Assembly (NCBI GenBank): GCA_038087875.1
Contig: CM075989.1
Location: 24,988,001 to 25,052,000, forward strand
DNA length: 64,000 nt
Origin: Malacoraja senta
Taxonomy: Eukaryota
Direction of reading: 5' to 3'
Below, in pieces: positions 1-64,000 of the stretch (the first letter of the stretch is position 1; each line of letters starts with the position of its first letter). Position numbers and translations under genes: made by a program. Below the pieces are notes generated by a model. That model made no database searches, had not been told where the DNA came from, and was given only the letters and a program-made list of their open reading frames with translations.

Positions 1-549
1 CCAGAGAGACAAAAGAAGTGGGGGCAACGGGTGGGATGGAGAATGACTTGAGTTTGGAGCGCACTGACTGCACGCAGATTCAATAAAACTTTCAAAGCAA
101 TTTGGGTAAATAGTTGAATGGGTGAAACATTGTCGACACAAGCGCCATTGGTCACGTTACTTCCTTCTACACTATCATCAATCTTATTCTATGATGACAA
201 ACAACTTATCTAAATCATAGAGACGGCTAGTATTGTCTAAATATTTTTCAGATTCAGCCTCTTCTTGAAACATTGCTGGTAAAACTAGAAGCCACAAGAT
301 TCAACAGCAAACTAAATGCTCTCATCTGTCGCTTCTGTTGAGTTTCAAATGCCTCCTGTAGTATTTTAAACTCATAGCATTAGGCGATACCATCCTGTAG
401 CTCTGTGATATTATACCAGTGAATGTCACAGCCAAAGTTAGAGTTTAAGAATAAGGACCTTGTCCAATGTTAGGCCTCTTCTGAGTTTCTTAGCTGCAAT
501 CATTGCATCACAACGGTTTTGCTGGATGTTTAAAGAGGCAAGTTTCAAT

Positions 550-830
550 CAAGAGATACAAGGAACTGTAGATGCTGGAATCTTGCATAGAAAACAAAGT
601 GCTGGAGTAACTCAGCAGGTCAGGCAGCATCTCTGGAGAACATGGATAGGTGACTTTTCAGGTTGGAAACCTTTCTTCAGACTAACTGCAATATCGGGGG
701 TGGGAAGCTGGAGAAGAGGTAGGATCACTAACAGGCTTTGCCAGTTCCGACCTGAAACGTCACCTATCCATGTTTCACCACAGATGCTGCCTGACCCGCT
801 GAGTTACTCCAGCACTTTGTGTTCTACACA
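550..830. mobile_element. Penelope-like (pLTR/hammerhead) repeat, inverted pair
   Basis: gctggagtaactcagc...cttcttcagac followed by its reverse complement gaaacgtcacctatcc...gctgagttactccagc. Confidence 0.7.
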
Positions 831-1413
831 TAGTTCCAGTGGGGTTCTCTACCATGGGAACATGGTTAATTATGACAGATGAGTTACCGATGGGTTAGAG
901 GTGGCATCACAAAATTTTGACATCAGCTTCATTCAAGGCTGCTGGAGAGTAAACTAAAGCAGTGTAAAATAGGCATCCTGAATGGTTCCAGCTTAGGTTG
1001 ATGTTATTGCTTCTCCTGCCCAACCACCCCACCAATCATAACATCATCTGGAAAACCTGGACAAACCACTCCTAATGAAGCAGCACATTCAGGGGGGAGG
1101 GATGGAAAACCAACAACACAATAAAATAAATATTATCAAGCACTTTGAGATGTACAGAAGGCAAACATGGGCAGATATTTGGTCTTAAGGATTTTTATGA
1201 ATAGGGTCAAAAGAAAATAAATCAAAGAGACAGCTTGTGAATGTTAAGATCACGTGGGGTAGGTCTATAGTTAGACGGTGAAAAAGGAGCGTTTTAATGT
1301 AAAAGGAAGGAATTTACAGGAGGACCTCTGTCCCAAGTCAATCTCACTAAAAACTCAAATATAGACCAAAGGGGTTTGCCCCTGAGTGTTTAATGCTGTA
1401 TCCTTGCAGTTCT

Positions 1414-1554
1414 CCTTCTTCTTCTCGCGTATGGCATGTACAGCCTAAAGTTGTAAGACAACTTGTTCTGTTTGATCTTCTGTTTGTGCACGCCAAGGTT
1501 GATTGTATCTGTCGAAACAGGGTGGACCATGTGAAGGTTGCAATCTCCCACATC
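1414..1554 (-). mobile_element. Family A HDV-ribozyme retroelement, decayed copy
   Basis: TSD tgcagttct (1405-1413 / 1555-1563). Alignable end to end with 32737-32874, with mismatches in P1, P2, L3 and J4/2. Confidence 0.88.
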
Positions 1555-3220
1555 TGCAGTTCTGACTATCTTTCACTTAAAGTATACATTATTGTTCATT
1601 GTCTGCAAACTGAAAGGTGAATCACAGTGCAGTGTCGTTTATAAAAGTGTTGCTTAAAGTAGTCATACACTTTATACACCATCTGAAGAAGGGTCTCGAC
1701 CCAAAACGTCACCCATTCCTTCTTTCCAGAGATGCTGCCTGTCCCGTTGAGTTACTCCAGCATTTTGTGTCTATCACCATTGCTGCATTGTTAAAGCATT
1801 AGTTTCAAAGACATTTTTTGATATTAGTCCAATGTAATATTTTTTAACATTCCTGGAATTCAGTAAACTCCCTGTAATGTGGAAAATCGGCATGAGAAGA
1901 AAACATTATATTTTAATCTCTTGGAGTAGCATCAAATGATTGGTGGCAAATATCACAATCTCATGTATAATGAGACAAAAATACCATCAGGAGTCATCAT
2001 TCGCAGGACACAGCAAGTGGAAATGACTAAGGAAGGGTGAGAAAAAACACCAGTTCTAAACTCAAGAGTGAGTAGCCATCTGGACAGGACACAAGTATGG
2101 AGGAGGTGGGCTTGGAAAGAATAGAGTTTCTTGTGATTGAGTAAACACTGTGGCATGACAGTAGTGCAGTGTAGAGGTCAGAATGCAGGCACTGAAGCAT
2201 AACAATAGTTCCATGCTCATACTTAACTGATGAGGATAATTCAGAACTCATTTGCCCAAAAAAGTTAAGCTCAGAATATCATTTCTATTGAACTTCTAAC
2301 AAAATAGAATTGCACACTTGCCAAATGTTAACATCGCAGACTGGTTCCTTACAAACAGTGAATTGAAAGATTCTCTCAGGCCGACACTGAAATGGTGAGA
2401 ACATCGACATGTCAGATACACAGCCTAACTCTGGTCTCTGAGGGTCTGACCATGGTATCCAGGCCTAAAGTGAAATCAAGTCAACACTTGCAGGGAGTGA
2501 GTGTGTCCACTCCTGCTTCTGACGGGTGACTGAATGGGAAATCTCTGAGCTACTGCTTTCTCCTCTAAATGACCAAGAGGGAGGTGAACGTAAAGCTGTT
2601 TCTCTACTCTGGACAGATGAGCAGAAAAAGGAGAACTTCCGTAATATAGCGCCTTTAACTTATCTTTCAAAACAGCCCAAGATTCCTCTCTGGTCCACTG
2701 CTTGCAGAAGGCTAGTATGCAGGTATAGAAAGTAATTTGGAAAGCTAACCAAATGTTATTGTTTATTGTGAGAGGAATTAAATGCAACGGGTGGAACTTC
2801 ATATTTCAGTTCCACAGGTGATTGATGAGACCACAAAGTATTAGTCCTCCTCGGGACAGGAATGTGGAGGAAACAAAATGGGATTATTTTAGGATTAGTG
2901 TAAATGAAAGCTGGATGTTTCATGCGGGCTCGATGGGCCAAAGGACGGCTGTATCTCCCTCTCTCGGTTGGTGACAAATGTCTATGCAGATACAAAGAAC
3001 TGCAGATGTTGGCTTACAAAAAAAAAGACAAAGTGCTGGAGTAACTCAGCAAGTTAGGCAGCATCAGGACAGGTGATGTTTCGGGTTACCTATCCATGTT
3101 CTCACGAGAAGCTGCCTGACTCCCTGAGATACTCTAGCACACTTTAAAAAAAAGTTAATACTTTGGAAACACTGCAGAGAAAAAATTGCTAGACTAGTGC
3201 CTAGAATGGACAGGTTGTTA

Positions 3221-3650
3221 GTTATTTATTTATTATTATTAACCTTATTTGTTTAGCACTTTTCATACAATTGAATGCAACCCAGTGCTTTCCACAAAAA
3301 CACAGGTCTAAACAAAAATACAATTTAACACAGTGATATAGACAGTTAATAGCATAAAAAGCACACATTTATATTAAAATAATTTAAAAATTGAGAGTGT
3401 AAAAGGATAAAAACAAAAACACTGATGTCAAATACAGAGTCCCGTATACTATATGATCACACACTCTGCTGAAGTCAGAGTCCCATATACTATACGAGCA
3501 AACAAGCGGAGATAAATACAAGAGAATCAAGGTAAAGTCAGTTAAAAGATTGATTAAAAAGATAAGTATTTAGCTGCCATTTAAAAATGTCAACTGAGTG
3601 GGCGTCTCTCATAGCCCTGGGTGGGGTATTCCACAGCTTGGGGCTGCTCA
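3221..3650 (-). mobile_element. L2 LINE 3' fragment
   Basis: Minus strand reads PKLWNTPPRAMRDAHSVDIFKWQLNTYLF (L2-type ORF2 end), followed by an (AATA)n-like tail. Confidence 0.6.
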
Positions 3651-5856
3651 ACCAATCTTCTTATTGCTGCGGCATTGAGAGGCTAACGGGTACAAAAGGT
3701 TTGGGCGGCTAATGTTGTTTCAACTACAATTTAAAAGAGTGAAAGCGACTTGATTCTTTTGACATTTTGAGGTGGAAGATGAAAGGAACTGTATTAGTCT
3801 TTTTAATTTTGCAATAATTTATGCAGATGGTCGAGTAAGGAAGCATTCCACGCTGAATGTATTTGTTACTAATTGTGAGATTGTACTGGCAGTTGTCAAG
3901 TGGGACTGTGTCCAGAAGCATCAAGGTGAAGTCAACAGACCCAGGGTTGCTGGATCACATGCTGCACCTGCCAGCACCAACAACAGGCCTAAGCTGTGAT
4001 CACTGCAGTCAGAGGCAGCTCCTGTGTTCTCACCACTAACTCACACAGATGTCTGACTTTCACATCAACCACTTACAATTATGTGGTGCCTTTCAGGGCA
4101 AACTTACCAAAACACTTCACAGAAGCTCTACCAAATACAAATGGGCAGCAAGAGAAATTATGGAGGAGGGAGACCAGGGCAGATACCAACCCTTCCTCAA
4201 GTAAAATGGGACATCTTTTTGAATATCAAAGCTTACTAGATCAAGGGGGACCTGTTGGGTCCCGTCCCTGACGGACTGTAGTCGAGCCGCTGCCGATAGA
4301 CGCCGCCACACCACACCAGATGAAACGGAAGATGGGTTGGATAACTTCCATCATGGACAATTGGGCCAGTTACATGGATGAGGATGAAGTAGCATTATGC
4401 CTCATCCATACTGCAGTTGGGGATCGAGTGTATACGTCCTCCAGCACTCGGCTGCCTTGGTCAGTACCAAAGATCTTTGGTCAGTACAACTCACACTGAG
4501 CCATTGGCAAAGGACTTTGGATTTCCACATCATGATTACAATCTGTGCCCTGGTTATTATTTGTCCAATTCCAAATTTATTCATGGGATTCTCGTCTCCA
4601 ATCAGAAGTAAAACGTAAGCATCACACGCAATGATTTACACCAGCAGGTTACTCTCATTTTACAGGCAGACGGTTAAAGCTCGTTCTTGCCATTATTGAG
4701 CTGGCCTGTTAATGTAAACATTTTACTCTCAACTTGTGGATACATTTCAACTAAATAATGAATGGTCCACTTAAACAGTCAGAACCAGAGAGAGAGAAGT
4801 GTCCTGACCAAAAACGTCACCGATCTATGTTCCTCACAGATGCTGCCTGACCCGCTGAGTTACTCCAGCACTCTGTGTCCTTTCCTTTTAAATTTAATAC
4901 ATCTTTGACCACAAGCATGGATATCATTTACATTTCTTATCCAAATATCATTGGGGTCTGGGAGATTGAATAAAATGGTGGAAAAGTAACAGTCAAATTA
5001 TGGAAAAATATGAGAAAGATTTGAGAGAAGAAGGGCCAAGCGATGAGATAATAATCCAGAAAACAAGAGTTTAAATTCTACAACGCCAGTCTGATTATTT
5101 GTATACAATTTATTTTTTTAAACAGGATGGGCCAATCTGACGCATGATCATCAAGTTTTTGGTTTTAAACCAATTTTTTTTTCAAATGAAAGCCATCCTT
5201 ACTTTGTTCAGCCACGGTGTGACTTTATCCAATAGCACCCTCCAAACATTGTAGGCAAATCCTTCACTGAATCACTTTCAGCCACATTGCTGTTCTCCAG
5301 CCCGAGTGCCCAGCACAGCTGGAGAAGGGCAATTATCACTGGCCCTGCCATCAACACCCACCTCTTGAGAAATGAATTGGAAAAAACATTTAACATATGA
5401 TATGGGAAAAACTTTCTTTCAATCTCACCAGAACAAGGAGGAGTAATTCTATATTCATCAGCTGGGCAGACCCACACAACTTCCAAGTAAAGGAAGTGTG
5501 TGGAAAGAGATAATGAAATCCACATCAGAGCTTTGAGAGAAAAAGCACTGGGCTGTCACTCCTTTGCTGGAACCTCCACCTCTGCTTCTCCAGTAGCTGC
5601 TCCTGCCTCCGTGTATGTGTGTTTCACAAACTCCGTCATGCTTATCCATACAGTGTACAGTATAAAACAATCCACTTCCACCCGAGTCAGGGCAGCGGGC
5701 GATAGATAGATGGTCACAGCAGGCAGAGGGCACTGAACGCATCATCTACCTTCATTGCCTACAACTCACTTGATTTCCAGTTTAAGGCTTTCCTGCCACG
5801 CTTTGCCCTGCCTCTCCCCTTCACCAGCTTTCTCTTCCCCCACTCCCCTACAATCA

Positions 5857-6315
5857 GTCTGAAGAAGGGTCCCGACCCGAAACATCACCTATCCATGTTC
5901 TCCAGAGATGCTGCCTGACCCGCTGAATTACTCCAGCACTCTGTGAAACATCACCTATCCATGTTCTCCAGAGATGCTGCCTGACCTGCTGAGTTACTCC
6001 AGCACTATGTGAAACATCACCTATTCATGTTCTCCAGAGATGCTGCCTGACCCACTGAGTTACTCCAGCACTATGTGAAACATCACCTATCCATGTTCTC
6101 CAGAGATGCTGCCTGACCCGCTGAGTTACTCCAGCACTATGTGAAATGTCACCTATCCATGTTCTCCAGAGATGCTGCCTGACCCGCTGAGTTACTCCAG
6201 CACTATGTGAAATGTCACCTATCCATGTTCTCCAGAGATGCTGCCTGACCCGCTGAGTTACTCCAGCACTCTGTGCCCCCTTGTGCAGTAACCAGCATCT
6301 GCAGATCCTTGTCTC
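5857..6315 (+). repeat. Penelope-like repeat: hammerhead core followed by six tandem 66-bp units
   Basis: CTGAAGAagggtcccgacccGAAA at 5859-5882. Units begin at 5879, 5945, 6011, 6077, 6143 and 6209. Confidence 0.85.
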
Positions 6316-7789
6316 TGCACTGTCATCAGCTTTTGTTTTGAGCCTTTCAATTTTTTCCACTGTATTTTATTTACAATGTAATCATATTTCATTACTAGTA
6401 AACAGGACACTGTCAGCACTTTCCACAGGCTTTGGTGTTGTTCTGAGGAATATGTGCTTTTAGATTTCACTGATTGTATGTATTGAGAATTATTCCTCTC
6501 CAGTTTTGTTGTCTATAACGTTCAGAAACATCCTCATTATACCCACGGGCATTTAAAAGACATTTGGACAAGTACATGGATAGGAATATTTTAAATGGAC
6601 ATGGGCCTAACACAGGCAGATGGGACTAGCATAGATGGAGCATCTTGGGAAGCATGGGCAAGTTGGGCCAAAGGGCCTGTTTCCATGCTTTATGACTATG
6701 AATCTAACTATCAAATTATATTCCAGCAGCTTTTATAAATTTCTTTATAATCAAAATCCTTTGGGTGGCTTGTTACATACTGCCTGTTACATACTAACAA
6801 GGAGACATTCTGTTGCTGAGTAACTAACATGTTTCGGCCACTGGATCAGCATGGAATTGGAAATTGGAGAAGGATACGTTAAACAATGCCACCTTCCCAC
6901 TGCCTGTAGCTTCGCACATCCATTGCCGGGAACGTACCTGTTCCCTAATGTCTCCCAGTTGCCACTTTTCCATAGAGGGAGGATGTTGGGAAGCCAATTC
7001 GCAGGCTTTGCTCACCAGAGTTATTCTCGTTTGGGAGATTTTTAAACAATGGTCATGAACGTGAATGATGGAAAACTCCCACCACACCCTCAAATGTTGT
7101 GGGAACCACCTTCTGTAGGACAGCCATTGTCTTGAATAGACAGAGTAAATGGCAGAACATTTGGCTCCGGTTCCTGGCAACAACCTTGGGAAGATCAGTC
7201 ACTGGGTGATTTCACCTGCTTCTGCTGACTTCAAAGGAGCCACAAATGCAGGTGGTTTGTACTGACCATTGCTGATTCACTGCAGGCTATTGGCGCTGGC
7301 CATCAGAAACAAGAAGCAAGTTCTCCAGCGTATCTGTTACCACTTCCATTGATCCTGAGGGGATATGGGGAGAAGGCAGGAACGGGGTACTGATTGGGGA
7401 TGATCAGCCATGATCACATTGAATGGCGGTGCCAAATGGCCTACTTCTGCACCTATTGTCTATTGTCCGTGCGTAAACAATCGAGGCGTGAACCTTTAGA
7501 ATTCTCTCCCCCTGTCCTTCAAAATGTTCCTTGAAATCTCTCCTTGGACTCGGTTCTGAAGCCGCTAATGTTTTCCTAAAGCAGCTCGAGATGTTTTCTT
7601 CGACTGACGGTGATTTATGTAAACAAGTTGTTGCATTGTGCCCAACTCTATGACAGGCAAACGCTATGAAGCAGGTGCTAATAATGCAGATGCAAGGCAC
7701 CATGACACCAGACACACATTCCTGTAGATTTCATACTGAATTTATTTGGTCATTCTATATCAGACTCAAATGTTCATCAAGTACCCAGA

Positions 7790-7978
7790 AACACACAAAG
7801 TGCTGGAGTAACTCAGTGGGACAGGCAGCATCTCTGAAGAGAAGGAATGGGTGACTTCAGGTCCTGACCCGAATCGTCACCATTCCTTTTCTTCAGAGAT
7901 GTTGCCTGTCCCACTGAGTTACTCCAGCACTGTGTCTAACTTTGGTGTAAACCAGTACCTGCAGTTCCTTCCTACACC
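7790..7978. mobile_element. Penelope-like repeat, inverted pair
   Basis: Same family as 550-830; arms are reverse complements. Confidence 0.7.
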
Positions 7979-9269
7979 TGGAAAGGTATCATTGTATCTC
8001 AGTGTGATATTTCCCCTATAAGTGAAATCAACCATTTAACAGGCCATTTGTCATTAATGCTGAGATCATATTCAGGTTTTGATTTCTCTATCAGCTGGGT
8101 TGCAAACACTGTAACGGGTTCCTTATAGGTGACAAGAATTGTTGCGGAGAGAGAAAGGGCCCTGTCCGCTCCCTCTCCCTCTCTCTCTACATTGTACATG
8201 TACCAATCCCATTCCATTCTGAAAGGATAAATAGTTGAATGACTCAGATAAGCAATCTTTCCTCCTTTTCCAGGAAATGGGCGAAGCCTTGCTTGAAATT
8301 ATTACTCAGACATTTTGTGCTTGAGGAAGTGTCTCCTGGTATCACAAGCTATTGATTTCCTGTTGTGCTCGAATAATATTGGCATCACAGAGAGAGGCAG
8401 GAAGGGCAGGTTGGAAGCCCAAGACTTCAAATTCAATGCAAGTATACTTTACTTGTATGTTACTTAATTTTCAGACATTTACTATATCTTACATAAGCGG
8501 TGGGAAATGAAAGACCTTGACCAAAAACAAAACTTTGGACAGTGTAGGAAGGAACTGCAGATGCTGTTTTAAACCAAAGATAGACACAAAAAGCTGGAGC
8601 AACTCAGCAGGACAGGCAGCATCTCTGGAGAGAAGGAACAGGTGACGTTTCGGGTCGAGACCCTTCTTCAACTTTGGACAGTTTTACTCAAAATTCTAAT
8701 CCTTTGCCCAATTCTGTACTCTGACAAGAAATAAGATATGTTGTGTTATTCTTAGTACATCCATATCCTCAGTCACAGAATTTGGCTGCATTGTGTAGTG
8801 CAATGTGTAATGTCTGCTTCGAGGAACTGCAAGGTGAAAAGCCAGTTTTATTTGACAGCCTTGCATTCCATGTTGAATTTATGAAATATACTTTCAATTC
8901 CCACTACGTTTAAATATTTGAGATGGAGAAGGTACTTAATGTGCAGAACTGAATCTATACTGGAAGCTCTTGGCAATAGCAACACAGTCTACATGCCAGC
9001 AGAGCATTGTTATGTTTCTGTATCTGTGTGGATTTACAGGACAGATGTGCTAACAGCCACGCGTCCAGACAATGGTGCTGCTCGTATCTGAACATCCCCA
9101 CCACCTGCAGGTCAGCCAGAACACGTCCATTGGTCTCTTATCCATTATCTACTTCTTTAACAGATGTATTATTTATTTACTGCATGGTTAGTTTAGTTTA
9201 GAAATCCAGCATGCAAACAGGCCCTTCAGCCCACCGAGTCCACACTTTTGGCATGCTGTCCCTCCTCAC

Positions 9270-9820
9270 CAAGGGCATTGAGTATAGATGTTGGGATGTT
9301 AGGCTGTAGTTGGAGCATTGTGTTCATTTTTGATTACTCTGCTATAGAAAAGATGCCATTAAACGGGAAAGAATTCCGAACAAATTTACAAGAGTGTTGA
9401 CAGGACTTTGTTAATGGAAGAGGTTAAGCAGGCTAGCACTATTCCTTGGACAGTAGAAAAGGACAAAGGACAAAGGACAAAGGACATTTATTGTCACATA
9501 CACCAAATGGTGTAGTGAAATTTGTCTTGCCAGGGGTGATTTGAATAATGAGGGCCATAGATAGGGCGAATGCATACCGTCTTTTCTCCTAGAGATGGGA
9601 AATCAAGAATTGCAGAGCATAGGTTTAAGGTGTGAAGGGAAAGATTTAATAGGAACCTGAGGAGCAACTGTTCCCCTGTACAGAGGGTGGTGTGTATGTA
9701 GAACAAGCTAAAAATGGTTCAGAGGGATGTGGGTCATACCTGGGCAAATCGGTCTAGCTTAAATAGGCCTCTGAGATGGGCATGTACGTTGGGCTGAAGG
9801 GCCTGTTTCAGTGATCTATA
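9270..9820 (+). mobile_element. CR1 LINE 3' fragment, degenerate
   Basis: Decayed ORF2 C-terminal motifs and a gggctgaagggcctgttt tail. Confidence 0.6.
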
Positions 9821-10355
9821 CCTGGTATCTCGTTCAGTATCAGTTTCCATTGACTTTATAATCAGCAGGCAATTTCTTTCAGTGCGAGTTACAGATTTGT
9901 CCTTTCCAGTTCAGTCTTTTGTGGAAAAATGAAAAGAGCATCACTTTTGTGGAAAACTGAAAATTCCCGTAACACATTGTTCTGAGATTGGTTTTAATCG
10001 TTTCCCGTTCAGTAATTTTATACCCACCCAGCCTCCACAAAAGAAAATTATCCTGCCTGTAACTTAGATTTGTTCCTCAATTTCCTCAGAGAGGAACTTT
10101 ACCTCAATTCTGGAACAGAAACTCATAAGTGGGTATCTGATTTAATTCTGATACGGCATGTTTGCTACCTGTGATATCATTTAAAATTAAATTCCTTTTA
10201 ATAATAAATCCACCCTCTGACAAGTTAAATAAATAAAAGCACTAAAGTGGAAAACCTGGTTCATTTCAAGCATGAGAAACCCCTTTTTAAATGACGAAGG
10301 TTTCCGTGAAAGAGTCGTGTACTAATCGGCCTGTTCTTTGTGACAACATACACTC

Positions 10356-10655
10356 TAGTTTAGTTTAGAGATACAGTGTTGAAACAGGCCCTTTGGCCAA
10401 CCGAGTCTGTGCCAACCAATAATCAGCCATACACTAGTTCTATCCTACACACTAGGGACAATATACAGAGGGACAATTAACTTACAAACCTGCACGTCTT
10501 TGGGATGTGGGAGGAAACCACAGCACCCAAAGAAAACCCACACAGTCACAGGGAGAACGTACAACCTCCACATAGACAGCACCCGTGGTCAGGATCGAAC
10601 CCGGGTCTCCGGTGCCGAGAGGCAGCAACTTTACCGCTGCGCCACCGTGCCGCCC
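10356..10655 (-). mobile_element. tRNA-derived V-SINE (HE1-like), full length
   Basis: Pol III A/B-box head, central V-like domain (ggtttcctcccaca..ccaaagacgtgcagg), CR1-like tail ending (taaac)n. Confidence 0.85.
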
Positions 10656-10742
10656 TTACTGCAAACAAAAACTTACATTTACTGGCTACATTTACATTTG
10701 TTTTGCAGCTATCGGAGCAATAGGAATCATTGAATCATAATA

Positions 10743-11062
10743 GGCAGCTCAATGGTGCAGCGGGTAGAGCTGCTGCCTCACTGCGCCAGAGACACGGGTT
10801 TGATTCTCACCTCAAGTGCTGTCTGTATGTAGTTTGCACGTTCTCCGTGACCACATGGGTTTCCTTCAGGTGCTCCGGTTTCCCCCCACATTCCCAAAAC
10901 GTGCAGGTTTGTAGGTCAACCTGCCTCTGTAAATTGCCCCCAGTGTGTAGGGAGTGGATGAGAAAGTGGGATATCGTAAAACTAATGTGAATGGGTGATC
11001 AATGATCAGCATGGACTTGGTGGGCCGAAGGGACTGTTTCCATGCTGTATCTCTAAACTAAA
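10743..11062 (+). mobile_element. HE1-like SINE, full length
   Basis: Same family, opposite orientation to 10356-10655. Confidence 0.85.
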
Positions 11063-12844
11063 ATTTAAAATTACCAATAAATAGTAAAATAGGAATAATA
11101 AATAGGAAATTGTATTCATAGAACAATGCTGTCAACATTGGGAGGTGACCGATAGTTTGGCTGGAGTTTAATAATGATAATAATGAGGGGTACAGAGGCA
11201 TAGGTCACACAAAGGAAGATCATTGACCTTGTTGGGAGGTTAATAATCCAAATTCAACTCTTCACTGGACCAGTTCCAGCTCGTCACTAATAACGTTCGT
11301 CAGAGCAGCGTTCAAGGCTCAGCCATCTTGAGCTGCTCTGCCATTGACCATCCTGCTATCCTAACGCCAGGAATGGGGACATCTACTGATCAGTACTCAA
11401 TGTTCAAATCCATTCACAACTCCTCACAATACGAAGCAGGCCATGCCTGCATGCTGCAAGATTTAGATATCTTTCCGCCATGGATGAATAAGTAACATAC
11501 TGACCATGACGCCACTTTAACTAATCCCATCCCTCTGTTCCCTGCCTGTTCATGGGTCTCTCTAAATGCCTCTTAAAACTAGCTGTCATATCTGCTTGTA
11601 GTATTTGATATTTCCACCCAGTAAAAATAACTATTAACCCTCTCTATTCTTTGCATCATTTTATAAACTAAGACGTGCGAGTTTGTAGATTAGTTGGCCT
11701 CTGTAAATTGCCCCTAGTGTAGTGAGCGGGAAAGTAGGTTAACAGATCTAGTGTGAATGTGCGATCGATAGTTGGTGTGGACTCGGTGGGTCAAAGGATC
11801 TGTTTACATGCTGCATCTAAAAATTAAACCAATGTTATATAACAATTATCCAGTCAGCAAGTTGTCCAAGTTTAAGTCTAATGCTACATGCTATTTTGCA
11901 GAGAACCAGAAGGTGATTTTATATAATATACAAGTGGCCAGTGAATAGATTGGGGTGATTGGGCCTTTGACCTTCCAGCCAGGATGCCAATTCTCCACAA
12001 TAACCACTGATTACAGCAACCATTCATTATCCAAATCAGTGGAGTTGAACACTCTCAATAATGCATTGCCAATTAGGAACTCAGTATTATTTGCATCTTT
12101 CCACAACCAGGTGTCAGATATTCAGTCCCAGGTAGAGGTTACCGCAAGTTGCAGCATGAACTATGAACTCACGTCTGCTGTTTAATATGAATAGATTATA
12201 ATCAGCATTGAAACCTCTCCATAGGCGGACACAAACGTACACCCAGAGATGAGTGGCCCACCTAACTAAAGCCACACTCTTTGCCTGCCCAACTCAAACA
12301 ATGAAGCAAAATGATGCTAGGAATATTTATCTAAGCTACTTGGGAATTAAACTGACAAATCATCTGACTATACTTCCACAAATTTACTCCCACACTTTCA
12401 GAGAATTGTCATTTCAAAAATATGTGTAGCAGGAAGTTAGCTTACGTGCAATTGCTGGATCCATAAATAAGGCACCTTTTGACCTTTGGCATGTAAACAC
12501 CGGCCTTAAATGAAGCGAGCTGTGACGGATGACTACATAAGCTGGTTACATCCAGCATGTTCTTACAGTTAAGTGCAGAGAGATGGTATTGACAAACAAC
12601 TCTCAGCCCGTGCAGTGTGCCATTAGAAATGTAAAAACAGACCTCTCCCCACACTCACCCATTTGATAATTCAAAATCAGCTCAGCGGAAACAAACAATA
12701 ACCCTAACCAATGCATTGGGGCAGCATAACTAATTATTACAAGTAATGAAAGGATGACATGATCCTAGACTCTCACTGGGTCTCACCAAGGGATTCTATT
12801 GTGAAATTCACTCACTCGGTGTTCCAACATGCAAGTTCCAACAT

Positions 12845-13002
12845 GGGGTCAAGGAGAGCGTTCACGTCGCGGCCCTGTTTCCACCACCACGCACAAGGAC
12901 AAGAAGCGACAAGACAGACACCATTGTATGCAGATGTCAAGAAGTGTGTTCAGCTCTGGCTGAACAACGTCTAATCTTGTGTGTGGACTCGACAAGAAGA
13001 AG
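12845..13002 (+). mobile_element. ~158-bp HDV/CPEB3-like ribozyme-headed retroelement (family B; P4-J4/2 missing)
   Basis: TSD aagttccaacat (12833-12844 / 13000-13011). Head GGGGTC-AAGGAGA-GCG-TTCACGT-CGC-GGCCCT-G-TTTCC. 12-bp outer stem 12887-12898/12975-12986. Tail cgacAAGAAGAAG. Confidence 0.82.
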
Positions 13003-13499
13003 TTCCAACATGGAATGTTGTGGGATAAACCCATGAAGTTGATCTCCGAAATTGTAAACATTTCTCGGTGTAGGGATTCCTGATTTAGCTCCAAGCGTTG
13101 AATAGGAAAGGCCACATTTTCAGATGAATTAGTTGTATCAATTTATCACCATTCCACCTCTTTTACTTGTAAATATTTACCATCCAAAGACCCAGGTTTA
13201 GACTTCCAATTCATCCTACTTGCACTCTCTCAACATAATTCAACCCAAGTTATGAGTAATTTAATGATGATCTATTCTGGTTGATTTGAAAACATGAGAA
13301 TATAAGCGTCTAGGAAACTGATCTACTCGCGCCTATTCTTCTTGTGAAAATCCCAAATGTAAGTGACTTAACCCGGGTTAGATGCCTCAGTGATCTCTCC
13401 AGACCAGATTGGCACAGACTCTTTCATGCCCCGCACATCAGCAACAACGTGGTATCAATGAGTCTCTACAGATTCATCAATAGTGATTCTTGATCCAGC

Positions 13500-14182
13500 A
13501 CACATACCCCGGTATACATTGATGACGCCGAGATAGAGATGGTCGAGAACCTCAAGTTCTTAGGAATAAAAATCAGCAGCAATTTATCCTGGACCATCAA
13601 AGCTCTGGCCTAGTAAGCACACCAAGGCCTCGACTTTGTTAGATGGCTAAGGAGGTTCAGTCTGTCCCCAACTTCTACAGATGTGCTATAGAAAGTATTT
13701 TATCGGGATGTATCACAACATAGTTTGGGAACAGCCCCATCCAAAGCCACAAGAAATTGCAAAGAATTGTGGATGTGACCCAGACCTTCACGCAAACCAA
13801 CCATTGACCATCTCCGGTTCACACTGCATCTGTAAGGCCACCAGCATAATCAAGGACCAGTCACTGCATTTTCTCCTCGCTCCCATCAGGCAAGAGATAA
13901 GTTTGAAAATGCACACCTCCAGATTAAAGGACATTTTCTTCCCAGCTGTAATCAACTTTTGTCCGATCCTCTCCTCATCCTGCCCTCCCACCTACCTCAA
14001 TGGAGAGCTTTGAGCCATTTTTAATCAAACTTTATCTTGCACAAAATGTTATACTCTTTATCTGTACACTGTGCACAGCTTGATTGTAATCATGTCTAGT
14101 CTTTTCTTTGACTGTACACCATGCGACAAAAGCTTTTCACTGTATCTCAGTACACGGCACCATAATTATAAACTAAACTAAT
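13500..14182 (+). mobile_element. Rex1/Babar-like LINE 3' fragment
   Basis: Degenerate VENLKFLGI..I...LSW, KATSIIKDQS, TSRLKDIFFPAVI motifs; (aaact)n tail. Confidence 0.7.
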
Positions 14183-14369
14183 TTTGATTTATTCAATTTG
14201 AATAGATTGCACCACAATTCTTCTTAATAACCTCATATTGCATTTGAAGTTCATAGCATTTGTAGCTAATGTCATCTAATGGTTTTAATCAATGCATTGG
14301 TATTTGTGGAGCATCGAAATTGGGTTTGTTCTAAATACCAAAAATACAATCATGTCTACAAACTGGAGA

Positions 14370-14665
14370 CACGAGGAACTGCAGATACTGGAGTCTCATT
14401 TAGAACACAAAGTGCAGGAGTAACTCAGCAGGTCAGGCAACATCTCTTGAGGACATGCGTTGGTGACATTTCTGAAAAAGCATCCTGACCCAAAACGCTG
14501 CTTATTTGTCTCCGGCGATTCTACCTGGACCCGCTGAGTTACTCCACCACTATGTATATCTACAGGTTTCTACCTGGACCCGCTGAGTTACTCCACCACT
14601 ATGTATATCTACAGGTTTCTACCTGGACCCGCTGAGTTACTCCACCACTTTGTATATCTACAAAC
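14370..14665. repeat. Penelope-like repeat with three tandem 49-bp units
   Basis: ctacctggacccgctgagttactccaccact... at 14521, 14570 and 14619. Confidence 0.75.
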
Positions 14666-15724
14666 TGTCAGGTGACATTTTGGATAATTTTTCCACATCA
14701 TTGTGCTCTCTGCAGCCAATAGTTGATTTATTCAGCTTTTCTGCTTGTTCTTTGCATTTTTAGCACATTACACTGTTGGGGCGTTTACAAAATCATAACA
14801 CCATTGCCTTGGAATGAAGGACGACTCAAACCACTGAATGGGAAGAGACTGAACAACTTCCGATTAATTATTACGGATTAGTTCTGTTTTAACTACACAA
14901 TCCACAATACTTCCCTTCTGAACACTTGTAACCAGGCTGGGAAATGCTTACACCTTTGAAAGCAGTAACATTCCAGGATGCTTGACATTTAAGAACAGTA
15001 AAAAAAGGGAAGAGAGATGAGGCAGTGTTGTTAATAAATAATGATGACAGGGCAGAAGTTAAAAGTATCATGGCATGGTAGTGAATTGGAATCTGCCTGG
15101 GGGAAGCAATGCAGCCACAAGGAAACATTGGTGGAAATTATTCACCAGGGCTTTGAATTTCATATTTCCCCGAGAGCAGAGATGACCATTTGGCCCATTG
15201 AGTCTAGGCCGGACTTTAATTTGGCTGCATTTGGAGTTCTGGTCACCCATTACAGGAAGGATGAGGAGGCGTTTGAAAGGGTGCAGAGCAGAATGGTAGA
15301 CAGACACAAAATGCTGGAGTAACTCAGTGGGACAGGCGGCATCTCTGAAGCGAAGGAATGGGTGACGTTTCAGGTCGAGACCCTTCTTCTCTCGCTGCCT
15401 GGGTTAGAGGGTATTAGCTACAGGGGGGTTGGATAGACTTGCATTGTTTTCGCTGGAATGCCAGGAGACCTGATAGAAGTATGAGAGGCATAGATAGGAT
15501 AAACTGTCACAACCTAATTCCCGGAATGGAAATATCAAATAATAAAGGGATGAGTTTTATAGTGAAAGGTGCAAAGTTGAAGGGAGATGTTCAGGGCATA
15601 TTTTTTAAAAGGGCAATTAGGAATTAGACAGCAAATTGTACGTTGGCCATTATTGCAAGAGGATTGGAAGTAAAAAGTAAGATTTTCTTTCTAAATAATA
15701 CTTATACTACAATCCTCAAGCTAT

Positions 15725-15955
15725 GGAAACAAAGAACTCCAGATGCTCTCGTCTGAAGAAAATATCACCTATCCTTTTTCTCCAGATGCTGCCTGGCCTG
15801 CTGAGTTACTCCAGCACTCTGTGAAATGTCACCTATCCATGTTCCCCACAGATGCTGCCTGACCCACTGAGTTACTCCAGCACTCTGTGAAATGTCACCT
15901 ATCCATGTTCTCCACAGATGCATGACCTGCTGAGTTACTCCAGCACTCTGTGACC
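15725..15955 (+). repeat. Penelope-like repeat with three tandem ~66-bp units
   Basis: Same unit as 5879-6274. Confidence 0.75.
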
Positions 15956-16630
15956 ATCTGGTGAATACCTAAGGTGAGGTTTCCTCAATCTCTCAATTAT
16001 ATAGAGCTTCACGAGGCCAAACCTTATGTCCTGCATGCAATTTTGGTCTCCTTGTCAAAGGAAAGATGCCCCATAGGAGCAGAGCGAGTTTGCACTGGAC
16101 TGGCTGCTGGGTGGCAGGTCTGTTGTGAGGAGAGATCGTGCAGGCTCAGCCTTTATCCTCTCACTTTAGAGTAGTGAGAGGTGACCTCGTTGAAACATAC
16201 AAAATCTTTGAGGCTCAACTGGGTGAATGTATTCCCTGAGGAAGGAGTCTGGAACGAGGGGCCAAGTCTCAAAATAGATGTGTGGGGAAGGGTTTTGTTT
16301 ACAGAGTGGTGGGGGCCTGGAGAGCATTGTGGCCGAGACCATAGTGGTGTTTGAGACAGGCACGTGGAAGACCAGGGAATAGAGGGATGTTGATCATGTA
16401 CAGGCAGATGAGATCAGTGTAACTTGGCAGCATGTGTGGCACAAATATTGCGAGACAAAGGGCTCATTCCTGTGCTGGATTGTCTCATGTTCTATAAGAG
16501 GCTGGGCAAGTGAAGGAAAAATTTCTAACTCAGATGAAACTTTGGCATTCTCTACTTCAGGGAGCAGCAGAGGCTCACTTACTGATTATGTTCAAAACAT
16601 TATTAAAGGATTTAATATTAACATTGTGGG

Positions 16631-16775
16631 CAGTGGCGGACTGGGTCTAAAAATATTGGTTGCCAGGAGACAAAGGGGGCCCACTTCATCAGGGGCTCAC
16701 TTGATATAGGGGGCCCACTTCATCAGGGGCCCACTTGCCATCGGGCAAGCTGACACCCTGGCCAGTCCGCCACTG
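16631..16775. mobile_element. hAT-type MITE, 145 bp
   Basis: 14-bp perfect TIR cagtggcggactgg, 8-bp TSD attgtggg (16623-16630 / 16776-16783), internal ggggcccactt repeats. Confidence 0.9.
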
Positions 16776-18399
16776 ATTGTGGGTGTAGTGTACTAAAATG
16801 ATAGTATGGTGGATCAGCCATGATGTGGAGTGGGAACATGGGCTCAGGAGGCCACTCCTGCTCCAAATTCCAAGGTTCTTATTTCTGCCCACCTAACCGG
16901 CAACTGGCTGGGACATTTACATTCCAATTACACAACTTCTGTTGTTCACCAAGTTGCACTGTATCAGATAAACTTTCCCACCCCCTCCATCAGCAAACAG
17001 CAATCAGAAGCAGGTTTGGTTTGGACTAAAAGACTGGAGTTTAGTGACAGAGCAAACAGTGGCCTCTCTCAGTTTCTGCATCAGATGAGAGGGAGTATTG
17101 AGATGCAAGCTTGAAGAATGAGGAGGCAGATGGTGATTTATATCACACAAATGAAAGGCAGCCTCTGACACTGAGTTCTCTTGCATGTTGAATGCCCTGC
17201 AAGTGCATTTCTGCTGTCATCGACTTCCAGGTCTCCCCAGAGGCTGAGGCTTCTCAGGAAGCTGCTCGCTCCTTGCCTGGTTTCCAGTTGCGATATCATT
17301 TCCCATATCCTAAAACTGGGTGGTTGCACACTAGTCTGCAAAAGAATAGTTCCAATGTTTTTTTTTGTTTTTTTTTGAAACAGGAAGTGTTAAAAGTTCA
17401 CTGCAGCTTGAGCGAGGTCAGCCTATTTGAAATAATAAAGAGCGTGGGGGCGTGGCCTTTCTATTGACCTGTCACCAAAAGATAAACCACCCCTGATGTT
17501 TCCCAAGTTTAAGGGAATTTGGGGTGGTGTAATGTCTGAGACTTTGTTGTTTCCCCAGGGATAACTCTGCTACTTGCTCACAGGTCACATTTCCCCATGG
17601 CAGGTCTCCTTTTTAACTTGACTGCCAAAAGACAAGCTGAACAATCTCATTATTCTCACAGAGAAACACCAACACACACAGAAGCCACTTATTAAAAGTT
17701 GGACACAATGGGCCTCTTACAATTTCTTCTTAACTAATACAGCAAATCCAAGTCAAGTCTCAAACAGCTGGTGAAATACTGGTTATGGTTGTAAGTAGCT
17801 TTGAATGAGGGTCACAGAAAAATAGGCATCCATTTAGGATGATTATGCCCACTGGCAGTCCAAACCACAACAACAAAACCTGAAGAACAATCCTGATTTC
17901 TATGTTTTATATCCCAGGCTTCACAATCTATTTATTTATGTACCACAAAGGTTATTCTTGAGGCTTTGTAAATGTACCAGTTTGACTAAAACTCAGAGAT
18001 ATTGTTCGTAATGAAGGGAAAGTTCAACCAATTTCAGATGTGGCTTAATTTCCAGTTCACACACTGCACCAATGGCCAAGGGTCAAACAACACTCACTCT
18101 CAGCGCAAGTGTACATGTTAGATGAAGGGAATTGGCAAAACAGCGAGAGACATTTCTCTGTTCATAGTACTGGTGTGAATTCATAATCTAGACTGAAATG
18201 TGCACAATATACTGTACGTTAACAGATGTTACAAATTGGCAGCATTGTGAGGAGCAACGCTTATACATCAAGTAGATACAGACAGTTCTGGCCGGTTGAG
18301 GAGAAAAGTGATGAATGGAATTTAGAAGCAAACAATGGTCATGCATTTGATGAAATGTATCTGGGAAAGGGGACACGCAATATAAGCTGAAAAATACAC

Positions 18400-18600
18400 A
18401 AATTGCTGGAGTAACTCATCGCATCAGACAGCATCTCTGGAGAACATAAATGGGCGATGTTTCAGGTCAGGACCCTTCTTCAGAGCCCAAAGAAGGATCT
18501 GGACCAAACATCACCCATCCATGTTCTCCAGAGATGCTGTCTGGTGCACCGAGTTACTCCAGCACTTTTGTATACCAGCATCTGCAGTTCCTTGTTCGTC
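18400..18600. mobile_element. Penelope-like repeat, inverted pair
   Basis: Same family, degenerate centre. Confidence 0.65.
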
Positions 18601-19045
18601 CACAATATAACTGAGTGCATTAAGTGATTATAGAGAAACAAAGGCTTAGCAATATATGCCCAGATTCCTATAGGTTGCTAGATATATATTTATGGTGACG
18701 AAGGCATACAAGATATATTAAAATAAAAACAGAAAATGCCAGAAATACCACATCTGTGGGAAGAGAAGCAGAGTGTGTTTCAGGTTGAAGACCTCTTCCC
18801 ACAGATGCTGCCTGACCTACTGAGCATTTCAAGAATTTTCTGCATTTTAGATTTCCAGCACCTGCATTTTTTTTGTTATTTTCACAGGACACATTCTGTA
18901 ATTAGCCAGAGTATAAAAGTAGCAAAGGTACAGTGGAACTGTCCACAATGTTGGTTAAATCACAAACTGACCACCATTCTCATCACCACAATGCAGAGTT
19001 GTGGACGTAGCCCAGACCATCACACGAACCAACCTCCCTTCCATT

Positions 19046-19245
19046 GACAGACACAAAGTGCTGGAGTAACTCAGCGGGTCAGGCAGCATCTCTGGAGAAA
19101 AGGGATAGGTGACGTCTGAAGAAGGGTTCTGATCCGAAACATCACCCCCATTTTCTCCAGAGATGCTGCCTGATACGCTGAGTTATTCCAGCACTTGATG
19201 CCTATATTCGGCACAAACCAGTATCTGCAGTTCCTGTCTACACAT
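19046..19245. mobile_element. Penelope-like repeat, inverted pair, inserted in a Rex1/Babar fragment
   Basis: ctgaagaagggttctgatccgaaacatc core between inverted arms. Confidence 0.7.
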
Positions 19246-19660
19246 TTTGTCCCTTCCTATTCATTTTGTCCTTTCCATTGATTCCATCTACATCTCACGC
19301 TGCCTCAGCAAGGCTGCCAGCATAATCAAGGACCAGTCTCACCCCGGTCACTCCCTCTTCTCCCCTCTCCCATCTGGCAAGAAATACAGAAGTTTGAAAA
19401 CGCACACCTCCAGATTCAGGGAGTTTCTACCCAGCTGTTATCAGGCAACTGAACCATCCCATCATCAACTAGAGAGCAGTCCAGACCTCCCATCTTCCTC
19501 ATTGGAGACCCTCGAACTATCATCAATGGGATTTTATATTGCACTAAACGTTGTCCCCTTTATCTGTGCACGGAGGGCTTGATAATCATCGCCTTTTTGT
19601 TGATTGGATAGCACACAAACAAAAGCTTTTCACTGTACACGTGACAATAATAAACTGAAC
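19245..19660 (+). mobile_element. Rex1/Babar-like LINE 3' fragment
   Basis: CLSKAASIIKDQSHPGHSLFSPLPSGKKYRSLKTHTSRF. Confidence 0.8.
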
Positions 19661-20564
19661 AGGATAGGTACGAGTGCGCAGGAGAGGGTGCAGTGATTAA
19701 CAAGGATGTTGCAAAAGAGATTGGATAAACTGGGATTGGAACCCAGTCTCAAAGCCAACAATTTATGTATAAAATTACATGGATCAATTCTGCTCACAAG
19801 AGGAATTAAAGAAAATTAACAAATTAAAAATAAAAAGGTAGGTGGATTAGAGGGGGCATGAGGAAATACATTTTCAGCCAGAGGGTGGAGGTGTCCTGGA
19901 GTTTACTGCCTGACGTGGTGGTGGAGGCAGAAACTTGCTGCATTTAAACAGCAGTGGATGGTGTACTGGGGATCAAGGAGCTACAGACAGACACCCTAGG
20001 CCCCAACCACCTACAGGGCTGGAGGCTGTGACTAGGCAATGTAGCTCTTCCTCAATGGCCACTGTGAGCAGGTGGCCTCCTCCTGCCCTGTGATTTATCT
20101 GCAAAGACAAATCATTTCCTATCACGGAGATGCTGGAGAGACAGCCTAATAATCAAACCGTTATCAGCCATGAACATATACGTTTTTCTTTCACCTTTCT
20201 CAACTCCGGAACATTATAAATTACATTTAATAGCAGTAGACAATAATAGTTTTAGTGTCCCATAATTATGGGAAATGCAACAGCCAATTAGTATAGAGCA
20301 AATCAAAATAAACTGTAACTGCTGGAAATCTAAAACAGAAAATGCTTTTCAGGTCTGACGAAGGGTCTTTGACCCAAATGTTGCCTCTGGTTTTCTTTCC
20401 TCACATGCAGCCTGACCTGCTGAGTATTTCCTCTCTGTCTGTTTTCGTGCAGAGCAAGATCCACCACATGTTTTTAAATTATGTTGAGGGATGAATATTG
20501 TCCAGGATAAAGGACTCCTCTTCAATTCAGTGAGCTAGAATATTGCACATGTACCCAAAACAGA

Positions 20565-20745
20565 TGGAGATACAGCATGGAAACAGGCCCATCGGCCCAA
20601 GACCACGCCAACCACTTGTTCTATGTTATCCCATTTTCTCATCCACTCTCTACACACTAAGGTCAATTTACAGAGGCCAATTAAGCAACAAATCCACACA
20701 TTTTGGGAATGTGGGAGGATATTGGAGCACCCACAGGAGACCCAC
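20565..20745 (-). mobile_element. HE1-like SINE, 3' part
   Basis: gagatacagcatggaaacaggccc... tail. Confidence 0.7.
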
Positions 20746-21487
20746 TGTCCCATTGACACTTTAACTAACTACTACACCATCATAGCATGGCATGGTTCAA
20801 ACAGGTTAGTCACATCAACATTGCCTTTTGTAATGTTGGATCCCAATTGCCCACAGGAAATTAAATAGTGCAAGTCCATTGAATAGTGGGTTTATATTAC
20901 ACAACTGTTGTGCTATAAATGCTGTTGTGACACCCATATTCACACGTTCCAGCTAGTTGGTTGGAAGATCTGAGGCTTCCAGGTGAATCATGGGCAAGTA
21001 ATGCAGAGACTGTTTTCTCCTGATCCAAGCAGCCAGCAGCCAAAGCCAGTCTAATCCCTGGCAAACCCCCATTCTATACTGATGCCACAGTTCACTAAGG
21101 AGTCTCCAAGCACAATTACAATTGAGCAAAAAAACATGAAAACCATTTAACTACATTTATTGGACGAGACTGCAGATGCTGGACTCTTGAAGTGTTGTTG
21201 GAAATCTACAGGCCAGGCAGCATCCGTGAAGAGGAACAGACATATAACACTTCAGATCAGGACACTTGTTCAGTGTGAAGATGGGTACCGATCCGAAACG
21301 TCAACTCTCCTCCACAGATGCTGACTGGCCGAGTGGAAAACTAAATTTATTACAATAGAACTTTGTATGCTATTGAAGTAATAGGAATAATAGGAATAGA
21401 ATATTACAGAATAGACCAGAGTAATACAGTTGTTCCATCGCATCACACATCGGTCGCACCTGGAAAGTTAGAATATTAAAATGGAAA

Positions 21488-21832
21488 GACGCAGAGTGCT
21501 GGAGTAACTCAGCGGGTCAGGCAGCATCTGTGGAGAACATGGATAGGTGACGTTTCACAGAGTGCTGGAGTAACTCAGCGGGTCAGGCAGCATCTGTGGA
21601 GAACATAGAGAGGTGACGTTTCAGAGTTGGACAGAGTCTGAAGAAGGGTCCCAACCCAAAACGCCACCTATCCATGTTCTCCAGGGTTGCTGCCTGACCC
21701 GCTGAGTTACCCCAGCACTCTGTGAAACGTCACCTATCCATGTTCTCCAGGGTTGCTGCCTGACCCGCTGAGTTACCCCAGCACTCTGTGTCTTCCCTTG
21801 ATAAACCAGCAACCGTAGTTCTTTGTTTCTAG
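21488..21832. repeat. Penelope-like repeat: two units on minus plus two units on plus around a hammerhead-like core
   Basis: 66-bp units in inverted arrangement around gtctgaagaagggtcccaacccaaaacg. Confidence 0.8.
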
Positions 21833-23159
21833 ACGATTACACATTTCTGAACACATACTCGTGGCCTCGTGCCAATGGGTAATGTGCATGGCAGCCATAA
21901 AAGGTGACCCCAAAAGCATTAGGTCAACTTCTAATAGAGATTGGTGCCAGCACCTTGTATTGCGAGAAATGTTGGTCTCCTTATCTACAAAAAGATGTAC
22001 CACAGGCATACAGCAGACTGGTTTCTGGGAGGTGGGGGGAGAAAGAGGGTCTATTGCGAGGAGAAATCGAGTCGGCCCAGACTTTAATCTCTCACATGGA
22101 GATGAATGACAGGTAACCTGATTGAAACGGTTTGAGGGCTGAAAGGGAGAATGCTACCCCTGATGGAGGACTGTGCCTTTCTACTTAAATCACGAGCAGA
22201 GGGGGGCAGAAATGCAAGCTGCTGTTCCGTTATTCAGCTCATTGGAATCGAAGTAAATTCCTGATCAAAGGCACAAGATGTTACTATGGCTAAAGTTGAA
22301 GCTTGTTAGATGATTAGTTACCAAGAATGCCTTAAACAAAGAATGGACCCATGAGAAGTTGAGAGATTTAGAAAATATGTCATTGGTTGGGTTAAATTCT
22401 GTGATTCCAGAGGTGCAGGTAACGAGATTATAGAGGTGGGAAGATGCAGACACACAGAAGGGTTTGAAATAAACAAGAATCTTGAAATCTTAAGTCAGGC
22501 CATGACCTAACGAGGTCAGGTTGCAACTGGTGAGTGTGAGTGCTGGCTACATGGGCAGGTTCTATGTTGGACTCCGGTCACAGAATCTTCATGCAAGTAC
22601 TTCAAAGTTCAGTAGCTTGCAAGTTAATCGGCTTGGTAAAATTGTAAATTAATCCTAGTGTGTGTCGGACGGTGTTAGTCTGCGGGGATCGCTGGTTGGA
22701 GCGGACTTATTGGGCCAAAGGGCCTGTTTCCATGCGCGATCTCTAAATAAACTAGTAAGAAAGGTGTGGACTTTAGAGGGAGTGAAGTGGGCAGGAGGAA
22801 AATTCCAAGCTCACCAAATAATTGAATGATCCAGTTTTTAATAAATCTGGAAATACAAAGCAAGCATTAGTTGGGTGACGCTGATGTTATCCATGTGGTC
22901 AGAGGAGGAGGAAATCTTTCACTATTACCCAGTGGTGGCTGGGTAATAGTGAATTAGCCCAGTAAACCTCACCCTGAGCTAAAAGACATACACAAAAGGA
23001 AGCACATCCCCGAGTAGTTAGTGGGGTAATAAATGCCAGCCTTATCGGAGATACCAACAACTTGAGATTGAATAAAGGGAAAACAATCTTTAACTCCTTA
23101 ACACATCAGCTGGTTTAAACTGCAATAGAGATACCAGAGATGAAGGGAGTCAAATCGTA

Positions 23160-23420
23160 CCTTTAGAAAGATGAGGAGGAATTTCTTTAGCCAGAGGGTG
23201 GTGAATCTGTGGAATTCATTGCCACAGAGGGCAGTGGAGGCCAAGTTATTGGGTATTTAAAAAAAGCAGAGATTGACAGGTGCTTGATTAGTACGGGTGT
23301 CAAAGGTTACGGGGAGAAGGTAGGAGAATGGGGCCGAGGGGGAAAAATAGTTCAGCCATGATTGAATGGCAGAGTAGACATGATGGGCTGAATGGCCTTA
23401 TTCTGCTCCTATGACTTATG
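23160..23420 (+). mobile_element. CR1 LINE 3' end
   Basis: RRNFFSQRVVNLWNSLP plus 3' UTR. Confidence 0.8.
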
Positions 23421-24556
23421 GACCTACATTTTCAGGCAAAGTACCAACAGAACCAGTGTATGGAGCCACACGAAACAGGAGTAGAAAGGAAAAGTCATTT
23501 TAAAAATATTGTTTATATATCGTTATATGCTTATAGTGCAGCTGTGATAACACACTGATTCAATGGGTAAATGCAAGGCAGCGATTAAGCAACATGCTGC
23601 CACTGCATGTTATCATCAGAGGATAGGTTTTGTCACAAATAATACTCGTACATTACCTGGAATATAACACACTGGTATAGATTCAGTTTACCACCGGGAA
23701 CAATGCACCAGACACCCTTGCCCCCAAAACTCATTCACAATATGTTCTCCGACAGGTAATGGGGCTACACGATGGAACAAAAACTCTGTTAAACACATTT
23801 GACAATAAAAGGCTCATGAGAAACGTAACATTTTAATGTTGAAATAAATACTCCAGCACATGCAAGAAAACTTGACATAGACTTCCATGTCTGGCAAATA
23901 GTGTAAAACTCGGAAAAATAACACTCACAGCAGCTTCATCCCAACTTTTAGAATCGGGACGTGAAAATATCCAGATCACAACTGCACACTTCCTTTCATT
24001 AACACCAGATTCACTTCTCTCTCTCTCTCTCTCGCTATTACCACTTGATTCCACAGAACACACATACCGAACGGAGCTACATTCCATCCCGCTGTCAATG
24101 TGCGAGTGTGTGTGTGTTTAAAATGTAAATTGAGGTAAAAACCCTTTCTAAACCATAATGGCCATTGAGTTGATATGATTTATCATTCAGTCTTTGCAAT
24201 GAAGATGAAATATCCGGAAGACTGACTTTGAACCGTACCCAGCACGATTTAGTCCTTGTAGTTCGTTGAATTGTCTGTCCTAATTACCTACGACCTCTAG
24301 AAAGTTGAGAAGTCTATATTGTGTGGGTCAGGGTAGTGGAATGAACTGGAGACAGCTCTTTCAAAGAGCTGTCACAGGCACGATGGGCTGAATGGCCGCT
24401 TGCTGCGCCGGTTTTCGTGAAGTGCAGACGGTTCGGTTCCCCCCCCCCCTGCCCCATGGACACACATACACACACACACATATACACCCCGCCTGTGCCC
24501 GAGGATGCGTTGGTATCAGGAGGGAACAGGGTGTCTTGTTCTGAGCGGGTGGGTGG

Positions 24557-25687
<1,131 letters not shown>

Positions 25688-26894
25688 TCAGCCCAGTATC
25701 CCTCTCTGCCCGCATCATCGTTCCATCAAAGGGGCAGAATCGGGGAAGAAAATAACCGAAGTAAAAAATCGCTGCCTTCTTTCACCCAGAGACGAGCTGA
25801 AGCGATGGAAGCCAAGCAGGGATGCTTCGCAAACAAGTGTTCAGTTCCTTTCGGCTGCACAGTCAGACGTGCGTGTCCTGTGAGTCGGAGCCCACCACCT
25901 TCCGCCCTTGGACATTGCTGGGTACCTTGTCTCACGCCGAGAATCCTCTTCACTCACTCACTCACTCTCGCTCGCGTTGCTTTCAGCGGAAGGGAATTAA
26001 AAGCACCCTTTCCAAAGGTGCAGCGACCCACTTTTCACAGGCCTTATTTCGCCAATAATCCGGACTTCAGGGAGAATTAAAACTCCCATACACAAAACCT
26101 CCTGGCCCTTCTTGTCACAGGCGTTTCTCGTTCGATCATTCAGATTTTACGTGAGGGGGGAGGAAAGGGCCGCTTAAAAATAACCCCCAAAAAGTTAGCG
26201 TCATTTGCAAAAATAAAGACCCGGCAACAGCACTAATTCCAGCGGGTCGTGTTGAGTTGGAATGGCAGAATCAGCCAGGAGTCGGCATCTCTCCTATCAG
26301 GAAGCTCACGGAGGGTGTGGCTGTTCTCGCACTGGCCGCCTGTTCAGCGCCGAAAGAGCCAACGGTAGTTTAAGGGGTAAGTTTTCCAATTTCAGCGCCA
26401 CAGGGTAACCGCTCCGAACGGTCAGGATGTGCCCATCGGAAGCATCCGGTACATCAACCTCCTTCACTCCACAAGCGGGGAATAAACCGCCTCGCTTTCC
26501 TAGTGAGCGCTCGGCATGAACGCGCCGTGATCTGCGATCCTTCCTGAGGCCCCAACGTGGGCGCTCGCAGCTGCTGCCGGCCTGAGCTCGGGGTTACACG
26601 GCTGCTGCCGAGCGCTCATGTTGATCCACGGGCAACCATGCTGGGGCCGAGGGTGTGGTCACTGTGTGAGCTGCGCTCTCTCTCTCTCTCTCTCTTCCCC
26701 GGTCCGCCCCGCTCTGGCCGTCCTCTCCTCCCGCTCTGGCCACCCTCTCTCCCCCGGTGTGGCCGTTCTCTCTGGCCCGTCTCTCCCCGCTGTAGCCGCT
26801 CTCTCCCCCCGCTCTCTCTGTCTCTCTCTCCCCCACCCGGCTCCGGCATCAATCGGCGGCGCTGGCGGAACGGATACAGTGAGATTGTTACAGC

Positions 26895-26975
26895 GGCCGG
26901 CGGCCAATGGGCGGGCGCAGCGTCACTGACAAGCTGCCACATGGAGGGTGGATACACCGCGCCCGCCAATGGCAG
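26895..26975. promoter_or_regulatory. Candidate TLNRD1 core promoter: two CCAAT boxes and GC-box-like motifs
   Basis: ggCCAATgggcgggcgc (~26902) and cgcccgCCAATggc (~26960) at the upstream end of the island. TSS not determinable from sequence. Confidence 0.55.
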
Positions 26976-29214
26976 CAACAGTGAGTGTTGGAGTAGCCGC
27001 GGGACGGGCAGCCAGCTTCTGTGGAGGGAGACCCTTCCTTCTTCAGACTGAAGTCTGACATAGGGCTGGGTGGAACCCGCGGTGTCCATTCACGGGCTGG
27101 TTACCGCGCCCCACTCCCGGGGCCGGGGCCGGGTGGGGCTGGGGACGGGCGAGTGTAGCGCCGCGGCGCTCCATTCCCTCGGCTGTGTATGAGCGTTTTG
27201 CGAGCAGCCGCGCCGCCCCAATCACCCCTGGCGCTTCCGAACGACGGGCTGTGTTTTGTAGGGGGTGGGGATGTGGATGTTGGCCTGTCCGGCAAAGGGA
27301 GTTGGGACGCGTGAATTGCGAGCAATTCTGTTACACCGCGGTTTTGTAGTAATTCGTCCAAGTTACACAGGTCACTTTGTCATCCAAATTTAAAGGCGTA
27401 TTACGGTGCCGGTTCGAACAAAATTTGCCATAAAACCTGCTTTATTTTCCTGGTAACTAGTCAGGCATCAGCGAAGTTCGAAAAGAAATGGTGGATTTAA
27501 AGACGTTACTGGTCATCACGAAGCATTTTCTGCTGTTTTCGGTTTCACCATTTGCAATTATTTTTAAATCCGTGTGTGTAGTTACATGATTGGTGAGCGA
27601 GTTGCAATGTGTCATCGATCATGTCACAGTTTCCACCCTCCTCCCCAAACAAAGATTATACAGAATTCCGCCCAAATGTAACAACAAAACGGGTTTAAAA
27701 CAAGTTTCAGTGTTTGGGAGAGGAGGGGAAATTGACATAAACATATTAAAATGAACAATATATTGAAACGTTCTGATCCAGACGGAAGCTAATCGACCCA
27801 TCATGTCTGCTGGTAGAGAAAGATCCACCCGTCCATCCCGTCTCCAACCACTGGGCCCGCTGGATGCAAGCATACATCCAGATACTGTGGCCAGCGTTCT
27901 GCTTCCACTGCGGGCTCCCCTCCCCTCCCATCCTCTGTGAAATTATTTTACTTCACCCGAACAGTACTTCTCAATTTACGCTGCCAGTTTTTTACAGATC
28001 TTTACCGAGGAATACCTCATTCCTGTTTGTTCTATCTATGTCCCATTAAGTCTCCTCTCAACTACCTATGTCCAAAAGAAACACAATTCAAGGCCACTGA
28101 ATCTTTTCTAAAGGTTATAGTTTTCCAATTCTGGCGACATTTTCTTCGACACTATCTCCCCATAATCACATCTTTCCGGTGAAATGACCAGAATTGTAGA
28201 GGGTGCTCAAGCCAACTTGTTTTCAAAAGTGCTGGAGTAACTCAGCGGGTTAAGCAGCATCTCTGGAGAAAAAGGATGGGTGACATTCTCACTTTGACAA
28301 CACCCTTCTTCAGAGCATTGTCAAAATGAGAATCAAACTTGTTTACAGCTCTAGTATAACTTCCCTAGTCTTGCATTCTATGCCTTGGCTCATAGAGCAA
28401 ACCATCCTTGTACCTTAGGTGACCTATGCTGCTACCTTTGTGATATATGGAAATAAGCTCCAAAGACGCTGTGTTCCTTCACGTCAAGTGTTGTCCTATT
28501 TAAGTCCTTGCTTTGTTGCACCACCCAAATGCATGATCTCACATTTCTTGGATTCAATTTCATTTGCTGTTTTTCTGTCCATCTGATCATGCCATCTATA
28601 TCTTCCTACAGTCTGTGATTTTCCTCCTCGCGTTCAATGACATTGCCACTGGTGGCATCACCTACAAACTTACTTGCAGATAAACCCACTACGTTTAGGA
28701 TTGCATCGATGTATATTACACAAAATAACTTGGTGATTGCAGGAATCAGTGCTGGGACCTCTGTTATTGTAATATACATTCATGATTTGGATGAAAATGT
28801 AATTAGCACAAACCATATTGATTAATCCTAATAACATTTCATAAGCCCCTTTTAGCTCTCCTAATTCTTTCTTTCCTGCTTCCTGTATATTCCTCAAACG
28901 CTTTGTCTGATTTCTTCTCAACATTACATATGCTTCCTTCTTCTTTCTGACTTAACTTCCGATATCTCTTGTCATCCAAGATTCCTGAACTTTGCCATCC
29001 TGATCTTTCATCCTCATGGAGACATGTTAAACCAGTAATCTAATCATCTAGTCCTTTGTCGGCTGTGGATTCACACTCCTCAAAACTCAATATTCTGAGA
29101 CATAAAAAGCAAAGTGAAAACAGAAGATCTATTTCTCTATACAACACATATGTAACCAATGGGAGGCATAGATTAAACAACAGCAGATTTTAAGACTCAC
29201 ACGTTAGACTTGGG

Positions 29215-29515
29215 AGAGTCTGGAACCAGACAGCACAACCTCAGAATAAAGGTCGCTCCTTCAGAACAGAGGAGGAATTTCTTTAACTAAAGGGTTGTGA
29301 ATCTGTGGAATTCATTGCCACAGATGGCTGTGGAGGCCAATTCATTGTGTATTTTTAAAGCAGAGATTGATAATTTCTTGATTTGCAAGGGTCAAAGGTT
29401 ACGGGGAGAAGGCAGTTGAATGGGGTTGAAAGGGAAAGGTAAATCATGCATGATCGAATGGAGGAGCAGACTAGATGGCCTGAATGACCTAAGTGTGCTC
29501 CTATGTCTTATGGCC
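29215..29515 (+). mobile_element. CR1 LINE 3' end
   Basis: Similar to 23160-23420. Confidence 0.75.
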
Positions 29516-30084
29516 TTGTGGACTTTTATAAATATGTTTGCACTGGGCCCTATCCAGAGAATGCTTTGTACAATCTGGAAATGTTTTTCTTTTTGTAACT
29601 GTGTAGCAGAATTGCAGCCACGTGAAGGCTGGTGGGAAACATGAACGAGGCAGCAACTGGTCAAACCTCTCACTCCCAGTAGATTTCTCTTCCACTCAAT
29701 GTATAGCCAACAACAGGAGTTTTTTTTGCAGTGCCATAGACTAATGAAACCGTATAAAAAGTGTGGATAAGGTGCTTACTGTTGTGATGCGCGGAGCTTC
29801 AGGGCAAAGATAATTCGTAACCTAGAGTGGCTACACTCCTTCGTAGTCACCTCCACCTCAACGCCTGGCAGCCAGCATCGCTGAAAGGATAATTAAAAAA
29901 TAACATCCAAGGCCATGGAAAAAAAACACAATTTGTAGTTGCGACTTTCTCGCTGATCCCATTCACGGAACCAGAACCATCCGGAGCATCATCCGGAAGA
30001 TTATGTGCAGCATACCTTAACTACTCACCTGCCTTCATTGAGATGCAGTCTCTGGACCACTTCAACTTAGTGTTGGTGTGTACA

Positions 30085-30348
30085 GAGGGAGTGGGCCAGA
30101 GAGAGGGAGAGAGTGGGCCAGAGAGAGGGAGAGAGTGGGCCAGAGATAGGGAGAGAGTGGGTCAGAGAGAGAGAGTGTGGGTCAGAGAGAGGCAGTGGGT
30201 CAGAGAGAGAGAGAGAGAGAGAGAGTGGGTCAGAGAGAGAGAGAGTGGGTCAGAGAGAGAGAGAGTGCGTCAGAGAGAGAGAGAGTGGGTCAGAGAAAGA
30301 GAGAGTGGGTCAGAGAGAGAGTGCGTCAGAGAGAGAGAGAGAGAGAGA
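30085..30348. repeat. (GA)n-GTGGGTCA minisatellite
   Basis: Tandem units of gagagagagtgggtca with a variable GA tract. Confidence 0.95.
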
Positions 30349-30569
30349 ATGCACTGCTTTCTGACAAAGGGATTCAATACTGGCAGAGTAAAGAAGAAAC
30401 ATGGAACATCCTGTTCCTGCTTTCTCTTAAATTAGATTACATTCCAGCCATTCCCCATCTGTCAAGCTGAAATGATCTGCTGAAAATGCAGTCCAGCCCT
30501 TTCATCATATTCTGTACCTCTATAAGATTGTTGCTAAGCCCATGCAACAATGAGAAGACAGGAAAAAAA

Positions 30570-30785
30570 CTCAAGTGCTGGAGTAACTCAGCGGGACAGG
30601 CAGGATCTCTGGATAAAAGAAATTGGTGACGTTTTGGGTCGAGACCCTTCAGTCTGAAGAAGGTTCTCGACCCGAAACGTCACCCATTTCTTCTATCTCG
30701 AGATGCTGCCTGTCCCGCTGAGTTACACCAACATTTTGTGTCTATCTTCGGTGTAAACCAGCATCTGCAGTTCCTTTCTACACAT
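30570..30785. mobile_element. Penelope-like repeat, inverted pair with intact hammerhead core (30654-30681, +)
   Basis: CTGAAGA-a-ggttctcgaccc-GAAA-c-GTC. Confidence 0.75.
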
Positions 30786-31589
30786 TTGGTATATGCAAGT
30801 ATGTGTGTGTGTGTATACACACACTGAACTTTTAAAAATCAATTATTATATTGTTTACAGTGTTCTATGTTGCCAGTAAGAATTTCACTGTTGCCAGTAA
30901 GAATTTCATTGTTCTATCCGGGACATATGACAATAAAACACTCTTGACTCCTAATATGTTTAGCTTTTGCATTTCAACCTGTTCTTGTAAATGAGCATAC
31001 ACCTTCACATTCACAGACCTGGTTTCAATTGAATGTAAGAAGCCGACCAAGGCAACAACTTCATGCACCAGTTTAAAACATTGACCTCATTACCACTCAC
31101 TAAATGTTAGAAACTGGTCCCTTATTTTAAGTAACACACAAAGTAAAGGATGTGGAATTAATTTTAAGATTGATATGGTCTGGAACTGTGAAATCATTGT
31201 TTCAAATGTTTTGATTAGCTCCAGTGAAATGAGTAACTTTTTAATATGAAGTGCAATGTAAAATAAAAATCCCAGCCCTTTGTCCTAGTAACTGTTAGCA
31301 ATCTCTGATTACCATGTTTTACTGTATATGGCCGGTAAAAAATAAATCAAAGAAATAAAACTAGTTTGAACAGATAGGTTTACAGATTGGGGCAGTGCTA
31401 TAGGAACTTTGGTAAATTTCAAGAGATTTAAAAATAAAAGTGAAAACCATAAACCTGACTACAAACATGGGTAATTTAGTCATTTTTTATAACTCTTTAA
31501 TAACGTATAACTAAATGAACAGAGTAGATTTTACTGCAGAGCTTTGCGTGTTGGGAGCAGGTGCAGTCCCTTCAAACATTCAAGTTAAC

Positions 31590-32032
31590 ATATGATGAGC
31601 TTTAGCAGGCACTGGGCCTGTACTCGCTGGAGTTTAGAAGGCTGAGCAGGGACCTCATTGAAACTTACCGAATAGTGAAAGGCCTGGATAGAGTGGATGT
31701 GGAGAGGATGTTTCCACTAGTGGGAGAGTTTAGGACCAGAGGCCATAGCCTCAAAATAAAAGAACATATCTTTAGAAACAAGATGAGAAGGAATGTCTTT
31801 AGTTAGAGGGTGATCTGTGGAATTCATTGCCACAGACAGCTGTGGAGGCCAAGTCAATGGATATTTTTAAAGCATAGATTGACAGATCCTTGATTAGTAA
31901 GGGTGTGAGGGGTTATGGGAGAGGGCAGGAGAATGGGGTTGAGAGGGAGAGATAGACCAGCCATGATTGGATGGTGGAGTAGACTTGATGGGCCGAATTG
32001 CCTAATTCTGCTCCTATCGCTTATGAACTTAT
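31590..32032 (+). mobile_element. CR1 LINE 3' end
   Basis: ORF2 C-terminus plus 3' UTR shared with 23160-23420 and 29215-29515. Confidence 0.8.
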
Positions 32033-32736
32033 GAGCATCTGCTGTGTCCCAATGGGCAAATAACATTAATCACCTTCCAGGATAATTGGCATCTATAGCA
32101 AAGGCCAGTTACAAAATATTAAGCACACAGACTATGTTGAGTAGTTCAGTATTCGTTAACAAACACCTAACTGACCTCTTTGGCCTTGTACTAGTTGATA
32201 TGGCTGATGGGTTCTTCCAGTCTCCCCTCACCCTCACCCTCCCCTATCTAATCAGCCTTCAAAACTCCCGTCCTTCAACCTGCCTACCTGGCCATTTACA
32301 ATCTGTTTCCTCTTGAATGATCTCAGGTGTTTTGTGGAACCCCAGATGGTGCTTCTCTTTATGGAGCTCCTCATTTGATAACATCTAATCAGATTCACCC
32401 TGGTTCAATCCTCAACCATTACATATCAGTTATATTTTAGGTGATTGTGATCATGGCAAAGTAACTTTCATTATTTATCTTGTTGGGTGACCATAAGGTC
32501 CTCCCTCTGGAATGCCTGTCCATGTGGATGACATCATCTGTGCCTGGTTCCAATACAAAGCTAGAGAGTCATCTGTAATGGCTTTCCTTCCATACCCAGC
32601 AGAGTTCCTCTAGATTTACCAAAGACCTACTCGGACCTCCCCTTTATCTCAACTGTACGTTGTCTATTCACAAACTCCAATTCTCCAGTAACCTCAGAAC
32701 TCTTCTAAAGGCTCTGACTGGTCCCTCTGCTCACCT

Positions 32737-32874
32737 CTTCTTCTTGCGTATGGCGTGCACAGCCTAAAGTTGTAGGACAACTTGTTCTATTTGATCTTAT
32801 TTGATTGTGCACGCCAGGTTGATTGCATTCGTCGAAACAGGGCGGACCACGTGAAGGTTGCAATCTTCCACCCC
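32737..32874 (-). mobile_element. 138-bp non-autonomous retroelement with 5' HDV-like ribozyme (family A, intact copy)
   Basis: TSD tctgctcacct (32726-32736 / 32875-32885). Minus strand starts GGGGTGG and ends gccatacgcAAGAAGAAG. Homologous to 1414-1554. Confidence 0.9.
32821..32874 (-). ncRNA. Minimal HDV-like (CPEB3-type) self-cleaving ribozyme, 54 nt
   Basis: GGGGUGG-AA-GAUUGCA-ACC-UUCACGU-GGU-CCGCCCU-GU-UUCGA-C-GAA-UGCAAUC: P1 7 bp with G1.U, P2 7 bp perfect, P3 3 bp, L3 UUCACGU, catalytic C in CGAA. Confidence 0.88.
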
Positions 32875-34189
32875 TCTGCTCACCTGACATGCATTCATCG
32901 ATGGGCAGAAAGTTCCTTCAATTAAATAATGGGAAGACTGGAACCATTGTTTTGCCGCACTATTTAATCCCCATCCAGTTATTACATCCTCCTTGCATCT
33001 GTCTGAAGTGAATTGTAGAGTTTATGGAGGGTGGAAGGTTAGAGTTATAAGGAGAGGCCTGAAAGGAAAGCTCTTTTTTCCTGGAGTACAGGAGGCTGTG
33101 TTGACCTTACAGACGTTGACCACATCATGAGGGGCATAGATAATGCCACTGTCTTTTCGTAGGGTGGAGGAGTTTAATACTTGTTCACAGCCGAAATGTA
33201 GAGGAATGGGGAAACATAGCAAGATCCCACAAACACCCTCATTGGTTTGATTTTACTCTTGATTCATCAACATCCTCCATGGCATATATGTTCTCAACAA
33301 TAACTGTAACTGATGTAGCGCAGAATTTATGCTGATGATCTTCAATAAAGCCTGCACCGAGATTGTTCAGTGTACGTCAGTGATCCCTTAAAGCCACGAA
33401 CCAACAAAACTGCAACTGTCCATTCTGCTTTAAGAAAATGAAGAGAAGAATGCATTTGGATAATACCTTTCAGAACGTTGGGGCCTTCCAAGGTAGTTTG
33501 TAGACAATGTAGTTTTATTAAAGGTGTTTGCTGTTGTAATTAAAGAAATACAGCTGCCAGTTTACATGCAGTGAGGTTCCTCAAACAGTGATATGATAAA
33601 GACCAACTGTTTTACTGATGTTGATTGCGGGCCATTAGATTTTACCAATTGAAGTGTCATTGGGAATGACTTGATGCCAATGGAAGTGAAGATGTATGGC
33701 ATGTAAAAAGATTGCTAGTCCAACTCAACTCAGAGCTGTTGAATTTCTTATTTGAATCTTCAACTCCCTCTCTCTCCCTTTCTTTCTGTTTCTCTGAAAC
33801 AAGCACCTTGAACGTTTCAGTCATTTACCTCAATAGCTCGATCTTTGGTTAAGCATGAAATCATGTTTCGTTACCATCCTTTTAAGCATCCCTAGACCCC
33901 TAACTTCATTAGAGGTCATCTATCTAAGCCAAGGCAGTGATGTGCTTTCCTGTGCTTCAGGCTCCGCCCAGCAAAAGAGAAGATCAAGTGGGCAAAATAT
34001 ATTTTATTGAAATGTAGCTTTACAATGGCACAACCTTATAGTTGGTCTGTTTAATATTATTATAATAACGGGGCAATCTCTGTAAACTAGGTCTACCTGA
34101 TCTTACAGCCTCTCTTCTTCATAAACTGCGATGAAGGTAAGGGATCATTAATAAAAAAGTCCAATAGTTTATGATCACCTAATAATAAT

Positions 34190-34490
34190 CAAGTGGCAGA
34201 GCTGGTAGAGCCGTTGCCTCACAGATGCTGGTTCAATCCTGACCTTGACGGCTGTGTCTGGGTGATTTGCACTTTCTCATTGTGATCACATGTTATACCC
34301 CAGGTACTCCAGTTTCCTCCCACATCTGGAAGGCTGATGAACCAATGTAAATTGTCGTTATTGTTTTCGTGAGTGGTAGAATCTGGGGGGAATGTGGGGA
34401 AAATGGGAATAATATAGGATTAGTTGATGATTGACATGGACTCAATGGGCCAAAAGACCTGTTTTCATGCTGTAGTTCACTATAACTCCA
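34190..34490 (+). mobile_element. HE1-like SINE, diverged
   Basis: tRNA-like head, V-like domain and tail recognisable. Confidence 0.65.
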
Positions 34491-35089
34491 GATGAATAGT
34501 CCACATCCAGCATTCTGTTACAATTATACAGCATGCTATAGTGAGTTCTTTTTTTTTTCAGTTTGTGTATCTATTAAAAAGGAATGTTTCCTGGTTTCCT
34601 CACAGCTATGGCATCCCAGACCAATTGTTATTCCCAGCTCTTAAAGTATTGAAAGCATTTGGCCAATTCCCAGAAATTCTTTCAAACTGTTTCATTGTAA
34701 TCACTGAATGTCAACGGAAAATCTAGAAGGTTTTGCTGCGATGTTTTTGTGTAATTTACAGATATCCATTGAGACCAGTTTAATAAATGATGACATGAAA
34801 TGAAAACCTTTTAGTCCCTAAAATTACACTGTAGTGACAGTTAAATTAATATTTGTTGCAATCACTTTCCAAAGGGAAACAGTCATAAAACTTACAGACC
34901 TCACCCCATCGGTATGGATGTGCTGCTATGCCTGATACTTCTGGGTTCTTGGACAATTTCCTGGCACTCATAAAAAGCATGGTGCGTTTAGGTGGGGAGA
35001 CTTCACCTGGATTGAAAGAGTAAAGGAGAGGTAGCCAATATAAAGAAATATATGGGGGTGGGGCAAGAACTGGCAAGCAATAGATGGAA

Positions 35090-35295
35090 AGACACAGTGC
35101 TGGAGTAACTCAGCGGGTCATGCAGCATGTCTGGAGAACAAGGACACAGGACATTTAGGGTCAGTACCCTTCTTCAGAACTGACCTAAACATCACCTATC
35201 TGTTCTTCAAGGATGTTGCCTGACCCGCTGAGTTACTCCAGCATTTTGTGTCTTTTCTTAGTGAACCAGCATCTGCAGTTCCTTGTTTCTACTAA
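35090..35295. mobile_element. Penelope-like repeat, inverted pair
   Basis: Same family. Confidence 0.65.
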
Positions 35296-35619
35296 CCAAT
35301 AGGCAGATTGAGGAGAGGAGGGGTTGATTGGTAGGTAGAGTCAGGTGGGGGAGGGAAGGGTGGAAATAGCGAGAGAGGCTGGGAGCTGAGAGGTGGGGGC
35401 AAAAGGCGCTGTAGATGATGGAATCTGATAGGACAGGAAGATGAAGCATGGAACCAAATTAGAGAGATAGTGGGCAGAGGGGAAGCGTGGAGGGAGGGGA
35501 CCCACTGTGTGGGTGAGGAGAGGAGAGTGATTGGGTTATTGACTCCTGGGCAATGTTTATCCATTGACTAACATGACTGCAATAGACTACAGGCCTGTTG
35601 TTGTTTGTGGGATCTTAGA

Positions 35620-35910
35620 AACATATAACATACGTACAGGAGGAGGCCATTCGGCCCTTCGAGCCTGCACCACCATTCATTGTGATCATGGCTGATCATC
35701 CACAATCAGTAACCCGTGCCTGCCTTCTCCCCATATCCCTTGATTCCGCTAGCCCCTAGAGCTCTATCTAACTCTCTTTTAAATTCATCCAGTGAATTGG
35801 CCTCTACTGCCTTCTGTGGCAGGGAATTCCACAAATTCACAACTCTCTGGATGAAAACTTTTTTCTCATCTCAGTTTTAAATGGCCTCTTCTTTATTCTT
35901 GGACTGTGGA
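35620..35910 (-). mobile_element. CR1 LINE 3' end
   Basis: Reverse complement of a CR1 ORF2 end and 3' UTR. Confidence 0.75.
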
Positions 35911-36154
35911 CTTAGACACATATTGCTATGTGAAATTTGCCGCTACATTTCTACATTACAGCAGCAACTACACACTTAAGTACATTATTATTGGGTATAA
36001 ACATCCTCATGCCATGGAAGGCCTGAAAAGTACATGTCTATCTCACTGGTCACGAAAAAGGCTATAAAGTGCCTGGTCAGGAGATGAGGTGCTGCCACTA
36101 AGTAGAATTCTCACTTCATTGAGACACATTAATGCCACGGGTGAAAGGTTATAT

Positions 36155-36290
36155 TGTAGAAACAAGGAACTGCAGATGCTGGTTAATACAAAATAGGACA
36201 TAAAGTGCTGGAGTAACTCAGCGGACCAGGCAGCATCTCTGGAGAACATGGATAGATGACGTTTCGGGTCGGGACCCTTCTTCAGACTGT
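36155..36290 (-). mobile_element. Penelope-like repeat with intact minimal hammerhead core (36258-36285)
   Basis: Minus strand CTGAAGA-a-GGGTCccGACCC-GAAA-c-GTC. Confidence 0.75.
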
Positions 36291-36959
36291 TGCTGTTCCT
36301 AGAATAAGTTGGCCGTAGAATTTTTGAGCTACTTTACTTACTGTATGTACAATACCATAAACCACTTTGCGCGGGGAAGTTGCTTAATTATCATATTGGC
36401 CAGCGATATAGGCAGCATCTCTTGAGAGAAAGAATGGGTGACGTTTCGGGTCGAGACCTTTCTTCAGTAATTCTGCTAATCAATAATCAGCCTCCAGGAG
36501 ACTGGGTCTTTGGGCAAACCACATCGGAGAATTGTCAGTGGAAACTGTGGTCTTAACACTCCTTGCTGGAAGAGGTCAGCCTCTGCCAACTTGGAGAGTC
36601 CATGCCGTTTCTGGGCCATTGATCTGGTCCTTTAATGAACACGTTCCCTAGGATTCTACCGTAATGGTGCTCAAGTAGCAAACCCTGCCTGAAATAGATT
36701 CATAAGCTGCTGGGGTTCCATCCTTACAGTCACTTCCTCTACTCTCACCATAATCCAGCCACAGTCACAATCTTTTCTGCACATGGTTAGGCAAACTAGT
36801 CTCACCACATGGAACTATTCACTGGGTCAAAAGCTAAACCTGTTTCCTCATTATGCCTGAAACAAAAATATTATCTCCAGTTTGTCCTATCAGAACAACT
36901 CATACATGAAAGATTAAAACTAAACCTCCCAACTTGATTTCCATTCCTCTCCATGAATG

Positions 36960-38892
36960 ACCACTACACCAGTAAACCCCTACACCAGTAGACCCCTACA
37001 CCACTACACCAGTAGACCCCTACACCACTACACCAGTAGACGCCCTACACCAGTAGACCCCTACAGCACTACACCAGTAGACCCCTACACCACTAGACCC
37101 CTACACCAGTAGACCCCTACAGCACTACACCAGTAGACCCCTACACCACTACACCACTAGACCCCTACACCAGTAGACCCCTACAGCACTACACCAGTAG
37201 ACCCCTACACCACTACACCACTAGACCCCTACACCAGTAGACCCCTACACAACTACACCAGTAGACCCCTACACCACTAGACAACTACACCAGTAAACCC
37301 CTACACCAGCAGACCCCTACACCCCTACACCAGTAGACTCCTACACCACTACACCAGCAGACCCCTACACCAGTAAACCCCTACACCAGTAGACCCCTAC
37401 ACCACTACACCAGCAGAACCCCACACCAGTAGACCCCTACACCAGCAGACCCCTACACCAGTACACCACTACACCAGTACACCACTACACCAGTAGACCC
37501 GTACACCAGTAGACCTGGACACCAGTAGACCCGGACACCAGTAGACCACACCAGTAGACCACTACACCAGTAGACCCCTACACCAGTAGACCCCTACACC
37601 AGTAAACCCCTACACCAGTAGACCCCTACACCAGTAGACCCCTACACCAGTAGACCCCTACACCACTACACCAGCAGAACCCCACACCAGTAGACCCCTA
37701 CACCAGCAGACCCCTACACCAGTACACCACTACACCAGTACACCACTACACCAGTAGACCCGTACACCAGTAGACCCGGACACCAGTAGACCACACCAGC
37801 AGACCCCTACACCAGTAAACCCCTACACCAGTAGACCACTACCCCCTACACCAGCAGACCCCTACACCAGTAAACCCCTACACCAGTAGACCACTACCCC
37901 CTACACCAGCAAACCCCTACACCAGCAAACCCCTACACCAGTAGACCCCTACACCAGTAAACACTACACCAGTAGACCACTACACCAGTAGACCCCTACA
38001 CCAGCAGACCCCTACACCAGTAAACACTACACCAGTAGACCACTACACCAGCAGACCCCTACACCAGTAAACACTACACCAGTAGACCACTACACCAGCA
38101 GACCCCTACACCAGTAAACACTACACCAGTAGACCACTACACCAGTAGACCACTACACCAGCAGACCCCTACACCAGTAAACACTACACCAGTAGACCAC
38201 TACACCAGCAAACCCCTACACCAGCAAACCCCTACACCAGCAGACCCCTACACCAGTAAACACTACACCAGTAGACCACTACACCAGTAGACCACTACAC
38301 CAGTAGACCACTACACCAGCAGACCCCTACACCAGTAAACACTACACCAGCAGACCCCTACACCAGTAAACACTACACCAGTAGACCACTACACCAGCAG
38401 ACCCCTACACCAGTAAACACTACACCAGCAGACCCCTACACCAGTAGACCACTACACCAGCAGACCCCTACACCAGTAAACACTACACCAGTAGACCACT
38501 ACACCAGCAGACCCCTACACCAGTAAACACTACACCAGTAGACCCCTACACCAGTAAACACTACACCAGTAGACCACTACACCAGCAGACCCCTACACCA
38601 GTAAACACTACACCAGTAGACCACTACACCAGCAGACCCCTACACCAGTAAACACTACACCAGTAGACCACTACACCAGCAGACCCCTACACCAGCAGAC
38701 CCCTACACCAGTAGACCACTACACCAGCAGACCCCTACACCAGTAAACACTACACCAGCAGACCCCTACACCAGTAGACCACTACACCAGCAGACCCCTA
38801 CACCAGTAAACACTACACCAGTAGACCACTACACCAGCAGACCCCTACACCAGTAAACACTACACCAGCAGACCCCTACACCAGTAGACCAC
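36960..38892. repeat. Minisatellite built on ctacaccag(t/c)a(g/a)ac(cc/ca), ~14-16 bp units
   Basis: Continuous ~1.9-kb array running into the assembly gap. Confidence 0.97.
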
Positions 38893-39092
38893 NNNNNNNN
38901 NNNNNNNNNNNNNNNNNNNNNNNNNNNNNNNNNNNNNNNNNNNNNNNNNNNNNNNNNNNNNNNNNNNNNNNNNNNNNNNNNNNNNNNNNNNNNNNNNNNN
39001 NNNNNNNNNNNNNNNNNNNNNNNNNNNNNNNNNNNNNNNNNNNNNNNNNNNNNNNNNNNNNNNNNNNNNNNNNNNNNNNNNNNNNNNNNNNN
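38893..39092. other. Assembly gap (200 N)
   Basis: Run of N. Confidence 1.
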
Positions 39093-39473
39093 GCACATGG
39101 TATTGGGGGTAGAGTGCTGACATGGATGGAAAATTGGTTGCCAGACAGGAAACAAAGAGTAGGGATTAACGGGTCCCTTTCAGAATGGCAGGAAGTGACT
39201 AGTAGGGTACTGCAAGACTTGGTGCTGGGACCGCAGCTATTTACAATATATATTGATGATTTAGGTGAAGGGATTACAAGTAACATTAGCAAATTTGCAG
39301 ATGACACAAAGCTGGGTGGCAGTGTGAACTGTGAGGAGGATGCTATGAGAATGCAGGGTGACTTGGACAGGTTGGGCGAGTGGGCAGATGAATGGCAGAT
39401 GCAGTTTAATGTGGATAAATGTGAGGTTATCCACTTTGGTAGCAAAAACAGGAAGGCAGATTATTATCTAAAT
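39093..39473 (+). mobile_element. CR1 (HER1-like) LINE RT fragment
   Basis: RKQRVGINGSLSEWQEVTS...LGPQLFTIYIDDL...ISKFADDTKLGG. Confidence 0.92.
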
Positions 39474-42394
39474 GAGGGGGAGTTGTGTGTGGGTGGGAGG
39501 AGGGGTATGGGGGGAGGGGTGTGTGGGGGTTGTGTAGGGAAGGGGTGTGTCTGGGGGAGGGATGTGTGTGTGTGGGGGGGAGGGGAGGGGCAGAGGGAGG
39601 GTGGTGGGCAGCGAGCGTTGTGGAGCCGGAGAGGGGGGTCTATGGGCGAGGGGGTGGTGTGTGGGGGAGGGATGGGGAAGGGGGTGCGGCGGGAGGGCGG
39701 AGAGGGGAGGTGTGAGGGTGTGTGTGGGGGGGAGGGGATGGAGGATGGGCAGCGAGCATTGTGAAGGGGAGGGTGTGTAAGGGAGAGGTATGTGTGTGGG
39801 GGGAGGGTTCTGTGGGTGGGGTGTGTGTGGGTTGGAGGAGGGGTGTGGGTGTGTGGGGGAGGGTGTCTATGGGCGGGGGGGAGAGGGGGGAGGGTGTATT
39901 TCTTGCTGTAGATTAACAAGCCTGTAATTGCAACAACACAAAAATGCATTAATTTACATTTCAATAAATTTATACTCACGATACTACTGTAAACATGTCT
40001 GTAATGCAACCAAAGACTCAGTCCATAGTTCTTCACAGTTCATAGATGTGGTTTGTGTCGGGCAGTGTTCAAAAGCCTGATGGTTGCTGGGAAGAAGCTG
40101 TTCCTGAACCTGGAGGTCACGTTTTTGGGGCTTCTGAACAAAATAATGGGAGCGTAGTGCAATGAAACACAGATAACTAATAATATAATAATACAGGAAA
40201 TTAATAAATGAATGCTAGTGTAAAAAATATCTGTCGGGCAGCAAAAGACACAGTCCATAATATTTCATTGTTGTGGTTCATGTTGTGCAGTGTTCGATGA
40301 GGCTTGTAATTGCTGGGAAGAAGCTGCTCTTAAACATGGAGATAAGTTTCCCTGTTTCTGTTGGCTTTTCACACTGGTATGGTGGTGTGGGTCCTTGATA
40401 TTAGCTGCCTTTTGCAGGTAGCATCTCCTGCAGATCCCTTTGATGGTGAAGAGATCATCACCTGTGACGGACTGAGCAGTTTCTGCGTAACACACGCGTC
40501 ACACCAACATCGTCACACTACAAGAACAAGGGAGTGCACCAACTACAGGGACATCTCACTACTGAGTGTTACAGGAAAGGCCTTTGCCAGAGTGATCCTG
40601 CAAAGACTGCACAGACTCGCTGACTTGAGGCACAATGCGGTTTCTATGGAGGTAGATCCACAATGTACATGATCTTCTCCCTGCGTCAAATCCAAGGAAA
40701 ATGTCAAGAGCAGCAAACCCCATGTTCATCGCCTTTGTGGATGTTACGAAAGCTTAGAGGTGATCATAAGTTTTGTGTGTGATTGCATTGATGTGCTGGA
40801 CCCAGGACAGATCTTCAGAGATATGGACAACCAGGAACTTGCAACATAACATTCTCCACCACTGTCCCATGAATGAAGACAAGTTTGTGGATCATCGGCT
40901 TTCCCCTCCTGAGGTCATCGACCATCTGTCATGTTTCCTGTGATTGACCAGAGGAGAATATCTGGACGAGATGGCCATGGACCAGGGCTGGCATGCAGAA
41001 GCTTCATCACACCTGACCCAGCTGTGTTGTTGAGGAAGATCTGGTGTCACTGGGAATGTGGAGCTGATCCTCTGTAAACTGCCCTCAGTGGAAGACCATG
41101 ATGGAGATGTGTTTTTAGAGCTCAGCTGTCAGCGAAGTTGGAACAGAAAACTGCTGGAAGAATTCAGCGGGTCAGGCAGCATCTGTGGAGGGAATGGACA
41201 TGACGATGTTTGGATCGGGACCCTTGAAGACTCCATTCTTGTCTCCATTTACCCGGTTGGATTATGATGACAGGAAATGGCCAATATTGATGATCACCGT
41301 GGACTGGAGTGACAGATGATTGAAGATCCTGACGACCCAATCTTGCTCCACGTTCTCTGCAACCTTCCACACCTGGAGCTGGAGAAGCTGTGAGGAACAA
41401 CTTGGTGGGATTTCTTGTTGCTCCAGATCTCCTCCAGTCAGTGTGAAGGGGAAAGCATGAAACATCTGCCGACTGATGTGGTCGCCAGCTGTTTGCGAGG
41501 AACTTTCCCTCCAAAGACTTGCAGGAAAATGCCACTGGGGCACATGATGAGTCAGAGCTGGATGAGTTTGACAAATTACTGAAACGGCATGGATTCTCCA
41601 GTGCAACCCCAAGAGTGATTGGAAAGCACGAAAGAAAAGCCTGAAAATGGATGTCAGGACCCCGAGTGCCGTTCGTGTACAACCATCGGATATGAAGCCA
41701 CATCGGTGGGGACTGCACCGGAATTTCTCACTTCGTCCACCAAAGGCCCTTTAAAGAGCCACTACTAGAAAGTGCTACAACCTCTTCCCCGCCCGCGTTC
41801 TCGTCTGCATTTGGGATTTCATCGTCAACATTTCCCAGTACAACTGGCAGCGATCTGTTGCACGTGACAATCCACGCCGTTTAAGAAATTTGTCAACCTC
41901 GTCTGGCTCTGACTCATCATCTGCCCCAGTAGCATTTTCCTGCAAGTCTTCGGAGGGAAAGATCCTCGCAAACAGCTGGCAAACAGATCTGAAGAGACGG
42001 CCACAGACCAGGAGTGGCACGCTGAAGCTTCATCACACCTGACCCTGCTGTGTTGCTGAGGGAACCTCCCGGTGAGCGCCGCGCAGCTGTGCTGGAGCCG
42101 ACTCGACCACCGCATGGAGCCGGTCAAGACCAGACTCGGCCAGCGGTGGCCGCGAGCAAGGACGAACCTCGTGGCCGAAGTGTCTGCCGTGAACAAGTGT
42201 CAAGGACGGGCCCGTGGTGAGTGCCGGAGGTCGGTCGAGGACGTGCCGCCGAGAAGAAAGAGGAACCATCGGGACCACAATGGTCATTCAACACCTCAAC
42301 AGAAGGACTTCAGGGGCTGATGGACAGACTGTCTCAAGCTCGCAACAAAGACCGACTGACAATCATCAGAGAGAGGGTGGTGTCCCTCAACACA

Positions 42395-43420
42395 TGCGTA
42401 ACACCAACATCGTCACACTGTACAAGGACAAGGGAGATCACAGCGAGTGCACCAACTACAGGGACATCTCACTTCTGAATGTTACAGGAAAGGCCTTTGC
42501 CAGAGTGATCCTGCAAAGATGGCACAGACTCGTTGACCTGAGGCACAATGCGGTTTCCATGGAGATAGATCCACAATGGACATGATCTTCTCCCTGCGTC
42601 AAATCCAAGAAAACTGTCAAGAGCAACAAATCCCATTGTTCATCGCCTTTGTGGATGTTACTAAAGCTTTTGAATCTGTCAGCAGACACGGCCTCTACCA
42701 GCTACTGGAGAAGATTAGATGTCCACCAAGTCTTCTAAACCTCACTTGGTCCTTCCATGAGAACATGCATCTACAGTGGAAATTGATGAAGCTACATCGG
42801 ACAGTTTCCGCATGAGAAGTGGAGTGAAGGAAGGCTGTGACCCAACTCCCAATCTGTTCGGCATCTTCCGATCTGCCCCTTTGCCCTTTGCCTTCCCAAC
42901 AGACACGGAAGACGTGTATCTTCAAACCGGAAGTGATGGGATGCTCTTCAATGTGGCAATGTTGAAAGCCAAGACGAAGATGAGAAGTGCTTATGAGGGA
43001 ACTGCAGCCCACTGATGATGCAGCACTCAGTTCCACAAAAGAAGAATGACTTCAGGGGCTGATGGACAGACTATCTCATGCTTGCACCAAAGACCGACTG
43101 GCAATCAGCGTTAAGACAATTGTTGTTATGGGTCAGGGCACTCCACTCCCCTCTGAAATCACCATAAACACCACTCTGCTGGAAAATGTCTTAAATTCAC
43201 CAACCTAGGATCTACGGTGACTGACAGCCACTCTCTGGATGAGGAAACGAATTCACATACAGTAAACCACCTTCCCATACAGCACCCACCTTGGACATGG
43301 AAGAACAGGAAACTCACAATGAAGACCAAGGTAACTGTCTACAACGCGTGAGTGTTGAACACGTTACTGTACAGCAGTGAAGCTTGGGCGACTTACCTAC
43401 ATCAAGAACGGTAAAGGAAT
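42395..43420 (+). mobile_element. RTE/BovB-like LINE RT fragment (frameshifted)
   Basis: NIVTLYKDKGDHSECTNYRDISLLNVTGKAFARVIL and DMIFSLRQIQENCQEQQIPLFIAFVDVTKAF. Confidence 0.85.
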
Positions 43421-43534
43421 GGGAGAGAACCAAGAGAGGACACGGCAGTGGGCAGCCTAGGACGGGCCCGCGGTGGGTGCCGGAGGTCGGTCGAGGAGTG
43501 ATGTGGAGAACAAAATGGGACCCACGTCGAAACC

Positions 43535-43975
43535 AGGACAGATCTTCAGAGATATGAACGCCCAGGAACATGAAGCAGGATCTTGGAACATAACTTTCTC
43601 CACCACTGTCCCATCAATGAAGTCAAGTTTGTGGATCTGCGGTTTTCTCCTGAGGTCAACAAATAGCTCTGTGGTCCTGCGGACATTGAGAACAAAACGT
43701 CTTCACTGGCAACATTCCCTCAGAGTATCAATCTCTCTCCTGTACTCTGACTCGTCATTACCCATCATTTGTCCAACAACGGTGGTATCGTCGGTGAAAT
43801 TTAACGACGGCATTGGAATGGTCTGGCTGTGCAGTCCTGGTCATAGAGCAGGGAACTGATCACACAGCCCTGAGCTGGTCCTGTGTTGGTTATAGAGGAG
43901 GAGGTGTTGCCCGTTTGTGCTGATTGTGGTCTGCTGATGAGGAAATTGAAGATCCAGATGTATCGGATTGAGCAG
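43535..43975 (-). mobile_element. Rex1/Babar-like RT fragment
   Basis: Duplicate of 54065-54505; FLGVHISEDLSW motif. Confidence 0.75.
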
Positions 43976-44920
43976 AGGAGATGTGTGAGGCAAGTTTTGT
44001 TTTAACAGCGACAGTCGTGAATGTCTGGAATCCACTGCATGGAAGAACAGGAAACTCACAATGAAAACCAAGATAACTGTCTACAAAGCGTGCGTGTTGA
44101 AAACGTTAGTGTACAGCAGTGAAGTTTGGACCACTAACCTACATCAGGAACGGTAAATGAATAATTTTCATTTCTGCTGTCGACGTCACATCCTGGGAGT
44201 GTCTCGGTTGGACAAAACCACCTTTGAATCTGTCCTCTACCTGACCAACATGTGACCCTCAAACAGAAGTGTCTCCGCTGGCTTGGACATGTCCACAGGA
44301 TGGGAAATGGACACATCCCCAGAGATGTGCTGTACAGGGGAGGTCACCAATGCATGGTGGTGGAGGCCAATACCAGAGTGGCATTTCAGTGATATTGCGT
44401 ATGTGTATGGAGGGACATGGAATGTGTGCTGGTGACTATGAGTTCGTTTTGGAATTAAGTCTGGCATATTATTTAATTTTTTTTATGCTGCATCTTAAAT
44501 GGCCTGTAAATTCAACAACACGCTGATAAAGTGTTCAGTATTATTAATTAAATGCTACTGTAGAACATTGTCCACAATGCAACCAAAGACGCAGTCCATA
44601 ATATCTCGTAGTTGTGGTGAGTGTCTGGAATACACTATGGGGTGGGGTGGTGGTTCAGGCAGGCACAATAGTGGCATTTCAGCAACTTTTTGGATACATA
44701 TATGGATACACAGGGAAAAGAGGAATATTGAATTTGTGCAGTTGGTCTTGGCATTATGTTTAGCACAAACATTGTGGGCCGAAGGGCCTGTCCTTTTACT
44801 GTTCTGTTCTAATTATTTAATTGTCATTTGTACAGGCAACAATTTAAATTATTTCTTGCTGTAGATTAACAAACCTTTAAATGCAACAACACAAAAATGT
44901 CTCCCAAGTGGGACAGGCCC

Positions 44921-46240
44921 TTAACAGGATCGGTCCGAGTCAGCATGGATTTACAAAGAGGAAATCATGTTTAACTAATTTTCTGGAATTTTTTGAGGAT
45001 GTAACTAGGAAAATGGACAAGGGAGAGCCAGTCGATGTAATGTACCTGGACTTTCAGAAAGCATTTGATAAGGTCCCACGTAGGAGATTAGTGGGCAAAA
45101 TTGGGGCACATGGTATTGGGGGTAGAGTGCTGACCTGGATGGAAAATTGGTTTCCATGAACTGTATGCCAACCAATAGAAAATTGGTTGGCAGACAGGAA
45201 ACAGAGTAAGGATTAACGGGTCCCTTTCAGAATGGCAGGCAGCGACTAATGGGGTACCGCAAGACTTGGTGCTGGGACCGCAGCTATTTACAATATATAT
45301 TAATGATTTAGGTGAAGGGATTACAAGTAACATTAGCAAATTTGCATATGACACAAAGCTGGGTGGCAGTGTGAACTGTGAGGAGGATGCTATGAGAATG
45401 CAGGGTGACTTGGACAGGTTGGGCGAGTGGGCAGATGCAGTTTAAAGTGGATAAATGTGAGGTTATCCACTTTGTTAGCAAAAACAGGAAGACAGAGTAT
45501 TATCTAGGTGTCAAGGTGGGAAAAGGGGAAGTACAATGGGATCTGGGGGTCCTTGTTCATCAGTCAATGAAAGTAAGCATGCAGGTAAAGCAGGCAGTGA
45601 AGAAAGCGAATGGCATGTTGGCATTCATAACAGGAGGAGTTGTGTAAAGGAGTAAAGAGGTCCTTCTGCAGTTGTACAGGGCCCCAGTGAGACCACACCT
45701 GTAGTATTGTGTGCAGTTTTGGTCTCCAAATTTGAGGAACGCCATTCTTGCTATTGAGGTGTGCAGCGTAGGTTCACAAGGCTTATTCCCATGATGGCGG
45801 GATTGTCATATGCTGAGAGAATGGAGCGGTTGGGCTTGTATACTCTGCAATTTAGAAAGATGAGAGGGGATCTTATTGAAACATATAAGATTATTAAGGG
45901 TTTGGGCACTCTAGAGATGGGAAACGTTCCCGATGTTGGGGGAGTCCTGAACCAGGGGCCACAGTTTAAGAATAAGGAGAAAGCCATTTAGAACGGAGAT
46001 GAGGAAACACTTTTTCACACCGATGGTTGTGAGTCTGTGGAATTCTCTGCCTCAGGTGGAGTCGGGTTCTCTGGATGCTTTCAAGAGAGAGCTAGATAGG
46101 GCTCTTAAATATAGCAGAGTCAGGGGATATGGGGAGATGGCAGGAACGGGGTACTGATTGTGGATGATCAACCATGATCACATTAAATGGCAGTGCTGGC
46201 TCGAAGGGCCGAATGGCCTACTCCTGCACCTATTGCCTAT
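44921..46240 (+). mobile_element. CR1 (HER1-like) LINE, 3' half including 3' UTR, degenerate
   Basis: SQHGFTKRKSCLTNFLEFFEDVT, YLDFQKAFDKVP, QRRFTRLIP, MRGDLIETYKI; tail tggcctactcctgcacctattg. Confidence 0.92.
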
Positions 46241-46639
46241 TGAAGCAAGGTTGTGTCCCAGCTCCCATGCTGTTCGGCATCTTTCTATCTGCCCTCTGTC
46301 CTTTGTCTTCACGACTCACACAGAAGGAGCGTACCTTCACACTAGAAGCGACAGGAACCTCTTCATTCTAGCAACGCTGAAAGCCAAGACCAAGGTAAGA
46401 ACTGTGCTTATAAATGTCCAATGGTTCTTTATTAGTCATATTTACCGAGCTAAAGTGAAATTCATTTCTGTATACAGTTTAATACATGAATCACCATACA
46501 TAATCACTATGACAAATCTTAAATAAGCATCTCGGCTACGGTACAAGTGTATAACAGTAGTAGATTGAGATAGTAGACAGAGAGGCCAGGTTTGGTGCCA
46601 TTATTCAAGTCTCAGTTTGTAAGTGCAGGGTTCTTGTGT

Positions 46640-47055
46640 TGGCGGGGTGTGTGGGGGGGGGTTAGGGGGGCAGCGAGAGTTGTGGAGCCTGAGAGGGGTT
46701 GCATGTGGGGGAGGGGGTGCGGGGGAGGGAGAGGGGGTGTGTGTGTGGTGGGCGAGGGGAGGGAGGGGGGCAGAGAGCGTTCTGGAGCCGGAGAGGGGGG
46801 GTGTAGGCGGGGTTCAAGGGGGTGTAGGCGGGGGGGAGGGGTTGTTCGCGGGGTGTGTGTGTGGGGGGGAACATTGTGGGGACGGGGGGTGTGGGGGAGG
46901 GAGGTGGGGGTGTTGGGGAGGTATGTGTGTGGGCGGGGGGTGTGTGTGGGAGGAGGGAGATGGGAGGGTGGGGGAGGTATGTGTGGGGATGGATGTAGGG
47001 GAGAGGGGTGTGGGCAGGGGTGTGTGTATGGGAGAGGGGGTGTGGGGGAGGGGGT
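46640..47055. repeat. G-rich low-complexity tract (related tracts at ~39475-39900 and ~49972-50430)
   Basis: Dense G-runs with a recurring gggcagcgagcgttgtgga-like motif. Confidence 0.85.
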
Positions 47056-48056
47056 AAAGGAACTGAATGTAAAGGAGCCATTAGGTGGTAGTGACCATAA
47101 TATGATAAGTTTTAATCTACAATTGGAGAGGGAGAAGGGTAAATCGGAGGTGTCAGTATTACAGTTGAACAAAGGGGACTATGGAGCCATGAGGGAGGAG
47201 CTGGCCAAAGTTGACTGGAAAGATACCTTAGCAGGGATGACAGTGGAACAACAATGGCAGGTATTTCTGGGAATAATACAGAAGGTGCAGGAGCAGTTCA
47301 TTCCAAATAGGAAGAACGATTCCAAAGGGAGTAAGGGGCGACCGTGGCTGACAAGGGAAGTCATGGACAGTATAAAAATACAAGAAAAGTATAGCAGCAA
47401 AGATGAGCAGGAAGCCAGAGGATTGGGTAACGTTTAAAGAGCAACAGAAGATAACTTAAAAAGGCAATACGGGGAGAAAAGATGAGGTACGAAGGTAAGC
47501 TAGCCAAGAATATAAAGGAGGATAGTAAAAGCTTCTTTAGGTATGTGTGGAGGAAAAAAATAGTTAAGACCAAAGTTGGACCCTTGAAGACTGAAAAGGG
47601 TAAATTTATTATGGGGAACAAGGAAATGGCAGATGAGTTGGACAGGTACTTTGGATCCGTCTTCACCAGGGAAGACACAAACAATCTTCCTGATGTAGTA
47701 GAGGCCAGAGGACCTGGGGTGACGGAGGAACTGAAGGAAATCCACATTAGGCATGAAATGGCGTTGGGTAAATTGATGGGACTGAAGGCTGATAAATCCC
47801 CAGAGCCTGATGGTCTGCATCCCAGGGTACTTAAGGAAGTGGCTATAGAAATTGTGGACGCATTGTTGATAATTTTCCAATGTTCTATAGATTCAGGATC
47901 AGTTCCTGTGGATTGGAGGGTTGCTAATGTTATTCCACTTCCAAAGACGGGAGAGAGAAAATGGAATTATAGACCAGTTAGCCTGACATCGGTGGTGGGG
48001 AAGATGCTGGAGTCAATTATAAAAGATGAAATAGCGGCACATTTGGATAACAGTAC
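47055..48056 (+). mobile_element. CR1 LINE ORF2 (endonuclease end to RT start), 5' of the MITE insertion
   Basis: VKEPLGGSDHNMISF, KSPEPDGLHPRVLKE, DWRVANVIPL, NYRPVSLTSVVGKMLE. Confidence 0.92.
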
Positions 48057-49406
48057 AGGGCCTGTCCCACTTTGCGATTTTTTCTGGCGAGATGCGAGCG
48101 TCAGTGACTGACGCCCGTAAAACCGTCAAGTTGTACGACATACACGCTGACGTATGCTGTCCTGCAGGTGACGCCCGGTTAGGGTTATGGCTAGGGACCA
48201 CAGATGGGCTGTAAAATATTATTCCTTCAATCCATGGATGTTAAACATTATATTAAAATTAATACAATAAAATCAATTGTACAAATGAAAAGATGTTAGT
48301 CGTTCAGTTTTATTTACAGATGTATTGGTCCGCTTCCAGATCCAATCACCGTCTCTAACTTTTCACAGGGATGGATTCAGTGAGTGTAGACTGAACTCCC
48401 CTCTCCCCTCCACTCCCCTCTCCCCCCCTCCCAGCCCATCCCTCCTTCTCCACTACCCCCCTACCCTTCTCCCCTCCCCTTTCCCCTCCTTCTTCCCTTC
48501 CCCCCTCTTCCTCCCTTCTCCCTGCTCCACTCTTCTCCCCCTTCTCCACTCCCACCCTTTTCCCTCACATCCCCTTCTCCCCCTCTCCCTTCTCCCATTC
48601 CTCAACCCCTACCCCCCACCACATTCACCGATGCCCGTATTTGTGGACCCGGCCTGTGACCAGCGAATACCCGCAAACTATCCCACACGCTAGGGACAAT
48701 TTATACAAGTCCTAACCCTAAACCTAACAATAACCCTAACCCTAACACTAACACTAACCATAACCCTAACTCCAGGTTGATAGGCTTGGTATAAGTATAA
48801 GTTGTCCCTAGCATGTGTGGGATAGTGTGCGCGGGATCGCTGGTCAGTGCAGACTCGGTGGGCCGAAGGGCACTGTATCTCTGAACTGAATGTGACACAG
48901 GGGCCCCAGGGCTTGGACTTGAACCCCCAATGTTCTGCCTGCTCCTCATGGGAACTAAACTGTTGGCCACGAGTTGTCCCAGAGGGCAGATCTCTCTTCC
49001 AATGGTCTTTCCAAACCCCCAGAGGCAGCGGGCTTTCCATGTACATCTGTAAATACATCTGAAAATAAAACTGAACGACTCAGACATCTTTTCATTTGCA
49101 CAATTGATTTTATTGTATTCATTTTAATATATTAATGTTTAAAATCCATTCATTGAAGGAAGAATATTTTACAGCCCATCTGTGGTCCCCAACCCCAACC
49201 CCAACCCTAACCCTAAATTGGCGTCACCTGCAGGACAGCATACGTCAGCGTGTGACAGGGCGCACGACATGATGAGACACCCAGATGTCGCCCCTGGATT
49301 TTGAACATTCCAAAATCCAGGGGCGACAGGGAGTCACCGCGCATCACGACGCAACAACCTCTATTCAGGCTGTCGCCAAAAATGTCGCCCAAGTGGGACT
49401 GGCCCT
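48057..49406. mobile_element. Harbinger-type MITE with nested inserts, interrupting a CR1 ORF2
   Basis: TIR agggcctgtcccactt / aagtgggactggccct. Flanks tac/taa (degenerate TAA TSD). The CR1 frame ...HLDNS|NRIG.SQHGF rejoins across it. Confidence 0.8.
48179..49215. mobile_element. Nested long-TIR element with telomere-like ends
   Basis: ~130-bp imperfect inverted repeats (~48195-48326 / ~49052-49190), flanked by ttagggttatggctaggg and ccccaaccctaaccctaa. Confidence 0.65.
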
Positions 49407-49972
49407 TAACAGGATCGGTCTGAGTCAGCATGGATTTATGAAGGGGAAATCATGCTTAACGAATCTTCTGGAATTGTTTGAGGATGTAACTAGGAAAATG
49501 GGAAGAGAGAGCCAGTCGATGTAATGTACCTGGACTTTCAGAAAGCATTTGATAAGGTCCCACATAGGAGATTAGTGGGCAAAATTGGGGCACATGGTAT
49601 TGGGGGTAGAGTGCTGACATGGATGGAAAATTGGTTGCCAGACAGGAAACAAAGAGTAGGGATTAACGGGTCCCTTTCAGAATGGCAGGAAGTGACTAGT
49701 AGGGTGCCGCAAGACTTGGTGCTGGGACCGCAGCTATTTACAATATATATTGATGATTTAGGTGAAGGGATTACAAGTAACATTAGCAAATTTGCAGATG
49801 ACACAAAGCTGGGTGGCAGTGTGAACTGTGAGGAGGATGCTATGAGAATGCAGGGTGACTTGGACAGGTTGGGCGAGTGGGCAGATGAATGGCAGATGCA
49901 GTTTAATGCGGATAAATGTGAGGTTATCCACTTTGGTAGCAAAAACAGGAAGGCAGATTATTATCTAAATGA
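49407..49972 (+). mobile_element. CR1 LINE ORF2 continuation, 3' of the MITE insertion
   Basis: YLDFQKAFDKVPH...FADDTKLGG. Confidence 0.92.
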
Positions 49973-52914
49973 GGGGGAGTTGTGTGTGGGTGGGAGGAGG
50001 GGTATGTGGGGGCTGGGGGTTGTGGGGGAAGGGTTGTGTAGGGAAGGTGTGTGTCTGGGGGAGGGATGTGTGTGTGTGTGGGGGGGGGTGAGGGGAGGGC
50101 AGAGGAAGGGTGGTGGGCAGCGAGCGTTGTGGAGAGGGGGGGGTCTATGGGCGAGGGGGGTGGTGTGTGGGGGAGGGATGGGGGGGTGGGAATGTGTGGG
50201 GTAGGGGGTGCGGCGGGAGGGCGGATGTGGGAGGGGGAGAGGGGAGGTGTGAAGGTGTGTGTGGGGGGAGGGGATGGAGCATGGGCAGCGAGCGTTGTGA
50301 AGGGGAGGGTGTGTGTGTGTAAGGGAGAGGTATGTGTGTGGGGGGAGGGTTCTGTGGGTGGGCTGTGTGTGGGTTGGGGAGGGGTGTGTGGGGGAGGGGT
50401 GTCTATGGGCGGGGGAGAGGGGGGAGGGTGTATTTCTTGCTGTAGATTAGCAAGCCTGTAATCGCAACAACACAAAAATGCATTAATTTACATTTCAATA
50501 AATTTATACTCACGATACTACTGTAAACATGTCTGTAATGCAACCAAAGACTCAGTCCATAGTTCTTCACAGTTCATAGATGTGGTTTGTGTCGGGCAGT
50601 GTTCAAGAGCCTGATGGTTGCTGGGAAGAAGCTGTTCCTGAACCTGGAGGTCACGTTTTTTTGGCTTCTGAACAAAATAATGGGAGCGTAGTGCAATGAC
50701 ACACAGATAACTAATAATATAATAATACAGGAAATTAATAAATGAATGCTAGTGTAAAAAATATCTGTCGGGCAGCAAAAGACACAGTCCATAATATCTC
50801 ATCGTTGTGGTTCATGTTGTGCAGTGTTCGATGAGGCTTGTAATTGCTGGGAAGAAGCTGCTCTTAAACATGGAGGTCAGTTTCCCTGTTTCTGTTGGCT
50901 TTTCACACTGGTATGGTGGTGTGGGTCTTTGATATTAGCTGCCTTTTGCAGGTAGCATCTCCTGCAGATCCCTTTGATGGTGAAGAGATCATCACCTGTG
51001 ACGGACTGAGCAGTTTCTGCGTAACACACGCGTAACACCAACATCGTCACACTACAAGAACAAGGGAGTGCACCAACTACAGGGACATCTCACTTCTGAG
51101 TGTTACAGGAAAGGCCTTTGCCAGAGTGATCCTGCAAAGACTGCACAGACTCGCTGACTTGAGGCACAATGCAGTTTCCATGGAGGTAGATCCACAATGG
51201 ACATGATCTTCTCCCTGCGTCAAATACAAGGAAAATGTCAAGAGCAGCAAACCCCATGTTCATCGCCTTTATGGATGTTACGAATGCTTAGAGGTGATCA
51301 TAAGTTTTGTGTGTGATTGCACTGATGTGCTGGACCCAGGACAGATCTTCAGAGATATGGACAACCAGGAACTTGCAACATAACATTCTCCACCACTGTC
51401 CCATGAATGAAGGCAAGTTTGTGGATCATCGGCTTTCCCCTCCTGAGGTCATCGACCATCTGCCATGTTTCCTGTGATTGACCAGAGGACAATATCTGAA
51501 GAGACCGCCATGGACCAGGGCTGGCATGCAGAAGCTTCATCACACCTGACCCTGCTGTGTTGTTGAGGAAGATCTGGTGTCACTGAGAATGTGGAGCTGA
51601 TCCTCTGTAAACTGCCCTCAGTGGAAGACCATGATGGAGATGTGTTTTTAGAGCTCGGCTGTCAGCGAAGTTGGAACAGAAAACTGCTGGAAGAATTCAG
51701 CGGGTCAGGCAGCATCTGTGGAGGGAATGGACATGACGATGTTTGGATCGGGACCCTTGAAGACTCCATTCTTGTCTCCATTTACCCGGTTGGATTATGA
51801 TGACAGGAAATGGCCAATATTGATGATCACCGTGGACTGGAGTGACAGATGATTGAAGATCCTGAAGACCCAATCTTGCTCCACGTTCTCTGCGACCTTC
51901 CACACCTGGAGCTGGAGAAGCTGTTGAGGAACAACTTGGTGGGATTTCTTGTTGCTCCAGATCTCCAGTCAGTGTGAAGGGGAAAGCATGAAACATCTGC
52001 CGACTGATGTGGTCGCCAGCTGTTTGCGAGGAACTTTCCCTCCAAAGACTTGCAGGAAAATGCCACTGGGGCACATGATGAGTCAGAGCTGGATGAGTTT
52101 GACAAATTACTGAAACGGCATGGATTCTCCAGTGCAACCCCAAGAGTGATTGGAAAGCACGAAAGAAAAGCCTGAAAATGGATGTCAGGACCCCGAGTGC
52201 CGTTCGTGTACAACCATCGGATATGAAGCCACATCGGTGGGGACTGCACCGGATTTTCTCACTTCGTCCACCAAAGGCCCTTTTAAGAGCCACTACTAGA
52301 AAGAGCTACAACCTCTTCCCCGCCCGCGTTCTCGTCTGTATTTGGGATTTCATCGTCAACATTTCCCAGTACAACTGGCAGCGATCTGTTGCACGTGACA
52401 ATCCACGCCGTTTAAGAAATTTGTCAACCTCGTCTGGCTCCGACTCATCATCTGCCCCAGTAGCATTTTCCTGCAAGTCTTCGGAGGGAAAGATCCTCGC
52501 AAACAGATCTGAAGAGACGACCACAGACCAGGGGTGGCACGCAGAATCTTCATCACACCTGACCCTGCTGTGTTGCTGAGGGAACCTCCCGGTGAGCGCC
52601 GCGCAGCCTGCTGGAGCCGACTCGACCACCGCATGGAGCCGGTCAAGATCAGACTCGGCCAGCGGTGGCTGCGAGCAAGGACGAACCTCGTGGCCGAAGT
52701 GTCTGCCGTGAACAAGGGTCAAGGACGGGCCCATGGTGAGTGCCGGAGGTCGGTCGAGGACGTGCCGCCGAGAAGAAAGAGGAACCATCGGGACCACATT
52801 GTTCATTCAACACCCCAACAGAAGGACTTCAGGGGCTGATGAACAGACTCTCTCAAGCTCACAACAAAGACCGACTGACAATCATCAGAGAGAGGGTGGT
52901 GTCCCTCAACACAC

Positions 52915-53950
52915 GCGTAACGCCAACATCGTCACACTGCACAAGGACAAGGGAGATCACAGCGAGTGCACCAACTACAGGGACATCTCACTTCTGAATG
53001 TTACAGGAAAGGCCTTTGCCAGAGTGATCCTGCAAAGATGGCACAGACTCGTTGACCTGAGGCACAATGCGGTTTCCATGGAGATAGATCCACAATGGAC
53101 ATGATCTTCTCCCTGCGTCAAATCCAAGAAAACTGTCAAGAGCAGCAAACCCCATTGTTCATCGCCTTTGTGGATGTTACGAAAGCTTTTGATTCTGCCA
53201 GCAGACACGGCCTCTACCAGCTACTGGAGTAGATTAGATGTCCACCAAGTCTTCTAAACCTCACTTGGTCCTTCCAGGAGAACATGCATCTACAGTGGAA
53301 ATTGATGAAGGTACATCGGACAGTTTCCCCATGAGAAGTGGAGTGAAGGAAGGCTGTGACCCAACTCCCATGGTGTTCAGCATCTTCCTATCTGCCCTTC
53401 TGCCCTTTGCCTTCCCAACAGACACGGAAGACGTGTATCTTCAAACCGGAAGTGATGGGATGCTCTACAATGTGGCAATGTTGAAAGCAAGACGAAGATG
53501 AGAACTGTGCTTATAAGGGAACTCCAGCCCACTGATGATGCAGCACTCAGTTCCACAAAAGAAGAAGGACTTCAGGGGCTGATGGACAGACTGTCTCATG
53601 CTTGCACCAAAGACCAACTGGCAATCTGTGTTAAGATGACTTTTATCTTGGGTCAGGGCACTCCACCCCTCTGAAATCACAATAAACACCACTGCTGGAA
53701 AATGTCTAATTCACCAACCTAGGATCTACGGTGACTGACAGCCACTCTCTGGATGAGGAAACTAATTCACGTACAGTAAAACACCTTCCCATACAGCACC
53801 CACCTTCGGGAGACTAAGCAAGTGGAGATGGATTACAGGAAACTCACAATGAAGACCAAGGTAACTGTCTACAACGCATGAGTGTTGAACACGTTACTGT
53901 ACAGCAGTGAAGCTTGGTCAACTTACCTACATCAAGAACGGTAAATTAAT
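52915..53950 (+). mobile_element. RTE/BovB-like LINE RT fragment (duplicate of 42395-43420)
   Basis: Same motifs. Confidence 0.85.
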
Positions 53951-54064
53951 GGGACAAGACCAAGAGAGGACCCGGCGGTGGGCAGCCTAGGACGGGTCCG
54001 CGGTGGGTGCCGGAGGTCGGTCGAGGAGTGATGTGGAGAACAAAATGGGACCCACGTCGGAACC

Positions 54065-54505
54065 AGGACAGATCTTCAGAGATATAAACACCCAGGAACT
54101 TGAAGCAGGATCTTGGAACATAACTTTCTCCACCACTGTCCCATCAATGAAGTCAAGTTTGTGGATCTGCGGCTTTCTCCTGAGGTCAACAAATAGCTCT
54201 GTGGTCCTGCGGACATTGAAAACAAAACGTCTGCACTGGCAGCATTCCCTCAGATTATCAATCTCTTTCCTGTACTCTGACTCGTCATTACCCATTATTT
54301 GTCCAACAACGGAGGTATCATCGGTGAAATTTAAAGAAGGCATTGGGGTGGTCTGGGTGTGCAGTCCTGGTCATAGAGCAGGGGACTGAGCACAGAGCCT
54401 TGAGCTGGTCTTGTGTTGGTTATAGAGGAGGAGGTGTTGCCCGTTTGTGCTGATTGTGGTCTGCTGATGAGTAAATTGAAGATCCAGTTGTACAGGATTG
54501 AGCAG
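54065..54505 (-). mobile_element. Rex1/Babar-like RT fragment
   Basis: NFTDDTSVVGQIMGNDESEYRKEIDNL...TELFVDLRRK. Confidence 0.75.
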
Positions 54506-55848
54506 AGACATGGTTAAGGAGATGTGTGAGGGCATCCAGGACAGATCTTCAGAGACATGGACAACCAGGAACTTGCAACATAAAGTTCTCCACTGACCCA
54601 TGAATGAAGACAAGTTTGTGGATCATCGGCTTTCCCCTCCTGAGGTCATCGACCATCTGCCATGTTTCCTGTGATTGACCAGAGGACAATATCTGAAGAG
54701 ACGGCCATGGACCAGGGCTGGCATGCAGAAGCTTCATCACACCTGACCCTGCTGTGTTGCTGAGGAAGATCTGGTGTCACTGGGAATGTGGAGCTGATCC
54801 TCTGTAAACTGCCCTCAGTGGAAGACCATGATGGAGATGTGTTTTTAGAGCTCAGTTATCAGCGAAGGTGGAGCAGAAAACTGCTGGACGAACTCAGTGG
54901 GTCAGGCAGCATCTGCGGAGGAAATGGACAGAAGATATTTGGATCGAGACACTTCAAGACTCCATTCTTTTCTCCATTTACTAGGTCGCTTTCTGATGAC
55001 AGGAAATGACCAAGATTTACGATCATCATGGACTTGCAAGTCAAATGCTTGAAGATCCTGAAGACCCAATCTTGCTCCACGTTCTCTGCGAACTTCCACA
55101 CCTGGCGCTGGAGAAGCTGTTGAGGAACAACTTGGTGGGATTTCTTAGGGCGCTGGATCTCCTCCAGATTGTTTGAAGGTGGATGCCGGAGGTTGGTTGA
55201 GGACACGACTCCGAGAGGACATTTAATCTGTGGAGGGATTGAACAGACAACGGTTTGGATCGGGAATCTTCAAGACTCCATTCTTGTCTACATTTACCAG
55301 GTCGGTTTCTGATGACAGGAAATGGCCAATATTGATGATCACCGTGGACTTGAATGACAGAAAATTGAAGCCGCTGAAGACCGGATTCGGCCCGCAGTGG
55401 CCACGAACAAGGACGAACCCGGCAGCCGAAGTGACCGCCGAGACAAGTGTCAAGTATGGGCCCTCGGTAGGTGCCGGAGGTCAGACTGCTCATGGAATGG
55501 CTCGCCGCCGAGAAGGAAGAGGAACCATCGGGACCATATTAGTCACTCATCACCCCAACAGAAGAAGGACTTCAGGGGCTGATGGACAGACTGTCTCATG
55601 CTTTCAATGATTACCGACTGGCAATCAGTATTAAGACGAATGTTGTCATGGGTCAAGGCACTCCACTCACCTAAACACCAGTCAGTTGGAAACTCATCCA
55701 ATTCACCTACCTAGGATCAACGGTGACTGATAGCCACTCTCTGGACGGGGAAATCAATTCACCTACAGTAAACCACCTTCCTATACAGTAACCACATTCT
55801 GGAGGATATCCAAGCAGACATGGAAGAACAGGAGTAATAATGTCCTAT

Positions 55849-56150
55849 TCAATGAGGTAGTCCCCTCATCCTTCTAAACTCCAGCAAGTACAGGTCCAGA
55901 GCCGTCAAGCATTCATCATATGTTAATCCAATCATTCTCAAAAATCTCCTCTGCACCCTCTCTAATACCAGCATATCCTTCTTCAGATATGGGTCCCAAA
56001 ACTGTTCACAATATTCCACGTGTGGTCTGACCAGTGCCTTATAAAGCCTCAGCATTACATCTCTTTTTATATATTTTAGAGTTACTCCAGCTTTTTGAGT
56101 TTATATTCCAGTTGTCTTGAAATGAATGCTAACATTGCATTTGCCTTGTT
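55849..56150 (-). mobile_element. CR1 LINE fragment
   Basis: LYKALVRPHVEYCEQFWDPYLKKD..LERVQRRF. Confidence 0.8.
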
Positions 56151-57319
56151 ATTTGTATGTGCAGGATCGCTCAGTATTTGGAGAAACAATGGGCTTTTGG
56201 GATCTTCAGCGTTGCCCTGCCCTTCAAGTCCATGGCTGATGATCTACCTCCAACATTTTGCTGCACAGTGCCAGAGGGAAAAATCGAGCAGAAGCCCATT
56301 GAAGCCTCGTCACTACGGACTGCAACCTGTTCCAAAGAGAGAGATCAGATGTCACCAGAAACCCACTGTAACAACTCTGGACACTGCTCTTCCACGGTGC
56401 AGGATGTTACTCAGTACGTACCCTTCCAAAGGTTGTCTATGTAGACAGCAAGACTTAACCTGTTGGGGTCATGAGGACCAGTGGGTGTATTGTCCAACCA
56501 AGGAGTTGTTCTGAAGTCCTGACCTCCCTTTCTTTTGCAGCAGGTGACTCAAATCCCACCCACCCTTTCAAAGGTCATTGTAAAAGCCACTAATAAAGAG
56601 CCGTGATCTTGTATATTGGTCTCTTTTTATTTTGTGTCTCTGGAATTCTTGACTCTCAATACATCTCACTAAAGCTAAGAAATCTGGTTATGGTTTAACT
56701 GGGGCGCAGGCACTGAATCCTGCCGAGGTGAAACAAGAATTTGGTTTTCTTTTTGGAGGAGGTGCGGGGGAGATGGAGCGTGAATTACATTAAACCCTTG
56801 CTATAGTGAACCACACTGGGCGGGCAGGGCAGGGGGTGGGGGGAGGTGGAGCATGAATTACAGGTAACCCTTGCTATAGCACACTGGGGGTTGAGGGAGG
56901 TGGTGCCTGTTATTGTCAATGTTCTGCTACAACCATATAAGGGGCTTAATATGTACAGTACTCTTGGAAAAAACTGCAATTAAACATACAATAAATAAAC
57001 AGTAAAGGGCACAAATATACCATGCCTTGTGGTGGCACAGTGGTACTGCAGTAGAGCAATGTTTATGATTGAAATTCTCGATTCTCTGCATTTCTTTGCA
57101 AAACGAGCTGTAATTTGGTGAGAATTATGGCTCATCCTCTTCAGTCCCATTGTGCCCCCACCGCACTGCCATGTCCACTGAGTGCACCTCACACCCTGCC
57201 TCTGTCCAAAAAAAGTTATTTTAAGAACTGCGGAAAAGAGCTGTGACCTTTGTTTTACAAAGAAATATTGTTAATCACCAATTTCAGCCTTTCCAGCCCA
57301 GTGTGTGGCAGGATTGAAT

Positions 57320-57545
57320 CGGAGGATAGACACTTGGTCCAGGACGTTTCAGGGTGGCTGCATGAGGGGGAGGGGGAGCAGCCAGAAGTCATCCTGCATG
57401 TTGGCGCAAATGACATCGGTAGGAAAAGGAAGGATGTTCTGCAATATGGCTACAGGGAGTTAGGTCAATATCTTAAACACGACCTCCAGGGTAGTGATCT
57501 CAGGATTACTTCCAGGGCTAAGTTGTAGTGAGGGTAGAAACAGGA
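57320..57545 (+). mobile_element. CR1 ORF1 (SGNH esterase-like) fragment
   Basis: GEGEQPEVILHVGANDIGRKR. Confidence 0.65.
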
Positions 57546-59257
57546 TGCTGCAACCGATATCCCTTGTATAGAGGTCTGTTAAAACAGCTCCATGTTCCAC
57601 GGTAAATGCATCATTGGTTTCCACCGTGATAAATTTCAAAATCACTCCAAAGGAAATGAAAAAAGAGGAATTAATGTAGGTCGAATGTTAGAACAAAATG
57701 AATATTTTTGAAACTCTTCTCGGTTGGTAAAATAATTGATTAAAGGATCTTTGCCTCAATGCAGTGTTCTAGTTTTCAGATTTTAAACTCCATTTCATTG
57801 ATACCTGGAGCAGCTGCCTCCAACAACCGTGCATGGTACAGATGTGCATCCATCAATGCTCAATGTGGGACTCTGGGGAGCATCATTAATCAGAAATATA
57901 CATGATTAAATATGCAATATCATGGGTCTGCAGTCACATTTATCTAAATAGAAGTCGTTCTGTAGAACAGAAATATTTTCCACAAATATATTTGACAATT
58001 CAAGAAAGCCTGCTGAATTTATCGTGGCAAAACACAAAAGTGCTGGAGGACTCTCAGCAGGTCAGGCAGCATCGATGGTGGGAATATGAGAGCCAGTAGC
58101 CACAACAGGCCAGAAGGCACCATATTTCAGCTACATGGAGTTAACATAGAAACCACTAGGTATATTTGAAAAGAGATAATTGGAGTTAGGTAATTACAAT
58201 TTCTATTCACTAGTTTCCTTGTTGTCACTTGTACAGAGATAGTGTTGGATGGTTTATGCAAATTAAAATTATAGGTTATATTAAAGACTCTAGTCACTTA
58301 AACATTGGCAAATGGAAAACAACTATTAAAAAATCAATGAGTTCTGGCCGAGTTCTGAAATGCTTTTTTTTAAATTAGGAAAGTATTTCACAAATGGGCC
58401 AAACACCAGGTTGTTATAACATTACACAAGACACTGTGGGGCTGCAGTAAAAATAAATCTCCAGCAAGATGTTTGAATAGTGCTTTGGTAAATGAAACAT
58501 GAATTTCCCAGCTTGGCTGTTATTATCATCAGTTACCAGCATCACTGTTATCAACCTTTCTCTATTCAACAAGTCCTTGTTGATATTTGAACTCGTCTAA
58601 GTGCTTGGAATTTCAATGAGGTAAATAATGTCCTATTCCTCCCTTTTTAATTCGAGGCCTCACATCCGCTCAGAAAATGTAATTGTGTTTTCCGGCTGCA
58701 GATATTCAACAAAATATGAGACTTTGATCAAAAAGCTCAGATCAACTTGCCCTTCTGAAGAGATGTTGATTAACGCATGGTTAGTGTTCCTCCATCTGCA
58801 GGCTGTGAGCAATTCTCACAAAATGCTTCCTTCAAGTACCAAGTCTTCTAGCCCATTAAAACTTTAACATTCATGGTCTGTAAAAGGCATTGCCCACAAC
58901 TGGAAGAGTAAAGTAATAAATGTTAGATCAGTTGCAAATCTTGCGTTCCAGTATCTTGTCTGAATCCATGTTGCAACATCGAGGATACAGTGGTATATGG
59001 CAGACAAACTGCTACTGTAAATATTTCTCTCATGTCAAAGTCATACATCAGAGAAACGGGTCTTTGAGCCATTCTATCATTACGCCTAGTAACACCAATC
59101 CCATTTACTCTGCCCACATTCCCATAAACTCCGTCTCAAGAAAGGTCCCGACCCAAAACCTCACCTGTTCCTTTTCTCCAGAGATGCTGCCTGACCTGCT
59201 GAGTTACTTCAGCTTTTTGTGTCTTATCTTCCCATAAACTCACCTAGATTCAACCAT

Positions 59258-59462
59258 TTACTTACACAGTGGTGTCAGTGACCAATAAACCGAAAACTTG
59301 AGCATTTTCATAGAATGTAGGAGGAAACAGGAGCACCTGAAGGAAATTATAGCGTCACAGGGTGAACATGCAAACTCCACGCAGACATAGCCAGGGGTGA
59401 GAATCGAACCTGGGTCTCTGGAGCTGAGAGGCAGCAGCTCTGATGGTGATGCCACTGTGCTG
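59258..59462 (-). mobile_element. HE1-like SINE, diverged
   Basis: Reverse-complement similarity to 59970-60271. Confidence 0.65.
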
Positions 59463-59969
59463 TACACTGAGTAATAAGGATTGAAAGCTTATATTGAATC
59501 TAATAAAAACGCAGACACCGCTGTCTTGATGTGTGCCCCAGAGGTTTTATAGTATAGTCACCAACAATAAATGAAGAAGTAGGTAAACACCAGATGATTG
59601 ATCTAATAAAAGATTTTAGATGGCATTTTCATTTTTAGTTAGTACTGCAGGGTTTTCATCAATTTTCTCTGCCTCCTTCCTGGTACTGTCACAGAACATA
59701 ATACAGTACGTCACAGTATTAAAATAATTCTTAGTAATAACGTTTAAGTATTCAGCTGGTGTTGTCTCAAGGCAGGTACTTTGTGTATTCTGAGATGAAA
59801 TTTCTTACACCGAAGTTCATTTATCCTGATTCTGCAGGAGGACCCAAGGTTTGGGTAACATTCCAATGCAAGGAGCTACTATCTGCATTTGCTCTCCAGA
59901 TACTTTCCACAAATCAATTAATGAAGCAGGAACCAATGTAAACAATTTCTCTAGTACACACTAACAGCT

Positions 59970-60271
59970 GGGCAGTTACAGTGACGCAGCGGTAGAGTTG
60001 CTGCCTTACAGCGCCGGAGACCCTGGTTCTATCCCGACTACGGGTGCTGTCTGTACGGAGTTTGTATGTTCTCCCTGTGACCTGCGTGGGTTTTCTCCGA
60101 GATCTTCGGTTTCCTCCCACACTCCAAAGACTTACAGGTTTGTAGGTTAATTGGCTTGGTAAATGTAAAAATTGTCCCTAGTGGGTGTAGGATAGTGTTA
60201 ATGTGCGGGGATAGCTGGTCAGCGCGGACCCGGTGGGCCGAAGGGCCTGTTTCCACGCTGTATCTCTAAAC
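59970..60271 (+). mobile_element. HE1-like SINE, full length
   Basis: gtgacgcagcggtagagttgctgcc...gggccgaagggcctgtttccacgctgtatctctaaac. Confidence 0.85.
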
Positions 60272-60815
60272 ACGTATCTACCCTAGCAATCAAAGACTTT
60301 TGTGTTAACTGTTAAACTCATCTAATATTTAACATTTTTGCACATTTACATTTGTAATGCTTTTTGCATGCATATATAAACTAATGCAATTTGAAAGAGT
60401 GCAGGAATTCCTCAGGATGATGAAGAACATTGTGGATTCCAGCAGCAGACAGTGAGAGGAGGTAAGATGCAGCCCCCACACAGCAACCAGGGTTTGTAGT
60501 CAAAACAGAAACCAAACAAGCACTTGTTTCACAGACTAAAGTAACACAATGCTATCTAATCTCAACCTCTTCCTCTCAAACACACATGATCCGACATTAC
60601 ACATTATACATATACTCCTGAGTCACTTAAAAATAAACATCTGCTCACAAAAGACACTCCAATACACAAACATGTACTGTCACCTACACGTGCATATATA
60701 CATCTGCCTACACATTTTCACAAGCAGTCTAACACACACAAACACATGCTCACATCAAATGGCCAATAGATCCAACTGTTGACTGGAAACATTAACTTAC
60801 TTTCTCTCCAGATGA

Positions 60816-61078
60816 TAAGAATAAGGAGTAAGCCATTTAGAACGGAGACGAGGAAACACTTTTTCTCACAGAGAGTGGTGAGTCTGTGGAATTCTCTGCC
60901 TCAGAGGGCGGTGGAGGCAGGTTCTCTGGATGCTTTCAAGCGAGAGCTAGATAGGGCTCTTAAAAATAGCGGGTCGGGGGATATGGGGAGAAGGCAGGAA
61001 CGGGGTACTGATTGGGGATGATCACATTGAATGGCTCGAAGGGCCAAATGGCCTACTCCTGCACCTATTGTCTATTGA
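60816..61078 (+). mobile_element. CR1 LINE 3' end
   Basis: FRTETRKHFFSQRVVSLWNSLPQRAVEA. Confidence 0.85.
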
Positions 61079-61959
61079 CCTGAGGTTTTTCAGCACATAC
61101 CAATTTTATTTCAGATTTCCAGTAGCAGCTTTTAGCTTTTCAACAATCAAATATTTTTATTGTAAACAAGAATAAGAAGTCATTTTAATTTTCACATTCC
61201 CCAACACAAATCATTTTTGAGCCCATATTTAACTAAACATTAGCAGTAATGAACAAATGTGCAGTCTGTAAAATATGAAAATTATACATTGATGTTTTAG
61301 TTTTTAGTGTGTCAGTCCAACAGGCGATATACACTGACGGTTTACACGTCTAACAGAGATCTTCACTCACCCAGAGCCCACGCCAGCCCAGGGTCATGTA
61401 CACGGGTGAACAAAGGCTCCGTGATCCTGTCACAAGGCATGAGGTATGGATACTATCACTGCGTTACATAAAGAATGCCCTGGCTTCTCCCAAGCCCCGA
61501 CAATTTAACTTCCTTCACAGTCCAGTGGTCGAGGTCGAGGCAGTGAATGGTGCCAAAGCCAATGGTCAGAACTTCATTCCTCATCCAGCTACAGGTCGCG
61601 TAACCTCTACTCAGTAACTGCTGCAGTTGGGCAAGGCTCAGCTGGACCAGTGACTGGCCATCATTCAACAGTTGAATTCATGGGCTCACGATCTGAAACG
61701 TGAAATCATGTATATTGTTGCTGCTGGGAACAGGTTGGGAGATCAGGTGTGTAGACACAGAAGTCCCGTGGGTTGAAACCGAGTGCCAACAGAAAGAAGG
61801 AGAGCTGTTCAGAGTGTCTCCTCCTATGGTTCCAGTCCCCCCCCCCGCTACATTTAGATCGATCATATCTACTACTTCATTGAGGCTTCCAAAAATCTTT
61901 TAAAAATATTTCATAACTTCTCCAATCACATAATTGTTGCCTATAATTTTGTTTTACAT

Positions 61960-62190
61960 TAGTTAGAGAAACAGTATGGAAACAGGGCCTTTGGCCAACA
62001 ATTACCCAATCATTAGTTCTATCCTACACACTAGGGACAATTTACAGAAGCTAATTAACCTCCAAACCCGCACATCTTTGGAATGTGAGAGGAAACTGGA
62101 GCACCCGGAGGAAACCCACGTGGTCACAGGGAGAACATACAAGCTACATACAGACAGCACCCATAGTTAGGTCTCTGGCGCTGTGCTGCC
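61960..62190 (-). mobile_element. HE1-like SINE, partial
   Basis: Similarity to 10356-10655. Confidence 0.75.
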
Positions 62191-63204
62191 TAGTTGGAAG
62201 TATTAGTTGGAAATTATAACAGAATTGTTGCTAATGGGAACTAACCAGCTTAGTGTTAACCAGATACCATGCCTTAACCTTCAGCAGCAGTGACACAGCA
62301 TCTGTATGCACAAAAACAGTCGACAAAACAATGTGGCACTCTTGGGAAATCATGAGAAAGTTCGATACTGCTGGAAATGCTCAGCTGGTCGGGCGGCATC
62401 CGTGGACAGAGAAACAAAGTCAACATCCAAATTGATCCTTTGAGGATTAACACATAACTGCCAACAGACTGATCAACAACCTTTCTGTATTATTCATGAT
62501 TGAACACGGCCCAGACTTCTGCCGCAATCAGCGATCATGGACGCGTTGGGTTGGCTGGCTTGGTTTCTGGGATGTTGGTCTCAGCTGGAGATGCCGGGTC
62601 AGGATGTAGAGGGTTCGTAGGGAAGTTTTCCTAGATCAGTGGTTGATGCAGAGAGCAGATATGAAGGCAGCGATGGCACAGGATTGAACAAAGTGGGATG
62701 CTGCATGGAATAAAATGGTTGACATTGCCATAGAGTGCAGATGCAAAGGAATCCAACAATGTCTCTGATCATCAACAGATCACCACAGCTCAGCCACAAG
62801 GGCTGTTACTGGGACTCTCGGCTGGTTTAGTGAACAGATCTAGCTTCAGACAATTGGAATTGCAGATTGAGCTGCTGTGTTATTCACCATGTTTTTGTTC
62901 CCTCAGTGGGTTGTTCCAAACAGGCTTCAACTCAAGCCCAACAACACTTTATGTCCTCACCTGTGCTGGCGGTGGAAATCTAAGCCTTTGATGAAGGCCC
63001 TGGAAGAACAACAATTTGATTCAAGAGAATGTGAGTTTCACATTTTAAATAGTCTTTGTGGTGGGCAGGGTATTACCTGGGTACTTTGTTCCAGAAGGCA
63101 AGCTTGAATGATGAATGAAGAATTATCCAAGTCAAGACAGTCAAAAGAGTGAGTACAAGCGAGACAGGCCAGGACATTCTGAAGCCATTTCCCTCTCCCC
63201 TGAC

Positions 63205-63700
63205 TCTCAGTCTGAAGAAGGGTCTCGTCCCGAGACATCACCTATTCCTTCTCCAGAGATGTTGCCTAACCCGCTGAGTTACTCCAGCACTCTGTTAAAG
63301 GGTCCCCACCCGAACCGTCGCCTATCCATGTTCTCCAGAGTTACTCAGCGGGTCAGGCAGCATCTGTGGAGAACATGGATAGGTGACGTTTCACAGAGTG
63401 TTGGAGTAAAGGGCCTGTCCCACTTGGCCGGCATTTGGGCGTAATTTACGCTAAATCATTTACGCGTCACGACGCACGACACGCGCGTCATGACACGCAC
63501 GTGATGCTCGCATGGTGCGCGATGACATAGGCAGTGACGCGCGGCCACGCGCGGTGTTGCAGGATTTTGTGATGTACAAAATCTTCGCGCGCCATCTGCG
63601 TGACGCGCAAATGACGGCCAAGTGGGACAGGCCCTTAACTCAGCGGGTCAGGCAGCAATTGTGGAGAACATGGATAGGTGACGTTTTGGGTTGAGACCCT
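63205..63700. mobile_element. Penelope-like repeat cluster interrupted by a MITE
   Basis: Plus and minus units of the same family; the unit ggagTAActcagc is split by 63410-63635. Confidence 0.75.
63410..63635. mobile_element. PIF/Harbinger-type MITE, 226 bp
   Basis: ~32-bp TIR agggcctgtcccacttggccg..., TAA TSD (63407-63409 / 63636-63638), CpG-rich interior. Confidence 0.85.
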
Positions 63701-64000
63701 GCAAGCCAGTTTGCCTGGCATCAGTAATAAGGAATATGATGGCATCTATTATAACTGAAAAGTGGTTACATGGTTCTAATGCTGAGTAATCTCTGTAAAC
63801 TGAGTAAAAGCAACAGGTTTTTGTACATTAAGGAAATCAAGGGGCCTGGTTGGTGGAGGAAGGGGTGCTGAGGTACCAGATCAGCCATGACCTTATTGAA
63901 TGGTAGCACAGGCTGAATGGTCCACTCCTCCCTGGTCTATAATCAGGGGAGTCGTTCTGAAATACTGTGATTGTCATAATATTGGAAAGACGAGATCTAA

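Follow-up and report, generated by a model that had tools for sequence, protein, structure and literature searches.

The window analysed here, the whole 64,000-nt stretch between positions 24,988,001 and 25,052,000 of the forward strand of Malacoraja senta contig CM075989.1 (assembly GCA_038087875.1), carries on its minus strand, at 32737..32874, a 138-nt retroelement whose 5' end has the form of a small HDV-like ribozyme. A second, older copy of the same family (88%; minus strand, 1418..1554), with a decayed core that gives no descriptor parse, is probably inactive. On the same strand, approximately 7 kb from the element, a GC-rich island holds a single-exon gene with a talin IBS2B-type domain (24557-25687), which we take to be TLNRD1-like. 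Repeats of the L1, CR1 and L2 types are also present in the window.

Read along the minus strand, the element is flanked by a target-site duplication, whose 5' copy lies at 32875..32885 (11 bp, or 14 bp when the initial GGG of the element is included) and whose 3' copy lies at 32723..32736 (11 bp plus a 3-bp GGG microhomology). Because the downstream copy runs on with GGG, the direct repeat is 14 bp long and the 5' boundary of this copy is ambiguous by 3 nt. The sequence-only reading had placed that boundary at G1 on the strength of an 11-bp duplication; G1 stands, but it is fixed by the ends of the family described below and not by the single copy at 32737..32874. An empty orthologous site is present in a relative: sequencing run X16, with flanks diverged by about 5%, skips 149 nt, which is compatible with 138+11 or 135+14, and run X17 contains the filled site with no differences.

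Overlapping the HDV-like fold, the segment at 32794..32867 (element nt 8-81) shows homology to the region where a parent LINE has its 5' end and 5' UTR; it is followed by the last codons and stop of the parent ORF (...LQL-stop) at 32764..32781 (nt 94-111). A 3' domain at 32751..32816 is built on an 11-nt inverted repeat, which forms an 11-bp stem linking the 5'- and 3'-derived halves and encloses an inner 7-bp hairpin; its folding energy has a z of -4.27, and none of 200 shuffles was equally stable. The element ends at 32737..32752 with the Vingi-type terminal motif CATACG-C, of the motif class seen at the ends of single-ORF LINEs, and an (AAG)n tail.

The head, 54 nt at 32821..32874 of the minus strand, is on paper a compact and complete HDV-like double pseudoknot that lacks P4, and its self-cleavage is predicted. 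All helices claimed by the sequence-only reading can be read from the letters: P1 pairs 32874-32868 with 32845-32839 and opens with a G1.U wobble (G1 at 32874), P2 pairs 32865-32859 with 32827-32821, P3 pairs 32858-32856 with 32848-32846 around L3 (32855-32849), and a GU linker (32838-32837) precedes a 5-nt insert, UUCGA, where P4 would stand, and then J4/2 (CGAA), whose catalytic-position C is 32831. The G1.U wobble, U20 and G25 of L3, and the catalytic C and the A of J4/2 are all present. P1, P2, P3 and P1.1 follow one another in the order of a nested double pseudoknot; P1.1 consists of a single G-C pair plus U.U, and G37-C44 could make a rival two-pair hairpin. The form is minimal, with an insert of 5 nt against 18-44 nt in eight other heads described below.

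A strict descriptor of this fold recognized the head as its sole match within the 64-kb window; neither 7.68 Mb of Markov background nor 309 kb taken from other loci yielded a match. An Rfam search, which had been proposed as a check, gave for a 111-nt stretch matches on the same strand and at the same place to the models for CPEB3 (RF00622; 22.5 bits, E 0.0003), HDV (RF00094; 19.7 bits) and HDV-F. prausnitzii (RF02682; 14.4 bits), all three below their gathering scores of 35, 50 and 44 bits, respectively; these models include P4, which the head does not have, and none of them was returned when 3.5 kb was scanned. Thermodynamic folding, a method that ignores pseudoknots, does not set the head apart (z +0.31).

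It is extremely unlikely that we are dealing with a Pol III SINE or with a chance likeness to a ribozyme, even if a B-box-like 9-mer with one mismatch (element nt 79) and Rfam scores under the gathering thresholds could be cited for it. ARAGORN detected no tRNA in the element, a scan for the consensus A-box and B-box motifs found no A box beside that lone 9-mer, and the descriptor had no background matches. No Pol III RNA-derived head of the tRNA, 7SL or 5S kind is seen, in agreement with the sequence-only reading. The homology of the head to a LINE 5' end, presented below, already contradicts such an origin.

The element belongs to a large family. At least 5,398 matches to its 45-nt core, with two mismatches or fewer, were found in the 1.94-Gb assembly, and a reversed-pattern control gave 0. 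All 30 loci fetched were short elements with an AAG tail, which after removal of three duplicates left 27 independent loci. Exact duplications of 11-14 bp, ending at G1 or one G further, flank 15 of these 27, the remainder having 6-10 bp (8/27) or none (4/27), and the base preceding G1, which is part of the target, is a T in 18 of the 27 (p 6e-5). The strict descriptor was passed by 22 of the 27 young copies, a set chosen for an exact core, and the median divergence outside the core was 3.2% for the 26 copies aligned from this set biased to young copies. Loose contig ends stack at the position of 32874 in four public runs (at least 298, 498, 199 and 51), with unrelated flanks (agreement 0.34-0.36), and the element is present in sequencing runs filed under at least eight organism codes. 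Evidence at the RNA level is weak, since run X2 is only presumed to be RNA and ends of transcripts do not show in contigs. Both the copy number and the 5' pile-up at G1 that the sequence-only reading had pointed to as informative are thus found, and copies routinely extending 5' of G1, which it had named as evidence against itself, do not appear in the family data. The family bears the marks of retrotransposition (duplication, tail and empty site) and contains no ORF and no Pol III head.

Common variants of the head keep the fold, such as CGAA to CUAA (16-46%) and U.G to U-A in P1 (8-29%), and the catalytic C (C44) is replaced by U in only 2-5% of copies. Since C-to-T changes are likewise low (3-11%) at the two other listed CpG sites, the low C44U rate argues only weakly for selection. 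Covariation, also proposed as a check, was scarce within the family, where RNAalifold on 26 copies found 1 of 33 pairs covarying (the copies are too alike, and pseudoknots fall outside the method), and was seen instead across families, in which pairs change on both sides (see below).

The search for a LINE partner led to several families. A genome search with the Rfam CPEB3 model, in which 39 of the 60 matches listed were above the cut-off, had as its best matches the 5' ends of a young LINE family, here called family A, which is 3.14 kb long and encodes a single ORF of about 1,000 aa with EN and RT and no RNase H. The Vingi clade is defined by a compact single ORF with APE endonuclease and RT and without RNase H (PMC13708176), a description that family A fits. 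Its homologues include proteins of Anolis, amphioxus, sea urchin and insects, and family A and the Anolis single-ORF proteins form one clade apart from the Nimb-, L1- and CR1-type RTs (97/98) in a tree of 18 rows with two long outgroup branches, where the name Vingi is given by architecture and the Anolis homologues in place of a labelled Vingi reference. Copies of family A (L105-L107; G000:C4:35489003, C8:937002) are 97-99% alike with frames of 1,008-1,014 aa, and the family is possibly still active. A teleost (Aldrovandia) protein falls in cluster P0255 together with a sequence 87% identical to family A, which hints at horizontal transfer among fishes. A search with the family-A endonuclease revealed about ten Vingi-type families by our own grouping; those named A-I have only the fold and the terminal motif in common with the element. 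Of 18 3' windows fetched for the single-ORF families, 12 contain the motif class (the other six missed the end or were interrupted); it is present in 3 of 3 family-A copies and is absent from the two Nimb-type ends and the one RTE-type end tested. None of 11 stretches from a Vingi-type search of viral contigs was confirmed, and eukaryotic LINE sequences found in prokaryotic bins or under bacterial names (L165-L168; P0214, P0088) are most likely host contamination.

Several candidates were set aside. An L1-type partner finds no similarity to the element at any of the 30 top PF00078 loci, all 30 being of that type; two Nimb-type families have AAG tails and unrelated 3' UTRs, an RTE-type family has a 3' UTR without similarity, and a CR1-type family gave no match. 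Family F, which matches 22 of 26 nt at the 5' end and 14 of 15 at the 3' end, was superseded as parent by family P, described next. A Nimb homologue search returned Nimb-type proteins only. One of the Nimb-type families (L061, L076; G000:C5:54188000-54196200) is a very young two-ORF LINE with an AAG tail and numerous identical frames of 1,277 aa that cover EN, RT and RNase H; a second (L073) shows 37-45% identity.

Among 16 stretches fetched, one (L155, representing family P) matches element nt 8-77 at 64 of 70 nt (91%, E 4e-25), the local alignment reaching nt 81, and continues after the matching part with an ATG and an endonuclease ORF. It lacks the 5' strand of P1 and has the same 5-nt insert instead of P4. 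Matches to the family-P 5' region are numerous: 20 of the 40 listed span 99-172 nt, with copies about 90-96% alike. Approximately 3.05 kb downstream of the 5' end, the end of the family-P ORF corresponds to element nt 100-110, which read LQL-stop in the element; in L162 the match extends to 14 of 16 nt, 11 of them contiguous, and the local alignment at the ORF end, which runs a few bases into an unrelated repeat, beat 2,000 of 2,000 shuffles. The same ORF end was found in a second copy, on contig C4434, and is itself repetitive (40 listed of 462 candidates). L162 is interrupted by another repeat right at the stop, and the windows of L163 and L164 miss the end; the 3' match to family P accordingly covers the ORF end, and element nt 111-138 (28 nt) lie beyond the parent sequence read. 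The protein as read comprises 37 codons, an endonuclease match with 34% identity to that of family A, and some 36 codons at the C-terminus; the C-terminal pairwise match is weak (E 0.014), and a profile of 60 Vingi-type proteins gave no score on these short pieces. For family P it is the length of about 3.1 kb, the endonuclease match and the ORF ends that fit the Vingi definition. In five family-P copies (e.g. G000:C1:3934703 and C1:3935544) the 5' region is inverted relative to the ORF end, resembling twin-priming 5' inversions.

With a 5' part that shares homology with the start of an autonomous LINE, the element appears to be bipartite in the manner of SIDEs. As judged from the alignment to L155, its origin by internal deletion is shown for the 5' side, as is the loss of P4 in the autonomous parent, ahead of the deletion. 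In young copies the 11-bp stem joins the two halves, and the parent 5' UTR has a shorter match there; selection for end-to-end pairing by this stem is a guess.

These data lead us to propose, with a probability of roughly 0.85, that the element is a bipartite, internally deleted derivative of the Vingi-type LINE family P that replicates through a cycle based on its ribozyme head. The deletion would have joined about 85 nt of the LINE 5' end to about its last 45 nt (ORF end, 3' UTR and tail). It is very unlikely that the element is instead a hybrid, with a head from family P and a 3' end from another LINE that mobilises it, as in R2/R1 hybrid SIDEs: the family-P sequence read ends at the ORF stop, before the 3' UTR, the ends of family F agree with the element at 14 of the 15 terminal nt, and Nimb- and RTE-type families likewise end in AAG tails, but in two copies the 11-nt match coincides exactly with the stop codon of family P, and the Nimb- and RTE-type 3' UTRs have neither similarity nor the terminal motif. 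Because no clearly intact family-P copy was found among those seen and the copies are 91-96% alike, the mobilising partner may today be a family other than P.

In the cycle that we envisage for the family-P derivative, Pol II would transcribe a copy, the start lying either in host DNA (read-through) or at a promoter within the head; the P4-less fold would then cut the RNA 5' of G1, a cleavage predicted from the fold and the family ends, so that host sequence upstream is shed and the RNA begins with a structured 5'-OH end. Acting in trans, a Vingi endonuclease/RT would recognise the AAG tail together with the terminal motif and insert the RNA by target-primed reverse transcription, which would account for the observed 11-14-bp duplications. 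At a length of 138 nt most copies would be completed to G1, in line with the observed pile-up, and each new copy would regain a whole ribozyme. By analogy with Pr77, it is possible that the head doubles as an internal promoter, and the term promoter-less used by the sequence-only reading may not apply.

A variant of the same origin, in which the head no longer cleaves and acts as an internal Pol II promoter or as a protein-binding or stabilising fold, the pile-up at G1 marking a transcription start, appears unlikely. Pr77 of L1Tc/NARTc combines the functions of ribozyme and internal promoter (PMC3383444), P1.1 is weak in the element head, and the variant rates within the family do not prove selection on the catalytic C; nevertheless, every core feature is intact in young copies (22/27 by the strict descriptor, in the set chosen for an exact core), P4-less ribozymes of the theta type are reported to cleave in vitro (10.1101/2023.06.13.544163), and a P1.1 with a U.U pair is described as compatible with fast cleavage (PMC13635239). 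We retain the derivative with a head predicted to cleave itself. The claim of the sequence-only reading that the element is non-autonomous, depends on a LINE RT and starts at its predicted cleavage site is supported by the copies, their ends, the empty site and the parent, whereas its description as a SINE-like element with a ribozyme head has to be replaced: the head was inherited from a Vingi-type LINE with the same P4-less fold, and since the parent supplies both this head and the ORF end, the element is most probably an internal-deletion derivative of the SIDE/NARTc/RIME kind and no new class of SINE.

Its architecture already has clear precedents. NARTc, RIME and SIDER elements (PMC4035085 and PMC3383444) are short non-coding derivatives of L1Tc/ingi that keep an HDV-like fold at +1, the Pr77 ribozyme cutting 5' of +1, and the Ingi clade is sister to Vingi; a single stretch of 77 nt serves L1Tc/NARTc both as ribozyme and as internal promoter (PMC3383444). 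Their head is 77 nt long with P4 and is found in protists, whereas here it is 54 nt without P4, in a vertebrate, in thousands of dispersed copies, and with cleavage predicted. Drosophila R2 SIDEs (PMC3414825) similarly consist of a ribozyme and a 3' end and diverge from their parent, but they are specific for 28S rDNA, use the R2 machinery and are longer (R2Dwi_SIDE, 529 bp) than the dispersed 138-bp element with its APE-type partner. Heads of R2 SIDEs (PMC3414825) and of NARTc/SIDER (PMC4035085) are reported to cleave in vitro. The hedgehog Vingi-1_EE derivatives (Kojima et al. 2011, as cited in PMC5786205) resemble the element in that internal deletion has fused the two ends of a LINE with one ORF and no RNase H, and in having no Pol III head; the Vingi-type heads here differ in parsing as HDV-like. 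The minimal HDV-like drz-Mtgn/theta ribozymes, as described in 10.1101/2023.06.13.544163, likewise have no P4 and have the catalytic C first in J4/2, but they come from gut metagenomes and phages, beside tRNAs, whereas the present head belongs to a eukaryotic mobile element; the search reported there detected none in the genomes examined from human, mouse and protists. In the literature searched, there was no report of HDV-like heads on Vingi LINEs, of a P4-less HDV-like form in a eukaryote, or of this family, which may have been catalogued before.

If the predicted cleavage occurs, ribozyme-processed retrotransposition extends to the Vingi clade. This clade is in development for RNA-only gene writing (PMC13708176), and with more than 5,000 insertions of a natural 138-nt template it becomes apparent that a Vingi RT may require very little sequence at either end. 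The P4-less HDV fold, for which roles outside phages were left open in 10.1101/2023.06.13.544163, is placed in a eukaryotic mobile element, and its thousands of copies constitute a natural variant series. The element also bears on the question, raised by Kojima, why only some clades make bipartite derivatives.

The heads of Vingi-type families were compared by parsing with a relaxed descriptor, as MAFFT could not align them. Thirteen heads were tried, of which two gave no parse and the parent copy, missing the 5' strand of P1, was omitted. The ten heads used represent different families; their helices pair in 153 of 160 cells, and 14 of 16 pairs change on both sides, figures to be read with the limit that the descriptor itself selects pairings; the C of J4/2 is kept in 10/10, as is L3. 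None of 1,036 background pieces reached the lowest score used. Metagenome contigs of unrelated origin contain 19 Vingi-type loci for which upstream DNA is present; in 7 of them a head (four distinct ones) lies 127-233 nt before the ORF match, compared with 0/19 on the opposite strand. A second, unrelated short family of about 170-200 nt (L102, L103; G000:C13:8596080, C2:95332788) has a different HDV-like head, in which 5 nt likewise replace P4, and terminates in the Vingi manner; no parent of this family was found. The 5' part of the ribozyme is tandemly repeated at the 5' junctions of some LINEs (L095, L117, L120), which suggests repeated template switching at the cleaved end.

Several of these heads resemble the mammalian CPEB3 ribozyme closely. 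Those of some Vingi-type LINEs (L175, 581-653, with L176 and L177; L085-L094 and L100) and of an old dispersed repeat (L096, L097, L099) score 48-64 bits on the CPEB3 model (RF00622), with up to 64.2 bits for family A and 55.6 bits for the autonomous LINE on L175, a sister of family A in the RT tree (95/97). Over the first 37 positions of the Rfam CPEB3 consensus the L175 head agrees at 35, and over the last 12 at 11. These scores do not come from the fold alone, since the well-formed heads L119 and L126 give no CPEB3 match, and the CPEB3-like heads match helix letters that vary freely among other families. L3, the GU linker and CGAA of the CPEB3 ribozyme are identical to those of the element head, and its P1.1 also consists of one G-C pair plus U.U (10.1101/2022.09.22.508989), but CPEB3 is a single intronic locus with P4, and the element head scores only 22.5 bits, against 55-64 for the related LINE heads.

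According to PMC5753468, humans keep an ancient Vingi trace, X12_LINE. The CPEB3 ribozyme is stated in PMC8233481 not to be found beyond mammals, and structure-based searches found related folds in non-mammalian genomes (PMC8256844). We would give even odds to a wider reading, suggested by these sequence likenesses, in which Vingi LINEs would be widespread animal carriers of HDV-like ribozymes, the present element their smallest replicating form, and the CPEB3 ribozyme the domesticated 5' end of a Vingi element; the CPEB3 likeness may also have arisen by convergence on a constrained core. If the domestication is true, the Vingi heads can serve as outgroup to the CPEB3 ribozyme and make its origin open to test. 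The old dispersed repeat (L096, L097, L099), with 4 matches in the genome search, matches even the P4 stem of CPEB3.
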